Assembly: GCA_040756875.1 (NCBI GenBank)
Contig: JBFLYH010000002.1
Coordinates: forward strand, 606,526-670,525
Length of the DNA stretch: 64,000 bases
Source: a candidate division FCPU426 bacterium
GTDB taxonomy: Bacteria > Oederibacteriota > JAAXVQ01 > JAUVAV01
Reading direction: 5' to 3'
Part shown: one piece after another, positions 1 to 64,000 of the stretch
Layout: each line of letters begins with the position of its first letter
Position numbering within the stretch: position 1 is the stretch's first letter
Made by a program: the position numbers and the translations under genes
Notes under the pieces: model-generated
Database searches by the model: none
What the model saw: the letters and a program-made list of their open reading frames with translations, nothing else
What the model was told of the DNA's origin: nothing

Positions 1-288
1 CAGCCCCTGGGTGATGATGAAACAGCACACGTCCCATTCCAGCAGTTTCCGGAAAATGGCGCGGACATGGTCGCGTTCCATGCCCTGCAGGAAGGAAAGT
101 TCGGTGCGGCCGAGCACCTGGATGCGTTCGTAGGCGAAATAGTCGAAATATCCGGCCAGAGCCAGCCCCGGGCGGTTGATGTCCGGGACTGTGATTTTGC
201 TCCGCAGCCCTTCCTGGCCGGTGACCAGTTCCAGGGACATCTTCTCTTTCTGTTCTAGATAAAACTCCTCAACCAGCAGGTTGATCAT
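1..288 (-). CDS. hprK: HPr kinase/phosphorylase, N-terminal part (runs off the window start)
   Basis: My translation of the minus strand from ATG at 288: MINLLVEEFYLEQKEKMSLELVTGQEGLRSKITVPDINRPGLALAGYFDYFAYERIQVLG..., which has the HprK motif INRPGLxLAG...RIQxxG. Lies downstream of ptsN. Not in the ORF track. Confidence 0.93.
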   Translation of the reverse strand, partial: MINLLVEEFYLEQKEKMSLELVTGQEGLRSKITVPDINRPGLALAGYFDYFAYERIQVLGRTELSFLQGMERDHVRAIFRKLLEWDVCCFIITQGL

Positions 289-318
289 CAGCGCTTCCCC
301 CGGAGAGCCCGCCGCCCG

Positions 319-783
319 TCAGTGCGCGGCTTTTTCTTCTTCCTGGATGATCTTCACGACTTCAGCGGTGTTTTGGGCGGAGAGCAGTTTGCGCCGGATG
401 TATTTGTCCTTGAGCAGCTGGGAAATGCGCGCCAGGGCTTTGAGGTGGGCGCCGGCCGTGCCTTCGGGCGCGACCAGCAGCACGAAGATGTAGACCAGTT
501 CGCCGTCCAGCGCGTCGAAAGGCACGCCGTTTTTCGAAAGGCCGAAAGCCGCGGTGAGCTCCTTGACCGTGTCCGACTTGCCGTGGGGAATGGCGATGCC
601 CTGGCCGATGCCGGTGCTGCCCAGTTCCTCGCGTTCAAGCAGGATCTGGACCATCTTCTTCTTGTCCGAAACCCCGCTGCTGCCGACCAGCAAGTCCACC
701 AATTCCTCGATGGCGTCCTTCTTATTCTTGGCCTTGAGGTCGACGGTGATATTTTTCTCCGAAAGAAAATCCATAATGCGCAT
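319..783 (-). CDS. ptsN: PTS IIA (Ntr/fructose-type) component
   Basis: REELGSTGIGQGIAIPHGK motif with the phospho-His; HLKALARISQLL; lies in the rpoN-hpf-ptsN-hprK cluster. Confidence 0.93.
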   Translation of the reverse strand: MRIMDFLSEKNITVDLKAKNKKDAIEELVDLLVGSSGVSDKKKMVQILLEREELGSTGIGQGIAIPHGKSDTVKELTAAFGLSKNGVPFDALDGELVYIFVLLVAPEGTAGAHLKALARISQLLKDKYIRRKLLSAQNTAEVVKIIQEEEKAAH

Positions 784-815
784 GGGTGGCGCCTCCTTGT
801 CCCGCCGGGCCGGGA

Positions 816-1352
816 CTAATCCTTGGTGATCAGCTTGAAACTGCCGTCCGGATTCTTGGTCATGACGGCCAGTTGTCCGGTTTCCGCGTCCTCGAACACC
901 AAAAAGGGATTCCGCAGGGTCGCGAGCTGCAGAGCCGCCTCTTCCTGGGTCATGGGTTTGCCCGCCACGGGCGCCACCACGATCCGGGGTTTCTTCGCGA
1001 CCGGCGCTTCAGGCGCCGGAGCCGCCATGAATTCCTCGGGCAGCACGCGCCGGCGCCGCAGGTTTTTTCCGCGCCGCAGCCGTTCATGCTTTCGTTTGAT
1101 CTGCCGTCCGACCTTTTCCGCCAAAAGATCCACGGATTGGTACAAATCCTTGGTGGTCTGCTTGGCGGTTATTTCGTAGGGGCCATCCTTGGCCGTGACC
1201 TCGACCTGCTGGCGGTAGCCTTCCACGCTGGCCACCACATGCACGACCGCGTCCGATCCCAAAAACGAAGACCATTTCTGCAGCCGCTTCTTCACGTACT
1301 GGTTGAACGGCTTGGTGATGTCCATGTGCCGTCCGGTGATGATGATCTTCAC
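816..1352 (-). CDS. hpf: Ribosome hibernation promoting factor, long form (RaiA/HPF)
   Basis: KIIITGRHMDIT...DLYQSVD...QIKRKH N-domain plus C-terminal KPMTQEEAALQL...FLVF S30AE_C domain; GTG start with GGAGG RBS. Confidence 0.92.
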   Translation of the reverse strand: MKIIITGRHMDITKPFNQYVKKRLQKWSSFLGSDAVVHVVASVEGYRQQVEVTAKDGPYEITAKQTTKDLYQSVDLLAEKVGRQIKRKHERLRRGKNLRRRRVLPEEFMAAPAPEAPVAKKPRIVVAPVAGKPMTQEEAALQLATLRNPFLVFEDAETGQLAVMTKNPDGSFKLITKD

Positions 1353-1385
1353 GCCAGCCTCCTTCTTCCCCTCGACTCCGTGTTT

Positions 1386-2837
1386 TTATTCCAGCTGCTT
1401 GCGCTGGCTCGCGGGCAGCACTTTCAGCTCCTCGCGGTATTTGGCCACAGTCCGGCGGGCGATGTGAAACCCCCGTCCGTTGAGCATTTCGGTCAGCCGC
1501 TGGTCCGACATCGGCCGCCGGGGATTCTCCTGGCCGATCAGCTCCTGCAGTGCAGCCTTCACGCTGGTGGAGGAGATGTCGCCACCGCCCTCGGTTTTGA
1601 TCTGGCTGCTGAAAAAATACTTCAGCCGGAACACACCCCGCGGGGTCTGGATGTATTTCTGGCTGGTCACCCGCGAGATCGTGGATTCATGCAGCCCCAC
1701 GCGTTCCGCGATCTGCCGCAGGTTCAGCGGCCGCAAGTGCTCCACGCCCTTCTCGAAAAAATCCTGTTGCCGCTCGACAATGGCCTCCACCACCCGGTAG
1801 AGGGTTTTGCGGCGCTCCTCGATGCTGCGGATCAGCCACTGGGCCCGGTCCAGCCGCTCGTGCAGGTATTGCCGGGTCTCAGGGCTGATGCCCGAACCGC
1901 GGCGCAGCAACTGCTTGTAGGCATTGCTGATCCGCAACTCCGGCACCTGGTCGTCATTGATGATGATCAGGTACTGGTCGTCGTGCCTTTCCAGGATCAC
2001 GTCCGGGACCACGTATTCCACGTTTCCCGAGGTGTAATGCCGTCCCGGGTAGGGATCCAGTCCCGCGATGATCTTGGCGGCCGCGACCACGTCTTCCCGG
2101 GAGGCTTTTTCCAGCCGCACGATAGCGTCCACTTGGTGGCGTTCCAGGGCCAGAAAATGCTTCGCGACGATGGTTTCGGCCAAAAAATGCCGTTCAGGCA
2201 GATGCCGGAGCTGGATCAGCAGGCTTTCCTTGACATCCCGCGCACCCACGCCCACGGGTTCGAGATTCTGGACCAATTCCAGCACATACGCCGCGGTTTC
2301 CGGATCCGCCTCGGCTTCGGCCGCGATCTCTTCCAGCGGCAGGGCCAGAAAACCGCGTTCGTCCAAATTTCCTATAATCAGTTCGCCCAGGCGGAATTCC
2401 TGTTCGCTGTTGCACACCAGGCGCAGCTGCCACAGCAAGTGTTCGGCCAGGGTCGGCTGCTTGGCGACCTGGGGTTCGCTGTAATCCGGATTGATTTCCC
2501 GGTCATACTTGGGGATTTCGTAATCGTTGTTCCAAAAATAATCGTCCCAGCGATCCTGCTGCAGGTCGCTTCCGGACTGCTGGTTCTCGGCCAGATCCAC
2601 TTCCTGGGTGCGCTCTCCGGCGGGTGCTTCCTCAATCGTTTTTTCAGTCGCCGGCTGCTCTGCATTCAGCCCGTCGCTGCCGTTGGCGCCCTCTTCCAGG
2701 AACGGATTTTCAGCCAGTTCCTGGTTGACCAGGCTGTTTAATTCCAGGGTCGGCAATTGCAATACTTTCAGGGCATGCTGCAGTCCCGGCGTCAGCATGA
2801 TCTTTTGCCCTACTTGCAATTCCAGCTTTGGCCCCAT
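1386..2837 (-). CDS. rpoN: RNA polymerase sigma-54 factor
   Basis: RpoN box ARRTVAKYRE, HESTISR helix-turn-helix, N-terminal region I (LQLPTLEL...ENPFLE). Confidence 0.98.
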   Translation of the reverse strand: MGPKLELQVGQKIMLTPGLQHALKVLQLPTLELNSLVNQELAENPFLEEGANGSDGLNAEQPATEKTIEEAPAGERTQEVDLAENQQSGSDLQQDRWDDYFWNNDYEIPKYDREINPDYSEPQVAKQPTLAEHLLWQLRLVCNSEQEFRLGELIIGNLDERGFLALPLEEIAAEAEADPETAAYVLELVQNLEPVGVGARDVKESLLIQLRHLPERHFLAETIVAKHFLALERHQVDAIVRLEKASREDVVAAAKIIAGLDPYPGRHYTSGNVEYVVPDVILERHDDQYLIIINDDQVPELRISNAYKQLLRRGSGISPETRQYLHERLDRAQWLIRSIEERRKTLYRVVEAIVERQQDFFEKGVEHLRPLNLRQIAERVGLHESTISRVTSQKYIQTPRGVFRLKYFFSSQIKTEGGGDISSTSVKAALQELIGQENPRRPMSDQRLTEMLNGRGFHIARRTVAKYREELKVLPASQRKQLE

Positions 2838-2899
2838 ACGCTTCCCTTTGACTACTCACTATACACGGATTCCTCCCTTAATGAGCAGGACAATCCGCG

Positions 2900-2928
2900 A
2901 TTATAAAGTCGAAAATAGCGTTTGTCAA
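2900..2928 (-). promoter_or_regulatory. Consensus sigma-70 promoter upstream of rpoN
   Basis: Minus strand reads TTGACA (2928-2923), 17 nt spacer, TATAAT (2905-2900): a perfect consensus about 60 nt upstream of the rpoN start. Confidence 0.8.
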
Positions 2929-2960
2929 GGATTCAGGACCGGCATTGCTTCATTTTGAGA

Positions 2961-3716
2961 CTATCGCCCGCAAGTCAACCGTTCAGCGAGAATTTTTGGC
3001 AACCCGGCATCCAGAATTTTCATTTGGGCCAAAGCTATATCGTAGGGAACTGCTCTAAATTCCAGTATCGGCGGTTTGTCCTGCACCAATAGCCATTTCG
3101 CGCGGGGATCCTGATCCCTGGGCTGTCCCACACTTCCGGGATTAACCAGATAACGCTTGTCCTTTTCCAGGGACAGGTGTAATTGCACCGTTGTTTCCTT
3201 TGCAGAAGGCACGGCCATGACTCTCAAGGCGCCGGAAACGATTTCCTCCACCACGCTGGCAGCATGGGTGTGGCCGAAAAAGCAGGCTTTTTCGTTAAAA
3301 TTCAGAAAGGCGTTTTCCGCCTCCCAGCGGCTGGAAATATAATGAAAAGCCAGGGGTTCAAATGGCGAGCTGTGCACCAGGCGAGCATCCGCCCCGGTCG
3401 CAACCAGGGGCCAGTCGCCCATTTCCTCAATGGCAGTGGGCGAAAGCTGATTCCGGGTCCAGCGGATGGCTGCGGCCGCAGCGGGGTTCATGCCTGCTTC
3501 CCGCTCCGGCCTGGCCACCCCTTCTTCGTGGTTTCCGCGCAACCGCAGCTGGCAGTGGGCATTCACCCATTCCCAGCACTTGTGGGGATCTGCGCCATAT
3601 CCCACCACATCGCCCAGGCAGTAGACCGTGTCCGCTTGCTGCCGGCAAATGTCGTCCCACACGGCGCAGAGCGCCTCCCAGTTGGCGTGGATGTCCGCCA
3701 CTACGGCCACGCGCAT
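2961..3716 (-). CDS. Calcineurin-like metallophosphoesterase (Metallophos_2 family)
   Basis: DIHAN, GDVVGYG, GNHE, GHTH and NPGSVGQPRD motifs. Start trimmed to MRVAVVAD because the longer ORF overlaps the ferredoxin. Confidence 0.9.
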   Translation of the reverse strand: MRVAVVADIHANWEALCAVWDDICRQQADTVYCLGDVVGYGADPHKCWEWVNAHCQLRLRGNHEEGVARPEREAGMNPAAAAAIRWTRNQLSPTAIEEMGDWPLVATGADARLVHSSPFEPLAFHYISSRWEAENAFLNFNEKACFFGHTHAASVVEEIVSGALRVMAVPSAKETTVQLHLSLEKDKRYLVNPGSVGQPRDQDPRAKWLLVQDKPPILEFRAVPYDIALAQMKILDAGLPKILAERLTCGR

Positions 3717-3729
3717 GGGCGCGGAAACG

Positions 3730-3921
3730 TTAGCCTTCGACGATGATGGCGTTGGCCGGGCAGGACGCCGCCGCATCCTTGGCGCGGCCGGCCAGGTCGC
3801 CCTGGGGTGACGCATTGGTCACTTTCGCCAATCCGTCGTCGCCCAATTCGAACACTTCCGGCAGGTCCGTGGTGCACAGGCTGCAGCCCGTGCAGAGCGT
3901 TTCGTCAATTTTTACCAACAT
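3730..3921 (-). CDS. Small single-cluster ferredoxin
   Basis: CTGCSLC...PEVFEL...CPANAI pattern in 63 aa; GGAGG RBS upstream. Confidence 0.9.
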   Translation of the reverse strand: MLVKIDETLCTGCSLCTTDLPEVFELGDDGLAKVTNASPQGDLAGRAKDAAASCPANAIIVEG

Positions 3922-4738
3922 GATTGCTTCCTCCTTGGGAATTTTGCGGCTGCCCGGGGCCGAGGAACATGCGGATGCCTTCCTCCACTTGGCCCAGATC
4001 TACCGCCGTATTTTTGCAAGGGCCTTCGGGCCGGAGGTTGGCGTAACCCAACACCGGCACGCGGCCCCTTAAATCCTTGATGCCCACCAGCAGATCGCGC
4101 TCGCAGGCCACGGCAATGATGCCCTGCGGACGGTACTGGGCAATGCCCCGCCGGGCTTCGGTGCCGCCGAAGGCGATCACCTGCGAAAAGCCGTAGCGCT
4201 GTTTGAGCTGTTGCAGCCCCTGCATGGTTTCGCGACCCAGGCACCGCGGCGCCAACAGCAGCAGCTTGGCCGGGTCCGCAATCAGCGGCGGCAGCACTTC
4301 CAGGCGGTTGTAGGCCCGCACAAAAGCATGCCCGACCCGGTCCCGGGAAACGCCGAGCAGCCGGCCGAAGGCGACGCACAGCCCCACGACCCAGCGCGGG
4401 CCGCCCAGCCATTGGACGACATAACGCATGGGCCGCACGCCTGCCACAGCCAGGGCCATGGCCCCGAACCAGAGCAGCAGGTATCCGCCGCCGGCCGCGC
4501 CCGCCAAACCCGCCAGCCAGCCAAAACCGAACGTATGCAAACGCGGCAAGGCAAGCCATAGCAGGAGCCATAAAACCGCCCCCAAGAGCGCGACGGCCAG
4601 GCCGGCCAAGCCCATGAACACCCAGACCGAGGTCCGGGTATCCCCGTGGTCGCGGGAACCGTCCCAATCGCTCCATTCCTCGCCCAGTTTTCGGTCCTGC
4701 GTGCTGCGGGGTTCAGGCGCTGGGGTTTCAAACGGCAC
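3905..4738 (-). CDS. DUF116 family membrane protein
   Basis: Two N-terminal TM segments, then LLLAPRCL...GGTEAR...IIAVACERDL...PEGPCKNT, typical of DUF116. Confidence 0.85.
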   Translation of the reverse strand: MPFETPAPEPRSTQDRKLGEEWSDWDGSRDHGDTRTSVWVFMGLAGLAVALLGAVLWLLLWLALPRLHTFGFGWLAGLAGAAGGGYLLLWFGAMALAVAGVRPMRYVVQWLGGPRWVVGLCVAFGRLLGVSRDRVGHAFVRAYNRLEVLPPLIADPAKLLLLAPRCLGRETMQGLQQLKQRYGFSQVIAFGGTEARRGIAQYRPQGIIAVACERDLLVGIKDLRGRVPVLGYANLRPEGPCKNTAVDLGQVEEGIRMFLGPGQPQNSQGGSNHVGKN

Positions 4739-4771
4739 GAGCGGCTCCTTCGAGCGGGCAATCAGGCCAGC

Positions 4772-4800
4772 AGTATAAACAGCGGGTTGGGATCAGTCAA
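4772..4800 (-). promoter_or_regulatory. Probable sigma-70 promoter of the DUF116-ferredoxin-phosphoesterase operon
   Basis: Minus strand TTGACT, 17 nt, TATACT. Confidence 0.6.
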
Positions 4801-4817
4801 GGTGAAAGGGAGGAGGG

Positions 4818-4962
4818 AGCGAAGGGAGTCGCAGGTTTTTCATCCCGCGAGGCCTTTTCCGGCCTCGTGGGCGGCTTCATCCGCTGCGCGGAAAATCAGC
4901 CGCCCACTTTTTAATCCGAGGTAGGCTGTTCGCGGATTGAAAAACCTGCGACTCCCTTCGCT
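4818..4962. mobile_element. 145-bp MITE-like element with perfect 25-bp terminal inverted repeats
   Basis: AGCGAAGGGAGTCGCAGGTTTTTCA (4818-4842) is the exact reverse complement of 4938-4962. Internal hairpins CGAGGCC..GGCCTCG and GTGGGCGGCT..AGCCGCCCAC. No ORF. Confidence 0.7.
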
Positions 4963-5013
4963 ATCAAGAAGAAAGAATTGAAACAATAACAAAACGTCGA
5001 AATTCTTGGTTGT

Positions 5014-5778
5014 TTACCGCACGATCGCCACTTTTTTCCTCTGGTCCAGCAGGACCCGGCCATTGGCGTCTGTGATCTTGATCCGGCACAGGTAAATCCC
5101 CGGCGCCACGCCGGCTGCTTCCCACGCGGTGGTCAGGGTTTGGCCGCTGTTGTTCTTTCCTTCCTCAATCCGCGCCACCCGCTCGCCGGTCAGGTGATAG
5201 ATATCAATCTCGATCCTGCTCGCGCCCGGCACCGTGTATGCAAACACCACCCGGTCCCTCGCAGGGTTGGGATAGGCCAGGACCCTGCCTGCTGACACCC
5301 AGGGCGTGCCCGTGGGGGTCATGGTCAAGGTGGCGCTGTGGGTCGGCTGTAGGGTCGTCGTAATGCTGGGCGTGGGCGTGACGGTGGGTGAAGCGGTCCG
5401 GGTGTGGCTCGGCGTGGCTGTGGGCGTGGGCGAATCCGTCGGTGTATCGGTCGAAGTCTGCGTTTCCGTGGCAGTCAAGGTGATGGTGGACGTCATGGTT
5501 TCAGTCGGCGTCGGAGTCTCGGTCGGGCTGATGGTCACGGTCTCGGTAATCGTGGGCGTGGGGCTGATAGTCGCGGTTTCGGTGATTGTGGGCGAGAGGG
5601 TGGAGGTCGGGGAAATGGTGGATGTTGGCGTGATGCTGGGGGTGCAGGTAATGGTCGGCGAGGAAGCAATGCCAATGCCGATCTGCCAGACAGCCGAAAT
5701 CGTCGCGGCACTGGCAACACGAATGGCGGCGGTGCTCAGCGCCAAGCCGATCATACTCAACACCCATACCTTGCGCAT
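5014..5778 (-). CDS. Secreted protein: signal peptide, short pilin-like strand, Thr/Pro stalk, T9SS type-A-like C-terminal sorting domain
   Basis: Signal peptide ending ASA; about 120 aa of TPT/T-x repeats; C-terminal AYPNP...IDIYHLTGERV...W...APGIYL...KKVAIVR. Confidence 0.85.
   Translation of the reverse strand: MRKVWVLSMIGLALSTAAIRVASAATISAVWQIGIGIASSPTITCTPSITPTSTISPTSTLSPTITETATISPTPTITETVTISPTETPTPTETMTSTITLTATETQTSTDTPTDSPTPTATPSHTRTASPTVTPTPSITTTLQPTHSATLTMTPTGTPWVSAGRVLAYPNPARDRVVFAYTVPGASRIEIDIYHLTGERVARIEEGKNNSGQTLTTAWEAAGVAPGIYLCRIKITDANGRVLLDQRKKVAIVR
5302..5661 (-). repeat. Low-complexity Thr/Pro repeat (TPTxTx) coding region
   Basis: Translation SPTITCTPSITPTSTISPTSTLSPTITETATISPTPTITETVTISPTETPTPTET...; boundaries approximate. 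Confidence 0.85.
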
Positions 5779-5804
5779 GCCTGTTGTACCTCGCGAACGC
5801 GTTA

Positions 5805-6461
5805 TCAGTGAACCTGGGCGCCAATGACGACATTAAAAAACTGTTCGTCGCTGCTGGAAACTATGGTCGGCGTCAACACCATGAAGCGCAGACTGCGTTC
5901 CGTCATCCCCGGAACCGGCTGCACATTGTAACCTTTAACGTTTTCAGGGTCGTCCGGATCAACATTGCTGTTGTCCCTGGCCAACACATCCGTGCCGGCC
6001 ACCAGGGGCATGCCGCTTAATACGTCATTGTCGCCGAAATCAGCTAGCACTAAATCCCTCGAATACCCGCCCGTAAAATCACTGGCCGTATCCAGTGGTT
6101 TGGTGAATATCGCCGCGATCACGCAGGTATCATAGCCCGCGGAACCCAGGGTCGGACCCAATATCCAGGCCGGCCCGCCTGCACTCGTAATCGTGGCCGA
6201 TACCGTGTAATCAACAACCGCATACCCATGGTTCGAAATCGTGCAGCGCGGCAATCCCTGCGGCTGATTTGAAAATACCGCACTACCCGGCGCCACCCAG
6301 CCAAAGTGCATGGAATTTGTTATCGCCACCAGATCAATCTCGCCATAGGCAACCGCAATTCCGATTGGCCAGGCAACCGATATTACGGGCGCGGCCGCCG
6401 CCATTGCGCCCATTCCCAGACTAGCCGCAAGAATCAACGAACACATTAAAGTTTTTTTCAT
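5805..6461 (-). CDS. Secreted beta-rich protein, putative fibre/pilin subunit A
   Basis: Signal peptide; HFGWVAPG...CTISNHGYAVVDYTVSA...LRFMVLTP...EQFFNVVIGA; strong GGGGG RBS; paralog of the next gene. Confidence 0.8.
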   Translation of the reverse strand: MKKTLMCSLILAASLGMGAMAAAAPVISVAWPIGIAVAYGEIDLVAITNSMHFGWVAPGSAVFSNQPQGLPRCTISNHGYAVVDYTVSATITSAGGPAWILGPTLGSAGYDTCVIAAIFTKPLDTASDFTGGYSRDLVLADFGDNDVLSGMPLVAGTDVLARDNSNVDPDDPENVKGYNVQPVPGMTERSLRFMVLTPTIVSSSDEQFFNVVIGAQVH

Positions 6462-6485
6462 CTCTGCACCCCCCCTTGAAGTCAG

Positions 6486-7133
6486 TTAACGCACCACCGC
6501 TCCGATGGTGACCGTGAATACTTGCTCTGGTTCAAACACCACCCCTGCCGGCGTCCGCACCAGAAACCTGAGGCTGCGCGTGCTGTCCAGCGGACTGACG
6601 GCAAAACCCTTGAGAATATCCGGGTCGTCCGGATCAGGCCGGGTGTTGTTCCGGGCCAGCACGGTATCCGTGGCCACTTTCGGCGCAGGGCCAACCACAT
6701 CCTCATTTCCAAAATCCGCCGTTTCCAGATCCCTGCCCCAGGGAAAGGGGATTTGCGATTCCAGGATCGGCGCAGTAAAAATGGCGGCAATCACGCATTG
6801 ATCCGGTCCGATATCCTCCAGGTGCGTGCCCAGGGTCCAGCCCGTGACCGCGGCGCTGACCGTGTAATCCACCGTGGCATAGCCGTTGTTTTGGATCGTG
6901 CAGCGGGGATTGCCTTCGATTTGGTTGGATAGGACCGCGCTTTCGGGCGCCACATAACCAAAATGCAGGTAATCCGGAACAATGGCCGAGAGATCAATGT
7001 CGCCGGCATCCAATGTGATCACGATGGGGTAATCCGGTTCGCCGCCCTCGGCAGCCCAACTCCAGGCGGCCAAGGCCAGACAGGCCAGACCGAGGCAGCA
7101 AAACCACGAGTTTCTTCTGCTTGAGTTTTTCAT
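6486..7133 (-). CDS. Secreted beta-rich protein, putative fibre/pilin subunit B (paralog of 5805-6461)
   Basis: Signal peptide ending SWA; shares HFGxVAP, PRCTIxNxGYAxVDYTVSA, CVIAAIFT, DPDDP, RSLRF and EQxFxVxIGA with its neighbour. Start could also be 7163. Confidence 0.8.
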   Translation of the reverse strand: MKNSSRRNSWFCCLGLACLALAAWSWAAEGGEPDYPIVITLDAGDIDLSAIVPDYLHFGYVAPESAVLSNQIEGNPRCTIQNNGYATVDYTVSAAVTGWTLGTHLEDIGPDQCVIAAIFTAPILESQIPFPWGRDLETADFGNEDVVGPAPKVATDTVLARNNTRPDPDDPDILKGFAVSPLDSTRSLRFLVRTPAGVVFEPEQVFTVTIGAVVR

Positions 7134-7250
7134 CCGTCTTGTCCGTTTGCTGGAGTCTGGCATCCTGAGGACTCTTGCTTTATAGATGATACGGAGGTGA
7201 GATTTATTTCGTTTTTTTAGCGGCAGGAGATTTTTTTAACAAACGGGGAT

Positions 7251-7892
7251 TTAACCGGTCAGCCCTCTGAATCCCTGGATAAAGAACCACGTTCCCGCCA
7301 ATCCTGCGGCCAGGCGGCCGATGACGCGGATGGCGGAAGAGCGGCTGAACCAGCCGATGAAAGGCAGCGGCAGGAGGATAAGGGAGGTGCCGACGAAAAA
7401 GGAGGTGAGGATCAGGAACCCGGCCCAGGGGCCGCCGCTGAGGCCGGCTTCGGCCAGGGCGGCCAGGAACGGCGGACAGATATTCAGGCCGGTCAGCAAG
7501 CCCAGCAGGAACGGGGTCTGCTTTTCCCAGTGCGCCGAATGAAGAACCCGGCACCAGGACCAGTGCGGAAAGCTGGCGAGCAGCGCATAGGCCAGCAACA
7601 ACAGGCCTGTGGCCAGGAACACTCCTCCTTGCAGCCAGCGGACCGAGGCCGCTGCCAGAAACACCTGCTGCCCCAGCCAGCCGGCGATCAGTCCCACGGC
7701 TGCGTAACCTAAAAAGCGGCCGGCGAGAAACCACAGGAAAGCGAGCAGGTTCTCCCTGCCTTCGCGCGCTTCGGCGCCGAAATACGGCGCGAGCAGGGGC
7801 AGGCACACGCCCAGGCAGGTGGGCGAAAGGGCCACGCCGAGCAGAAAGCCTTGAACCATCAAAACCGAGCCTGTCAATTCCATAAAACCCAC
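7251..7892 (-). CDS. DsbD_2 / TauE-like multi-TM membrane protein
   Basis: About 6 TM helices; CLGVCLP, GRFLGY, GLLTGLNICPP and FFVGT motifs of the DsbD_2 (cytochrome c biogenesis-like) family. Confidence 0.75.
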   Translation of the reverse strand: MGFMELTGSVLMVQGFLLGVALSPTCLGVCLPLLAPYFGAEAREGRENLLAFLWFLAGRFLGYAAVGLIAGWLGQQVFLAAASVRWLQGGVFLATGLLLLAYALLASFPHWSWCRVLHSAHWEKQTPFLLGLLTGLNICPPFLAALAEAGLSGGPWAGFLILTSFFVGTSLILLPLPFIGWFSRSSAIRVIGRLAAGLAGTWFFIQGFRGLTG

Positions 7893-7970
7893 TTCCCCGC
7901 CATCCGGCTTGGTTTAGCCGCCGGGCATCCGAAGACCGTGCTCCCCTGGGCGGCGGGCTGTCTGGCGCAG

Positions 7971-8855
7971 TTATTTCTCTCTGGCGCTCATTTTTTCTTT
8001 TTTGGATTGGTACATTTTCCGGTCGGCTTCGCGCAAGGTTTCGGTGGCGTCGCCGCAAGGATTGCAGGTCGCGTGCCCGATGCTGAGCGACAAGGTGAAA
8101 TCCACGCCTTCAGGCGGGTGTTGATTCCATTCCTCGACGGCGCTTTTCAGGCGGTCGATTTGCTTGGTCACGCCGTCTTCATCTGATTTGATCATGACGA
8201 CCAGGAATTCGTCGCCGCCCATGCGGAAAACCCAGTCCGTTTTCCGGCAGGATTGCGTGATCAAGCGGGCGGCGGCGCTTATGATTTTGTCCCCGGTCAA
8301 ATGGCCCAGGCGGTCGTTGACGTCCTTGAGGTGGTCCAGATCGATCACCAGAAAAGCCAGGGACTCGTTGCGGCGCTCGGCGCGCGCGATCTCCTGCGGG
8401 ATGACCTCGTTGTAAAAATGCCGGTTGTACAGGCCGGTCAGCGGATCGCGGATGGCCATTTCGCGCAATTTCCTGGCCTTCTCGTTCAGGTGGAAAATGA
8501 CGGTGTTGATGTTTTCCCACAGTTCCCGCAGCGGGTCCCGGGTGGCCTGCTTGAACACCGGGCAGGAAAAGCAACTGCGGTACTTTTCGACAAAACTCCC
8601 GCTGGGTTTATCCTCGCACAGCGTGCCTGCGCTCAGCCAGCAGCGATGTCCCCGGTCGCCATGCATCGGGCAATCGGTCTTGGAGCAATCCATTATTTCC
8701 CAGCACGGCAGGGGCGTAAAAGCCTTTTCAACCTGGCTCCAGGCCTGTTCCTGGGACAGGGTTTCTATCGAATCCCGGAGGTATTTTTCCAGATCCCGGT
8801 TGATAAGTTCAATCGCCTTCAGGAGGTCCTGGTTTTGCGGCTGGTTTTCATCCAT
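7971..8855 (-). CDS. Diguanylate cyclase (GGDEF) with an N-terminal Cys-rich two-CW domain
   Basis: DPLTGLYN, DLDHLKDVND..GH, I-site RKTD, RMGGDEF. N-terminal CWEIMDC..CP..CWLSAGTLC..CFSC. Start uncertain (8855 or 8882). Confidence 0.9.
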   Translation of the reverse strand: MDENQPQNQDLLKAIELINRDLEKYLRDSIETLSQEQAWSQVEKAFTPLPCWEIMDCSKTDCPMHGDRGHRCWLSAGTLCEDKPSGSFVEKYRSCFSCPVFKQATRDPLRELWENINTVIFHLNEKARKLREMAIRDPLTGLYNRHFYNEVIPQEIARAERRNESLAFLVIDLDHLKDVNDRLGHLTGDKIISAAARLITQSCRKTDWVFRMGGDEFLVVMIKSDEDGVTKQIDRLKSAVEEWNQHPPEGVDFTLSLSIGHATCNPCGDATETLREADRKMYQSKKEKMSAREK

Positions 8856-8978
8856 GTTCGTCCGACTCTTTCCGCCTGGCATGCACCGTGATGATCTTAT
8901 TAGCGACAGGGGCACGATGGCCCTGAGCCGGCGCAACAACCCCCCGCCGCCATGCTGTCGGGATACACTCCGGCCTGC

Positions 8979-9113
8979 TAGCAGGGTGCTGAAAACCCAC
9001 ATAGATTCCGCTAGCACCCTGCTACCCCATGAAAAATCTCTGATTTTTCATGGGGTTTTCAATGCAACGCAATCGAAAAAGACCGCTCTGCGGGCTTATT
9101 CATCAGCCTGCTA
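8979..9113. repeat. Palindromic REP/MITE-like element between the GGDEF and wHTH genes
   Basis: TAGCAGGGTGCTGAAAA (8979-8995) pairs imperfectly with TATTCATCAGCCTGCTA (9097-9113) and, over 12 bp, perfectly with AGCACCCTGCTA (9013-9024). Internal perfect 15-bp hairpin ACCCCATGAAAAATC-tct-GATTTTTCATGGGGT (9024-9056). Confidence 0.6.
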
Positions 9114-9452
9114 CCGCATTCCGTGTTTGAGGAGTTGGCTCCAGATGATAAGTTTTCCCTGCTTGCTATTGTTGAACTGCATGAATTTTTCAATGGCGCG
9201 GGCTTGTTTGGGGGAAGGTTGATAGGCGTACACCGGGTCCTTGGCATCGCCCCATTGTTTCAGGATTTGCTTGGCATGCAGGTGGGTGAGCGGGGGTCGC
9301 AGGTCCTCGGCCCGCCGGCCCAGACGGCTGGCAATGCCTTCGGCGTTGTCCGTGATGCCGGGATTGTTAGAAAGAAAAACCAGAAGCTCCCACAGCAGGA
9401 GCGACTTGACGTGCTGTGCGATGAAATCTTCCAGTTCTTTGTCGGCTTTCAC
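9111..9452 (-). CDS. Small hypothetical protein, winged-helix-like
   Basis: GTG at 9452 preceded by GGAGG; LLVFLSNNP..DNAEGIASRLGR..L..L..IL..VYAY resembles a wHTH. Confidence 0.7.
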   Translation of the reverse strand: MKADKELEDFIAQHVKSLLLWELLVFLSNNPGITDNAEGIASRLGRRAEDLRPPLTHLHAKQILKQWGDAKDPVYAYQPSPKQARAIEKFMQFNNSKQGKLIIWSQLLKHGMR

Positions 9453-9591
9453 CGCTTGCCTCCAACCGCCCGGGTGTGAATCGAAAGGCGAACACTGACT
9501 ACCGTCGGAGAATCCGAGATATCGCAGAGTATAGCACAGGCCGCAGGGCGAGCCAACCGAAAACCTGAAATCGCCGGGTTTTTTAAGCTCT

Positions 9592-12471
9592 TTATGGCTG
9601 TTTTCGGCCCAGAAGCTTCGCCAGGTAGCGGCCGGTGTGCGAACGCGGCTCGCGGATGATTTCCTCCGGACGGCCGAACGCCACCACGCGCCCACCGGCT
9701 TCCCCGCCCTCGGGGCCGAGGTCCAACACATAATCCGCGGACTTGACCACGTCCAGGTTGTGCTCCACCACTACCACGGTATTGCCGCTTTCCACCAGGC
9801 GGCCGAGCACGTCCAGCAGCTTGTGCACGTCCGCGAAATGCAGGCCCGTGGTCGGCTCGTCCAGGATGTAGAGCGTGCGCCCCGTGGCCCGCTTGCCGAG
9901 CTCGGCCGACAGCTTGAGACGCTGGGCCTCGCCGCCGGAAAGCGTGGTGGCGGACTGCCCCAGTTTGATGTACCCCAGCCCCACGTCCGACACGGTCTGC
10001 AAAATACGCTTCAGACGCGGCACGGGCGCGAAAAATTCCAGCGCCTCGTCCACGATCAGGTCCAGCACCTCGGCGATGGTTTTGCCTTTATAGCGCACTT
10101 CCAGGGTCTCGCGGTTGTAGCGTTGGCCCCGGCAGACCTCGCACGGCACGTACACGTCGGACAGGAAGTGCATTTCGATCTTGATGATGCCGTCCCCGCC
10201 GCAGGCTTCGCAGCGCCCGCCTTTGACGTTGAACGAGAACCGGCCGGGCTTATAGCCCCGCACCTTGGCTTCGGGCGTCAGGGCGAACAGGTCGCGGATC
10301 TCGTTGAAGGCGCCGGTGTACGTGGCGGGGTTGGACCGGGGGGTGCGGCCGATGGGCGACTGGTCGATGTTGATGATCTTGTCCAGGTGCTCGGCGCCCC
10401 GCAGGTCGTCGTACCCGGCGGGCTTGACCCGGCCGCGGTACACGGCATGCCGCATGGCCGGCTCCAGGGTCTCCTGCACCAGCGAGCTTTTGCCCGAACC
10501 GGACACGCCGGTGACGCAGATGAACGTGCCCAGGGGCAGGCGCACGTCCACGTGCTTCAGGTTGTTGGTGACCGCGCCGGTCAGGACGAGCTCGGTCCCC
10601 AGGCCGCTGCGGCGCTGCGCCGGCACGGGCACGGCCTGTTTGCCGGTGAGGTACTGCCCGGTCAGGGATTTGGGGTCCTGCATCACGTCCTGCGGCGTGC
10701 CCTGGGCCACGATCTCCCCGCCCCACACGCCCGCGCCCGGGCCCATGTCGATCAGATGGTCGGCCTGGCGCATGGTTTCCTCGTCGTGTTCGACCACCAG
10801 CACGGTGTTGCCCAGGTCGCGCAGCCGCTTGAGGGTGTCGAGCAGGCGCTGGTTGTCGCGCTGGTGCAGGCCGACGGAGGGTTCGTCCAGGATGTACAGC
10901 ACGCCGACCAGCGAAGAGCCGATCTGCGTGGCCAGGTGGATGCGCTGGGCTTCCCCGCCGGACAGCGTGCCCGTGGCGCGGTTCAGCGCGAGGTAGTCCA
11001 GTCCCACGTTGGACAGGAAGCCCAGGCGTTCCGAGACTTCCTTGACCACCTGGCGGGCGATGGCCGCTTCCCGCTCCGTAAGGCGGAGTCCGCGAAAGAA
11101 GGCGATGGCCGCGTCCACGGTCAGCTCGGTCACTTCGATGATGTTTTTGCCTTCGATCCTGACCGCGAGGCTCTCCGGCCGCAGCCGCCGGCCGCCGCAG
11201 GCTGTGCAGGTCTGCACGCGCATGAAGCGGCTGGAAATTTCCTCCCGGATGTACTCCGAATCCGTTTCCTGATAGATGCGCTGGGTGCGCGGCAGCACGC
11301 CTTCGAAAGTGCCCACGTAATTGTAAGAGGATTCGGACCCGCGGAAGCGGAACGGCATGCGCTCCTCGCCCGAGCCGTGAAGAATGATTTTCCGGTGCTC
11401 GGGCTTGAGGCGTTTCCAGGGCATATCCAGCGAGAACCCGTAGTGTTTGGCCACGGACTGCAGCATGGCCCGGTAGATGTAGGCCGTGGGCGAATTCCAG
11501 GGCAGGATCGCGCCCTCGTTGAGCGTTTGGTTGGGGTCCACCGCCAGGTCCGGGTCCACTTCCATCTTCACGCCCAGGCCCGTGCACTCCGGGCATGCGC
11601 CCTGGGGCGAGTTGAAGGAAAACATGCGGGGCGTGAGCTCCTCGAAGGACAGCCCGCAATGCGCGCAGGCGTACTTTTCGGAGAACACCAGGGTGGCCTG
11701 GTCGCGGGCCGCGCGGCTGTGGCTCTTTTTTCCGCCTCCCGGCGCGGCGGCGTCCAGGCGGTGGACCAGCACCGTGCCCTCGCCGCGCTTGAGCGCGGTT
11801 TCCAGCGAATCAGCCAGCCTTCGCGCGATATCCTTGCCGATCACCAGGCGGTCCACCACCACTTCAATGTCGTGCTTGCGCTGCTTGTCCAGTTTGAAGT
11901 CCTCGTCCAGGTCCCGCACCTCGCCGTCCACGCGTACGCGCACGAACCCTTCGCGCTTGAGCAGGTCGAACAGTTTGCGGTACTCGCCTTTGCGGCTCAT
12001 GACCACCGGAGCCAGGACGAGAATCCGCTCCTGGGCCGGGAGCGCCAGCACCTGGTCCACGATTTCCTGGACGGTCTGCCGCTGGATGGGCCGGCCGCAC
12101 TGGGGGCAGTGGGGGCGGCCGATACGTGCGAAGAGCAGGCGCAGGTGGTCGTAGATTTCGGTCACGGTCCCGACCGTGGAGCGGGGATTCTTGGACCCGC
12201 TCTTTTGCTGGATGGCGATGGCTGGCGACAGGCCTTCAATGGCGTCCACGTCGGGCTTTTCCATTTGCCCCAGGAACTGGCGGGCGTAGGCTGAAAGCGA
12301 CTCGACGTAGCGACGCTGCCCTTCGGCGTAGATGGTGTCGAAGGCAAGCGAGGATTTGCCCGACCCCGACAACCCGGTGATGACCACCAGCCGGTTGCGC
12401 GGAATGGACAGGCTCAGGTTCTTGAGATTGTGCTCGCGGGCGCCGGTAATGAGGATTTGGTCAAGGGCCAT
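9592..12471 (-). CDS. uvrA: Excinuclease ABC subunit A
   Basis: GAREHNLKN, two Walker A motifs ([16 protein letters not shown]), LSGGEAQR twice, zinc fingers. Confidence 0.99.
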
Positions 12472-12573
12472 GGGAGTTCCTTTTTCAAATAATGAAGGAA
12501 AGGGGATAGCTTAGCACATCGCCAACTGGGCTTGTCAAGCGGACCCGGGCCAGACTATCAGGGATGCTGATTG

Positions 12574-12603
12574 TGTAGGGGCGTTCAATTGAACGCCCCT
12601 ACA
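12574..12603. repeat. GTAG-family REP palindrome
   Basis: TGTAGGGGCGTTCAATTGAACGCCCCTACA is a perfect 30-bp palindrome with GTAG ends. Confidence 0.85.
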
Positions 12604-12616
12604 GGCAGTCATCTTT

Positions 12617-13756
12617 TCAGGGGGCCACAGGCCAACGGGCCCGGTAGCGCCCGTCCAGCCAGCGTTTGAGCCTGGCCGCCCAGCGGCCGGCCAGGGCCGC
12701 GTGCGGCAGCGCGAGCAGGGCTTCGCTCTTTCCCAGTGAAACCAGTTGGCAGCCGCGATAAGGCCCTTGGAACCGCCGCTTCCCCTGGCGTCGCAGGCTG
12801 GCCAGGAGGTTCGCGGCCAGGACCGGGCCCTGGGCCCGGGCCAGGCTGCCGCTGCGCAGGGAGCGGGTTCCGGAAACCGTGGCGCAATCGCCGGTCGCGA
12901 ACACGCCTGGGTGCCGGTTGACCTCCAGGGTCCGGTCCACGGCCAGGGCGCCGTACTCGTCGGACGGCAGGCCGGATTTTCCCAGCCAGTCGTCGCAACG
13001 GCCTCCTGTGGCCACCACAGCCAGATCAAAAGGGACGGTCTCTCCGCGTTCCAGCACGAGCCGGTTCGACTGGATGTGCTGAACCGCGGCGCCTGTGCGC
13101 ACCACGACGTCGTGCGCGATCAGGGCGCGGAAGGCCAGCCGGCCGGCGGCCGGGGCCAGATTGGGCAGCACCCGATCGCGGCGCTCCACCAGCGTCAGCT
13201 TCCAGCCTTCGCTGGGCGCACGCTCGGCCATCAGCTGGGCGGCATTGACCGCGTATTCCACGCCCGACGGCCCGGCGCCCACGACCGCAAGCTCCAGCCG
13301 CCGCTGTGGGAACAGCTCCAGGAACGTCTCAATTTCATTGCGGATCTCGAGCACTTTGTACACGGGAAAGACCGGGAAACTGCCCTCGGCCGGAACATCG
13401 CGCTCCAGCTCCTGCGATATAGACCCCACGGCCAGGGCGATCAGATCAAAATCCAGCACCCGGCCGGACCGGGTCAGCAGTTTTTTCTGCTGCGGAAGCA
13501 GGGACACGGCCTCGTCCTGCACGAAATCCGCGCCCTGGCGGCGGCACAGTTCCTTCAAGTCGACCTGGAAATCCTTGAGCCCGTATTCGCCGCCCAGGAC
13601 GCCGGCCGCGAAGTTCGGGAAAAACCAATGCGGATTCCGGTCCAGCAGGATGATGCGGCCGCCGCAGGCCCGCAGGGAGCGGCTGCGGGCCAGCACTTCG
13701 AGGTGGGCATGACCGGCGCCCACCAGCAGAATTTTAGTTTCAGACATCTCAGCCAT
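12617..13756 (-). CDS. FAD-dependent pyridine nucleotide-disulfide oxidoreductase (NDH-2 / SelD-associated type)
   Basis: LLVGAGHAH, VVGAGPSGVE, VFATGDCA motifs; overlaps the mnmA stop. Confidence 0.85.
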   Translation of the reverse strand: MAEMSETKILLVGAGHAHLEVLARSRSLRACGGRIILLDRNPHWFFPNFAAGVLGGEYGLKDFQVDLKELCRRQGADFVQDEAVSLLPQQKKLLTRSGRVLDFDLIALAVGSISQELERDVPAEGSFPVFPVYKVLEIRNEIETFLELFPQRRLELAVVGAGPSGVEYAVNAAQLMAERAPSEGWKLTLVERRDRVLPNLAPAAGRLAFRALIAHDVVVRTGAAVQHIQSNRLVLERGETVPFDLAVVATGGRCDDWLGKSGLPSDEYGALAVDRTLEVNRHPGVFATGDCATVSGTRSLRSGSLARAQGPVLAANLLASLRRQGKRRFQGPYRGCQLVSLGKSEALLALPHAALAGRWAARLKRWLDGRYRARWPVAP

Positions 13757-14924
13757 GAGTCTTGCCTGTCTCCTCCGCCACAATTTCGCCGCCGCCCAAC
13801 AGGCGGCCGCCGCGGTAGAAGGCCGCCACCTGCCCCGGGGTCACGGCCCTCACCGGCTGGCTGAAGCTGACCAGGCAGTCCGCGTCTCCCTGCCGGCGGA
13901 CGCGGGCAGGAACCGGGCGCTGCCGGTACCGGATCATGACGTCCATTTCCTCGTCCTCCCGCGCGGCCCTGTCCGGCTCGGCCAGCCAGTTGACGCGGCC
14001 CACCCGCAAGGTGCGCGTCCACAGGGCCTCGTCCGGCCCTACGATCACGCGGTTGCGGCCGGGGTCCAGGCTGACCACGTACAGAGGGTGCGGCGCGGCC
14101 ACGCCCAGCCCCCGGCGCTGCCCGATGGTGTAATGGGGCAAGCCCTGGTGCTCGCCCAGCACGCGGCCTTCGAGATCCACGATGTCACCGGGCACAAACG
14201 CCCCGGGGGCGCGCTGGTGAAGAAAATCGGCGTAGGCATGTTCGCGCAAGAAACATATTTCCGTGCTCGTGGCCTGCCCGGCGGACGCGGTCAGTTCCCG
14301 CTTGCGCTGCCGGCACAAGGGAAACCGCACCTGCTCAAACCGCGCATGTGGCACCAGCGACAGGAAGTAGGTCTGGTCCTTGGTCTCGTCGAGCGCCCGC
14401 AGGACGCGCGGCCTGTCGGGCCCGTTTTCCAGGCAGGCGTAGTGGCCGGTGGCCAGGCCGTCGGCGCCCAGGTCCCTGGCCCGGTCGAGAAGCAGGCCGA
14501 ATTTGATCTCCCGGTTGCAGAGGGCGCAGGGGTTGGGTGTAAGTCCCCGGCTGAACCCAGCCACAAACGGCCCGATCACCCGCGCCTCGAATTCAGGCCG
14601 CAGGTCGAGCAGATGGTGCTCCACGCCCAGGCGCTTCGCGGCCTCCACGCCGTCCACGCAGGCGCAGGGCGACGCGAAGCCGACCGTAGGAAGTCCCCTG
14701 GGGATAGTCCCATATCCATCCGGTCGGGGAGCAACGCACTGGCTGCAGCCGTGTTCTGGCAAACCGGCTTGGGCTCGGGCCTGAGTTCGGGAGGTTGGCG
14801 CCAACTCGGACAGGTCCGGGCACAATTGCATGGTGAGTCCGAATACTTCATGGCCTTCGGCCAAAAGCTGCCTGGCCGCGGCCGTGGAATCCACGCCGCC
14901 CGAGAGAGCCACTGCCATGCGCAT
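13749..14924 (-). CDS. mnmA: tRNA 2-thiouridine(34) synthase
   Basis: SGGVDS PP-loop, TPNPCALCN, ATGHYA, KDQTYFL, YTIGQRRGLG, AVTPGQ. Confidence 0.96.
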   Translation of the reverse strand: MRMAVALSGGVDSTAAARQLLAEGHEVFGLTMQLCPDLSELAPTSRTQARAQAGLPEHGCSQCVAPRPDGYGTIPRGLPTVGFASPCACVDGVEAAKRLGVEHHLLDLRPEFEARVIGPFVAGFSRGLTPNPCALCNREIKFGLLLDRARDLGADGLATGHYACLENGPDRPRVLRALDETKDQTYFLSLVPHARFEQVRFPLCRQRKRELTASAGQATSTEICFLREHAYADFLHQRAPGAFVPGDIVDLEGRVLGEHQGLPHYTIGQRRGLGVAAPHPLYVVSLDPGRNRVIVGPDEALWTRTLRVGRVNWLAEPDRAAREDEEMDVMIRYRQRPVPARVRRQGDADCLVSFSQPVRAVTPGQVAAFYRGGRLLGGGEIVAEETGKTHG

Positions 14925-14959
14925 ACAGCCAAAGCGTTCCTTTCTTAGGATCGGTTCCA

Positions 14960-15106
14960 GTAGGGGCGTTCAAGTGGAGTGACCCCCCGGACAAAAATCC
15001 GGGGCTCCCTCCCTCCGCAAAACAATCCCGCAATCCTCTCCCCGGCCAGCGGTCCCTTCGGGAGCTGAAGCCCGGGGATTCTTGCGGAGGGATTGAACGC
15101 CCCTAC
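14960..15106. repeat. GTAG REP split by nested palindromic inserts
   Basis: GTAGGGGCGTTCAA (14960-14973) and TTGAACGCCCCTAC (15093-15106) are the two arms of the 12574 REP, separated by 119 bp containing further hairpins. Confidence 0.8.
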
Positions 15107-15196
15107 CAATTCGAAAGCAGGGTCGTGGCGGATTAAGGTCTGGGCGTGGGCATTATAGCGCAGGAAGGAAGGTGAGCAAGGTAAAAGATGGGCGGA

Positions 15197-16912
15197 TCAA
15201 GGCTGGGCTGGGGCGAGGTCCTTCAGCGCGGTTTCGATCTCCAGCGCTTCGAATCCGTAAGCCGGCTGCAGGCGTTTGGCCTGGGTATAATTATACCGAG
15301 CCTCGTCCATCCGCCCCATCCGCCGCAGCGCCCGGGCGGCCAGGAGATGGGCTTGGTAATCCAGGGGGTTCAGGGGCTGGATTTCCTGCAAATGCATCAG
15401 GGCGTCGCGCAGGCGGCCGCGACGGAGCATTTGTTCTGCCGCCTGTTTTCCCTGCAGATACGCCAGATATTTGGCATAGCCGCCGTTGGGCAACAGCCGG
15501 TCTTCCGGAACCGGCGGTTCAGCGGGCGCGGTTGCGAAGGAGTCCAAGTCAAAGGGCACGAAACTGCCCAGCTGATGCGGTGCCGCCGCCACCCAGAGCC
15601 GGCCGCGGCTCAGGTCCAGCATCACGGCCTGCACGGCGGTCAGGGAATTGACAGCCGACCGGTTGCCCAGTCCCAGGCGGCCGCCATAGACCGCCTGGCG
15701 GTCGCGTAGAATCCCCGCCAGGACCGGGGCGTCCACCGGCCGGTCAGTGGTTGCCAGGAGGTATTCCAGGCGTTTCAACCGGAGCCGCGCCGAGCGCGGC
15801 AAGGTTCCGCCGTTTCCCTGAGCGCGGAGCGCCTCGCGGACGAAAATCCGGGGCTCTTTCCCTCCGCCCGGCGCATTTTGCAAATCCTTTCCCGGGGTTT
15901 TCACCCGGGAGGTGCTGTCGAAGGATTGAAAGGCCTGCGTCGCCAGGATCATACGCTGGCTCAGGGGGCGGACCACGGTCTGCTCCGGCCCCTTTTCCAC
16001 GGCCACCGCGCGGTTTTCAGAGCCGCAGCCGACCAGAAAGGTTTGCGGAGCCAAGACCGGCGTGCGTTGGATGAGGTCCACGGCCTCGTCCAGCCGGCTG
16101 GTTTCGGCAAGTACACGCCGCGCCAGCATGCCGGCAGCCAGGCCGCCGTTGGCCCGGCCCGCCTTCAAGCCAGGCAGCACGCATACGCCCACTCCGGCTT
16201 CGTTGATGCCCGCCAGCGTGCCCCATTGTCCGGGCCGGAGCAAACATAAAAACCGCCGGCCAACCGCCGGGTTGAACAGGACCACGGCTTTGCGTTCGTC
16301 CCACTCCCGGCCTTCCGGCCATTCCCAGGCCATGGCCAGCCATAACGGTTGCTGGGTGTGCCCTGCCAAAACGCAGCCCACGGCGCTGGGGCTTGTCGCC
16401 ACGGCCCCCCGGGGGATCAAATCATAGTCGAACTGCGAAACCAGGGCGCGTGCGCGGCTCCGCGGGCCAAGCCCGGCCTGGATTTGCCCGGCGACCTCGC
16501 GTTGGACTTCCTCCGGAACGTTCAGCAGGCTGGACAGATGGCGCCAGGCCAGCCAGCGCCATTGCAGCCAGCCGGGCGCCAGCGGATGGGCCGGCAAAAG
16601 GTTGTCCTGGGTTTGGGGGAAAAACCGCGCCAGGGCCCAACCGCGCAATTCCGGTTCGCCCTCCAGATAACACGCGGTCAGAGGCCCGCGCCTGAAGGCA
16701 TAGCATGGGCCCAGGCTGATCCGCCCCGAAGGGTCCGAGGTCAGGGCAGGCGGAGCCAGCGCCCGGGCGGGCAGCGGCGGGAGCAACAGGCAATCGCTGA
16801 TCACCCACACGGCCGCCACCCAGCCGGGCAGCAGCCAGAGCAGGTGCCAAAACAACGGCCGCCTGGGCTGGCGGCCAATGGGAAGCGCGGGTTGGGTACG
16901 GACGGTCTTCAT
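15197..16912 (-). CDS. Peptidase C45 / Ntn-hydrolase-like membrane-anchored protein with C-terminal TPR (motifs degenerate)
   Basis: N-terminal TM; LEGEPELRG, LAGINEAGV, AVAVEKGP, ILRDR..LGLGNRSAVN, LWVAAAPHQLG; TPR-like helices at the C-terminus; ATGA overlap with the upstream gene. Confidence 0.72.
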   Translation of the reverse strand: MKTVRTQPALPIGRQPRRPLFWHLLWLLPGWVAAVWVISDCLLLPPLPARALAPPALTSDPSGRISLGPCYAFRRGPLTACYLEGEPELRGWALARFFPQTQDNLLPAHPLAPGWLQWRWLAWRHLSSLLNVPEEVQREVAGQIQAGLGPRSRARALVSQFDYDLIPRGAVATSPSAVGCVLAGHTQQPLWLAMAWEWPEGREWDERKAVVLFNPAVGRRFLCLLRPGQWGTLAGINEAGVGVCVLPGLKAGRANGGLAAGMLARRVLAETSRLDEAVDLIQRTPVLAPQTFLVGCGSENRAVAVEKGPEQTVVRPLSQRMILATQAFQSFDSTSRVKTPGKDLQNAPGGGKEPRIFVREALRAQGNGGTLPRSARLRLKRLEYLLATTDRPVDAPVLAGILRDRQAVYGGRLGLGNRSAVNSLTAVQAVMLDLSRGRLWVAAAPHQLGSFVPFDLDSFATAPAEPPVPEDRLLPNGGYAKYLAYLQGKQAAEQMLRRGRLRDALMHLQEIQPLNPLDYQAHLLAARALRRMGRMDEARYNYTQAKRLQPAYGFEALEIETALKDLAPAQP

Positions 16913-18198
16913 GCGCGCCCAAGACGCCGGTCGACAATCACAGGTGAAGCCGCTTGGTTGCCTGCGCCCTGAAGCGCTTGGATTTCCTTCAACGACGAGC
17001 GCCGAACTTTGACGTTCAGCGACAGCTGCTGCAGGCGCGACGCCAGCCGGGCGCACACTTTGGGATGCGGCGCCTCCACCCACAAACTCATTTGTTCCTT
17101 GCCGCCCCGCCCTTCAGCCGCGAAGACGAAAGCGCCCGCTTCAGGCTCGCCCCAGAGCACGCCCCGCAGCGTTTCGGGATACCAGGTCTTTCCACCCAGT
17201 TGCAGGATTTCGGTTTTGGGGCCCAGCAGGGGGCCGATGCGCGGCGTCCAGCGCCCGCAGGCGCAGGCGCCCGTACGCAACGCGGCGAGTTCGCCCGTGC
17301 GGAAGCGCAGCACCGGCATACCCGCAACGCCGAACGGCGTGAGGCAAACCTCGCCCACTTCCCCGGCTGCAGCGGGCCTGCCTTGGGGATCAAGCACTTC
17401 GACATGAAGCACTTCCGGGTGCGCGTGCAGGCAGCCGGCCTCGCATTCCGCGAAGGAAGCCGAGGCTTCCAAGTGCAGGGACATCATCAGCGTCTTGGCG
17501 TTCCACAGCCGCGCCAGATAATTCCCCAGATCGTTCGGGCTGTCGTCCTGGTTGCGCAGCGAAGCGCCCAGCACCACCAGCCTCCGGACCGACCGGCGGC
17601 GCAGGTTGACGCCTTCGCGCTCCGCCGCCGTCGTAACGTTGCGCAGGTACTCCGCGTCCGCGTACAGGGTTCCGGGCTGATGCAAGCCGAGAACGGCGTC
17701 CAGGTCCCGCGCCGCGGGCTGCCCGCCCCGCAGCACCGTGGCCCCGATCCGCCGCAACCCCAGATACGTGGCAAGGCCGGAAAGGCCGCACCGGTCCCAG
17801 GGCAGCGCCGAAAAAACCGTTTCCCGCTCCCCCACTTCCAGAAGCTTGGCCGACAACTGCTGGTCATAAGCCAGCCGGGACAGGTCGCTCTCGGTCAGTT
17901 TCAACCAGCAATCGACGTTTTTTCCCGCCTGCCGGCTCGCGACCGCCGCGATGTCCGCGACTTCTTCGGGCCGGACGCAGAGAAACCGGTCGTGCTCGCG
18001 CTGCAGATCCTCGGCGCTGATGGCCGGCAGGTGCCGCAGGTCGTCCAGGCTTTTGAAATCGGTGGGCAGCAGGCGTTCACGGTCGAACAGGTCGCGGTAG
18101 AAAGGCGCGCGCTGGTAGACGTAATGGATCGTTTTGCGCAGTTGGCGGACCTGGATGATAGCGATTTCTTCAGGGGCAAACCATTCTGTTTTCGACAT
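16909..18198 (-). CDS. Phenylacetate-CoA ligase-like ANL-family protein (motifs degenerate)
   Basis: APFYRDLF..SLDDLRHLP, HPEVLHVEVLD, GEVGEVCLT, MPVLRFRTGE, CACGR overall PaaK pattern. Confidence 0.8.
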   Translation of the reverse strand: MSKTEWFAPEEIAIIQVRQLRKTIHYVYQRAPFYRDLFDRERLLPTDFKSLDDLRHLPAISAEDLQREHDRFLCVRPEEVADIAAVASRQAGKNVDCWLKLTESDLSRLAYDQQLSAKLLEVGERETVFSALPWDRCGLSGLATYLGLRRIGATVLRGGQPAARDLDAVLGLHQPGTLYADAEYLRNVTTAAEREGVNLRRRSVRRLVVLGASLRNQDDSPNDLGNYLARLWNAKTLMMSLHLEASASFAECEAGCLHAHPEVLHVEVLDPQGRPAAAGEVGEVCLTPFGVAGMPVLRFRTGELAALRTGACACGRWTPRIGPLLGPKTEILQLGGKTWYPETLRGVLWGEPEAGAFVFAAEGRGGKEQMSLWVEAPHPKVCARLASRLQQLSLNVKVRRSSLKEIQALQGAGNQAASPVIVDRRLGRA

Positions 18199-18253
18199 GC
18201 CTTCCCCCGGGGATCAAGCGTCCATCCATTGTAATGATACGGTGCAAACCCTG

Positions 18254-20002
18254 TCAATGGTCTTGGTTCTGCGGCGGAAGGTCGCACTCGACCTCCTGGG
18301 GTTTGGCGGCCGGGAATTCAAAAACACGGGGGCCGTGCCGCAACTGCGCCGTGGCTCCGGTTTTTCTCAGGCGCAGAGGCGCCTCCGGATCCTGGCCGCG
18401 GATGACATTGGCCAGGCACAAAGCCAGTTCCAGACCGTCGCCGCGCCGGTAATTGGCCGCTTCATCCGGCGTGGCCAGGCCCGCCTCGTCGTAAATGGAT
18501 TCCAGCGGCCACGTGCGCAGCTCCCGGTAGACGGACTCCGGATCCCGGCCGGCGAACAATAGCCGCGACACCGGATTCCGCTCCAGGCAGGCCTTGAGAA
18601 AAGCGGGCCAGCCGCGGCTGTCCACCTGTCGGCCGGCGTAGTACGCCAGGTCCACGACCGGGTCGGAGGGGCGGGCGGCTTCCAGCCGCTCCAGGATTTC
18701 GGACCGGGTCAACCCGGCCGGCAGGCGGAAATTGCTTCCGGGCCGGTAGCTTTTATCGGGCGAGGGCGCGCTGACCTTCAGGCAGGTGAAAGCGCGCAGG
18801 CGTTCGCACAGGCGGTCGACATCCGGCAGGTCCGCCAGCCAGTGCTTCAGGGTCCGGTAGGACTCCGCGGCGCTGCACAGCAGCGGTTCGCCGTTTAATT
18901 TTTCCGCCAGCACGTCCAGGCGGTAACGGCCGGGATACGGCTCGCGGGAATACTCCTCCAGGTCGATCTCGTCCAGGAGCTTCTTCCGGCTGGCGTCGCC
19001 GATCCGGTAGCGGCTGCCGTGTTCGTAATGGAACAGCCGTTCGGCCTCCAGGTAATACAGGTGCCCGGAAACCGCGTATTCGAACTGGAAATGGCGGCGG
19101 AACTCGTCGTGTACCCACAGAAAGTTGATGAAAATCTCGAACGTAATGGCGGTGGTGAGGAACTCGCCCAGGGCGCCGAGAAACCGGCGGTACTGCTGCG
19201 GGTCGATGGTGGCTTCCGCGTACTCCACGTGCGCGTAGCCGCTGGCATGAGCCACGATCGTGATGCGCTCCTTTTCCAGGGCGCGCCGGGCCTTGGTGGA
19301 AAGCTCGGTCCCGTTGAACCACATGGACTTGGTCACCAGGCGGCGGTTGTTGGTGATGACGCCGCCTTCGCGGAGCACGAAATTCTGGGAATGCAGGGGC
19401 GTGGCCAGCAGAAAAATGTCCTCCAGGGGCACCTGCAGGACGATGTACAGGGCCGCGGCGTACAGCGCGGACAGGGAAACGCATTCGCCTGCGCCCTGGC
19501 CGAAGTCGGGTTTGTGGCGGAAGGCGTCCATGGCCTCCACGGTTTCGGTTTTCCAGTAGGGGATGATGTCCTCGGTGTAGCGGTCCAGCCCGAAATGGCG
19601 GCGGATGTCGAGGTCGAAATAATGCCTGTCGCCCTCGTAGCCGAACAGGGCGTTGGACTGCGCCAGGAGCTGCGGATCGATGAAATCCCGAAAACGGGCG
19701 AGCTCGCGTTGCTTGGTGGTCAGGCCCCAGGTTTCCAGGTCCAGGTTGAAGCGGTAATGGTCCATGATGTACTGCTTGAGCCGCTGCAGCTGGCGGCTGA
19801 ACGGCAGGCGGTCCAGGGAGGCAAACCACGGGTCCTGCCGCCACGCCCAAATCCGCGGGGAGCGGATATTGGCCAGCACCAGGGCATAGAGCAGTTCGGG
19901 AAAAATGAACACTTCCATGTCCGACAGGGTGAAGGCCGAGGAATATTTTTCCAGCTCCCGCGCCGAGGCGACGGGCGCCACGCCGGATGTGCTTGGCGTC
20001 AT
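18254..20002 (-). CDS. Conserved hypothetical protein, possibly transglutaminase/papain-like core
   Basis: 582-aa ORF with strong genome-typical codon usage; GAGECVSLSALYAAAL..PLHSQNF; a second GDGLELALCLAN motif near the C-terminus. Confidence 0.75.
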   Translation of the reverse strand: MTPSTSGVAPVASARELEKYSSAFTLSDMEVFIFPELLYALVLANIRSPRIWAWRQDPWFASLDRLPFSRQLQRLKQYIMDHYRFNLDLETWGLTTKQRELARFRDFIDPQLLAQSNALFGYEGDRHYFDLDIRRHFGLDRYTEDIIPYWKTETVEAMDAFRHKPDFGQGAGECVSLSALYAAALYIVLQVPLEDIFLLATPLHSQNFVLREGGVITNNRRLVTKSMWFNGTELSTKARRALEKERITIVAHASGYAHVEYAEATIDPQQYRRFLGALGEFLTTAITFEIFINFLWVHDEFRRHFQFEYAVSGHLYYLEAERLFHYEHGSRYRIGDASRKKLLDEIDLEEYSREPYPGRYRLDVLAEKLNGEPLLCSAAESYRTLKHWLADLPDVDRLCERLRAFTCLKVSAPSPDKSYRPGSNFRLPAGLTRSEILERLEAARPSDPVVDLAYYAGRQVDSRGWPAFLKACLERNPVSRLLFAGRDPESVYRELRTWPLESIYDEAGLATPDEAANYRRGDGLELALCLANVIRGQDPEAPLRLRKTGATAQLRHGPRVFEFPAAKPQEVECDLPPQNQDH

Positions 20003-20003
20003 G

Positions 20004-20864
20004 TCATTGCTCCTGTCCGCGCATCCGCGCCCAGGCCCGCAGCCGCCGCAGGTTGCGGCGGTCCGGCCCCTGGCGGTCGAAACCCGGCGTCTCGAGAATG
20101 ACCGGCAGGCGACGGCACGCGGGCTCGTTCAAAAGGCGCTTCAGTCCGGCCGCGCCCAGGCGGCCTTCGCCGAGGTTCTCGTGCTGGTCGCGTCCGCTGC
20201 CGCAGGGAAACTTCGAATCGTTCAGGTGGATGCAACCCACCCGTCGCCAGCCCACGTGGCGTTGCAGGTCGGAAAGAAAGCGCCGGTAGCCCGGGGGCGA
20301 GGCCAAGTCATAACCCGCGGCGCACAAGTGCGCCGAATCCAGGCACACGCCCACGCGCGGGCCCAGGCGGCGGCACCAGCGGCCCAAAGTCGCAAAATCG
20401 CCGAGAGTGGGGCTTGGACCGGCCGCAGTTTCCAGCAGCAGCCGGCAGCCTTCGGGAACCAGGGGCAGAAGCGGCCGCAGGCGGGCCGCCAGGCGTTCAA
20501 AGCCCCGGCCTTGTCCCAGGTCCGATCCGGTGTGCACGACCACCGCCTGTGCGCCCAGGCGCCGGGCCGAGACCAGGTCGCGCCGCAACGCCTGCACGGA
20601 ATGCTTCCCCACCGCCGGTTTGGGCGACGCCAAATTGACCAGATAGATGGTATGAATGACCAGCTGCCGGATCCCGGCCCGGGGCGCGGCGTCGCGGAAA
20701 GCCCGGGCCTGGGCTGGACTCACCGGCTCGCCCTGCCAGCCGCGCGGATTGGCCGCGAAAATCTGCATGCACGTGCAACCCAGCCTCCTGGCTTTTTCCA
20801 CGGCGGCTTCCATGCCGCCGGCCGTGGAAACGTGCGCGCCCAACAGGCGGGGAGGCTGTTTCAC
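20004..20864 (-). CDS. nfo: Endonuclease IV
   Basis: LGAHVSTAGG, QIF, HTIYLVNLAS, LLETAAG, CLDSAH, HLNDSK, DQHENLG, ILETP. GTG start overlaps the upstream stop (GTGA). Confidence 0.93.
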   Translation of the reverse strand: MKQPPRLLGAHVSTAGGMEAAVEKARRLGCTCMQIFAANPRGWQGEPVSPAQARAFRDAAPRAGIRQLVIHTIYLVNLASPKPAVGKHSVQALRRDLVSARRLGAQAVVVHTGSDLGQGRGFERLAARLRPLLPLVPEGCRLLLETAAGPSPTLGDFATLGRWCRRLGPRVGVCLDSAHLCAAGYDLASPPGYRRFLSDLQRHVGWRRVGCIHLNDSKFPCGSGRDQHENLGEGRLGAAGLKRLLNEPACRRLPVILETPGFDRQGPDRRNLRRLRAWARMRGQEQ

Positions 20865-21634
20865 GACGGACTTTCTCCGATCCAGGACTCGAGTTTGCAC
20901 CATAGTAAAAATGCCGTTTCCAACCGTTCCTGCACGTTTTGGACCTTCGCCTCGCTGATCCGCCCCTCGGCGTCGAGCAGCAATCCGGGCGCCAGGCCCA
21001 GGGTCAGCCACGGCACGCCCGGACGGCCGTGACGCGTGCCGAGATACGCGCCGGTTTGCGGTTCATTGAGCCCGACCCGTCCGGCCACATCGGAAAAACG
21101 CGCGGCCAGCAAATCGCGCAGGTTCCGCGCCTGTTCGACCGGCCCGGTCAGGCGGCCGGCGCCTGGCCGCGCCTCGCCGGTGGGGCTGCCGTTGTTCCCC
21201 ACGCTGACCAGCACGGGCCTGCGCTCCAAACCCGCGGCCGGGTCCGGCAGTGCCCGCACTTCCAGCACGGCCCGCACTTTCCGCGACGCCGCGCTCCGGC
21301 CCACCTGGTCGTGAAACGACCGGTAGGCCTGCTGCAATTCCCGGCGGCACGCCTGGACGGCGCGGCGTTCGAAGGCAAAGAGCGGCAGCCGGTCCGGGCC
21401 CCGGCCGGGCAGCGATTGCCCCGGCGGCGCGTCCAGCTTCAGCAGCAGCGGAACCACCGCGCCGCGCACGATGAACGGCGTGCGGTGGTCCAACGCCGCG
21501 GCCCGGTCCAAGGCCGCGCCGGCCCGGGACAGGAAGGGTTGCAAAGCCGCTTGCCGCTCTTCGGGAAATGCTTCAGGCCAACGGGTCCCGCCGTCAGGCA
21601 GGACCAATAGCAGGGGCAGGGACTTCAATTCCAT
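20861..21634 (-). CDS. N-formylglutamate amidohydrolase-like protein (degenerate)
   Basis: Overall layout LPLLLVLP.GG...YRSFH..V...VSVGN...VGLNEPQTGAY...PWL resembles FGase, but the metal ligands are missing. Confidence 0.55.
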   Translation of the reverse strand: MELKSLPLLLVLPDGGTRWPEAFPEERQAALQPFLSRAGAALDRAAALDHRTPFIVRGAVVPLLLKLDAPPGQSLPGRGPDRLPLFAFERRAVQACRRELQQAYRSFHDQVGRSAASRKVRAVLEVRALPDPAAGLERRPVLVSVGNNGSPTGEARPGAGRLTGPVEQARNLRDLLAARFSDVAGRVGLNEPQTGAYLGTRHGRPGVPWLTLGLAPGLLLDAEGRISEAKVQNVQERLETAFLLWCKLESWIGESPS

Positions 21635-21643
21635 GCGGAAGCT

Positions 21644-22195
21644 TCAGGCCCAGCGCACATGCCATTTCCAGGCTTGGGGGTCGCTTTCGTCCCGCTGAAT
21701 GGAAATGTTCCTGGCCCGGGTCAGCTCCAGCACGCCGATGATGAACCCTTCGAGGTATTTGCGCTGCAGGGGGGGCATGTCCGGAAATTGGCGCACTACG
21801 ACCACGCCGCTCTTGCCGTCGGCGTTTTCGATCGTCGCCTCGCCGGTGTCATTGTAGGTGTGCCACAATTTCGCGGTGCGCTGCACCACAAATTCCACGG
21901 AAGGGATCATGAGGAAGACTTTATAAATGCCGTTCAGCCCGGCCTTGGCCAGCATGGCCGCCACCTTCTGCACGCCGTCCGGCTGGCCCGGAAAGAACAT
22001 CTCCGCGGCCACGGTGATCAAATCACCTTGATCCGGAATGTCTTTAAGGTCTATCCACGACACGGGCATGCTGGTGTCCAGGCGTTCCCGTTCCTTGGGA
22101 TGCAGCTTCTCTTTAAAACGGCGCACAAATTCGGGACCCTGATCCTGGATCAGCGTGCGCATAAGCATGTATCGGGTGGCTTTAATTCTGGGCAT
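21644..22195 (-). CDS. Hypothetical protein, DUF2378 / V4R-like
   Basis: PVSWI..., GIYKVFL.IPS.EFVVQRTAKLWHTYNDTG..., GFIIGVLEL..., C-terminal W.VRW pattern. Confidence 0.6.
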   Translation of the reverse strand: MPRIKATRYMLMRTLIQDQGPEFVRRFKEKLHPKERERLDTSMPVSWIDLKDIPDQGDLITVAAEMFFPGQPDGVQKVAAMLAKAGLNGIYKVFLMIPSVEFVVQRTAKLWHTYNDTGEATIENADGKSGVVVVRQFPDMPPLQRKYLEGFIIGVLELTRARNISIQRDESDPQAWKWHVRWA

Positions 22196-22225
22196 GGGCT
22201 CACCGGCTTTCCTGCGCCGCCCGGC

Positions 22226-23047
22226 TCAGGCCAGGTCGCGCAACCAGGCCAGCGCCGAAGCCGCAGCCAGGGCGCTGGTTTTGGGGTTCTCCCGTGAAGG
22301 CTCGTTCTCCGTGACGGTTTGCAGGCGTCCGAAATCGCCGCGCACTTCGAGCAGGTGGACGTTGCGGCGGCAGCCCGGGTCGGCGACGATCTCGACCCGG
22401 GTGCGGTCCGCCCCGATGCCTGTCAGGGCCACGGCCGCGGCCACGTTTACATTGGCCGGAAACGCCTTCACCGCCTCGCGGGCGCTGCCGCAAAATATCC
22501 GGCGGGCTTGCTTCAGCCGCTCCAGCCTCAGGGGATGGGTCTTGAAAAACGGCGCGCCAGCCAGCCCCCGCGGCGGCTTGCGCGTCACCAGGCGCACGCT
22601 TTGGATCCGCCCCAGGGCTTTGGCCGCCCGCAGGCCGTCCAATCCGCACAAAGCGCCCGCAGGAAACGCCAAGCGGCGTCCCGCGCGCCGGAACCGCTCC
22701 GCCAGTTCCGGGTGCTCGAGCAATCCGCCCACAGACATGACCAGCAGGTGCTTGCGCTCCCTCAGCGCGGCCGCGGCCACCGGTTTCACGGCCGCCATGC
22801 CGGCTGCCTCCACCAGGAGGTCGCTGGCCCGCGCCGCCTCGTCCAGGCTCAGCACGCGGGGCCGGGGCCGCAGGGTCTGCGCCAGGGATCGGGCCCGCGC
22901 CAGGTTGAGATCGGTCAGGGAAACCAGGCGCGCCCCCGGCACCGCGCCCCGGGCCAGGGCCCGGGCCAGCTGGGAGCCGATGGCGCCGCAACCGACGACG
23001 CCGATGGACACGGCTTGGGCAGCCGGCCGGCGCGGAAGTGTTTTCAT
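22226..23047 (-). CDS. nadX: L-aspartate dehydrogenase
   Basis: GVVGCGAIG, VEAAG, MSVGGL, GALCGLD, TRKPP, GSAREA..FPANVNVAA, NPKTSALAA; next to nadA. Confidence 0.93.
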   Translation of the reverse strand: MKTLPRRPAAQAVSIGVVGCGAIGSQLARALARGAVPGARLVSLTDLNLARARSLAQTLRPRPRVLSLDEAARASDLLVEAAGMAAVKPVAAAALRERKHLLVMSVGGLLEHPELAERFRRAGRRLAFPAGALCGLDGLRAAKALGRIQSVRLVTRKPPRGLAGAPFFKTHPLRLERLKQARRIFCGSAREAVKAFPANVNVAAAVALTGIGADRTRVEIVADPGCRRNVHLLEVRGDFGRLQTVTENEPSRENPKTSALAAASALAWLRDLA

Positions 23048-23067
23048 CGGGAAAACCTCCCCGGGAC

Positions 23068-24009
23068 TTAACGCTGCGGAATGACTTCCACCATGCGTTC
23101 CACGGCCCGGCGCGCCTTCACCACGACCGCGGGGTCGAGCTCGACGGCATGGCGCATGTGCTCGAGGCCGGACACCAGCACGGCCAGGGTGGTCATCTTC
23201 ATGGTGCGGCAGAGCATGCGTTCGGACAACGGGTGGAAGCGCTTGGCCGGATGTTCCTGGCGCAAACGGTAGAGCAGGCCGATTTCGGTCCCGATCAGGA
23301 ACTCCGCGCGCGGGTCGTCGCGGACGAAACGCAGCATTTGGGAAGTGGAGAGCACGGCGTCAGCCAGCGCGCACACTTCGGGCCGGCACTCCGGGTGGGC
23401 GAGAAAAACCGCCCCGGGGTGGCTGGCCCGGCCGGCCGCGACGTCCTGCACGGTGATGCGGTGGTGGACGCAGCAGCTGCCGGCCCAGGGAAAGATGCGT
23501 TTATCCGTGTGCCGCGCCACCCAGTCCGCCAGGTTTTTATCCGGCACGAAAATCACTTCGTCCTGGGCAAGCCCGCGCACCACGTCCACGGCGTTGGCCG
23601 AGGTGCAGCAGACGTCCGAAACCGCCTTGACCGCGGCCGAGGAATTGACGTAGCTGACCACCGCGGCCCGCGGATGCCGGGCCCGCTCGGCCAGCACGTC
23701 CTCGGCCGTGACCGTGTCGGCCAGGGGGCATCCGGCCTCGGCCACGGGCAGGAGCACGGTCTTGTCCGGCGCGAGCAGCTTGGCGCTTTCGGCCATGAAG
23801 CGAACGCCGGCCAGCACGATGACCCGGGCGTCGGACCGGGCGGCCAGCCGCGCCAGTTCCAGCGAATCGCCGGTGTGGTCGGCCACGGCCTGCACTTCGT
23901 CCGGCTGGTAGTTATGGGCCAGAATGACGGCCCGGCGCTCGGTTTTCAGGATCTGCAGCCGCTCGGTCAGGCGTTGCGGATTTTGCATGGCAAGTAAAGT
24001 CTCACTCAT
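23068..24009 (-). CDS. nadA: Quinolinate synthase
   Basis: ILAHNYQ, GDSLELA, VRFMAESAK, AGCPLA, YVNSSA, CCTSANA, AHPEC, C..MK. Confidence 0.96.
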   Translation of the reverse strand: MSETLLAMQNPQRLTERLQILKTERRAVILAHNYQPDEVQAVADHTGDSLELARLAARSDARVIVLAGVRFMAESAKLLAPDKTVLLPVAEAGCPLADTVTAEDVLAERARHPRAAVVSYVNSSAAVKAVSDVCCTSANAVDVVRGLAQDEVIFVPDKNLADWVARHTDKRIFPWAGSCCVHHRITVQDVAAGRASHPGAVFLAHPECRPEVCALADAVLSTSQMLRFVRDDPRAEFLIGTEIGLLYRLRQEHPAKRFHPLSERMLCRTMKMTTLAVLVSGLEHMRHAVELDPAVVVKARRAVERMVEVIPQR

Positions 24010-24421
24010 AAACGCGTTTCCCCTTCCGCCCGGGCGGCAGGGAGGCGTAGGGTCTGAGGCTGTCCACTCGGATCTCGGTAATGCGATTCTGTTTGTTCAC
24101 GAAGGCCACCCGGGGGTGGAAGCGCTCCAATTCCTCGTCCGTCACCGCGGCGTAGGCCAGAATGATGACGCGGTCGTGCTTGGTAAAAAACCGGGCGGCT
24201 GCGCCGTTGACGCGCACCTCGCCGGACCCGCGTTTTCCCGGAATGACGTAGGTCTCCACCCGCGCGCCGTTGTCCAGGTTGAGCACGTGCACGTGCTCGT
24301 AGGGCAGCAGGTCCACGGCCTGGCACAGGTCGCGGTCGATGGTAATGCTGCCCATGTAGTGCAGCTTGGACCCGGTCACCGTGGCCCGGTGGATTTTAGA
24401 TTTCAACAGACTGCGCTGCAT
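24002..24421 (-). CDS. panD: Aspartate 1-decarboxylase (pyruvoyl)
   Basis: LKSKIHRATVT..Y.GSITID (G-S autocleavage site), NGARVETYVI, NGAAAR. Confidence 0.96.
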   Translation of the reverse strand: MQRSLLKSKIHRATVTGSKLHYMGSITIDRDLCQAVDLLPYEHVHVLNLDNGARVETYVIPGKRGSGEVRVNGAAARFFTKHDRVIILAYAAVTDEELERFHPRVAFVNKQNRITEIRVDSLRPYASLPPGRKGKRVYE

Positions 24422-24426
24422 GCGTT

Positions 24427-25353
24427 TCAGCTCCCGCTGGCGAGGTCCACCAGGATATTGTCGATCAAACGGGCCTTGCCCAGGCGCACAGCCACGGCCA
24501 CCAGCACCCGTCCGGTCAGGATGTTCAGGTCCTCGAGGGTGTCGGCGTTCCGGACGGAGACGTAGTCGATGGTGATCAGCGGTTCGCTGCGCAGGCGCTT
24601 GCGCACCGCTTCCAGGACTTCCTTGGGATTGCGTTCGCCCACCTGGAGCATGCCTTCGGCCAGCTTCAGGGCCTGGTACAGGGCCGGCGCGACCGCCCGC
24701 TCTTCCTTGTTCAGGTAAACGTTGCGCGAGCTCCGGGCCAGGCCGTCCGCCTCCCGCACCGTGGGCAGCAGGATCGGTTCGCAGCCCAGATTCAGATCCG
24801 CAAGCACGCGCTTGATCACCAGCCACTGCTGGTAGTCTTTCTGGCCGAAAAACGCCCGGTGCGGCCGGACCTGGCTGATCAGCTTGGCCACCACCGTGGC
24901 CACCCCGGTAAAATGTTCGGGCCTCGACTGTCCGCACAGCGGCTGGGTCAGGCGGTCCGAGGGCACCACGCGCGTGGAGAACCCTTCCGGATACATGTCC
25001 TCCTTGGCGGGCGCGAACAACACCTCCACTTTTTCGGCCGAGACCAGCCGCAGGTCCTTCTTCAGGTCGCGCGGATAGGTCTCCAGGTCTTCGGCCGGGC
25101 TGAACTGGAGCGGATTGACGAACAAGGTGACCACGACCCGGTCGCAGGCGCGGCGGGCTTCGCGGATCAGGGACTGGTGCCCCTCGTGCAGGGCGCCCAT
25201 GGTGGGCACCAGGCCGATGGACTTCCCGTTCCGGCGCCAGCGCTCGGTCAGCAGGCGGATGTCCTTGATGGCGGTGATCAGCTTGGTCTTGTTCCGGCCC
25301 CGGGTCTTTGCTGTTTCTGCCGCCGGAGGCGCGGCCACGGTTTCGGCGATCAT
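24427..25353 (-). CDS. panC: Pantoate--beta-alanine ligase
   Basis: VPTMGALHEGH, FVNPLQF, RPEHFTGV, FGQKDYQQ, READGLARSSRN, RLIDN; ATGA overlap with panB. Confidence 0.96.
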   Translation of the reverse strand: MIAETVAAPPAAETAKTRGRNKTKLITAIKDIRLLTERWRRNGKSIGLVPTMGALHEGHQSLIREARRACDRVVVTLFVNPLQFSPAEDLETYPRDLKKDLRLVSAEKVEVLFAPAKEDMYPEGFSTRVVPSDRLTQPLCGQSRPEHFTGVATVVAKLISQVRPHRAFFGQKDYQQWLVIKRVLADLNLGCEPILLPTVREADGLARSSRNVYLNKEERAVAPALYQALKLAEGMLQVGERNPKEVLEAVRKRLRSEPLITIDYVSVRNADTLEDLNILTGRVLVAVAVRLGKARLIDNILVDLASGS

Positions 25354-26147
25354 GCTGGTTTCCTCCCCGCACCGGGAAACGTCCCGGCCTTGACATCCGC
25401 CGCATAGGCTGATATGGCCGCCACCGCGGCCTGTCCCAGCTCGGCGTAACGCTTGGCAAAGGGCGGCGTGAAATCCCCGAACAGCCCCAGGATGTCGTGC
25501 AGCACCAGCACCTGGCCGTCGCAGGCCGGACCGGCTCCGCAGCCGATGGTGGGAATGGAAAGCGCCTTCGTGACGCGGCCGGCCGCCTCGTCCGGAACTT
25601 TTTCCAGCACCACCGCGAAAGCGCCGGCCGCTTCCAGGGCCTGGGCGTCGCGCAGCAGGCGGGCCTGGCCGTCCGGGTCCGTGGCCTGGGTCCGGTAGCC
25701 GCCGTGCAGGTGCACGGACTGGGGCATGAGCCCCACGTGCCCCATGACCGGAATGCCGGCGGCCGTGAGCGCGGCCACGGTCGGCGCCCAGGCTTCCCCG
25801 CCTTCCAGCTTGACCGCGTGGGCGCCGGCTTCCTTGAGCAGCCGGCCCGCGTTGCGCACCGCTTCTTCGCGCGACACCTGATAGCTTAAAAACGGCAGGT
25901 CCGCCACCACCAGGCTGTCGCCCGCCCCGCGCGCCGCGGCGGCCGTATGCCGGAGCATGTCCTCCAGGGTGACGGGCAGCGTGCTGTCGAACCCGAGCAC
26001 GACCTGCCCCAGCGAGTCCCCTACCAGGATCACGGGCACGCCGGCTTGGGACACCAGTTTGGCCAGGGAGTAATCGTAGGCGGTCAGCACGGCGAAGCGT
26101 TCGCCGCGCGCCTTCCATTCGGACAGATGGCGGACGGTCACCCGCAT
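25350..26147 (-). CDS. panB: 3-methyl-2-oxobutanoate hydroxymethyltransferase
   Basis: LTAYDY, ILVGDSLG, VKLEGG, GHVGLMPQ, DGQVLV. Confidence 0.97.
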   Translation of the reverse strand: MRVTVRHLSEWKARGERFAVLTAYDYSLAKLVSQAGVPVILVGDSLGQVVLGFDSTLPVTLEDMLRHTAAAARGAGDSLVVADLPFLSYQVSREEAVRNAGRLLKEAGAHAVKLEGGEAWAPTVAALTAAGIPVMGHVGLMPQSVHLHGGYRTQATDPDGQARLLRDAQALEAAGAFAVVLEKVPDEAAGRVTKALSIPTIGCGAGPACDGQVLVLHDILGLFGDFTPPFAKRYAELGQAAVAAISAYAADVKAGTFPGAGRKPA

Positions 26148-26149
26148 GA

Positions 26150-26794
26150 TCAGCCCTTGAACCCGGCGGGATTGTAGTACTGCGTGCCCTTGCCCATGGC
26201 GCGCACCTGCTTGACCAGGTCGTTCAGGTCCTGCCGGTTTTGCACGAAGTCGATGTCATTGGTGTTGACCACCAGGAGGGGCGTTTCCTGGTAGTGGAAG
26301 AAATAATGGTTGTAGGCCTGGTTCAGTTTTTCGAGGTATTCGCGGTCGAGGTTCCGTTCGAAGGCCCGGCCGCGGAGGGCCAGGCGCTGCAGCAGCACCT
26401 CGGTGGAAGCCTGCAGGTAGATCACCAGGTCCGGGCGCAGAAACTGCCCGTGCAGCAGCTGGCACAGGCGCTCGTACAGGGTCAGTTCGTTTTCATCCAG
26501 GGTGAGGTAGGCGAAAATCCGGTCCTTGCTGAACAGGTAGTCGCAGATCACGTTGCGCTGGAACAGGTTGCCCTGGGCGAGCTCCTGCTGCTGCCGGTAG
26601 CGGTTGAGCAGGAAAAATATCTGGGTCTGGAAGGCGTAGCCGCGCATGTCCTGGTAGAACTTGGACAGGAACGGGTTTTCCTCCGCGGCCTCCAGCACCA
26701 GGCGTGCGTTCAGCTCCTTGCCCAGGTATTCGCACAGGCTGGTCTTGCCCACGCCCAGCACGCCTTCGATCACGATATATCGGTTCGCTTCCAC
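26150..26794 (-). CDS. Deoxynucleoside kinase
   Basis: IEGVLGVGKT, NPFL.KFY, QIFFLLNRYRQQ, PDLVIYLQA; conserved folK-dNK-panB gene order. Confidence 0.93.
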   Translation of the reverse strand: MEANRYIVIEGVLGVGKTSLCEYLGKELNARLVLEAAEENPFLSKFYQDMRGYAFQTQIFFLLNRYRQQQELAQGNLFQRNVICDYLFSKDRIFAYLTLDENELTLYERLCQLLHGQFLRPDLVIYLQASTEVLLQRLALRGRAFERNLDREYLEKLNQAYNHYFFHYQETPLLVVNTNDIDFVQNRQDLNDLVKQVRAMGKGTQYYNPAGFKG

Positions 26795-26800
26795 CGGCGA

Positions 26801-27313
26801 TCACTCCTCGCTGCCCCAAGCCCAGTTGGGGCCCTGGATCCGCCGCAGCCGGGCCCGGTCGGCCAGGCGGCTGGCCAGCTGCCGCATGGTCAGTCCCAGT
26901 CGCGGATGAAGCAGGCCGGGTGCCAGTTCCGACAGCGGCTCAAGCACGAACGCCCGCCCGGACAGGCGGGGGTGCGGCAGTTCCAATCCGGGTTCCCGGA
27001 TAACCCGCCCATTATACAACAACCAGTCCACATCCAGCTCGCGCGGCGCGTTTTTTTCTCGCAGCACCCTGCCGGCCGCGGCCTCCAGGCCCTGGCCCAG
27101 GTCCAGCAGGGCCCTGGCCGCCCACTCGGTCCGCAGCCAGGCCACGGCGTTCAAATAATCAGGCTGAAAGCCCCCGCCCTGGGGGCGGCTCATATATAAG
27201 GAAGAAACTCCCAGCACCTGGATGCCGGGCTGCCGGCGCAGGCTGGCCACCGCCCGCCGCAGCTGTTGCCGCGGGTTCCCGAGGTTGGCGCCCAAGCCCG
27301 CGTAAACGTCCAT
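26801..27313 (-). CDS. folK: 6-hydroxymethyl-7,8-dihydropterin pyrophosphokinase
   Basis: GLGANLG, SSLY, YLNAV, PRELDVD, LPHPR, RAFVL.P. Confidence 0.93.
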   Translation of the reverse strand: MDVYAGLGANLGNPRQQLRRAVASLRRQPGIQVLGVSSLYMSRPQGGGFQPDYLNAVAWLRTEWAARALLDLGQGLEAAAGRVLREKNAPRELDVDWLLYNGRVIREPGLELPHPRLSGRAFVLEPLSELAPGLLHPRLGLTMRQLASRLADRARLRRIQGPNWAWGSEE

Positions 27314-27322
27314 GCGGCCCGC

Positions 27323-28486
27323 TTAAGCCACGGTTTGGATCCGCTTGACCGCTTCCTGCAGCCGGTCGTCCGGCGATGTAAGCGAAAAGCGGATGAAGCC
27401 TTCGCCCGCGGGGCCGAAGCCCACGCCGGGCGTGGCCACCACGGCCGCTTGTTCCAACAGGCGGGTCGCGTACTGCGTGGAGTCGAACCCGGCCGGCACC
27501 CGGCACCAGATATAGAAGGTCGCGGCTGGCGGCTGCACCTTGAACCCCGCGGTTTGCAGGCCGGCCACGAACAGGTCGCGGCGCCGGCGGTACACCCGCA
27601 CCAGCTCCGGAACAATCTCCTGGTCGTGCTCCAGCCCGGCCTTCCCCGCCATTTGGACCGCGGACACGGTCCCGGAATCCAGGTTGCCTTTGAGCTGGGC
27701 CAGGGCGTCGACCAGTTCCCGGCGGCCGCAGGCAAAACCGAGCCGCCAGCCGGTCATGGAAAAGGTCTTGGAAAAACTGTGGAACTCGATCGCCACTTCG
27801 GAAGCGCCGGGCAATTCCAGGATCGAAGACGGCGGATTGCCCTCGAAATAAATTTCCGAGTAGGCCATGTCGTAGGCCAGAATGACTTCGTGGCGGCGGC
27901 ACCAGGCCACCACCCGCTCCAGAAACTCCCGGTCCGCGGTCGCGGCCGTGGGATTGTTGGGATAATTCAGAAACATCAGCTTGGCCCGGCGCGCCACGTC
28001 TTCGGGGATGGCCTCAAGGTCCGGGAGAAAGCGGTTCTGCTCCAAGAGGGGCAGGCGGAAAGGCTCTGCGCCCGCGAACACCGTGCTCGCGTAATAGACC
28101 GGATAGCCGGGGTCCGGGATCAGCACCACGTCGCCCGGATTGACGAACGCCAGGGGCGCATGCCCGATTCCCTCTTTGCTGCCGATCAGGCACAGGACTT
28201 CCCGCTTCGGGTCCGCCTTGACGCCGAAGCGCCGGAACAGCCAGGCGCTGACCGCCTCCAGGAAATCGCTGCGGCCGCGGCCCAGGGGATACTGGTGGTT
28301 GCGGGGATCTTGGCTCGCGGCCTGGAGCGCGTCCAGGATCAGCTTCGGCGTGGGCAGGTCCGGATCGCCCACGCCCAGGTCGATCACGTCCACGCCGCGG
28401 GCCAGGGCGGCCCGCTTTTGGTTGTCGATTTCAACGAACAAATACGGCGGCAGGGCTTGCAGCCGCCGGGGCAGGACGACGTTCAT
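27323..28486 (-). CDS. dapL: LL-diaminopimelate aminotransferase (class I/II PLP)
   Basis: LPPYLF, DLGVGDPD, GSKEGI, NYPNNPT, HSFSKTFSMTGWRLG; located in the dap operon. Confidence 0.88.
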   Translation of the reverse strand: MNVVLPRRLQALPPYLFVEIDNQKRAALARGVDVIDLGVGDPDLPTPKLILDALQAASQDPRNHQYPLGRGRSDFLEAVSAWLFRRFGVKADPKREVLCLIGSKEGIGHAPLAFVNPGDVVLIPDPGYPVYYASTVFAGAEPFRLPLLEQNRFLPDLEAIPEDVARRAKLMFLNYPNNPTAATADREFLERVVAWCRRHEVILAYDMAYSEIYFEGNPPSSILELPGASEVAIEFHSFSKTFSMTGWRLGFACGRRELVDALAQLKGNLDSGTVSAVQMAGKAGLEHDQEIVPELVRVYRRRRDLFVAGLQTAGFKVQPPAATFYIWCRVPAGFDSTQYATRLLEQAAVVATPGVGFGPAGEGFIRFSLTSPDDRLQEAVKRIQTVA

Positions 28487-28887
28487 GGTTCCTTTTCCTC
28501 CGTGCCCGGCGTTTCCCTTAAAATCGTTTCGTTGTGATCCGTGGCCTCCCACGAGGTGGGCCGGGCTTCCCTCCACGCGGGGTAATGCGCCTTCATCCAG
28601 TCATCGGCCGCCTCCTGCAGCGTCAGGGAGGACCCGAATTCCAGTTTGCCGGCTTTTACCAGGTTCTCGGTCTGCAGCCATTTGTGGTTGAGTATTTCCT
28701 GGTAGATCTCGCGGGCCTCGGGCTCGGGAATGACTTTGCCGGTCAGTTTGCTGAGTTTGAGGGTGTACTGCCCGTCCTTGATCGGCTCGATCACGGCCTG
28801 CCAGACGTTGTTGCGCGTGATCTCCACGTCCACGATTCCGTAGCCCAGCATGGTGATGCCCTTGCGGTCGAGTTTAATCGCGCTCAT
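28483..28887 (-). CDS. Hypothetical protein with DUF4032-like C-terminal part
   Basis: IYQEILNHKWL.TE...LQEAADDW...Y pattern; translationally coupled (ATGA) to dapL. Confidence 0.6.
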   Translation of the reverse strand: MSAIKLDRKGITMLGYGIVDVEITRNNVWQAVIEPIKDGQYTLKLSKLTGKVIPEPEAREIYQEILNHKWLQTENLVKAGKLEFGSSLTLQEAADDWMKAHYPAWREARPTSWEATDHNETILRETPGTEEKEP

Positions 28888-28944
28888 GGTCGCAGCATCC
28901 TTTCTCCGTCGTGTGAACAGGATATCAGAAAACCCCGCCAGCCA

Positions 28945-29748
28945 CTACGCTTTTTCCAGGCCCAGCACTTCGGCCATGCCGTAAAAACCCGGCGGCTGGC
29001 CGTGAATCCAGGCCGCGGCCCGGACCGCGCCGCGCGCCAGGGTGTCCCGGGAATGGAGCTGGTGCCTTAATTCCAGACGTTCGCCCGGCCCGGCGAAGAG
29101 CGCGATATGGTCGCCGACGATGTCGCCGCCGCGCACGGCGTGCACGCCGACCTCGTCCTGCGGCCTGGGGCCGACCAGCCCTTCCCGGCCGTAAACCGCG
29201 TGGCGCTTGGGGTCCAGACCCCGGCCGTGGCAGATGGCTTCCAGCAGTGTGACGGCCGTGCCTGAAGGCGCGTCCTTTTTCTGGTTGTGGTGGGCTTCGA
29301 TGATCTCCGCGTTGAAGGCCGGTCCCAAAACCGCGGCCGCCTGCCGGGCCAGGGCCCACAGCAGGTTCACGCCCAGGGAATAATTGGTGGCGTAGACCAC
29401 GGGCCGGCTGCGGCCGGCTGCGCGCAACTGGTCCAGTTGTTCAGGCGTCAAGCCCGTGGTGCCGACCACCAGGGCGCATTCGCGGGACAGGCCCGCGTCC
29501 AGCAGGGCCAGCGTGGCTTCGGGCGCGGTGAAATCGATCACGACCTGGCAGGCGCCCGGTGCCGGCGCAGCGGCGATGGGCACCCCGAGGGAATTGATGC
29601 CCGCCACCAGACCCGCGTCCTGGCCCACATGGCTTTCGCCCGGGCGTTCCCAGGCCGAAGCGAGCTTGAACTGTCCCTGTTCGGCCACGGCCCGCACCAA
29701 GGCCCGGCCCATCTTTCCCGCAGCACCCGCAATGCCGACAGTGATCAT
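28945..29748 (-). CDS. dapB: 4-hydroxy-tetrahydrodipicolinate reductase
   Basis: GAAGKMG, IDFT, VGTTG, EAHHNQKKDAPSGTA, RGGDIVGDH. Confidence 0.97.
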   Translation of the reverse strand: MITVGIAGAAGKMGRALVRAVAEQGQFKLASAWERPGESHVGQDAGLVAGINSLGVPIAAAPAPGACQVVIDFTAPEATLALLDAGLSRECALVVGTTGLTPEQLDQLRAAGRSRPVVYATNYSLGVNLLWALARQAAAVLGPAFNAEIIEAHHNQKKDAPSGTAVTLLEAICHGRGLDPKRHAVYGREGLVGPRPQDEVGVHAVRGGDIVGDHIALFAGPGERLELRHQLHSRDTLARGAVRAAAWIHGQPPGFYGMAEVLGLEKA

Positions 29749-29757
29749 GGCAGCCTC

Positions 29758-30636
29758 CTACTTCAACAGGCCGAAATCAGCCATGGCCTGGCGCAGCTTC
29801 TGCCGGGTATCTTCCGCCACCGGTACCAGGGGCAGACGCAGGTCTCCGGCGCAAAATCCCATTAAAGCCGCGGCGGCTTTCACCGGGCCGGGGCTGGTTT
29901 CCAGGAACAGCGCCTTCACCAGCGGCAGCAGGCGTTCGTGCTGGGCCAGGGCCTGGGCGGTCTTTCCGGCTTCCCAAAATTCCACCAGATTGGCGGTCTC
30001 CCGCGGGGCGATGTTCGCCACCACGGAAATGACGCCCGTGCCGCCCATGGCCAGGACCGGCAAGGTCAGGGCGTCGTCGCCGGACAGGATCGGCACGCGG
30101 TCCCCCAGCAGGGTGTGCAGGCGGCTGATCTGTTCCAGGCTGCCGGACGCTTCCTTGACGCCGACCAGCAGCGGGCAAGCCTGGCTGATCCGGGCGATGG
30201 TTTCGGGCAGAACGTTCACGCCCGTGCGGCCCTGGATGTTGTAGAGGATGAAGGGAAAATCCGTGGCTTCCGCGATTTTCATGTAATGCTGATAGAGGCC
30301 TTCCTGGGTCGGCCGGTTGTAGTAGGGCGCCACGGACAGCGCGGCGTCCGCGCCCGCGGCCTTGGCCGCGCGCGTCAGCTCGATTGCCTCCACCGTGTTG
30401 TTGGACCCGGTTCCCGCGACCACGGGGACGCGCTTGGCCGTGATCTCCACGGTCAGGGCGATGACGCGCTCGTGTTCCTCCACGCTGAGCGTGGAAGATT
30501 CGCCGGTGGTGCCGCACGGCACCAGGCCGTGCGTGCCCCCGCTGATCTGGAATTCGATCAGGCGCTTGAGGGCCTCCTCGTCCACCCGTCCCTGGCGAAA
30601 GGGCGTAATCAGTGCGACCAGCGAGCCTCGGTACAT
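29758..30636 (-). CDS. dapA: 4-hydroxy-tetrahydrodipicolinate synthase
   Basis: ALITPF, GTTGES, PYYNRP, LYNIQGRTG, GVKEASG, SGDD; start at MYRGS with GGAGG RBS. Confidence 0.97.
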   Translation of the reverse strand: MYRGSLVALITPFRQGRVDEEALKRLIEFQISGGTHGLVPCGTTGESSTLSVEEHERVIALTVEITAKRVPVVAGTGSNNTVEAIELTRAAKAAGADAALSVAPYYNRPTQEGLYQHYMKIAEATDFPFILYNIQGRTGVNVLPETIARISQACPLLVGVKEASGSLEQISRLHTLLGDRVPILSGDDALTLPVLAMGGTGVISVVANIAPRETANLVEFWEAGKTAQALAQHERLLPLVKALFLETSPGPVKAAAALMGFCAGDLRLPLVPVAEDTRQKLRQAMADFGLLK

Positions 30637-30647
30637 GGAATCCTCCT

Positions 30648-31523
30648 TCAGGCGCAAGCCGGGGCCGGCCGGTCCGGCGGCGTGAACGCCGTCGCCTCGT
30701 CGGCCGCTTCGGCCCAATAGACCAGGCGGGCTTCACCGCGCTGGGTGATCTCCGAAAAGCCGGCGGGGCCGGCCGTGAAATTCATCTCCAGTTCCAGGCC
30801 GCTGCGCGTGAGCACGGCCACCGGCGGCCGCACCAGGCCGCGGGCGGCGGCCAGGAGCGAGGCCGCAGCCACGCCCGTGCCGCAGGCCAGGGTTTCGTCC
30901 TCCACGCCGCGCTCGTACGTGCGCACGCTCAGGCGGTTCGGCCCGAGCACCTGGCAGAAATTGACGTTCGTGCCCTGGGGTGCAAACGCCGGGTGCAGGC
31001 GCACTTCGCGGCCCAGGCCCTTCACATCCTCGCGCTCCACCGCGTCGGTGAAAAAAACCGCGTGCGGAACCCCGGTATCGATGGAATCCGCCTCCCGCTC
31101 GCCGGTCGAGAGGACCAGGCGCAGGCCGGTTTGCTGCCGGGCGGGCGCAGGCAGGCTCAGGCGGACCCGGCTGCCTTCCACGCGCGCCGTGTACACGCCC
31201 GAAGCCGAGCTGAAGCGCAGGTCCCGGCCTTCTTCGCCCACGTTGACCAGCACCGCGAACCGGGCCAGGCAGCGCCCGCCGTTGCCGCACATGGCGGCCT
31301 CGGAGCCGTCGGCGTTGAAATAACGCATGGAAAAATCTAGGCCCGGGCCGGCGGCCGGCCCCAGCAGCATCAGGCCGTCCGCGCCCACGCTGAAGCGCCG
31401 GCTGCAGAGTTTGGCGATCCAGCGAGGGTCAGGCTCCGGCACCTGCCCCTGGCGGTTGTCGAAAACGATGAAATCATTGCCCGCACCGGTCATCTTGGCG
31501 AAACGCAGCGTCATGGCCGTCAT
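30648..31523 (-). CDS. dapF: Diaminopimelate epimerase
   Basis: KMTGAGNDF, GADG, NADGSEAAMCGNG, GVPHAV, GTNVNF, ERGVEDETLACGTG. Confidence 0.97.
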   Translation of the reverse strand: MTAMTLRFAKMTGAGNDFIVFDNRQGQVPEPDPRWIAKLCSRRFSVGADGLMLLGPAAGPGLDFSMRYFNADGSEAAMCGNGGRCLARFAVLVNVGEEGRDLRFSSASGVYTARVEGSRVRLSLPAPARQQTGLRLVLSTGEREADSIDTGVPHAVFFTDAVEREDVKGLGREVRLHPAFAPQGTNVNFCQVLGPNRLSVRTYERGVEDETLACGTGVAAASLLAAARGLVRPPVAVLTRSGLELEMNFTAGPAGFSEITQRGEARLVYWAEAADEATAFTPPDRPAPACA

Positions 31524-32791
31524 CTCCGTCCCGGCGCAGCCAGGGCCTCGTCCTGTTCCAGGGCCATCAAATCCGTGTAGGTTTCCCGGCGCCGAATCAA
31601 GCGCGCCCGGCTGCCGGAAACCAGCACCTCGGCCGGCCGCGGCCGCGAATTGTAATTCGACGCCATGGCCATGCCGTACGCGCCGGCGCTGCGGACCACG
31701 AGCAGGTCGCCGGATTCCAGCTTGGGCAGGCGCCGGTCCTTGCCCAAGAAATCGCCGGACTCGCAGATCGGGCCGACCACGTCCGTCAGCACCGGCCGGC
31801 TCGCGCGCCCCCGGCGGACGGGCAGAATCTGGTGAAACGCTCCGTACAAGCTGGGGCGGATCAAATCGTTCATGCCCGCGTCCACGATGGCGAAGGTCTT
31901 GACGTGCCCGCGCTTGACGTACTGCACGGCGGTCAGCAGCACGCCGGCATTGCCCACGATGAAGCGGCCGGGCTCCAGGATCAGGCGGCACTGCAGGGGC
32001 TCCAGCAGCGGCCGCACGGCCTGGGCGAATTCGTCGGCCGTCTGCGGCCGCTCTTCGTTGTAAATGATCCCGAGCCCGCCGCCCAGGTTGAAATACTCGA
32101 TCCCGAATCCGTCCTGCCGCAGGGCCGCCACCACCTGGCCGAGTCGCTTCAAGGCCTGCAGGTAAGGCGTGGCCGTGGTGATCTGCGAACCCAGGTGCAC
32201 GTGCAGGCCCACGGGCCGCAGGTTGCGCAGGCGGCGGCTGGCGCGGAACAAATCCAGGGCCAGCGGGATGGACAGCCCGAACTTGTTTTCCTTGCGGCCG
32301 GTGGTGATGTAGTGGTGGGTGCCGGCGTCCACGTCCGGGTTGACCCGGAACGCCACCCGCGCCTGCACGCCCAAGCGCCGGGCCACCCGGTCGATCAGGC
32401 GCGCCTCGGGCTCGGACTCCACGTTGAACATCAGGATGCCGGCGGCCAGGGCCGCCTCCAACTCCGCCTCGGTCTTGCCCACGCCCGCGTAGACGATCCG
32501 CTCCGGCGGCACGCCCGCGGCCAGGCCGCGGGTCAACTCGCCCTGGGAAACGATGTCCAAACCGGCGCCCTGCCCGGCCAACAAGCGCAGGATCGAAAGG
32601 TTCGAATTAGCCTTCACCGAATAGCAGACCAGGGGATTCAAATCGGCGAACGCCCGGGCGATTTTTTGATAATGCGAGAGGATGGTGGCCTGGCTGTAGA
32701 CGTACAAAGGCGTGCCGAACCGCCTGGCCAGCTGGGCCAGCGGCGCGTCTTCGCAATACCATTCCCCCTGCCTCACCTTAAAATCGTCCAT
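31520..32791 (-). CDS. lysA: Diaminopimelate decarboxylase
   Basis: GTPLYVY, YSVKAN, HVHLGSQ, NLGGG, EPGR, GPICESGD, GAYG..MASNYN. Confidence 0.98.
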   Translation of the reverse strand: MDDFKVRQGEWYCEDAPLAQLARRFGTPLYVYSQATILSHYQKIARAFADLNPLVCYSVKANSNLSILRLLAGQGAGLDIVSQGELTRGLAAGVPPERIVYAGVGKTEAELEAALAAGILMFNVESEPEARLIDRVARRLGVQARVAFRVNPDVDAGTHHYITTGRKENKFGLSIPLALDLFRASRRLRNLRPVGLHVHLGSQITTATPYLQALKRLGQVVAALRQDGFGIEYFNLGGGLGIIYNEERPQTADEFAQAVRPLLEPLQCRLILEPGRFIVGNAGVLLTAVQYVKRGHVKTFAIVDAGMNDLIRPSLYGAFHQILPVRRGRASRPVLTDVVGPICESGDFLGKDRRLPKLESGDLLVVRSAGAYGMAMASNYNSRPRPAEVLVSGSRARLIRRRETYTDLMALEQDEALAAPGRR

Positions 32792-32851
32792 CGGGTCTTC
32801 CGCCTCTCGCCTCCGGAGCGGACAACGCGTCGCTCCCGAAAAATATCCGCA

Positions 32852-32880
32852 ATGCTAGCACACCCATTTTCCCTTGTCAA
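32852..32880 (-). promoter_or_regulatory. Probable sigma-70 promoter of the lysA-dap-fol-pan-nad operon
   Basis: Minus strand TTGACA, 17 nt, TAGCAT, with an extended -10 TG. Confidence 0.6.
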
Positions 32881-33006
32881 ATGGAGCCCCCGGCCGAGGG
32901 GCCCGGGGTTTTTTATATAAATTTCTTTCCGCTCCCCTGCGAGGTTGAGTATAGGGCATGGCCGGCAAGGCGTTTGCGAAAGGGAACGGGAAGTGTAAGC
33001 GGAGGT

Positions 33007-33672
33007 TTAAAAATCTTTAGCGAGACTGAAATGCTGGAGATGCACCAGGGAGGACGTCACTTCGTAATTCAGGCGCCAGCGCCAGCCCTGCGTCCTGAAG
33101 CCGATGCCGAAGGCCAGGCCGTTGGAGCGCTCCCCGTCCATTTGCAGGTGGTATTCCAGATAGGAATGCGCGCCGTTCTTCAGCTTCAACTCGGGCCCGA
33201 CCCAGACCCGCATGACGTCGTCGAAGGGCGCTTCCACCTTGGTGTTCATGGTCACCTGCTGGACCAGCGGGTAGGAGGAATCCACTTCGATCTCAATCGG
33301 CAAAAAACGCCCGCAGCTGAGATAGCGGTTGAGATCCTCGTCGGCGTAAATGCGAACCTGCCCCTCCAGGGGCAGGCCGATCAGCGCCGCCATCCGGTCA
33401 ATGTCCATGGCCACGCTGGCCTGCCGGGAATCTTCAACGATGCTCATTCCGGAGGAAGATATCAGCTCCCGCATCTGGCTGCGCAAAAAACGGCGCAAAT
33501 ACTCCTGGCCCTGGCTGAGGTATTGATCCCTGACCTCGGCCGGAGCGCTGACGCGGTCTCCGTAAAGTTGGGCCTGCTGCAAGGCCATGGCCTGGAAAGA
33601 ATCCGCCAGGGCCGTGGCCGCCCAGCCCAGGGCCAGGCAGGCGAGCAGCATCCCCTTCAGCCAGTGGTTCAT
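33007..33672 (-). CDS. Hypothetical secreted protein, possibly a small outer-membrane beta-barrel
   Basis: Signal peptide (..ATALA); C-terminal half of alternating amphipathic strands ending in Phe (..HFSLAKDF); AAGGAG RBS. Confidence 0.65.
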   Translation of the reverse strand: MNHWLKGMLLACLALGWAATALADSFQAMALQQAQLYGDRVSAPAEVRDQYLSQGQEYLRRFLRSQMRELISSSGMSIVEDSRQASVAMDIDRMAALIGLPLEGQVRIYADEDLNRYLSCGRFLPIEIEVDSSYPLVQQVTMNTKVEAPFDDVMRVWVGPELKLKNGAHSYLEYHLQMDGERSNGLAFGIGFRTQGWRWRLNYEVTSSLVHLQHFSLAKDF

Positions 33673-33735
33673 AGCCACTCCTTGCAGGATAATATATAAG
33701 TATAACCGTCCCTGCCAAACCCTGTCAAATAGTCT

Positions 33736-35049
33736 TTAAAACCCTTTGTCATTAAGGCGGCGGACGATGCGTCTGGCAGGTTCCAACAGGTACAGGGACC
33801 CGGTTATCAGGATGATCGACTTCAGCCCGGCCGCGCTGAAGGCCGCGCGCACAGCAGCAGCCAGGGTGCGGCAAGGCCGGGCCGGCACGCCCTGCTGCCT
33901 GAATATCCTTGCCAATTCGGGCGCAGGCAGGCCGCGCGCATCCGGCGGGGTCACGGTCCAGGCTTGTTGGGCTATGGGCGCCAGGGCTGCGGCGATGCCG
34001 GTTGTGTCCTTGTCAGCCATACAGCCGGCAATCAACAAACAGGAGGCGTCTTGCTCCCTGAACTCCTGCGCCAGGGCCTGGGCTGCGGCCGGGTTATGTG
34101 CGCCATCCAAAATGACCCAGGGCCTACGGTGGATGGTCTCCAAACGGCCCGGCCACTTCACGCGCCTGCAGCCAGCGGGGATCGCGCGGCGCAGGCCGGG
34201 AAACCCGGCGGTTTCCAATTCGCCGGCTGCTGCGACAGCCAACGCCAGATTATCGGCTTGAAATGCGCCGGCCAGGGGAATTCGCAGTTGCAGGTTTGTC
34301 CGGGATGCGACCTTCAGATCCACGGCCAGGCCGCCTGGCACCCGCTGCCGGCGCAGGATGCGGACTGCATCCCCCGGCCGGGCGCCGGTAAATTTGACCG
34401 GAAACCCGCGCCCCTGCCCCAGCGCCTGCAACTGGCGGCGCAGGGCGGGGTCAGGCTCCGCGCACAGCATGGGCACGCCCGGCCTGGCCAGGCCGGCTTT
34501 TTCCCTGAGAATGGCCTGCCGGGTGGTCCCGAGAAAATCCGTGTGTTCGAGCTGCACGTTGGTCAGCAGCGAAAGGCGGATATCCTGCCAGGCCGAGGTG
34601 GCGTCCAGGCGGCCGCCCATGCCCACTTCCAAGACCGCCAGTTGCGCCCCCTGGCTGCGGAACAGTTCCGCCGCCAGCACGGTCCACGCTTCGAAGGTGG
34701 TGGCTGGCTGCCCCTGGCGCTTCATCCGCTGCAAGGCGGGCAGCAGGCGCTTGACCGCGGCGGCGAACGCAGCGGCCTTTGCCGGTTTCCCGTCCAGGGT
34801 GATTCGCTCGCGTTCGTCGGCCAGATGGGGCGAGGTGAAGCATCCGACGCGGTATCCGGCCGCCTGGGCCATGCTGGATACCAGGGCCGCGACCGATCCC
34901 TTGCCATTGGTGCCGGTAATCTGCACCGCCGGACAACAGCGTTCCGGATGGCCGCAGAGTTCCAGCAGCCGGCGCGTGCGTTCCAGGCCCGGCAACACGG
35001 CGCGCTTGGTCCAGCGCCGCAGAGCGGCCTGGGCTGATTGTAAAATCAC
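33736..35049 (-). CDS. folC: Folylpolyglutamate synthase / dihydrofolate synthase
   Basis: GTNGKGS, FTSPHL..ERERI, EVGMGGRLDAT, WPGRLE, LDGAHNP, TGSLY; follows accD; start approximate (GTG). Confidence 0.94.
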   Translation of the reverse strand: MILQSAQAALRRWTKRAVLPGLERTRRLLELCGHPERCCPAVQITGTNGKGSVAALVSSMAQAAGYRVGCFTSPHLADERERITLDGKPAKAAAFAAAVKRLLPALQRMKRQGQPATTFEAWTVLAAELFRSQGAQLAVLEVGMGGRLDATSAWQDIRLSLLTNVQLEHTDFLGTTRQAILREKAGLARPGVPMLCAEPDPALRRQLQALGQGRGFPVKFTGARPGDAVRILRRQRVPGGLAVDLKVASRTNLQLRIPLAGAFQADNLALAVAAAGELETAGFPGLRRAIPAGCRRVKWPGRLETIHRRPWVILDGAHNPAAAQALAQEFREQDASCLLIAGCMADKDTTGIAAALAPIAQQAWTVTPPDARGLPAPELARIFRQQGVPARPCRTLAAAVRAAFSAAGLKSIILITGSLYLLEPARRIVRRLNDKGF

Positions 35050-35056
35050 GGGAATT

Positions 35057-35935
35057 TCACCCCCGGCTGGGGCCGGAGGACTTGACAGGGCGGGGGGAAA
35101 GGGACAACAGGCGGCCAAGGGTCTCTTTCAACTGCTGGCGCTTGACCACCATGTCGAGCATGCCGTGTTCCAGGAGAAACTCGGCGCGTTGAAACCGTTT
35201 GGGCAGGTGATGGCGGATGGTTTGTTCGATTACGCGCGGGCCGGCGAACATGATCTGGGCGTTGGGTTCGGCGATATTGATATCTCCCAGCATGGCGAAA
35301 CTCGCGGTCACACCGCCGCCCGTAGGATCCGCCAGCACGGAGATATAAAGCTGGCCTGCCGCGGACAGGCGCGCCAGGGCGGCCGAGGTCTTGGCCATCT
35401 GCATCAGGGAGACAATGCCCTCCTGCATGCGCGCGCCGCCGCCCGAAGAGGACACAATGACCACGGGCAGACGGTCCTTCACCGCGCGCTCGATCAGGCG
35501 GGCGATCTCCTCGCCCAGCACGGACCCCATGGAACCTCCCATGAACCCGTAATCCGTGATCGCCAGCGCGGTTTTGACGCCGCTGATCTCGCACAAGCCG
35601 CTGAGTATGGCATCCCGCAGATTGGTCTTCTTTTGTCCGGCCTTAACTTTTTCGGCATAATTGGGAAATTCCAGCGGATTGGCGGACTGTATCCGGCCGG
35701 AAAGGGTCTCCAGAAATACGCCCTTGTCAGCCAAAAGCCGGAGCCGCTCCCGCGCGGGCATCTGGAAATGGTGGTTGCACTTGGGACAGGTCCGCCAAGC
35801 TGCCTCGATTTCCTTGTTGAAAACAATCTCAGCGCAGGTTGGACACTTGGTCACCAGGTTGTCAGGAATGGCGACCGTGCGCTCCTTTTTGGAGGCCCTG
35901 ACTGTCATATACTTTGGTTTCTTAAACCAATCCAT
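35057..35935 (-). CDS. accD: Acetyl-CoA carboxylase carboxyltransferase beta subunit
   Basis: CxxC..CxxC zinc finger, FMGGSMG, GGARMQEG, PTGGGVTASFA, FQRAEFLLEHG. Confidence 0.97.
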   Translation of the reverse strand: MDWFKKPKYMTVRASKKERTVAIPDNLVTKCPTCAEIVFNKEIEAAWRTCPKCNHHFQMPARERLRLLADKGVFLETLSGRIQSANPLEFPNYAEKVKAGQKKTNLRDAILSGLCEISGVKTALAITDYGFMGGSMGSVLGEEIARLIERAVKDRLPVVIVSSSGGGARMQEGIVSLMQMAKTSAALARLSAAGQLYISVLADPTGGGVTASFAMLGDINIAEPNAQIMFAGPRVIEQTIRHHLPKRFQRAEFLLEHGMLDMVVKRQQLKETLGRLLSLSPRPVKSSGPSRG

Positions 35936-36047
35936 GCTTTGGTCCTTTAAAAAAGATTCTTTCCGAACAAAAACGCGTATATTTTAACTTATTTTGGATA
36001 AAAAAAAGATAAAAAAGCGCGTCTGAAACCAGCCTCCGTTATTTCCC

Positions 36048-36857
36048 TTATTTTATTGGTTTTTTCACTGCCCGGCAGATCCCTGAAGCCAGTTTGCTCA
36101 GTTGGTTCAGGGCCTGGGCATCGGAAATCCGGCCTTCCATGGCTTTCACCAATGCACTGCCTACTATAACTCCCTCGGCGATTCGGCTGACCTGGCTGGC
36201 TTGTTGGGGAGAAGAAATCCCGAAACCGACCAGGATCGGCAGGCGGGTGTGCCGCCTGACCCGTTTGAGGCCAGCTGCCAGGTCCGGAGGAACGGTCCGG
36301 CGCGCGCCCGTGGTGCCGGTGACGGACATATAATAAATGTAGCCGCTCGAAGACCGGGCCACTGCCTGCACCCTGGTTTCCGGGCTGTTGGGCGTGGTCA
36401 TGAAGACCGTATCCAGGCCGCGTAGCCGGCACTGGCTGATCCAGGGTCCCGCCTCCTCGGGCGGAAGGTCGGGAATAATGCAGCCGTCCACCCCGGAGCT
36501 GACCGCCTGCCTGGCCGAGGCCTCCAAGCCGAACTGGAGGAAAGGATTATAATAACCCATCAGCAGCAGGGGCACGTTGGTCTGCCGGCGCAGGGAACGC
36601 GCCAAATCGAAGATTTTGGGCAAGGTGGCGCCAGCTTCCAGGGCCCGCTGCGAAGAAGCCTGGATCACAGGCCCGTCGGCCAGGGGGTCTGAAAAAGGCA
36701 CGCCCAGTTCCACGGCATCCGCGCCCAGGCCGGCCAGGCGCAAGACCGCCTGGCGGGTGAAATCAAACCCCCGGTCGCCGGCCGTGATAAAGGGCACGAA
36801 TAGGCGGCGGCCTGCCCCCAGTTCAGCGGCCAGGCGCTGCTGCAGCCGCCGGCTCAT
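36048..36857 (-). CDS. trpA: Tryptophan synthase alpha chain
   Basis: [46 protein letters not shown]. Confidence 0.97.
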
Positions 36858-38026
36858 GACGCGTCTCCGGGCTTCAGGTCCTTGTCGCCCCGGCCGGAAA
36901 CGTTGACCAGGAGGATTTTCCCCCTGCCCAACCTGCGGGCCAGTACGCGGGCATACGCCACGGCATGGGCGCTTTCCAGCGCCGGAATGATCCCCTCCAG
37001 GCGCGAGAGTTCGCGCTGAGCGGCCAGGGCCTGGCTGTCCGTAACGCTGGCGAACCGGGCGCGGCCGCTGTCCTTCAACCAGGCCAGTTCCGGCCCCACG
37101 CCCGGATAATCCAGGCCTGCGGCCGCGGAATGCGTGGCCTTGATCTGGCCGAACGCGTCCTGCAGGACGTAGCTCCGGCTGCCGTGCAGCACGCCCGGCC
37201 GGCCGCGCAGCAGCGAGGCGGCGTGCCGGCCCGTGCCCAGCCCTTCGCCGGCTGCCTCCACGCCCACCAGTTGCACGCGCGCGTCGCGCCGGAATCCCGA
37301 AAAAATGCCCATGGCGTTGCTGCCGCCGCCCACGCAGGCCACGACCGCGTCCGGGAGACGGCGGGCCGCGGCCAGAATCTGGCGGCGGGCCTCGCGGCCG
37401 ATCACGGACTGGAAATCGCGCACCAGGGTGGGATACGGGTCGAACCCGGCCACGGTGCCGATCAGATAATAGGTGGTGCGTACGTTCGTGATCCAGTCGC
37501 GGATGGCCTCGTTCATGGCGTCTTTCAGCGTGCGCGTGCCCGACTCCACGCCCACCACCTCGGCGCCCAGGAGCCGCATGCGGTAGACGTTGAGCGCCTG
37601 CCGCCGCATGTCCTCGGTGCCCATGTACACGCGGCAGGTCATCCCGTAGCGGGCGCACACCGTGGCCGTGGCCACGCCGTGCTGGCCGGCGCCGGTTTCG
37701 GCGATGATGCGGCGCTTGCCCATGCGGCGGGCGAGCAGGATCTGCCCCAGGCAGTTGTTGAGTTTGTGGGAGCCCGTATGCAGCAGATCCTCCCGCTTGA
37801 GGAAGACCCTGGCTCCGCCCCAGGCCTCGGTCAGCCGGCCCGCGAAATCCAGGGGCGTGGGGCGGCCGCCGTAATTTTTCAGGGCCGCCTCCCACTCCCG
37901 CCGGAAAGCCGGGTCTCTCCGCGCCTGGGCATAGGCCCGGCGCAGCTCGGCCACCGCGGGGACCAGCACCTCGGGCGCGAAGCAGCCCCCGTAGGGGCCG
38001 AACCAGCCCATGCGTTTCATAGACAT
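36854..38026 (-). CDS. trpB: Tryptophan synthase beta chain
   Basis: [49 protein letters not shown]. Confidence 0.98.
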
Positions 38027-38664
38027 GCCAGCCTCCTCGAAGAACCGTCCGCGCGGCGCACGGCCCGGATGAACGCCCGTATCCGCGCAGGATCCTTGAC
38101 GCCTGGCCTCAGTTCCACGCCCGAGGACACGTCCACCATGTCCGGCCGCACCCTGCGGATGGCTTCGCTTACGTTTTCGGGCGTCAGGCCCCCGGCCAGG
38201 ATCACCGGCTTGCCAAAACGGCGCAGGTGCCGGGCAAAGGGCCAGTTGGATTTTTTTCCGGTCCCGCCAACCTGCCCCGGAACCAAGGCGTCCACCAGAT
38301 ACGCGCCGGCTGCTGGCGCGGGATCGCGGACCGGGAGCGGCGCGTCCGCCGCGGGCCGCAGCGCCCGGATCACCCGGGGGCGCGGAAAGCGCCTCATCCA
38401 GGCGTTGGTCTCCTGGCCGTGAAACTGGAGCCGGTCTAGCCCCAGCTCCTCCAGGCTGTACTGCAGCAGGGGCAGCGGCTGGTCGACCACCACGCCCACC
38501 GTGGTCACGAAGGGCGGCACCCCGGCCAGCAGGCGCCTGGCCTGCGCGACCGAAATGCACCGGGGCGAAGGCGCCAGCACGAAGCCGAGCGCGTCCGCGC
38601 CGGCCGTGACCGCGGCCCGGACATCCTCCGGCCGGGTCAGGCCGCAAATCTTGACGCGGATCAC
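38017..38664 (-). CDS. trpF: Phosphoribosylanthranilate isomerase
   Basis: [38 protein letters not shown]. Confidence 0.96.
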
Positions 38665-39458
38665 AGCCGCTCCGCGACCTGCACCATGCGCCGCAACAGC
38701 GTCTCGGGCTGCGAATCGGCCAGCAGGGCCCTGCCCACCAGCACGCTGCGCACGCGGTCGGATTCAATGGTCGTGATTTCCTCGGGCGTGGCATAGCCGC
38801 TGGCCGCGATCACCAGGTTGTCCCGCGGAATGCTCTTGGCCAGCCGGCCGACGGTTTGGCGGTTGATTTTCAGCGTGTTCAGGTCCCGGTTGTTGATCAG
38901 GATCACGTCGGCGCCCGCCCGTAGGGAGCGTTTGACGTCCGGCGCCTTGTGGATCTCGACCACGGGCGTCATGCCCAGCCCGATCGTCAGCTCCACCAGG
39001 CGGGTGAGCAGTTTGTCCGGCAGGGCCTCGGCTATGAGCAGCACGGCGTCGGCCTGCGCGGCGCGCGATTCGTAGATCTGATAGGGATCGACGACGAAAT
39101 CCTTGCGCAGCACGGGCAGCCCGCACAGGCGCTTGAGCTCCGCAATCTGGCCCAGTTTGCCGTCGAAATGCTTTGCGTCGGTCACGTACGACAGCGCCAC
39201 CGCGCCGCCGGCCACGTAGGCGGCAACCATTTTTTCCAGGCCGTAGCGCGGCCGGAACGACGGCGAGCCGGGCATCCTGCGCTTGATCTCGGCGACCACG
39301 TTGATGCGCGGGGCGTTCGCCAGCGCTTCGCGGAAATTCCGGACCGGCGGCAGGGTCAACACGGTTTGCAGCAGCTTGTCGAGCGGCGTCCGCTTCTGCG
39401 CCTGGGCCACTTCCTTGTGTTTCTCTTTCATTACCGCTTTTAAGAAAGACTTGGCCAT
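38661..39458 (-). CDS. trpC: Indole-3-glycerol phosphate synthase
   Basis: AEIKR, LRKDF, ADAVLLI, VEIH, INNRDL; start 39458 or 39479. Confidence 0.92.
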
Positions 39459-39599
39459 GCTCCCATCCCCCTTGAGCATAGAAATGAAGGGTCCCGTCCT
39501 GGTGCTCCGGGTTCCCTCTCGTGTGTTCCGCCTTCCGCCCCGCGAAAGCGAGGCGGAGGGAGTATTGCTTCGATGTCCGACTATCGGCCGCGCCCGCTT

Positions 39600-41006
39600 T
39601 CAGCGCCCGGCCGGTTCCTCCGGTTCTCCCAGCCGCTGCGGCGTCCGGCCGCGGTAACGCGCGCCCGCCTGCTCCGCGAACCGCCTCACCTGTCCCGCAT
39701 CCACGGCGGGAAGCTCCACGGCTGTCGCCGTGACTTCGAACCCCGCGGCCGCGGCGCGGCGGATGAACGACTGCACGGCCGGCAGTGTCTCCGGGCCTGT
39801 GGCGGGGCGGACCAGTTCAAGGTACTGCGCCGGGTCCGTGCTGTTGAGCGATACGGACCAGGCGTCCACCACGCCGCGGCACTCGGGCAGAATGTCCCGG
39901 CCAAAAAGGCAGTCCGCGTGCCCGTTCGTGTCCACGCGCACCCGCGCGCCCTGGGCTTTGACCCCGCGCGCCACCGCGAGCAAAGTGGGCAGCCGCAGCA
40001 GCGGCTCCCCGAACCCGCAGAAAACGACTTCCGAATAGCGGCGCGCGTCGCCGATGGCCGCGAGCAGCTCCGCGGCTTTCGGTTCCCGGCGCAGAGTCAA
40101 TTCGTACTGCTGCAGTCGGCGCGAAACGCGGCGCGGGCAAAAGGCGCAGTTGGCGCTGCAGCGGTTGGTCAGGTTGACGTATAAATGCCCCTTGAGCTCG
40201 TAAAGCCACTGCCCCGGGTCTTCGGGGCTCAGCTTGAACAGCCGCTCCGCGCTGGCGGATGTGCGTTCCGCCACTTCCTCCGCCGCCAAGCCGCGGACAC
40301 GGGCCACAGCCGCGGCGACTTCCGCCACGGCCGCGGGTTCATTGCGCTGGCCCCGCCGGCTCTGCGGCGGCAGGTAAGGCGCGTCCGTTTCCAGCAGCAG
40401 CCGGTCCAGCGGCGCCTGCTGGACCGCGGCCCGCAGGCCCCCGGCCCGCGGATACGTCACCGGCCCGCCGATGCCCAGCGAAAACCCCAGGTCCAAGCTC
40501 TCGGCCAAGTGCGTCTCTTCGCCGGAATAACAGTGCAGCACGCCGCCCCAGGGCCAGGGCCCTGCGGCCCGCAGTTCAGCCAGGGCCTCGGCCTGGGCCT
40601 CGCGGACATGTACCACGGGCGGCAATTCGAAAACTTTGGCCCACCAGAGCTGGCGCCTGAACGCCCGCAACTGGGCCTCGCGGTCCGGCGCCGGATATTC
40701 GGGAAACTGGTGGAAATCCAGCCCGATCTCGCCCAGGGCGACCACGGATTCCTGGCACAACTGGGCGGGCAGCGCTTCCACGGCCTCGAGCCCCTGGCGC
40801 GGGAATTCGTGCGGGTGCAGCCCGATGCCCAGGGCCATGCCCTCCACGCGGGGGGCCAGGGCCAGGGCCGCGGCATTGGCCGCCACCGTGGACCCGGCGT
40901 TGAGAAACGCCTCCACGCCGGCTTGGCGGGCGCGCGCAATCACCTGCTCGCGGTCCGCGTCAAACGCCGGGTCCTCCAAATGCACGTGCGTGTCGATCAA
41001 ACGCAT
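39600..41006 (-). CDS. TatD-family nuclease fused to a TatD-associated radical SAM domain
   Basis: IDTHVHL, GLHPH, GEIGLD, HCYSG, LETDAPY (TatD), then LYVNLTNRCSANCAFCPR, VVFCGFGEP, TNG, SVSLN (CxxxCxxC radical SAM). Confidence 0.92.
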   Translation of the reverse strand: MRLIDTHVHLEDPAFDADREQVIARARQAGVEAFLNAGSTVAANAAALALAPRVEGMALGIGLHPHEFPRQGLEAVEALPAQLCQESVVALGEIGLDFHQFPEYPAPDREAQLRAFRRQLWWAKVFELPPVVHVREAQAEALAELRAAGPWPWGGVLHCYSGEETHLAESLDLGFSLGIGGPVTYPRAGGLRAAVQQAPLDRLLLETDAPYLPPQSRRGQRNEPAAVAEVAAAVARVRGLAAEEVAERTSASAERLFKLSPEDPGQWLYELKGHLYVNLTNRCSANCAFCPRRVSRRLQQYELTLRREPKAAELLAAIGDARRYSEVVFCGFGEPLLRLPTLLAVARGVKAQGARVRVDTNGHADCLFGRDILPECRGVVDAWSVSLNSTDPAQYLELVRPATGPETLPAVQSFIRRAAAAGFEVTATAVELPAVDAGQVRRFAEQAGARYRGRTPQRLGEPEEPAGR

Positions 41007-41009
41007 GAT

Positions 41010-42545
41010 TCAGCCTTGCTTGGCTTCCCGCTCGATGCGCGGAAACAAAGGGCCGGTTTTGGCAATGGTCTGGCCTGCGGGCAGCAGGCCCCAGGCGGCG
41101 GCAGCCGGAAAGAGCTGCGGCCGGCCGGGATCCGTATCGCCCAGTTGCGCCAGCATGCGCGGCGTGGTGTCGGGCATGAAAGCCTGCAGGTAGCAGGCCG
41201 CCAGCCGCAGCGTTTCCAGCAGCTGGTACATGACCGCGTCCACCTGCGACTGGGCACCTTGCTTGAAAAGCGCCCAGGGCGCGGCCTCGTCGATGAACTT
41301 GTTGGCCCGCTTGACCAGGTCCCACACCAGGCCCAGGGCCGCGGAGAAATCGAGTGCATCCATTGCACGGTCGAAGGCCGCAAACAGGCCGCCGGCTTTT
41401 TCCGCCAGCACGCCGCCGGCCGGAGCGGGCACGCGGCCGCCGCAATACTTCTCCACCATGGTCAGCGAGCGGTTCAGGAGGTTTCCCAGGTCGTTGGCCA
41501 GGTCGCTGTTATAGCGCTCGATCATCGACTCCTCGCTGAAATCGCCGTCCCCGGCGAAGGCGTTGGCCGCCAGGAGGACGTAGCGCACCGGGTCCACGCC
41601 GAAGGCGCGGGTCAGGTCCAGGGGATCGAGCACGTTGCCCCGGGTTTTGGACAGCTTCTCACCCTTGAGGTAAATGAACCCGTGCCCGAACACCCGCTTG
41701 GGCAGGGGCAGGGACGCGGAAAGCAGCATGGCCGGCCAGATAATGCAGTGGAAGCGCGTAATGTCCTTGCCGATCACGTGCACGTCCACGGGCCAGAAGC
41801 GGGAGAACCGCTCCATGTCTTGGGGAAACCCGATGGCCGACAGGTAATTGATCAGGGCGTCGAACCACACGTAGATGACGTGGCTGGGGTCGTCCGGAAA
41901 CGGGATGCCCCATTGGGACGTGGAACGGGAAATGGAGATGTCCTTCAACCCGGCGCGGATCACGTTTAAAACTTCGTTGCGCCGCGATTCCGGCTGGACG
42001 AATTCCGGGTGCGCCTCGATGTGGCGCAACAGCGGCTCCGCATAGCGAGACAGCCGGAAGAAGTAATTCTCCTCGGCCAGCCACACGGGCGCGGTCCCGT
42101 GGTCCGGGCATTTGCCGTCCTTCAGGTCCGCCTCGGTGTAGAAGTTGTTGCAGGAATTGCAGTACCAGCCCTCATAGCGGCCGCGATAGATGTCCCCGGC
42201 GCGCTGCGACCGCCGCACCATCTCCTGGGCCGCGGCGTGATGGATGGGCTCGGACGTGCGGATGAACCGGTCGAAGGAAACGTTGAGCGCCTTCCAAGTG
42301 TCCTGGAAAATCCCGGCCATCTGGTCGCAGAACGCGAGGGGCGTCAGATTCAACTCCCTGGCCCGGGCCTCGACGTTGGCGGAATGCTCGTCCGAGCCGG
42401 TGGCAAAGACCACCTCGTGGCCCGTGGCGCGCTTCCAGCGGGCCAGGGCGTCCGTGGCGATTTCCTCATAGGCATGACCCAGGTGCGGACGCGAATTGGC
42501 GTAGGTGATGGCCGTGGTAACATAATACCGGGGGGTGGTGGACAC
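41010..42545 (-). CDS. metG: Methionine--tRNA ligase (short form, no C-terminal tRNA-binding domain)
   Basis: PHLGHAY (HIGH), YVWFDALINY, GKDITRFH, KLSKT (KMSKS), ends at LFPRI. Confidence 0.97.
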   Translation of the reverse strand: MSTTPRYYVTTAITYANSRPHLGHAYEEIATDALARWKRATGHEVVFATGSDEHSANVEARARELNLTPLAFCDQMAGIFQDTWKALNVSFDRFIRTSEPIHHAAAQEMVRRSQRAGDIYRGRYEGWYCNSCNNFYTEADLKDGKCPDHGTAPVWLAEENYFFRLSRYAEPLLRHIEAHPEFVQPESRRNEVLNVIRAGLKDISISRSTSQWGIPFPDDPSHVIYVWFDALINYLSAIGFPQDMERFSRFWPVDVHVIGKDITRFHCIIWPAMLLSASLPLPKRVFGHGFIYLKGEKLSKTRGNVLDPLDLTRAFGVDPVRYVLLAANAFAGDGDFSEESMIERYNSDLANDLGNLLNRSLTMVEKYCGGRVPAPAGGVLAEKAGGLFAAFDRAMDALDFSAALGLVWDLVKRANKFIDEAAPWALFKQGAQSQVDAVMYQLLETLRLAACYLQAFMPDTTPRMLAQLGDTDPGRPQLFPAAAAWGLLPAGQTIAKTGPLFPRIEREAKQG

Positions 42546-42557
42546 GGAACGTGCTCC

Positions 42558-43370
42558 TTAAGCCTGAGGCGTATTCGGTTTTGGGCCGTGGCCGTGCCGG
42601 CGCCGGCGCGACCGCCTGAATCCGCCGGCCGGTTTCTCCGCGCCGGCCGCAGCCGGTGCTCCTGACGGCGCTCCGGCCGGGGCGCCGCCGGGCTGGGTGT
42701 CCTCGGCGGGTTTGCGCTTGGTCTTGGCCAGCGAGCCTTCGTATTCGTACGCCAGGCAGCACATCAGGCGTCCGCACAGCCCGGACACTTTGGTCGGGTT
42801 CAGGGAGAGATTCTGCTCCTTGGCCATACGGATGGAGACCGAGGAAAAATCACGCAAGAAAGAGCTGCAGCACAGGGGCCGCCCGCAGCCGCCCACGCCG
42901 CCCAGGCGCCGGGCCTCGTCCCGCACCCCGATCTGGCGCATTTCGATCTTAATGCGCAGCGCCTGCGCCAGCTCCTTGACCAGTTCCCGGAAATCCACGC
43001 GGTTCTCGGCGGTGAAGAAAAACACCGCTTTGCGCCCGTCCAGGGTGTAGGTGACGTCCACCAGCTTCATTTTCAAATCCCTGTCCTGGATTTTCTGCCG
43101 GCAGAGCCGGTACCCTTCCTGTTCCTTCTGGTCATTGCGGCGCTGCTGTTCCTGATCACGCAGTGTCGCCACCCGCACGATGGCGCGCAGGTTCGCGCCG
43201 GCCTGCTTTTCGGACAGGCGGCAGCACCCGCGCACGACCCGGGCCAGCTGCAAGCCGTGGTCGCTCTCCACCACGACTAGCGTGTGCAGGGCCAGCCCGC
43301 CTTCCTGGGGCGCGCGGTAGTAATACACGCACCCGCCTTTGAGAAATTGCACGCCTACGACTTCCTGCAT
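42558..43370 (-). CDS. ricT: PSP1 / RicT (YaaT) family protein
   Basis: RVDFRELVK, EMRQIGVRDEA, CGRPLCC, MAKEQNLSLNPTKVSGLCGRLMCCL.YE. Confidence 0.92.
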   Translation of the reverse strand: MQEVVGVQFLKGGCVYYYRAPQEGGLALHTLVVVESDHGLQLARVVRGCCRLSEKQAGANLRAIVRVATLRDQEQQRRNDQKEQEGYRLCRQKIQDRDLKMKLVDVTYTLDGRKAVFFFTAENRVDFRELVKELAQALRIKIEMRQIGVRDEARRLGGVGGCGRPLCCSSFLRDFSSVSIRMAKEQNLSLNPTKVSGLCGRLMCCLAYEYEGSLAKTKRKPAEDTQPGGAPAGAPSGAPAAAGAEKPAGGFRRSRRRRHGHGPKPNTPQA

Positions 43371-43375
43371 TTCAT

Positions 43376-44368
43376 TCACCTCGCGCCGGCGCCTGTGCGC
43401 GGCAGCAGTTTCATCCACATGCGCTCCAACAGCAATTGCAGGTTCAGGTTCTGGGACTTCCAGTCCAGGGCCTGGAGCACCAGCCGGCACTGGTCCCACA
43501 ACGTCTCGGGCGTCTTGCCGGACAGGGCGGCCCGCAGCTGGGCCAGCCGGTCCTGGTTCACGGCCAGCCGCGGCGAAACGCCGCTCGCCAGCACCAGCAG
43601 GTCGCGAAACCACGTCAACAGGAACACCAATGGCTCGACCGCCGCGCCCTGCCACTCGCTCATGGCCGCGGCCAGTTCCGGCCAGGCCTCCGGTTGGGCG
43701 GCAGCCGCCACCTCCAGCACCTGGCTGCGCAGGGCCTGCACCTCGGGATCGGAGAGGCGCAGCGCTTCGGCCGGCCGGCCGTCGGACAAGCGCGCCAGGG
43801 AGGCGGCGGTTTCTGAAGGCAGCCCGTGCTGCTCGGACAGCCATTGCGCCAGTAAGCCGGTATCCAGCGGACGGAACCGGACCTCCTGGCAGCGGGAACG
43901 GATGGTGGGCAGCAGCGCAAACGGCTGGCTGGTGATCAAAACGATCACGACCGCGTCCGGCGGTTCTTCCAGCGCTTTCAGCAGGCTGTTGGCCGCTTCG
44001 GTCGTCAGCGCATCCGCTTCATCCAGAATGAATGCCTTGCAGCGGCCTTCCAGCGGCTTCCAGCGCAGATTGCGTTGCAGGGTTTCGCGCACCTGGTCGA
44101 TCTTCAAAGCCTGCCCCTCGGGTTCCAACAATACCACATCCGGGTGGCCGGCGGCCGCGATCTTCCGGCAGGCCGCGCATTCGCCGCAGGCGTCTCCGGC
44201 CTGGGGCTGCAGGCAATTCAGCGCCTGGGCCAGGGCCAGCGCCGTGGTACGCTTGCCCACGCCCTCGGGCCCTGAAAACAAATACGCGTGCGCTGCCCGG
44301 CCCTGGGACACTGCCCGCCGGAGAAAATCGACGGCCTGCGGCTGTCCCCATACGGCGTTAAACGGCAC
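43376..44368 (-). CDS. holB: DNA polymerase III delta' subunit
   Basis: HAYLFSGPEGVGK, CGECAAC, HPD, AANSLLKALEEP, LLPTIRSRC; conserved tmk-holB-ricT-metG-tatD order. Confidence 0.95.
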   Translation of the reverse strand: MPFNAVWGQPQAVDFLRRAVSQGRAAHAYLFSGPEGVGKRTTALALAQALNCLQPQAGDACGECAACRKIAAAGHPDVVLLEPEGQALKIDQVRETLQRNLRWKPLEGRCKAFILDEADALTTEAANSLLKALEEPPDAVVIVLITSQPFALLPTIRSRCQEVRFRPLDTGLLAQWLSEQHGLPSETAASLARLSDGRPAEALRLSDPEVQALRSQVLEVAAAAQPEAWPELAAAMSEWQGAAVEPLVFLLTWFRDLLVLASGVSPRLAVNQDRLAQLRAALSGKTPETLWDQCRLVLQALDWKSQNLNLQLLLERMWMKLLPRTGAGAR

Positions 44369-45020
44369 GGCAACGCTCCTTCATTACGGCCATTTTTTTC
44401 TGCACCACCTGCCAGGTCTGCCGGGTCACCGCGGCGAGGGGCCGGTCCGAGCGGATCAGGGCGATGCGCCTGGGTTCCCGCCGGGCGAGCCCGCGGTACG
44501 CCTGGCGCACGGCCTGCCAGAAGGCCGAGGGCTCCGATTCCATCCGGTCATGGGCCTGCTTGGCTTGAAAGGCCCGTTCCCGGCCCTGGCGCAGGGGCAA
44601 ATCATACAACAGCGTCAGGTCCGGTTTCAAGCCGGCTGTAGCCAGTTTGTCCGCCGCGGCCACGGCAGCCGGGGGCAACGCCCGCCCGCCCGCCTGGTAG
44701 GCCAGGGTGGAATCGCTGAAACGGTCGCACAGCACGACCTGGCCTGCCGCCAGGGCGGGCCGGATCAACCGTTCCACGTGCTGGGCGCGGGCCGCCAAAA
44801 ACAGGAGCAACTCAGCCGTCGGCGTGGGCGACTGGTCGGCGCGCTCCAGGAGCAGGGTCCGGATCTTTTCGGCCAACAGGTCGCCGCCCGGTTCCCGCGT
44901 GGTGGTTACCTGGAACCCTTCCACCCGCAGCCGGGCCGCCAGCAGTTTGAATTGCGTACTTTTTCCGGAGCCGTCCAAGCCTTCAAAGGTAATGAAAAAC
45001 CCGCGTTTCCGCGCTGGCAT
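44358..45020 (-). CDS. tmk: Thymidylate kinase
   Basis: FITFEGLDGSGKST, REPGG, LFLAARAQH, DRFSDSTLAYQ, PDLT. Confidence 0.97.
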   Translation of the reverse strand: MPARKRGFFITFEGLDGSGKSTQFKLLAARLRVEGFQVTTTREPGGDLLAEKIRTLLLERADQSPTPTAELLLFLAARAQHVERLIRPALAAGQVVLCDRFSDSTLAYQAGGRALPPAAVAAADKLATAGLKPDLTLLYDLPLRQGRERAFQAKQAHDRMESEPSAFWQAVRQAYRGLARREPRRIALIRSDRPLAAVTRQTWQVVQKKMAVMKERCRAV

Positions 45021-45197
45021 GATGGCTGCTCCTTGGCGGGCCCGACCCGCGTTCCCGGTCTGTCTGCAAAACGGTTCAGCCCTCTCGGCAGGCAAGACGA
45101 AAGACAGTTCCCCGGGGAAATTGAACGGAAGGGATATAATAATGGTTTTCGGACCAGGACACAATCCCGTTTTCAGGCCGCCTGAGCCGGCACACGC

Positions 45198-46115
45198 TCA
45201 GGGAGCGGCCGCCCCGGCAGGCGTCAGCCAGTCGCCCTGAACCGATTCGAGCAACAACACCTTGGCCGGCTGCAGGGCCTCGTCTTCAGTCAGAATATTC
45301 CACTCCACCGGTTCCTTGACCAGCAACATCCGGGTTTGGGCCGGTTTGATCTCGGCGGTCAATTTCCTGGACACGGGCGTCAGGCGCTGCGTGTCCCGGG
45401 GCCAGACAAATTCCATCCCATCCCCCTGCCACAGTTTTCCGTCCTGGCCGCGGCTGAACAAATCCATGGCCTGCGCGCCCACGCCCTGGCGGGGATCCAC
45501 CTGGGCCACGAGGGCCGCGAAATTCCCGCGCCGCAGCTGAAAGAAATGGATGAAAGGCGAAAAGTTCACGTCCGCGCCGGACAGGGGATAGGCCGCATAG
45601 GCTCCGTGCTGGCGCGCCCAGAGAATGGGCCAGCTGGGTTCGAAGTACAGGCGCAAGGGGTAGGTGCCCCGTTTGCCGTTTTCCGTCACCTCGAATCGGT
45701 ATCCCAGCTCCACGAAAGGTTTGTACGTTACCGGCGGACGGCCCGCGGAATGGACCGCGGTCCATTGCAGGGCATCCACCCTGAACCAGATATCCTTGGG
45801 TCCGGGAAACGGTTTGAGCCCGGGCGGCAGTATTTTTTCCACCCGTGAGACCGGGATTAAATAGTAGAGGGACAGCCCCCGGCCTTCGCAGACCAGCGGC
45901 ACGCCCGGAACATTCCAGGGCGCTTCGGGGAGTTTGAGAGGATCGTCAGCGTAACGCGCCTTCACCTCGCCGGCCGGCCGGGTTTCCCGCTTTTTTATGA
46001 ACGGCGCCACATCCGCCTGGGGACCCTGGGCCGCCCAAGCCAGATTCAGGCCGAAAACCAGCAAACAAGCCAGCGGAACCGCCCGCCTGATTATGACCCC
46101 TGCTGATCCGATCAC
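45198..46115 (-). CDS. Secreted acetoacetate-decarboxylase-fold-like protein
   Basis: Signal peptide; ..VEKILPPGLKP..PFVELGY..G.Y..RLY..P...AR pattern of the ADC / DUF2071 fold. Confidence 0.5.
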   Translation of the reverse strand: MIGSAGVIIRRAVPLACLLVFGLNLAWAAQGPQADVAPFIKKRETRPAGEVKARYADDPLKLPEAPWNVPGVPLVCEGRGLSLYYLIPVSRVEKILPPGLKPFPGPKDIWFRVDALQWTAVHSAGRPPVTYKPFVELGYRFEVTENGKRGTYPLRLYFEPSWPILWARQHGAYAAYPLSGADVNFSPFIHFFQLRRGNFAALVAQVDPRQGVGAQAMDLFSRGQDGKLWQGDGMEFVWPRDTQRLTPVSRKLTAEIKPAQTRMLLVKEPVEWNILTEDEALQPAKVLLLESVQGDWLTPAGAAAP

Positions 46116-46158
46116 TCCGAATGCCTCGCTTCCTTATTCACAACCGGGCCAACGGCAG

Positions 46159-47880
46159 TTAAAACAGCCCCTTGACTTTGCCGTCCGGCGTCAGGTCGAT
46201 GAAATTGCCCGCGGGCTGGGAAGGCAGACCCGGCATGGTCCGCATGTCCCCCAGCAGGGGATATAAGAATCCCGCGCCCACCGACGCCCTGACATCGCGC
46301 ACCGGCACGCGGAACCCCCGCGGCCTCCCCTTGAGCTTGGGATCGTGTGAGAGGGACAGGTGCGTCTTGGCCATGCAGATCGGAAGACGGTCGTACCCCA
46401 AACGGGTATACAGCTCGATTTTCTTCTCGGCCTCGGGCAGATAGTCCACGCCGTCGGCGCCGTAAATCTTGGCGGCAATGGTCTCGATTTTCTCCTTGAT
46501 CGGCGCTTCCAGGGGGTAGAGAAACTTGAACGCCGAGGGCTGCTGGGCCGCCGCCACGACGGCTTCGGCCAGCGCCCGGCCGCCTTCCCCGCCGCGCGCG
46601 TGCACTTCGGAAGGCACGGCGGCCACGGCGCCGTATTTCAACGCCTGCCGCTTGATCAGTTCCAGTTCCTGCGGCTGGTCCGTGGCGAAGCGGTTGATGG
46701 CCACCACCACCGGCACGCCGTGCAGCCGCACGGCGGCGATGTGCTGCTCCAGGTTTTCGCACCCCTTCAGCAGGGCTTCGTCGTTGGCTTTGGCCACCAC
46801 GTCGGGATCCAGGGCCTTTCCCGGCCGCACCTGGAAGGCACCGCCGTGCATTTTCAAGGCCCGGACCGTGCAGGTCAGAATCACGGCATCCGGCCGCAAT
46901 CCCGAGTAGCGGCATTTGATGTTCATAAACTTTTCGCAACCGCAATCCGCGCCGAAACCGCTCTCGGTCACCACATAGTCGGCCAGCCGCAGCGCCATCT
47001 GGTCCGCGATGATGGAGGAATTGCCGTGGGCGATGTTGGCGAAGGGACCGGCGTGGACGAACACCGGGGTGTGTTCCAGGGTTTGCATCAGCGTCGGCAA
47101 AATCGCGTCCTTCATCAGCACGGCCATGGAGCCGGCGCACTGCAGTTCCTCGGCTGTGACCGGCTGTCCGCCGCGGGTGGTGCCGACCACGATCGCGCCC
47201 AGACGCCGGCGCATGTCCGGCAGGTCTTTCGCGAGGGCCAGAATGGCCATGACTTCCGAGGCCACTGCGATGTCGAACCCGGTTTCGCGGGGCAGGCCGT
47301 TCTCCGCTCCGCCCAGCCCCACCACGATCTGGCGCAGGGCGCGGTCCGAAATATCCACCACCCGTCGCCAGGTGATGGACAAGGGATCCAGGTCCAGGCG
47401 GTTGCCGTGCAGCAGGTGGGAGTCGATGTAAGCGGCCAGGAGGTTGTTGGCCAGGGAGACGGCGTGAATGTCGCCGGTCAGGTGGAGGTTGAAATCCTCC
47501 ATGGGGATGACCTGCGCGTACCCGCCGCCCGCGGCTCCGCCCTTGATCCCGAATACCGGGCCGAGCGAAGGCTGGCGTATGCAGGTGGCGACCTTTTTCC
47601 CGATTTTGGCCAGGGCTTGGGAAACGCCGATGGTGGTGACGGTCTTGCCTTCCCCCAGGGGGGTGGGCGTAATGGCGGTCACATCAATGTATTTGCCGAG
47701 GGGGCGAGCCGCGAGACGGTCCAGCAATTCCAGACGGACTTTGGCTTTGTAGTTGCCGTAAAGCTCAAGGAAATCTTCGGGGATGTCCAGTTGGCGGGCA
47801 ATGTCCCGAATGGGCTGAAGGCGGGCCGCCTGCGCGATTTCCAGGTCGCTGGGGATCGTAGCCGAGGCCTGTGCAGTCAT
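46159..47880 (-). CDS. fhs: Formate--tetrahydrofolate ligase
   Basis: TPTPLGEGKT, GIKGGAAGGGY, NLHLTGDIHA, HAGPFANIAHG, PICMAKT, TMPGLP. Confidence 0.98.
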   Translation of the reverse strand: MTAQASATIPSDLEIAQAARLQPIRDIARQLDIPEDFLELYGNYKAKVRLELLDRLAARPLGKYIDVTAITPTPLGEGKTVTTIGVSQALAKIGKKVATCIRQPSLGPVFGIKGGAAGGGYAQVIPMEDFNLHLTGDIHAVSLANNLLAAYIDSHLLHGNRLDLDPLSITWRRVVDISDRALRQIVVGLGGAENGLPRETGFDIAVASEVMAILALAKDLPDMRRRLGAIVVGTTRGGQPVTAEELQCAGSMAVLMKDAILPTLMQTLEHTPVFVHAGPFANIAHGNSSIIADQMALRLADYVVTESGFGADCGCEKFMNIKCRYSGLRPDAVILTCTVRALKMHGGAFQVRPGKALDPDVVAKANDEALLKGCENLEQHIAAVRLHGVPVVVAINRFATDQPQELELIKRQALKYGAVAAVPSEVHARGGEGGRALAEAVVAAAQQPSAFKFLYPLEAPIKEKIETIAAKIYGADGVDYLPEAEKKIELYTRLGYDRLPICMAKTHLSLSHDPKLKGRPRGFRVPVRDVRASVGAGFLYPLLGDMRTMPGLPSQPAGNFIDLTPDGKVKGLF

Positions 47881-47944
47881 GCTGACTCCCCCCTTATCGA
47901 CGCCGCCGGCACGGGCGCGGTTGGCTCGCCGATCCGCAACCGCA

Positions 47945-49336
47945 TCAGCGCTTTCTCGGACTCCTGGGTTTTGTGGTTTTGTTTTCCGCGGCGGCTTCCG
48001 GGGTGGGAACGGCGGTCGGCGCCATGGTCTGATCGGCCGCCGGTGGCATATCCGTGGATTCCGGCGGCATGACGCGGGCCTTTCCGCCAACGCGTTTTTG
48101 CATTTCCAGACGGTTGAGAATATTTTCGATGTGCCGTTTGATCCAGTCGCTTTTTTCGGATTTCACCAGGCTCTTGAGGATATTTCCCGCCTCCACCGAA
48201 CCGACCTCATCCAAGGCGGTGACCACGGCCCAGCGCACCCGTTCCGAGGAATCGGTCGTCATCCGCTTCAGGATATCCACGGCCTTTTCGTTTTTGATGC
48301 GTCCCAAGGCCGCCACGGCTTCCTCGCGGATGGTTTCATCCTTGTCCATGGTCATCTTCTGCACAGTGTCCAAATGCTGCGGGCCCGCGGCCTCGGACAA
48401 GGCGTGGGCCACGGCCACCCGAACCACCGGGTCCTCTTCTTTTAAAAGCGGCAACAAGGCGGGTACGGCGCCCGGGGTGCCCAACCGGCCCAGGGCCAAG
48501 GCCGCTTCGCGCCGGGTGGTGTTTTCCTTCTCGGACAAGGCGCGAATCAGCACATCCTCGGCCCGGCTGTCCCCCAGATTGCCGAGCGCCATGATGGCGG
48601 CGCGCCGGACAAAGGGATCCTTATTGTCCGCCGCCTGGATCAGATCCGGCACCGCGCCCTTGGCGTTCATCCGGCCCAGGGCCATGGCGGCGTCGCCTTG
48701 CAGCATCGGAATGCCGGACTTCAACGCCCCTACGATTTTCTGAATGGCGGTGGGATCGCTGAAATTCGTCAAAACCCAGATCGCGCGCCGGCGGACCATG
48801 ACTTCCGGATCCTCCATGGCCTTCATCAAGTCGCCCAGCACCATGGCTTCCGGCAGTTTGCCCAAGGCCAGGACCGCCTGCTCGCGGACCATGAGCGAAG
48901 GGTCGGACAGGAACGGCTTGACGGCTGCGTAACGATCTTTGCCTCCCAGGTTGATCAGCGTAAACACCGCCGCAGACCGAACCCGTTCGTTCTTGTCCTT
49001 GAGGAGCGGCTCCACCTGATCCAATTGCGAGGCATCCCCCCAGGCGCGCATTGAAATCAAAGCGTTTTCGCGCACACGTTCGTCCGGGTCCTGCAGGGCC
49101 TTGAGCAGGCGCGGAATCACGGACTTGTCCCCCACCCCGCCCAGAGACATCACTGCTTCCCGCCTTAACGCGGCGTCTTTTGATTCCAGCATGTGGGTAT
49201 ATTTACTCATCATGGCTTTGCGCTTATGTTCCCAGGATCTCGGGGCACGCACGAGCATGGAAACGACCAAAGCCGCTCCCGCCAAAACGAGAACTGCCAT
49301 GGTCACCCAAATAATCTTGGTTTTTTGGCTTGCCAT
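47945..49336 (-). CDS. Membrane-anchored HEAT (PBS-lyase-like) repeat protein
   Basis: N-terminal TM; about 10 repeats of L.D.D..VR..A..ALG; Pro/Thr-rich tail. Confidence 0.88.
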   Translation of the reverse strand: MASQKTKIIWVTMAVLVLAGAALVVSMLVRAPRSWEHKRKAMMSKYTHMLESKDAALRREAVMSLGGVGDKSVIPRLLKALQDPDERVRENALISMRAWGDASQLDQVEPLLKDKNERVRSAAVFTLINLGGKDRYAAVKPFLSDPSLMVREQAVLALGKLPEAMVLGDLMKAMEDPEVMVRRRAIWVLTNFSDPTAIQKIVGALKSGIPMLQGDAAMALGRMNAKGAVPDLIQAADNKDPFVRRAAIMALGNLGDSRAEDVLIRALSEKENTTRREAALALGRLGTPGAVPALLPLLKEEDPVVRVAVAHALSEAAGPQHLDTVQKMTMDKDETIREEAVAALGRIKNEKAVDILKRMTTDSSERVRWAVVTALDEVGSVEAGNILKSLVKSEKSDWIKRHIENILNRLEMQKRVGGKARVMPPESTDMPPAADQTMAPTAVPTPEAAAENKTTKPRSPRKR

Positions 49337-49419
49337 TGAACGTCCTCCTTCGATGCCTATCATTCAAACCGCCAAGATGCAAATTATAACACGCTGGCCA
49401 GGGTCCCGCATTAAAAAAG

Positions 49420-50532
49420 TCAAGGCAGGCATTGCCCGCAGATCGCCTGGATATCCATGTATTGGCCGACCAGTTGGATCGCCTGTTCGATTTTGTTGCT
49501 TTCCTCGGGCGTGATTTTCACCATTAAATCGTGGATTTGCGAGGCCACGGTATAGGTGTCCTTGGAGCAGGTGATAACCGGGATCCGGGCGCGGTGAATC
49601 AGCTCCAAAATCGCCGGATGCGGAATGGTGTGCCCGGTCAGCACGATGCCCGAGACCATGCCGGGCTGGCTTTGTTCGTCCGAAATAGCCATGCCGATGG
49701 AGGCTAGGATGATGTCCTCGCGGTCGCCGGGTGTGATAATCAGTGATCCGGGCTTGAAATAATCCAGGGCCTGGTGGGCGCTCATGGCCCCCACCAAGTT
49801 GTGCTTGACCGGGGCCTCCAGGGCCGCTTCGCTGACGTCCTGACTGATCAGCTCTCCGCCCACTTCGATCATCACTTCCTTCACGCTCGGCGCCGAAAGC
49901 ACGTCGTCGAACGGCAGCACGCCCAATACGTTGATTCCTTTTTGGGCGAACCCTTTGGTGGCCAGTTCCTTCACCTGCTCGTATTTATGCGGCTTCACCT
50001 TGTTGATGACCACGCCGGCCAACGGCACGCCCGCTTCACGCAGCAATACGTAATTCAGCGCGACTTCATCGATCGGACGGCCAACGCCGCCCGGCGCCAC
50101 CATGACCACCGGCGTTCCGAGCAGCTGCGCCACCCGGGCATTGGACAAATCCAGCACCGAGCCCACGCCCGCATGGCCGGTGCCCTCCACTACTACGAAA
50201 TCGCGGCCCTGACTCACCCGGTCGAAAGCTTCCTGGATCTGCTCGGCCAGCCGGCTGTCGCGGCCGTGGCGGATATAATCGGCCGTGAACCCTTTGCCGA
50301 CCCGCACGGGATTCATGTCCTGCAGATGGCTGCCGATATGAAAGACCCGCTCCATCAGCACCGCATCTTCGTCGACTTCCACCCCTTCCGCGACGATGGT
50401 GCGCTGGCCCACGGGCTTGATGTATCCCACGTTTTTGCCGCTGCGGCTGAGCGTGCCGAGAATCCCCAGGGACAGCAGCGTCTTCCCTACGTTTTGGTGC
50501 GTGGCTGCAATGAAAATTTTCCCGCCGCTCAT
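49420..50532 (-). CDS. BioD-like / DRTGG protein (stand-alone phosphotransacetylase N-terminal domain)
   Basis: NVGKT, YIKPVGQ, VEGTGHAGVGSV, ITPGDREDII, LTG. Confidence 0.88.
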   Translation of the reverse strand: MSGGKIFIAATHQNVGKTLLSLGILGTLSRSGKNVGYIKPVGQRTIVAEGVEVDEDAVLMERVFHIGSHLQDMNPVRVGKGFTADYIRHGRDSRLAEQIQEAFDRVSQGRDFVVVEGTGHAGVGSVLDLSNARVAQLLGTPVVMVAPGGVGRPIDEVALNYVLLREAGVPLAGVVINKVKPHKYEQVKELATKGFAQKGINVLGVLPFDDVLSAPSVKEVMIEVGGELISQDVSEAALEAPVKHNLVGAMSAHQALDYFKPGSLIITPGDREDIILASIGMAISDEQSQPGMVSGIVLTGHTIPHPAILELIHRARIPVITCSKDTYTVASQIHDLMVKITPEESNKIEQAIQLVGQYMDIQAICGQCLP

Positions 50533-52952
50533 GTCCCGGACCTCCCGGGCCTGCCCGCCAGCAGACGTTCCACCACTTCGACGCTGCGTCCGGCGTCCAC
50601 GGCATAGCCGTCCGCGCCGATCTCGTCGGCGAAACGCTGCGTTACCACCGCGCCTCCAACGATGACCTTGGCCGCCAGGCCGCGCGCCTTGACCAGCTTG
50701 ACCACCTTGGCCATTTCGACCATGGTGCTGGTCATAAGCGCCGACAAGCCGATGAAGTCCGCGCCGGCCGCCTCCGCTTCTCTAACGATCGTTTCCTCAT
50801 CCACGGATTTGCCGAGGTCTACGATCTTGTATCCGTGGTTTCTCAACACCAAACCGACGATTTTCTTGCCGATGTCATGGACATCGCCCTTCACCGTGGC
50901 CAGGACCCCCACGCCCTTGATTGCACCGGACGCGAGCGACAGCCTGGGCGCCAGGGACTGCATGCCCGCTTCCATGGCCTCCGCCGAGGCCACTAATTGA
51001 GGCAGAAAATACTCCCGCCGGTTGTATTTCTCGCCGACCTCGCGGATGGCGGGAATCATGAGCTCGGCGACCAGACGGTCCGCCGCCACCCCGGCTGCCA
51101 AAGCGTCTTCGACGGCGGACGTCACTCCCTGACGGTTCCCTCCGATGACCGCAGCGCGCACCCGCTCCTCCGGCGGCTGAGAGGCGTGCGGAACAGCAAG
51201 CTCCCTTTTTTGGACAACGGCAAACCTCCGGATCAGTTCCTGGCCGCGTTCGTCCCGACCGGTCAGCGCCTCGGCGCTGGCTTTCAGGTTCATGACTACT
51301 TCGTCCGCCGGATTCGCCAAAACCAGCGAGAGCCCTTCAGCCGCGGCCTGGGCCAAAAAAGCGCCGTTTAGAAACGACCGCCCGGGGAGCCCGAACGAGA
51401 CGTTGGACAGGCCGATCACGGTATGCAACCCCAGTTGTTGCGAGGCGTACCGGATCAGCTTCAGGGTCTTCGTCGGCTGATCGGCCCCGGTCGCCACGGT
51501 CAGAGCCAGACCATCGACCACCACTTGCGAGCGGGCCACGCCATGTTTGTCGCAGGCCTGGAGAATCCTTTCCAGCACCTCCAAACGTCCTTCAACGGTT
51601 TCGGATATTCCCCGGTCATCCACAGGCAGTATGATGCAGGCCGCACCGTATTTGGCAATAACAGGCAGCAACTTCTCGAGTTTGGCTTTTTCGCCGGAGA
51701 GGGAATTGACCAGCGCCTTGCCGGGGTACAGGCGCAAGGCCGCCTCCAAAACCTCAGGATGGCTCGAATCCAGGCACAATGGCAGATCGGACGCCACGCT
51801 GAGCTCCACCACCGCTTGTTGCAAAAGAGCCGCTTCGTCCGCTCCGTCAACGCCGACGTTGACGTCCAGCACGTCCGCTCCCTGGCCCTGTTGTTCCTGG
51901 GCGAGGGCGCGGACCCGCTCCATTTTTCCCGCGCGCAGTTCGTCCTGCAATTGAGGCTTCCCGGTCGGATTGATTCTTTCTCCAACGACCCTGATGAGCC
52001 CCTGTCCGGGCGCGGACAGCTGCAACGTCTGCCGCGGACCGGCCACTGTGAAGGCTTCCGCCGGCCTGATCGCTGGTCGCAACTCGCGCGCGGCCACGGC
52101 GCGGGCGAGTTCGCGGATATGGTCCGGCGTGGTTCCGCAGCATCCGCCCAGAGCGTTCACGCCAAGCTTCCAAAACGTTTCCGCGAAGGCGGCGAACTCG
52201 ATCGACCCCATGGTATAGGTGGTTTCCCCGGCCCGCACCTGCGGCAATCCGGCATTTGGTTTGATCCAGATCGGAATGCGGGCCAACGGCGCGATTTGCT
52301 CGACCAGCGGCACGATGTGCTCCGGGCCTGTGGAACAATTGATGCCAAATCCGTCGGCACCCAAGGCGGCAAGGATGGTCAAACACGTGACCGGATCGCT
52401 GCCTGTCAGCGTGCGGCCCTGTTCGTCAAACGTAAGGCTGATGACAACGGGCAGGCGGGTGTTTTCTTTGGCCGCCAGCAGGGCCAAACGGGCTTCTTGG
52501 ATGTCCAACTGCGTTTCCACAACCAATAAATCCACACCCGCAGCTTCCAAAGCTTTCATCTGTTCGGCAAAAATCCCCACCCCTTCTTCCACCGATCGTT
52601 CGCCGAAAGGACGGAAAAACTCGCCGGTCGGCCCGATGTCTCCGGCCGCCCAGGCACCCTGAGCGTGCGCCAGTTTAACCGTGGCTTCGGCCAAGCGCTG
52701 ATTCAATTCAGATACGCGCTTTTCCCACTGATAATGCCGGAGTTTGCTGCGGTTGGCCCCAAAGGTGGGCGTATATATAATGTTGGCGCCGGCGGTCAGG
52801 TATTCTTCCTGGATTTTACGGACCACCTCGGGGTGTTCAAGGCAAAACAGTTCCGGCGCCGCGCCTGCTGGCATGCCGCGACGCTGCAACATGGTTCCAG
52901 TAGAACCATCCAGAAGCATCAATTTTGTGTTTTTAAGCGGTTTTTCAATCAT
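50529..52952 (-). CDS. metH: Cobalamin-dependent methionine synthase, Hcy/folate/B12 modules without the reactivation domain
   Basis: LDGSTGT, GINCSTGP, PNAGLP, GGCCGTTPDHI, GERINPTG, GLSNVSFG, GDVHDIGK, GLSALMT. Confidence 0.93.
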   Translation of the reverse strand: MIEKPLKNTKLMLLDGSTGTMLQRRGMPAGAAPELFCLEHPEVVRKIQEEYLTAGANIIYTPTFGANRSKLRHYQWEKRVSELNQRLAEATVKLAHAQGAWAAGDIGPTGEFFRPFGERSVEEGVGIFAEQMKALEAAGVDLLVVETQLDIQEARLALLAAKENTRLPVVISLTFDEQGRTLTGSDPVTCLTILAALGADGFGINCSTGPEHIVPLVEQIAPLARIPIWIKPNAGLPQVRAGETTYTMGSIEFAAFAETFWKLGVNALGGCCGTTPDHIRELARAVAARELRPAIRPAEAFTVAGPRQTLQLSAPGQGLIRVVGERINPTGKPQLQDELRAGKMERVRALAQEQQGQGADVLDVNVGVDGADEAALLQQAVVELSVASDLPLCLDSSHPEVLEAALRLYPGKALVNSLSGEKAKLEKLLPVIAKYGAACIILPVDDRGISETVEGRLEVLERILQACDKHGVARSQVVVDGLALTVATGADQPTKTLKLIRYASQQLGLHTVIGLSNVSFGLPGRSFLNGAFLAQAAAEGLSLVLANPADEVVMNLKASAEALTGRDERGQELIRRFAVVQKRELAVPHASQPPEERVRAAVIGGNRQGVTSAVEDALAAGVAADRLVAELMIPAIREVGEKYNRREYFLPQLVASAEAMEAGMQSLAPRLSLASGAIKGVGVLATVKGDVHDIGKKIVGLVLRNHGYKIVDLGKSVDEETIVREAEAAGADFIGLSALMTSTMVEMAKVVKLVKARGLAAKVIVGGAVVTQRFADEIGADGYAVDAGRSVEVVERLLAGRPGRSGT

Positions 52953-53587
52953 ATTCTTACCTCAAGCGGGCGAACGGGCGCCAGTCCTGTCACGGTTTTC
53001 TCCGGAATAAGCAGGTACTGAGGCGTCAATATTATGCCATATCGCGAAAACTCCAGGACATTATAAAAAAACCTTTGATTTTCAAGGGAAAAGTCGCCAT
53101 ATCCGCATGATAGCCTCGCGCCCATAACCTGACCTTTGCGGCGCAATTCGAGATTAACTCCCTTTTCGATAAAATCCAGCGCATAATCGACCTTTTCCGA
53201 TAAAACCGCATCTAAAACCACGGCTTCCTCCAGGCGGTTTTGTTCCTGCAGCGACTGAAGCTGCCTGAAGTCTTCCTGCCTGACCGACGCCCCGAGCAAG
53301 TAAACCCGTTGCGCACCCGCACAACGTTCTGCGACCAGCCGGCTGCTGAACCGGTGGCGGTCAACGGCCACCAGGTCTCCCTCAGCCTGGAAACCGGCTT
53401 CCCGGTAAAAAAGTCGTATCTGAGTCTCGCGTAAAAACCGCTTGATCAGGGATTGATACTTGGACAGGATCAGCGTCTGGTCGGAGGTCTTCTGGCGGTA
53501 ACCCAGGCGCGTCCAAATCGGCTCCTCGGGCATGGGGTGCATCGAGACCAAACTGACGTTAAGCGGAAACCCGGACGCCTCATTCAT
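52949..53587 (-). CDS. Stand-alone methionine synthase reactivation (AdoMet) domain-like protein
   Basis: RLGY, ..DAVLSE.., RLSCGYGDF, L.P...LIPEKTVTG; ATGA overlap with metH. Confidence 0.75.
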   Translation of the reverse strand: MNEASGFPLNVSLVSMHPMPEEPIWTRLGYRQKTSDQTLILSKYQSLIKRFLRETQIRLFYREAGFQAEGDLVAVDRHRFSSRLVAERCAGAQRVYLLGASVRQEDFRQLQSLQEQNRLEEAVVLDAVLSEKVDYALDFIEKGVNLELRRKGQVMGARLSCGYGDFSLENQRFFYNVLEFSRYGIILTPQYLLIPEKTVTGLAPVRPLEVRI

Positions 53588-53615
53588 GCTCTGCTCCGCC
53601 TTGCTTGCTTGGAAG

Positions 53616-54164
53616 TCAAATTTTTGCCAGCGTAATGCCCTTGCTTCCTTGGTACTTGCCTCCCTTGTCCGCATAAGAAACTTCAGGAACCCATTCGCTT
53701 TGCATGAACACCACCTGGGCGATGCCTTCCTGGGCGTAGATCTTGACGGGCGCTGCGGTGGTGTTAAATATCTGCATGGTCACATGCCCCTCCCATTCCG
53801 GCTCCAACGGCGTGATATTCACCAACACGCCGCTGCGCGCATACGTGGACTTGCCCGTGCACAAGGCGATCACATCTCTGGGGATGCGGAAATATTCCAC
53901 CGAACGTCCCAGGCAAAACGTGTGCGGAGGCAGCTCCAGCACCGGGCCTTGAAAATTTTCAAAATCTTCGGACCGGGATTGTTTGGGATCCGCCACATTG
54001 TTGGTTGACCCTTTGTGGATTTTGAACTGATCACTCACCCGCATGTCGTATCCAAAGGAAGAAATGCCAAAGGAGACCACGCCACCCGAAGTCGGCTCGG
54101 CGCAAGGTTCAATCATCCCTTTCTCCTTTGACAACTTCCTTATCATATGGTCCGGCATGACCAT
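53616..54164 (-). CDS. dcd: dCTP deaminase
   Basis: MIEP, SFGISSFGYD, GKSTYARSG, TPLEPEWEG, SYADKGGKYQ. Confidence 0.96.
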   Translation of the reverse strand: MVMPDHMIRKLSKEKGMIEPCAEPTSGGVVSFGISSFGYDMRVSDQFKIHKGSTNNVADPKQSRSEDFENFQGPVLELPPHTFCLGRSVEYFRIPRDVIALCTGKSTYARSGVLVNITPLEPEWEGHVTMQIFNTTAAPVKIYAQEGIAQVVFMQSEWVPEVSYADKGGKYQGSKGITLAKI

Positions 54165-54197
54165 GGCCGCAATTCCTCCCGGATTCTGATTACTCGT

Positions 54198-55700
54198 TCA
54201 TGCGTTGGACTTGTATTTAAAATGCTTGTTTTTTTGAGCTAAAAGCCAAGCCAGAGTCAGCCTTATACCAACCCCTGTAGCCCCTTTGGGCGACAAAGGC
54301 GTTTTATCTCCATACGCTGTTCCTGCAATGTCCAAATGGACCCAGGGCGTATCCCCGATAAAACGTTCAAGAAAAACCGCGCCTTGAATCGTGCCTGCTC
54401 CGGACTTGCTTGAAATATTTGCAATATCAGCCACTTCGCTTTTCATTAACTGGCGGTATTCATCCCAGATCGGTAGCTGCCAGGTCTTCTCGCCAGACTC
54501 ATTTCCGGCCTCGGCAATATCCAATCCCATCTGGTCGCAATTCGTCAATAACCCGGTGGCATATGTCCCTAACGCTACGATAACCGCCCCTGTCAATGTT
54601 GCGAAATCCAGAATGCATGCCGGCTTATGCCTAAGACTATAAGTGAGGGCGTCCGCCAGTATCAATCTGCCTTCCGCATCAGTGTTGATGATCTCAATAC
54701 TCTTCCCGGATAAACTGGTCACAACATCTCCCGGCCTGGTAGCTGTCCCGGAAGGCATATTTTCGGCAGCCGGAACCACCCCTAGCAAATTAACCGGCAG
54801 CCTCATGGCTGCTGCAGCTTTGATGATACCCAAAACTGCGGCCGCGCCGCTCATGTCAAAACGCATCTCTTCCATTTTGGCAGATGGCTTGATCGAGATG
54901 CCCCCGGAATCGAAGGTGATGCCCTTCCCCACCAGCGCAACTGGCGCTTGTTTGCTGCTGGCCCCCTGATAACGGATGTCGATCAGCACCGGAGGGCGCA
55001 CGCTGCCAATGCCAACCGCCATTAAAGCGCCGAATCCCTGCCGTCGCAATTCCTGATGACGGAGAATTTTCACCTTGATTCGTTTGTCTTTTTTCGCCAA
55101 CGCCACAGCCTCTTTAGCCAATACTTCCGGATAAAGAACATTCCCGGGGCGGTTGGCCAACGTCCTGGCATAATTAACGCTGTCCGCCGTGTCCTCGGCC
55201 ATCTTCACTGCCTGGAGAATGGATGGCTTTTTTTCAATGCATAACGACACTGTGAACCGCTGCCTACGCAAATCCTCGTCCTGCTCTTTCTTCAGTTCCA
55301 AATATCGATAACTCGCCAGTTGTCCGGCCAGTACGATGAGCCGGCTGGTCTCCACCGGTTCCAAACGTTCATGGCAGAAACTGCCCACTTCAAAGACCGC
55401 TTCCCGGACTTTTAAGCGCACGGCTCTTTGCACCGCCAACCCCACCGCTTTACGCACTTCCTCGGCTTCCAATTCGGCGCCTTTTCCCAAGCCGCAAAGA
55501 ATTACCCTTTCAATGGGTCCGGATGGGGGGTAAAAAACGTTTATTTCCCCCAGTTTTCCGGTTACATCACCTAGTTTAATGGCGCGTTGTATCCCGGGTA
55601 TCCGCGCAGTCAAGCCTGACAGGGATTTTTTGTCTTCCGTTACACCCAACACCAAATTTCTTATCCCCCGGATTTCCTTTGGGCGATAAAAACGGACCAT
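54198..55700 (-). CDS. pepA: Leucyl aminopeptidase (M17)
   Basis: VGKGITFDSGG, M.FDMSGAA, ENMPSG, NTDAEGRL, ATLTGA, HLDIAG. Confidence 0.97.
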   Translation of the reverse strand: MVRFYRPKEIRGIRNLVLGVTEDKKSLSGLTARIPGIQRAIKLGDVTGKLGEINVFYPPSGPIERVILCGLGKGAELEAEEVRKAVGLAVQRAVRLKVREAVFEVGSFCHERLEPVETSRLIVLAGQLASYRYLELKKEQDEDLRRQRFTVSLCIEKKPSILQAVKMAEDTADSVNYARTLANRPGNVLYPEVLAKEAVALAKKDKRIKVKILRHQELRRQGFGALMAVGIGSVRPPVLIDIRYQGASSKQAPVALVGKGITFDSGGISIKPSAKMEEMRFDMSGAAAVLGIIKAAAAMRLPVNLLGVVPAAENMPSGTATRPGDVVTSLSGKSIEIINTDAEGRLILADALTYSLRHKPACILDFATLTGAVIVALGTYATGLLTNCDQMGLDIAEAGNESGEKTWQLPIWDEYRQLMKSEVADIANISSKSGAGTIQGAVFLERFIGDTPWVHLDIAGTAYGDKTPLSPKGATGVGIRLTLAWLLAQKNKHFKYKSNA

Positions 55701-56185
55701 AACGAATTCCTCCTTCGACGAAACCGCGTTAATGATTCACAGTGTACGACGAGAAAAATACGAGGGCAAGGAATAAAAATCGTCAGCAAAAGCGACTGCG
55801 GGTGTAAATTTCATTCTTAACATTTAAGCAACGTATTGCACCCTCTTGTGCTATTCCCCGGGAATGAACCCGCGCCGATTTTTAAAAGGCAAGTTTATAT
55901 GAAGTCGTCTCGCAAACAAACAAGGCGTGGCCGAACAGCCTCCGCAGTGACAATTTATGTTTAATACTATAATTTGAAAGGGTGGTTTTATGACTTCGTC
56001 TCGTCAATATTCATAATATCAGTTAAATAATAACTATAATAATAAACAATATTATATCATTGTTACATTTGTGTATATTTATATTTAAAGTGTTATATAT
56101 ACATTAAACTCGGCGATGCGATCGGGTTTCGGCAGGCGGGAATCCAATTCGTTTTTAACTTTCTCTTAAAGAATATTGCACACCT

Positions 56186-57022
56186 TCAGTTTTCTTTTGG
56201 TTGCGGCACCATCCAATCCCCCAACGCTTGATTGATATCCGCAAATTCCTGCAAGGACAATGTCTCCGGCCGGCGTTGCGAATCGATGCCTGCCCGGGCT
56301 AAAGCGCTTTCCCAATATTCCTGTCGCGGTGCACGCTCCAAACCCTGCAGGCATTTTCGCAAAGTCTTGCGCCGATGGGTGAAGGCCGACCGGACAAGGT
56401 ACAAGAACATCTCTTCATCACTGACATGCACCTGAGGAGCCTCTCTCTTGTCCAATCGAATGATCGCAGATGAAACCAGCGGCGGAGGGTTGAATGCCTT
56501 GGCCGGCACCCGGCATACATAATGCGGTTCGCTATAATATCGCGCCGCGACACTCAGCGCGGAATAGTCCTTGCTCCCTGGTTCGCTGCATAGGCGTCTT
56601 CCCACTTCATCCTGGACCATTACCACCAAACGGTCGCAACGCGCTTTGCTGGCAAGTACGTGCATAACCATTTGGGTGGCCATGTAATATGGAAGGTTGG
56701 CGACAAGCTTAATTCGTTTGAATCCCTTTTCGCGCAATTCACCAATCACTTCATCCCAGCTGATATACCGGGCATCAAGATTACGGACTTCGAAATTGTT
56801 GTGGTTTTCGAATTTTTCTTTCAATTTATCGATAAATCGGGAATCAATCTCTAATGCCAGCACCAAACCGGCCTTGGGCAATAAGTATTTGGTTAAAACA
56901 CCCTTACCAGGCCCGACTTCAATGACCGCGTCTTCCGGCGAAAGCTCGGCTGCTTCCACTGCCTTCATGGCGTAATGGATATGTTTAAGAAAATGTTGGC
57001 CATATTTGGGTTTTTTTAGCAT
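56186..57022 (-). CDS. rsmA: 16S rRNA m6,2A dimethyltransferase
   Basis: GQHFL, EVGPGKG.LT, VANLPY, MVQDEV, F.PPP.V.S, RRKTL, RRPETL. Confidence 0.96.
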   Translation of the reverse strand: MLKKPKYGQHFLKHIHYAMKAVEAAELSPEDAVIEVGPGKGVLTKYLLPKAGLVLALEIDSRFIDKLKEKFENHNNFEVRNLDARYISWDEVIGELREKGFKRIKLVANLPYYMATQMVMHVLASKARCDRLVVMVQDEVGRRLCSEPGSKDYSALSVAARYYSEPHYVCRVPAKAFNPPPLVSSAIIRLDKREAPQVHVSDEEMFLYLVRSAFTHRRKTLRKCLQGLERAPRQEYWESALARAGIDSQRRPETLSLQEFADINQALGDWMVPQPKEN

Positions 57023-58044
57023 CGGGAATTAATGACCATTTCTCTGGCAGTCAGGATCGCCTGGCGCATGGAATGAGGATCCGCTACATTTTTACCTGCA
57101 ATTGAAAATGCCGTGCCATGATCCGGCGAAGTCCGGATTATTGGCAAACCTGCTGTAATATTCACGCCATTGTTAAAATGCCTCATTTTAAAAGGTATTA
57201 ATCCCTGATCATGATACATACATACGAATAAGTCGAAAGCTTCAGTGTATTTATCAGTAAATAACGTATCGGCTGGAAAAGGCCCTTTAATATTAATCCC
57301 TTTCTTCTTCAGTTTACTAATGGCTGGTTTTATTATTGTTATTTCCTCTTTTCCAAAAATCCCATTTTCTCCTGCGTGTGGATTTAAACCAGCACAGGCG
57401 ATTCTGGGTCTAGAGATGTTGAAATATTTTTTTAAAGTTTCATTTCCTGTAATACAAGTCTCTATAACCTTTTGAACATTTATTATAGAATGAACTCTGG
57501 ATAAAGGTTCATGAATAGTCACAAGTATTACTCGAAATACACCTCCAATAAACATCATGGAATATCTTTTTGTTTTAGTCATTTTCGCGAGCAGTTCAGT
57601 GTGTCCAGGGAAAAATATCTTTGCTTCATGCCAAGCTTCTTTAGATATAGGTGCTGTTACCATGGCATCAACACTTTTATCCATACAAAGCTGAATACCC
57701 CTGGTCACTGCTTTATATGACATAAATCCGCTAGCTTTATTACCCCTGCCAATTTCAATCATACCATTCGAGATATCACTATTAATAAATAATATTCTTC
57801 CTTTTAGTGCATAATGCTGATTTGATACCGTGTTGTCATCAACTACGATTATTTTTTTAATTGTTTTTACAAAGTGTTTCATCCTTTTAAACACATTGAA
57901 ATCGCCTATAATTAAAGGACAAATCTTTGAGGTAATTGTTTTATCATTTAAACACTTTAAAATAATCTCTGGACCTATGCCTGCAGGATCGCCCATCGTA
58001 ATAGCAATTCTAGGAATAAACTTGTTTTTTAATCGGATTAGCAT
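57016..58044 (-). CDS. pdxA: 4-hydroxythreonine-4-phosphate dehydrogenase
   Basis: TMGDPAGIGPE, TAPISK, GHTE, GLNPHAGE, PADT, MYHDQGL, RTSPDHGTAF; start uncertain. Confidence 0.95.
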   Translation of the reverse strand: MLIRLKNKFIPRIAITMGDPAGIGPEIILKCLNDKTITSKICPLIIGDFNVFKRMKHFVKTIKKIIVVDDNTVSNQHYALKGRILFINSDISNGMIEIGRGNKASGFMSYKAVTRGIQLCMDKSVDAMVTAPISKEAWHEAKIFFPGHTELLAKMTKTKRYSMMFIGGVFRVILVTIHEPLSRVHSIINVQKVIETCITGNETLKKYFNISRPRIACAGLNPHAGENGIFGKEEITIIKPAISKLKKKGINIKGPFPADTLFTDKYTEAFDLFVCMYHDQGLIPFKMRHFNNGVNITAGLPIIRTSPDHGTAFSIAGKNVADPHSMRQAILTAREMVINSRC

Positions 58045-58869
58045 AGCAATATACACATCCTTCCGGACAATGCTGCTGATACGACCCGATATCAATTGAT
58101 TTGCTACAATTACACTCTTTTCTTTGTCCTCTATCCTTGTCACAACTTATTGAATTTTGTAAAGGATGAATTATTGATATAAATTCACTATTTACACATT
58201 TTGCCGGCGTTACTCCAAAAGGAGTAAATACCGGCGATGAACAGGCATTCAGCCTCATATTATAATCATTTGCTACTTCCAGCAATTGATTAATATCTCT
58301 TTTAATCTCTTCTGAATTCGGCTCTGCTATATTAATTGAATAATGCTCTGCTCTGGCTTTTGATTTCGCATACCATTGACATAAAGAGATGATTACATTT
58401 TGGATGCCAGCATCAGCGATTATTGGAGCTATTTTTTTGAAAATACTTATATTGCTTGCTTTTTTCCCCCCGTCCATCCAATAAACAATAGGATCGAATC
58501 GCCATACCACTCTCTCGCAGCTTCCGGCGATATCTACCAGGTGTTTCCCTTGTAAAGCTGTTTTATTATAAGGTAGTATACCCGGTTCCAGCGAAGTGCC
58601 GCCTAATCCTGTTATCGTGAAATGAAAAAAAGCTGTTGGTACCTTTTCAATCGGTCCAAAAGCTTGCATTCGTTGGCAAGCAACCTTGAAAAATCCTTGG
58701 ACCATAAAACTATTGTGTGAACATCGCTCGGGTCGAGGGAAACATGCCTGACTTGGCCTGAGAAGGGGTTTTTTACTTCAACCCATTTTTGTTCCAGCCA
58801 CCCTGAAAATACGGAAGGAAACATTCTCGCCAAATCGGTCCGGCGGGAAGCCGAGATAATTTCCGCCAT
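58010..58869 (-). pseudogene. DUF1848 family gene split by a frameshift (pseudogene, recoding or sequence error)
   Basis: N-part 58612-58869 (IISASRRTD, NPF, WSKD) and C-part 58010-58705 (FTIT, WRFDPI, CV, DRGQRKECNC..SIDIGSY..C..GCVYCYAN) join across the A7 run at 58625-58631. Confidence 0.85.
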
Positions 58870-58872
58870 GGC

Positions 58873-59844
58873 TCACTGGGCCAATTGGTTTGAGAGGTGG
58901 TAGTATTCCCGGCCAAGATGCTTCTGCCTGGCCGTTACGATCGCCAGGGGCGAAGCAACGATATGATCGTTTTGGAGCCCTGATAAATGGGCGTACAGAC
59001 CTTTCGCCAGGTTCTGGACAGCGGCATGTCCCATGCGTGCCGCTAGCAGGCGGCTGCGGGCCGAGGGGCTGCCGCCGCGCTGAATATATCCCAGGATCGA
59101 AAGCCGGACACGCAAGCCGGTTTTGGCCTTCAATTGCTCCGTGATTTTTTTTGAGTCGCCGGCCCCCTCGGCCATCACGATGATCGAAGATAGCTTGCCG
59201 CGCTTCTTGCCGTTGACCAGCATCCGGCTGATTGCATCCAACTGGTATTTGATTTCCGGAACCAGCACAGCCTCCGCCCCGCACGCCAGCCCGACTTCCA
59301 CGGCGATGAATCCGTTGTGACGGCCCATGACTTCAATGAGAAACACCCGTTCGTGGGAGGTGGCGGTGTCGCGGATCTGGTCGATGGCGGTGACGGCCGT
59401 GTTCACGGCCGTATCGAATCCCACCGTGTCGTCCGTTCCGTAGACGTCGTTATCGATGGACGCCGGCACCACGGCCACTGGCAACTGGATTTCACGGTGG
59501 ATCGCCTGTGCGGCTGCGGCGCTGCCATTGCCGCCGATCACCACCAACCCTTCCAGACCTAGCTCGCGGATATGCCGATAGGCTTTTGCCCTTTGGGAGG
59601 CTTGCTTGAATTCGGGACAACGGACAGTCCGCAGAATAGTGCCGCCACGGTTGATGATTCCGCCGACACTGCGCGAATCCATGGGCTGTGTTTCCCGATT
59701 GATCAAACCCCAATAGCCGCGTAATATCCCGGTCACCCTCCACTTGCGGTCCGTTGCGGCGCGTACAACGGCCCGGATGGCGGCATTCATCCCGGGCGCA
59801 TCTCCCCCGGAAGTCAATACCCCTATATGCTTTATCTTGATCAC
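58873..59844 (-). CDS. pfkA: ATP-dependent 6-phosphofructokinase
   Basis: LTSGGDAPGMNAA, GGTIL, IGGNGS, SIDND, EVMGR, LGYIQRGG. Confidence 0.97.
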   Translation of the reverse strand: MIKIKHIGVLTSGGDAPGMNAAIRAVVRAATDRKWRVTGILRGYWGLINRETQPMDSRSVGGIINRGGTILRTVRCPEFKQASQRAKAYRHIRELGLEGLVVIGGNGSAAAAQAIHREIQLPVAVVPASIDNDVYGTDDTVGFDTAVNTAVTAIDQIRDTATSHERVFLIEVMGRHNGFIAVEVGLACGAEAVLVPEIKYQLDAISRMLVNGKKRGKLSSIIVMAEGAGDSKKITEQLKAKTGLRVRLSILGYIQRGGSPSARSRLLAARMGHAAVQNLAKGLYAHLSGLQNDHIVASPLAIVTARQKHLGREYYHLSNQLAQ

Positions 59845-59859
59845 GCGTTTCCTCCGTCC

Positions 59860-61269
59860 TTACGGCTGTTCTTCAACGACTTTAAATTCCACGCGCCGGT
59901 TGCGTCTTCGTCCTTCGGCCGTGGCATTGTCGGCGATCGGCCTGCTTTCACCGTAACCGACGGGAATGAACTGCTCGGCCAGCAGCCTGTGGTGGTCGAC
60001 CAAATAGGCCTGGACAGCCTGCACCCGGCTTTGGGATAGGCGCAAATTGGTTTTCGCCGAGCCTTGCGCATCCGTATGTCCTTCGATGCGGATGCGCAGG
60101 TCTGGGAACGACGCCGCTTCTGCGGCTATTTCATCCAGTGTGCCCAGGGATTCCGGCGTCAATATCGTCGAACCGCTTTTAAACTGTATATTCACCAGTT
60201 GACCGAGCTCAATTCGCCGGCTGATGGCCTCTATGCGCTCCTCCAGCGCCTGACGCTGGGGTACTGGTGTCGGCACTGGCGTGGGAACCGCAGTCGGTTG
60301 CGCGGTGGGCGTCGGAGCCGGTGAAGCGGCCGCGAATTGATACGTCATGGAAATGCGGTGGGTCGTGCCAAAAAAGCCGTAAGGCACGAAAGCATAATCC
60401 AATCGAAACGGCGCATATCGCAAGCCCAGGCCCGCCGTGACGCCGGCGGCTGCTTGGCTCCCAAAATTGGCGTACAATTCGGATGGATCGATTTTTTCCT
60501 GATACATGTAACCCGCCCGCAAGGCCAGGGTTCCGGCGAACAAGTATTCGGCGCCCAAGGCGATCTTTCCAGGTTGCTCCAACAGCTGGTTGTAATCCAG
60601 GGTAAGGGCGACTTCTTTTAGGGGAAGGTAGGCTGCGCCCAGCTTGAAATTGATGGGAAGACGATAATATTCTTCCCGCAGACTGGTCGCTGGTCCCAGG
60701 TGCTGGACGACCCCTCCCAGGCGCAGTCCGGGCCAGGGCAGAAAGTAAAGGAAGCCAGCGTCCACGGCCCATCCGAGGTTGGCCTGGGCATCAATGGTTT
60801 CCGAAAACATCAATACATTTGCGCCCAAGTGCAGATGTTCCGAGAAGCGAAGCCCATACCCTGCCGTGAACCCAAAATCCGCGGCGGAAAAAGTCCCGCG
60901 GCCGGGATCATCTGGGGTGTCTCCGATGTCCGAACGCACCAAGTCGCCGGCGTTTAGATAAACCAGCGAGCCGCCGATCGTTCCATTCAGCCAGGGCAGT
61001 GCCAACGCGACGTGATCGAAAAAAATGTCCTCCAACCAAAAGACGTGCATAGCCGTGGCTTCGGGCGTCGTAATCTGGGCTAGTCCCGCAGGATTCCAAT
61101 AAAGGGCGGTTGCGTCGTCGGCTAAACCCGCGTACGCTTCGCCCATGGCCACGGCCCGCGGGCCGACGCTGATTTTCAAGAATGTGGCGGCAGTAGTTCC
61201 TTTTCCGGAAATAGCCAAGGCTGAAAGTGGAAGGCATCCCACGAGAACCGCGATGAAAATATTGCGCAT
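59860..61269 (-). CDS. PorV/PorQ-like outer-membrane beta-barrel fused by a Pro/Thr linker to an OmpA-like peptidoglycan-binding domain
   Basis: Signal peptide; TTAATFLKI..GPRAVAMGEA..ADDATALYWNPAGL; ..LDYAFVPYG.FG.THRIS; PTPTAQPTAVPTPVPTP; IEGHTD..N..LS..R..GYGESRPIADN..GRRRNRRVE. Confidence 0.88.
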   Translation of the reverse strand: MRNIFIAVLVGCLPLSALAISGKGTTAATFLKISVGPRAVAMGEAYAGLADDATALYWNPAGLAQITTPEATAMHVFWLEDIFFDHVALALPWLNGTIGGSLVYLNAGDLVRSDIGDTPDDPGRGTFSAADFGFTAGYGLRFSEHLHLGANVLMFSETIDAQANLGWAVDAGFLYFLPWPGLRLGGVVQHLGPATSLREEYYRLPINFKLGAAYLPLKEVALTLDYNQLLEQPGKIALGAEYLFAGTLALRAGYMYQEKIDPSELYANFGSQAAAGVTAGLGLRYAPFRLDYAFVPYGFFGTTHRISMTYQFAAASPAPTPTAQPTAVPTPVPTPVPQRQALEERIEAISRRIELGQLVNIQFKSGSTILTPESLGTLDEIAAEAASFPDLRIRIEGHTDAQGSAKTNLRLSQSRVQAVQAYLVDHHRLLAEQFIPVGYGESRPIADNATAEGRRRNRRVEFKVVEEQP

Positions 61270-61297
61270 GCACCAGCTCCCTGGAGGGTGTTTCCAT

Positions 61298-61327
61298 ATA
61301 TTAGCATCTCTTTCCAGGGCGCGTCAA
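61298..61327 (-). promoter_or_regulatory. Possible sigma-70 promoter of the porV-ompA / pfkA unit
   Basis: Minus strand TTGACG, 18 nt, TAATAT, with an extended -10 TG. Confidence 0.45.
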
Positions 61328-61985
61328 TGGAGGCAAGAATCCATATTGGCTCAAACGGTTATTTGTAAAGAGTGAATGTCGTTCTTCCGGGAATGAGTGC
61401 ACCCCGATTTTTATTTTCTCGACCAATCAACCAGGCGACCACTCTGCAACCCCTGCTCGTGCAACCGCCCTTTCCTTACCCTCGTTCAATGCCCCATTCG
61501 CTTGTCATCCTTGTAGTGGGAGGGTTTATACGCAGATCCCAAGGTCATAGGTATTTTCAATAGTGAGTGACTACATCGAATTTCAGCCTTAAGCATTCAA
61601 TCATCCTGGATGAGAAACGAATTGGAAAATTGTAATATACTAGAATATCTTGAAGCAGCATTTATTGGTAATTATTGCTACCATACAAGCGTGCATTTTT
61701 AGAAATTTAAATATAAATTAAACTGTGCCTTATTGAATAATTGAATTAATTCATTTTTTAATAATGAGCATAACCAATGATAATTACAGACACGATTTTA
61801 TGTTTTTAATAATTTTAACCCCTTCTACGCAATATTTTAGTAATATAGAGAGACACTATAATTTTAGTTCTTTTTATTTGAGTTATGATACGGTTTACTT
61901 GGCGTGAAATTAATTTATTTTTCCGGAATTTAGCCAATTATTTAAGCATTCTATATGCTGAGTGGTATATAAAGCCTTTATTAAA

Positions 61986-64000
61986 TTATAAACCACCATA
62001 ATTTTTATCAAGTGCAGACCCGCTGGTTGATACTTCGAAAATTCTGCATGGTTCAGAAATTCCTTTTAGCATAACCGCCTCATGAATCTCCCTGATTATT
62101 ATTCTCCGCTGCAATATTTTATCTATATAATTGAATAATTTTTCCTGCTTAAAAACCTCTTCCTTTGCATTGAATGCCTGGATGCTGGTTTCCTTTTTAA
62201 TGGTTTCGAAAACACCTTCGGTTATGACGATTCCTCGATTAAAGAGCTTTTTCTCCCAGGCATGCACATTATAGGGGAATGGCTGTGGATAATGGGTCTC
62301 GATATAATTCCTGACCTCTTCTGATGACCCGGACAAACGGGCTGCCTGCGACAACTGGGGAGATATCACGATTTTTATTTTTTCGCCTTGGTCCTGTTGA
62401 TCCTGTCCTATCAGCGCAAAAAACAGTTCTCCGGCGGTTATAGCAATCCCGATATCCACTCTTGGCATAGCCCGTGTGGCAGCCACTTTAGACAAGGCCT
62501 TTTTAATATCATCCTCTTCCAGCACGCGGGTTTCTATTTGAGCCAATTCCGTTAGAAAATCTTGGACTTTACCCGGTGCCTCGCCCGGTTTTAAATGCTT
62601 CAGCAGTCCCCGTATTTTTTCCGTATCTTGAAGGTTTACACCCGTTTCCAGGGCAGCTTGATAGATTTCCCGCGCTTCCCGCAAATGCTCCTCAGAAGCT
62701 TGACGTCTAAGTTTGGCGAATTGTCCTGAAATCATGTAAGCTGCACGGATGCTGCTTTGGGCCTGGCGGTAATAAGCCGAATAACCGTCGCCTGCGAAGT
62801 AGATTCTTTCCCCCTGATAATTCAGGGCGATTTGATTTACAGCCGTCAGGTAAGGCGTCAGGAAGGAGGCGGTATCCTTGGTCAGGCGCATGGTGGTTTC
62901 CGTGGAATTGCGCAAATCTGCAAACATGAAAATAACGCGCTCCCCCCGGCGGCTGTTGGTGGGATAGATCTCCCCCGCGGCGCGCAAATAGAATAAATTG
63001 CCGTCTAAAAATTGGTTTTCGATTTCCTCCTGACGTTTGTCCTGCAAATCCAGCAATTCGATTCTTTCGACGCCCGCCCGTAATGTAGTGCTGATTTTTA
63101 CTTCCTGGGTGCGCCATAAACGCAGCCCCTGCCAGGGTATGGCCTGCCCCGCGATCCGGCCGTAATGCGAACGGACAAGGCTGAAATCATCGATCAATCC
63201 TTGGATGACGCCATAGCGGCCTATGGCATCGGTCAGCTGGTCGGTCAATTCCATGCGGGTCAATCGACCGAACCAGCGTTTTCGTCCCCGCTTGGCGGTT
63301 TCCGCCCCCCAGCGCAAGAGGGCGATGGCCTCTTCCGCTGCACGGGCATCCGCCTTGCGCAGGATTTTTTGCACTCGCCGGCGCACCGCCGGCCGAGTCA
63401 GCGTTTCCTCCAGCTGGCGTTCGTTGACAATATAGGGATAAAGCTCCGTTAAATTCGGATGCGAGCGCAAAAAGGCCCGCAAGGCTTTGCGCACCTGCGC
63501 CCTGACATTCTCGGAAACCATTCTGGCGCGCAGATCGTGGTGCCGCCGCAGCTGACTGAGCAGACGGTTGCGGTCAGGCCGGCTTTCCAGCAATTGCTGC
63601 CAGGCAAGGGGTTCCCCGGCAAAACGGGCGCCGGGTCTAGCCGCAAAGCGGCGGCTTCTGCCCACCGCCTGGAGCGCGGCTTTGTGCAATTGGGACCTTA
63701 CTGCATAAGATAGCTGATAGGGATTGGGACCTGCCAGTTCTTCCTCAATCATCCCGGCGTCGCCCTGGTCATTGAAGGCCAATATGAAGGGATTCAACAG
63801 CCTTAGAACCGCTGGTTCAGGCTCCCCGTGTCCCAGGCACGCCTGACGCTTTTGGGTGAGGAGGTCGTCCCGCTCCACCTGGCGCCAGCACAGGGCCAAG
63901 CTGCGTCCCAGGGTCAGGCGGGCGGCCACGGCCATCTTGCCTAGGATTTCAACCTGCTTTTCGAAATACTCCGAGATCATCTCGGCGCACAGGCTGGCCG
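61986..64000 (-). CDS. Large protein with a class III nucleotidyl cyclase-like domain (5' end beyond the window)
   Basis: FMFADLRNST...YFAGDG...DIGIAITAGE...SQAARLSG...IVITE...LKGI. The frame stays open past 63980 to the window end. Confidence 0.75.
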   Translation of the reverse strand, partial: ASLCAEMISEYFEKQVEILGKMAVAARLTLGRSLALCWRQVERDDLLTQKRQACLGHGEPEPAVLRLLNPFILAFNDQGDAGMIEEELAGPNPYQLSYAVRSQLHKAALQAVGRSRRFAARPGARFAGEPLAWQQLLESRPDRNRLLSQLRRHHDLRARMVSENVRAQVRKALRAFLRSHPNLTELYPYIVNERQLEETLTRPAVRRRVQKILRKADARAAEEAIALLRWGAETAKRGRKRWFGRLTRMELTDQLTDAIGRYGVIQGLIDDFSLVRSHYGRIAGQAIPWQGLRLWRTQEVKISTTLRAGVERIELLDLQDKRQEEIENQFLDGNLFYLRAAGEIYPTNSRRGERVIFMFADLRNSTETTMRLTKDTASFLTPYLTAVNQIALNYQGERIYFAGDGYSAYYRQAQSSIRAAYMISGQFAKLRRQASEEHLREAREIYQAALETGVNLQDTEKIRGLLKHLKPGEAPGKVQDFLTELAQIETRVLEEDDIKKALSKVAATRAMPRVDIGIAITAGELFFALIGQDQQDQGEKIKIVISPQLSQAARLSGSSEEVRNYIETHYPQPFPYNVHAWEKKLFNRGIVITEGVFETIKKETSIQAFNAKEEVFKQEKLFNYIDKILQRRIIIREIHEAVMLKGISEPCRIFEVSTSGSALDKNYGGL

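Follow-up and report, generated by a model that had tools for sequence, protein, structure and literature searches.

Three open reading frames (ORFs) in the same orientation lie on the minus strand of the 64,000-nucleotide stretch of DNA analyzed here (the window), separated by intergenic gaps of 24 and 26 nt. Read along that strand, they are subunit A (P0003, 215 aa, 6486..7133, with a second possible start, an ATG, at 7163), subunit B (P0002, 218 aa, 5805..6461), and a protein here termed the anchor (P0001, 254 aa, 5014..5778). Each subunit consists of a predicted signal peptide (Sec-type in subunit A), an N-terminal segment designated s0, and a predicted beta-sandwich core. In subunit A, s0 (YPIVITLD, Y35–D42, 7008..7031, minus strand) was located by alignment with the s0 column block of the family; in subunit B (ISVAWPIGIAVA, I27–A38, 6348..6383, minus strand), it was located by translation, alignments, and a 12-mer scan. 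The anchor carries a copy of s0 (ISAVWQIGIGIA, 5665..5700, minus strand) behind its predicted signal peptide, followed by a Thr/Pro-rich stalk (about residues 39–160, 5299..5664, minus strand, from the translation) and a type IX secretion system (T9SS) type-A C-terminal sorting domain (CTD; 5017..5274, minus strand). Signal peptides of all proteins were read by eye. The three co-oriented ORFs, proposed to encode secreted proteins in a preliminary description of this DNA, were confirmed.

Genes flanking the three ORFs were assigned by a Pfam scan of the window to DsbD_2, GGDEF, DUF116, ferredoxin, and metallophosphoesterase families, and an OmpA-family protein is encoded at 59860–61269, from which the host looks diderm. 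Usher, chaperone, sortase, and SipW-type peptidase families were absent from the 51 window ORFs scanned, of which 24 matched no Pfam family, in line with the earlier suggestion that the system has no usher or sortase. The same 51 ORFs yielded no T9SS core component at E 1e-5; the window covers 64 kb of a 1,134,623-nt contig. Two related loci were fetched (L001 and L002), and no chaperone or usher gene was seen among their listed ORFs, read by eye with a Pfam scan of two L002 proteins. A promoter and terminator scan of positions 4700–7400 gave nothing exceeding the shuffled expectation.

Subunits A and B are close paralogs (52% identity across 189 aa, E 5e-56), and all sequence blocks previously named as shared between them were found. 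The two Cys residues reported as conserved are so among 12 close relatives, where C73 is invariant and C113 is present in at least 90%, but they are not kept in the 44-member subunit family, in which only G79, F142, and R192 are invariant. The 12-sequence alignment shows no conserved lipobox Cys at the signal-peptide end. The subunits belong to a small family of sequences without a Pfam or PDB sequence match: none of the 44 members matched Peptidase_M73 (E cut-off 1) or a pilin family of Pfam, and profile searches of PDB sequences with the subunit alignments returned nothing relevant and no TasA chain. In the family tree, P0003, P0012, P0009, and P0011 form an A-type clade (support 98/90), and the B-type proteins form one group (support 82/89). 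Because each of these contains several lineages, both copies have been retained, and the A/B paralogy reflects, by the tree, an old duplication. Throughout the family, s0 has the pattern of a predicted amphipathic strand: in 40 of 44 members, each of the four alternating positions carries a bulky hydrophobic residue, none of the 44 has fewer than three such positions filled in this way, and only 11% of the residues at the in-between positions are of that kind. A 1782-aa protein with 15 matched stretches (P0041) proved to be an ankyrin-repeat protein and was discarded as a false positive.

As had been described, the anchor lacks a globular N-terminal domain and is composed solely of a predicted signal peptide with n-, h-, and c-regions and an ASA end before A25, a 12–15-aa strand, the stalk, and the CTD. 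The stalk, put earlier at about 120 aa of Thr and Pro, is 72% Thr, Pro, or Ser over residues 41–100. The assignment of the C terminus as a type-A CTD passed both curated cut-offs, with 30.7 bits for PF18962 over residues 169–237 of 254 (cut-off 27; the domain extends to the C terminus) and 30 for TIGR04183 (cut-off 23). In other anchors, PF18962 scored above cut-off for L001 (28.3 bits) and P0048 (28.8 bits) and below it for L002 (23.0 bits).

The resemblance between the anchor and subunit B first noted over 15 residues, with seven identities at equal residue numbers (I27, S28, W31, I33, G34, I35, and A38), is real, and all seven fall within the 12 residues of s0. By BLASTP, the two proteins align without gaps from residue 1, with 14 of 38 identities and a pairwise E of 0.05. 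A profile HMM built from the s0 block (14 residues) was too weak for use, its training sequences scoring only 4–13 bits and no anchor appearing in the best 25 matches. In its place, all six frames of the window, L001, and L002 (130,672 positions) were scanned with the s0 12-mer of subunit B. The second-best non-self match, with a score of 39, was the window anchor, behind the L001 subunit orthologue (46); the L001 anchor scored 33 and noise at most 31. The cognate subunit and anchor strands of L001 are identical at 9 of 12 positions and rank first in such a scan. Judged from these scores, the match between the anchor and subunit B strands exceeds what chance would be expected to give. In L002, by comparison, the anchor was not among the matches of the subunit s0 12-mers scoring 20 or more, and the alternating hydrophobic pattern is the sole likeness between its strand and those of its subunits. 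A survey for co-variation between the anchor strand and the neighboring subunit, as had been suggested, thus found tracking in two of three loci but only the hydrophobic pattern in the third.

Gene order is the same in both related loci, so that the succession subunit A, subunit B, anchor is kept in three of three. Between the window and L001 anchors, the segment WQIGIGIA is identical at 8 of 8 positions despite four synonymous codon differences in the strand and unrelated signal peptides, which points to purifying selection and not to a recent copy. Among the 119 matches listed in an anchor search, which were mostly CTD and Thr/Pro matches and did not include the L001 anchor, P0048 was the only further strand-bearing anchor. 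The N termini of the L002 and P0048 anchors were misaligned by MAFFT in the four-anchor alignment and were read by eye instead; so read, all four stand-alone anchors (window, L001, L002, and P0048) are hydrophobic at the four alternating positions. Large proteins neighboring the L002 genes carry the same stalk and CTD.

One natural fusion, P0014 (753 aa), contains three subunit domains followed by a stalk and a CTD (PF18962 25.0 bits, below the cut-off of 27). The family s0 aligns to both of its inter-domain linkers, and a third s0-like strand follows domain 3, ahead of the stalk, whereas mature domain 1 has no s0; this last point rests on the predicted signal-peptide cleavage site. MAFFT placed SFSIAI of the signal peptide on s0. 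Three domains are therefore accompanied by three strands in a register shifted by one, which is the shift expected if each strand complements the preceding domain, and which fits complementation in trans. The arrangement is like that of engineered self-complemented pilins, and domain 1 is like the extension-less tip subunit of chaperone-usher pili. A search for more fusions gave P0014 alone, 1 among 8000 scored candidates at the sensitivity used. In a MAFFT alignment of P0014 with the family and the anchors, which was set aside, every core fell on domain 3 and the termini were dispersed.

AlphaFold2 modeling of subunit A with the 44-sequence alignment gave a mean pLDDT of 88.0 and a pTM of 0.78; for subunit B with the 12-sequence alignment, the pLDDT was 67.5. 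The best match of the subunit A model in a fold search was the TasA fiber (8aur_A; E 2.9e-4, probability 1.00, TM by query 0.35), followed by TLP-1b (5.5e-4) and CfaB (8.4e-4), and all of the first 10 rows were chains of donor-strand-exchange (DSE) filament subunits, with TM by query of 0.26–0.36 and rmsd of 11–14 Å. The subunit B model again gave 8aur_A first (E 1.8e-3, probability 1.00, TM by query 0.42). Structure rows from the ESM Atlas included Peptidase_M73/camelysin clusters (TM 0.47–0.49) and DUF1102 (0.47). The predicted fold class thus bears a weak resemblance to DSE filament subunits. Of the fold comparison recommended in the preliminary description, the TasA fiber did top the searches with both models, but the matches are weak, with a TM of at most 0.43, and sequence profiles retrieved nothing from the PDB. 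A complex prediction of subunit A (residues 29–215), subunit B (24–218), and the anchor (25–58) scored 0.79, 0.78, and 0.76, with controls of 0.00 and 0.01 when the partner was replaced and 0.89 when chain 2 was replaced and the partner kept; because of this last control, the prediction is counted neither as support nor as counter-evidence.

The explanation that we favor, to which we give an even chance, is that this three-gene operon of a candidate division FCPU426 bacterium specifies a surface structure built by strand complementation and attached through a domain-less anchor. The two subunits would be secreted beta-sandwich proteins, each with an amphipathic N-terminal s0 that most likely completes the fold of a neighboring subunit and not that of its own domain, an arrangement known from TasA, chaperone-usher pilins, and TLP-1. 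The s0 of the anchor would occupy the groove left open in the subunit nearest the cell, and the anchor, having no groove of its own, would terminate the chain; its stalk and CTD would bring the assembly to the cell surface and fix it there. P0014 would be the same device as a single polypeptide. We infer strand insertion in trans, the recipient of the anchor strand, and use of the T9SS from these patterns, and likewise the extent of the polymer, whether a long fiber or a short 1:1:1-type complex. The overall reading in the preliminary description was of this kind, and it gains from the operon order, the fold class, the tracking of the strand in two of three loci, and P0014; the weak fold matches and the dissimilar strand of L002 weigh on the other side. 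It also counts against the favored explanation that the subunits, having no CTD, have no evident route across the outer membrane.

The strongest competing reading, which we consider unlikely but take seriously, is that s0 acts in cis as the first edge strand of its own beta-sandwich. The three genes would then encode independent secreted or surface proteins, P0014 would be a beads-on-a-string surface protein, and the anchor, a stalk-plus-CTD surface protein, would be a relic derived from the 5′ end of a subunit gene, bearing a strand without a structural partner. The s0 of subunit A has a pLDDT of 82–92 in its deep-alignment monomer model and may on that account pack on its own domain, yet DSSP assigns it as coil and pairs s0 with no strand in either monomer model, and the s0 region of subunit B (residues 17–42) falls below a pLDDT of 50 in its shallow-alignment model. 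The link between s0 and the next strand is only 2–4 residues long and often contains Gly or Asp-Pro, which makes a hairpin possible, and the weakness of the fold matches also leaves room for pairing in cis; the register of P0014, which lacks s0 ahead of domain 1 and has a surplus copy following domain 3, is contrary to it. That the stalk and CTD can stand alone follows from P0086, P0090, and P0099 (Goldbacteria-type records), which have both and lack any strand, in keeping with a relic. Against a relic stand the strand itself, kept at all eight positions across lineages through synonymous changes while the signal peptides diverged fully, and the operon order conserved in all three loci.

A second reading, which we regard as improbable, is that the segment behind the signal peptide is not a structural strand but a shared sorting or processing signal, read by an export, processing, or modification factor. 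Its position at the same residue numbers in subunit B and the anchor, directly after the predicted cleavage site, would suit such a signal, as would the dedicated signal peptidase that TasA and TapA have in common. In P0014, however, such segments are internal, between domains and ahead of the stalk, where an N-terminal signal could not act; the feature common to the 44 members is an alternation of hydrophobic residues typical of a buried strand face and not a fixed motif; and no peptidase family was found adjoining the genes among the 51 ORFs scanned. Coincidental likeness of hydrophobic, signal-peptide-proximal sequences was already unlikely and is in our estimate very improbable, since the modest pairwise E value, the failure of the family s0 profile to find anchors, and the L002 anchor missed by the strands of its own subunits are set against a rank of second among the 130,672 positions, a first-ranking L001 pair, a strand kept between anchors of different lineages, and the existence of a fusion protein.

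The closest precedent of the three-gene system is TasA/TapA. According to the cited accounts, TasA is a beta-sandwich major subunit that polymerizes by insertion of its N-terminal strand into the next protomer, and TapA donates an N-terminal strand resembling that of TasA, cannot accept a strand, and so occupies one end (PMC10151520, PMC9674648). A Bacillus subtilis strain secreting only TapA residues 44–57 is described as still forming a proper biofilm (PMC10151520). The present system differs in that its subunits have no sequence relationship with TasA (Peptidase_M73 matches in 0 of 44 members, no PDB sequence match), with fold TM values of only 0.35–0.42; in that the anchor has no folded domain and ends in a T9SS CTD, where TapA has a cell-wall-associated Ig domain; and in the apparently diderm host, the two retained subunit paralogues, and the lack of a SipW-type peptidase among the window ORFs scanned.

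Chaperone-usher pili (CfaB, CS17, and CS20; Fim, Pap, and Csu) are built from incomplete Ig-like subunits completed by an N-terminal extension of alternating hydrophobic residues, which the s0 pattern in 40 of 44 members resembles, and proteins of these pili make up rows 3–7, 9, and 10 of the subunit A fold search (TM by query 0.26–0.32 for CfaB, CS17, and CS20). A terminator at the base stops their growth, a further likeness to the anchor; here, however, the terminator would be a bare strand on a stalk held by a CTD, whereas chaperone-usher pili are held by the usher. TLP-1a/b, seen by cryo-EM in pond water and of unknown organism, are reported as DSE fibrils whose protein is secreted, comes from uncultured bacteria, and is of unknown family (PMC11494351). 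TLP-1 has an n+4 donor, forms a tubule, and has no known anchor. The profile searches gave no sequence match between it and the present subunits; it supplied the second and eighth structural matches of the subunit A model.

In type V pili, the pilins are lipoproteins processed to maturity by proteases that the T9SS secretes, and the strand that they donate is C-terminal. The subunits described here, by comparison, have ordinary predicted signal peptides and an N-terminal strand, and it is the anchor itself that is predicted T9SS cargo. Type V pili (FimA/Mfa1, with FimB/Mfa2 anchors) of T9SS-bearing Bacteroidota are described as strand-exchange pili in which a dedicated basal anchor also terminates elongation (PMC8512630). 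The last ~85 residues of the present anchor match PF18962 and TIGR04183 as do those of T9SS type-A CTD cargo, but in ordinary cargo of this kind the CTD is joined in cis to an enzyme or adhesin domain, where the anchor has only a 12–15-aa strand. In the titles and abstract openings of literature on type IX secretion with donor strands and on the T9SS with TasA, no CTD-bearing donor-strand anchor was found.

Donor-strand exchange is used by chaperone-usher pili, type V pili, TasA, and archaeal filaments, each with its own solution to anchoring and export. The three-gene system looks like a new way of tethering a strand-linked surface structure to the cell and, if the favored explanation is true, would add another such solution, in which a bare donor strand on a flexible stalk is handed to the type IX secretion system. 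A more far-reaching version, which we rate as doubtful, is that diderm candidate phyla possess a novel class of pilus or surface appendage: untagged donor-strand subunits would be assembled in the periplasm on a donor-strand-only CTD terminator, carried piggyback through the T9SS with the CTD in trans, and fixed at the surface by CTD attachment, the T9SS replacing the usher, sortase, or cell-wall anchor. Were the favored explanation true, the question would arise whether the T9SS carries non-covalently bound passengers, and the split (three-gene operon) and fused (P0014) versions would show how such systems evolve. A strand of 12–15 aa able to capture a stable beta-sandwich might also find use as a simple handle for surface display. 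For the organisms themselves, the explanation would give a function to an unannotated protein family in poorly known phyla, namely FCPU426 and, apparently, by Atlas matches, Elusimicrobiota.

Three tightly spaced genes on the minus strand (24 and 26 nt apart) encode subunit A (P0003; 6486–7133, a 215-aa ORF), subunit B (P0002; 5805–6461, 218 aa) and the anchor (P0001; 5014–5778, 254 aa). The two subunits are paralogues by sequence (52% identity over 189 aa, E 5e-56), and every shared block listed in the preliminary description was recovered in their comparison. The anchor consists of a signal-peptide-like start, ATISAVWQIGIGIAS, a Thr/Pro-rich stretch of ~120 residues (Thr, Pro and Ser make up 72% of residues 41–100) and a C-terminal domain, whose earlier assignment as a type-A sorting domain (CTD) of type IX secretion (T9SS) was upheld by scores over the curated cut-offs of both PF18962 (30.7 bits, cut-off 27) and TIGR04183 (30, cut-off 23). 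Long ORFs antisense to the stalk-coding region (window 5045–5778 and 8626–9396 of the related locus L001; for example window 5306–5827, plus strand, 173 aa, Val/Gly-rich) were rejected as genes, since they arise from the repeated ACN/CCN codons of the stalk.

When 5.8 billion protein clusters were searched by word index, 11 subunit-like proteins including the query were recovered; exhaustive HMMER searching of 1.84 billion representatives gave 38, one of which, the ankyrin-repeat protein P0041, was rejected as a false positive. A Pfam scan of the 44 single-domain members gave no meaningful match to any family, and comparison of the family profiles with PDB sequences gave nothing relevant; ESM Atlas feature matches fell in clusters commonest in Elusimicrobiota. 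Two cysteines are retained in the close subunit relatives. In the tree, A-type proteins (P0003, P0012, P0009 and P0011; support 98/90) stand apart from B-type proteins (P0002, P0004, P0005 and P0007; 82/89), so the duplication is judged to predate these lineages, with both copies retained. Further subunit paralogues were seen as an adjacent pair (P0008 and P0010, locus tags K8S19_12660 and K8S19_12665) and together on one 1779-nt contig (P0006 and P0009), so within the close subfamily subunit genes seem as a rule to come in pairs.

The segment that follows the signal peptide in the 44 members, here termed the N-terminal strand, alternates bulky hydrophobic residues with other residues: of the four hydrophobic positions, all are so occupied in 40 members and at least three in every one, whereas residues of this kind fill 11% of the intervening positions. 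This pattern, also retained in all four stand-alone anchors, is that of a predicted strand with one buried face, and the N-terminal extensions of chaperone-usher pilins show a like alternation. The structural model of P0002, based on 12 sequences, was mediocre (pLDDT 67.5, below 50 in the N-terminal strand); that of P0003, based on 44, reached pLDDT 88.0 and pTM 0.78. For both models the TasA fibre protomer 8aur_A ranked first in a fold search. TLP-1b and CfaB came next for P0003, whose first ten rows consist entirely of chains from donor-strand filament subunits (TasA, TLP-1a/b, CfaB, CS17 and CS20). ESM Atlas structure rows pointed in the same direction, with camelysin clusters at TM 0.47–0.49. 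The P0003 matches themselves are weak (E ≤0.001 in three; TM by query 0.26–0.36; rmsd 11–14 Å); they are taken to indicate a resemblance in fold class to donor-strand filament subunits, and membership of any family is not claimed.

The arrangement of strands could be followed in P0014, a natural 753-aa fusion (from NCBI, on a single 4500-nt contig) and the sole one of its kind found in a search for further fusions. After its three subunit domains (residues 40–162, 213–335 and 381–505) come a Thr/Pro stalk and a CTD of like type, which at 25 bits scores slightly below the cut-off. On alignment, the family N-terminal strand matched both inter-domain linkers, and one more strand of this sort separates domain 3 from the stalk; last strand and stalk are arranged as in the stand-alone anchor. 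By our reading of the cleavage site, mature domain 1 begins directly with the next strand; MAFFT had placed part of the signal peptide on the strand block. Three domains are thus accompanied by three strands with the register shifted by one, as expected if each strand completes the preceding domain, and engineered self-complemented pilins have been built with exactly such a shifted layout. That the strand instead belongs to its own domain, the anchor copy being a relic, is a conceivable but doubtful reading. The mechanism we consider most likely, with about even confidence, is that the N-terminal strand works in trans: strand complementation would join subunits head to tail, the anchor strand would fill the last open groove, the chain would end there because the anchor has no groove of its own, and stalk and CTD would tie it to the cell surface.

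The anchor strand itself was then compared between loci. WQIGIGIA is identical (8/8) in the window and L001 anchors, with synonymous differences in four of the eight codons and unrelated signal peptides, which argues that the strand is under selection rather than a recent copy. A shared sorting or processing signal would be an improbable explanation of the segment. The anchor of the second related locus, L002, starts with a different segment, VYFNLRMHLL, which reappears in one database protein, the strand-bearing anchor P0048 (QFNLRMHLL). The 7/15 identity previously noted between ATISAVWQIGIGIAS of P0001 and PVISVAWPIGIAVAY of P0002 was confirmed, with coinciding residue numbers; pairwise BLASTP gave an E of only 0.05, and a profile HMM built from the strand block had too little power to be informative. 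When the window, L001 and L002 were translated in all six frames (130,672 positions) and scanned with the P0002 12-mer, the top non-self match was the orthologous L001 subunit (score 46), followed by the window anchor (39) and the L001 anchor (33), with noise at or below 31. The cognate L001 subunit and anchor ranked first, with 9/12 residues in common; L002 subunit strands did not retrieve the L002 anchor segment. In the window and L001 the anchor strand thus resembles that of the neighbouring subunit, whereas in L002 the alternating hydrophobic pattern is the sole likeness. Chance as the source of the anchor–subunit resemblance is very hard to credit.

For strand exchange in trans, the nearest precedent is TapA/TasA: according to PMC10151520, TapA gives its N-terminal strand to TasA and is confined to one filament end, and a strain secreting TapA residues 44–57 alone still formed a proper biofilm. 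The product here would be either an extended fibre or a short complex that corresponds to P0014; on the boldest reading, the CTD-less subunits would be exported piggyback with the anchor. In line with the earlier proposal, no usher or sortase was found, nor any chaperone, signal peptidase or T9SS component, among the 51 window ORFs scanned (24 without a match, some probably not genes). The operon neighbours are housekeeping genes and, upstream on the same minus strand, a DsbD_2 membrane protein (7251–7892, directly adjacent) and a GGDEF diguanylate cyclase whose N-terminal part is rich in Cys (7971–9017). These two might connect the operon with disulfide formation or with control by c-di-GMP, but neither occurs beside the operon in L001 or L002. 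Elsewhere in the window, G+C falls to 0.41–0.51 at 54001–60000 (0.58–0.69 in the remainder), reaching 0.30 at third positions of a pdxA-like ORF (57016–58143), an odd break given that the genes there are housekeeping (Peptidase_M17, RrnaAD, PdxA).

Two large proteins flank the L002 operon: an FG-GAP protein (4567–7062) and an unannotated 996-aa protein (9593–12583). Each ends in the Thr/Pro stalk and CTD already described, so stalk plus CTD looks, from these sequences, like a general surface-display module in this lineage. Both flanking proteins share a repeated module of ~150 aa, of no known family, that starts with a conserved GAQPANW-containing segment and is also present in P0050 and P0053. 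Three database proteins named as Candidatus Goldiibacteriota (P0086, P0090 and P0099) are limited to signal peptide, Thr/Glu-rich stalk and CTD, with neither N-terminal strand nor domain, and may serve as plain surface "hairs" or anchor some other component. No description of an anchor like P0001 was found in the titles and opening abstract lines of papers on type IX secretion and donor strands or on T9SS and TasA. We rate donor-strand-linked surface filaments as known, and the subunit family together with its domain-less, CTD-bearing anchor as new.
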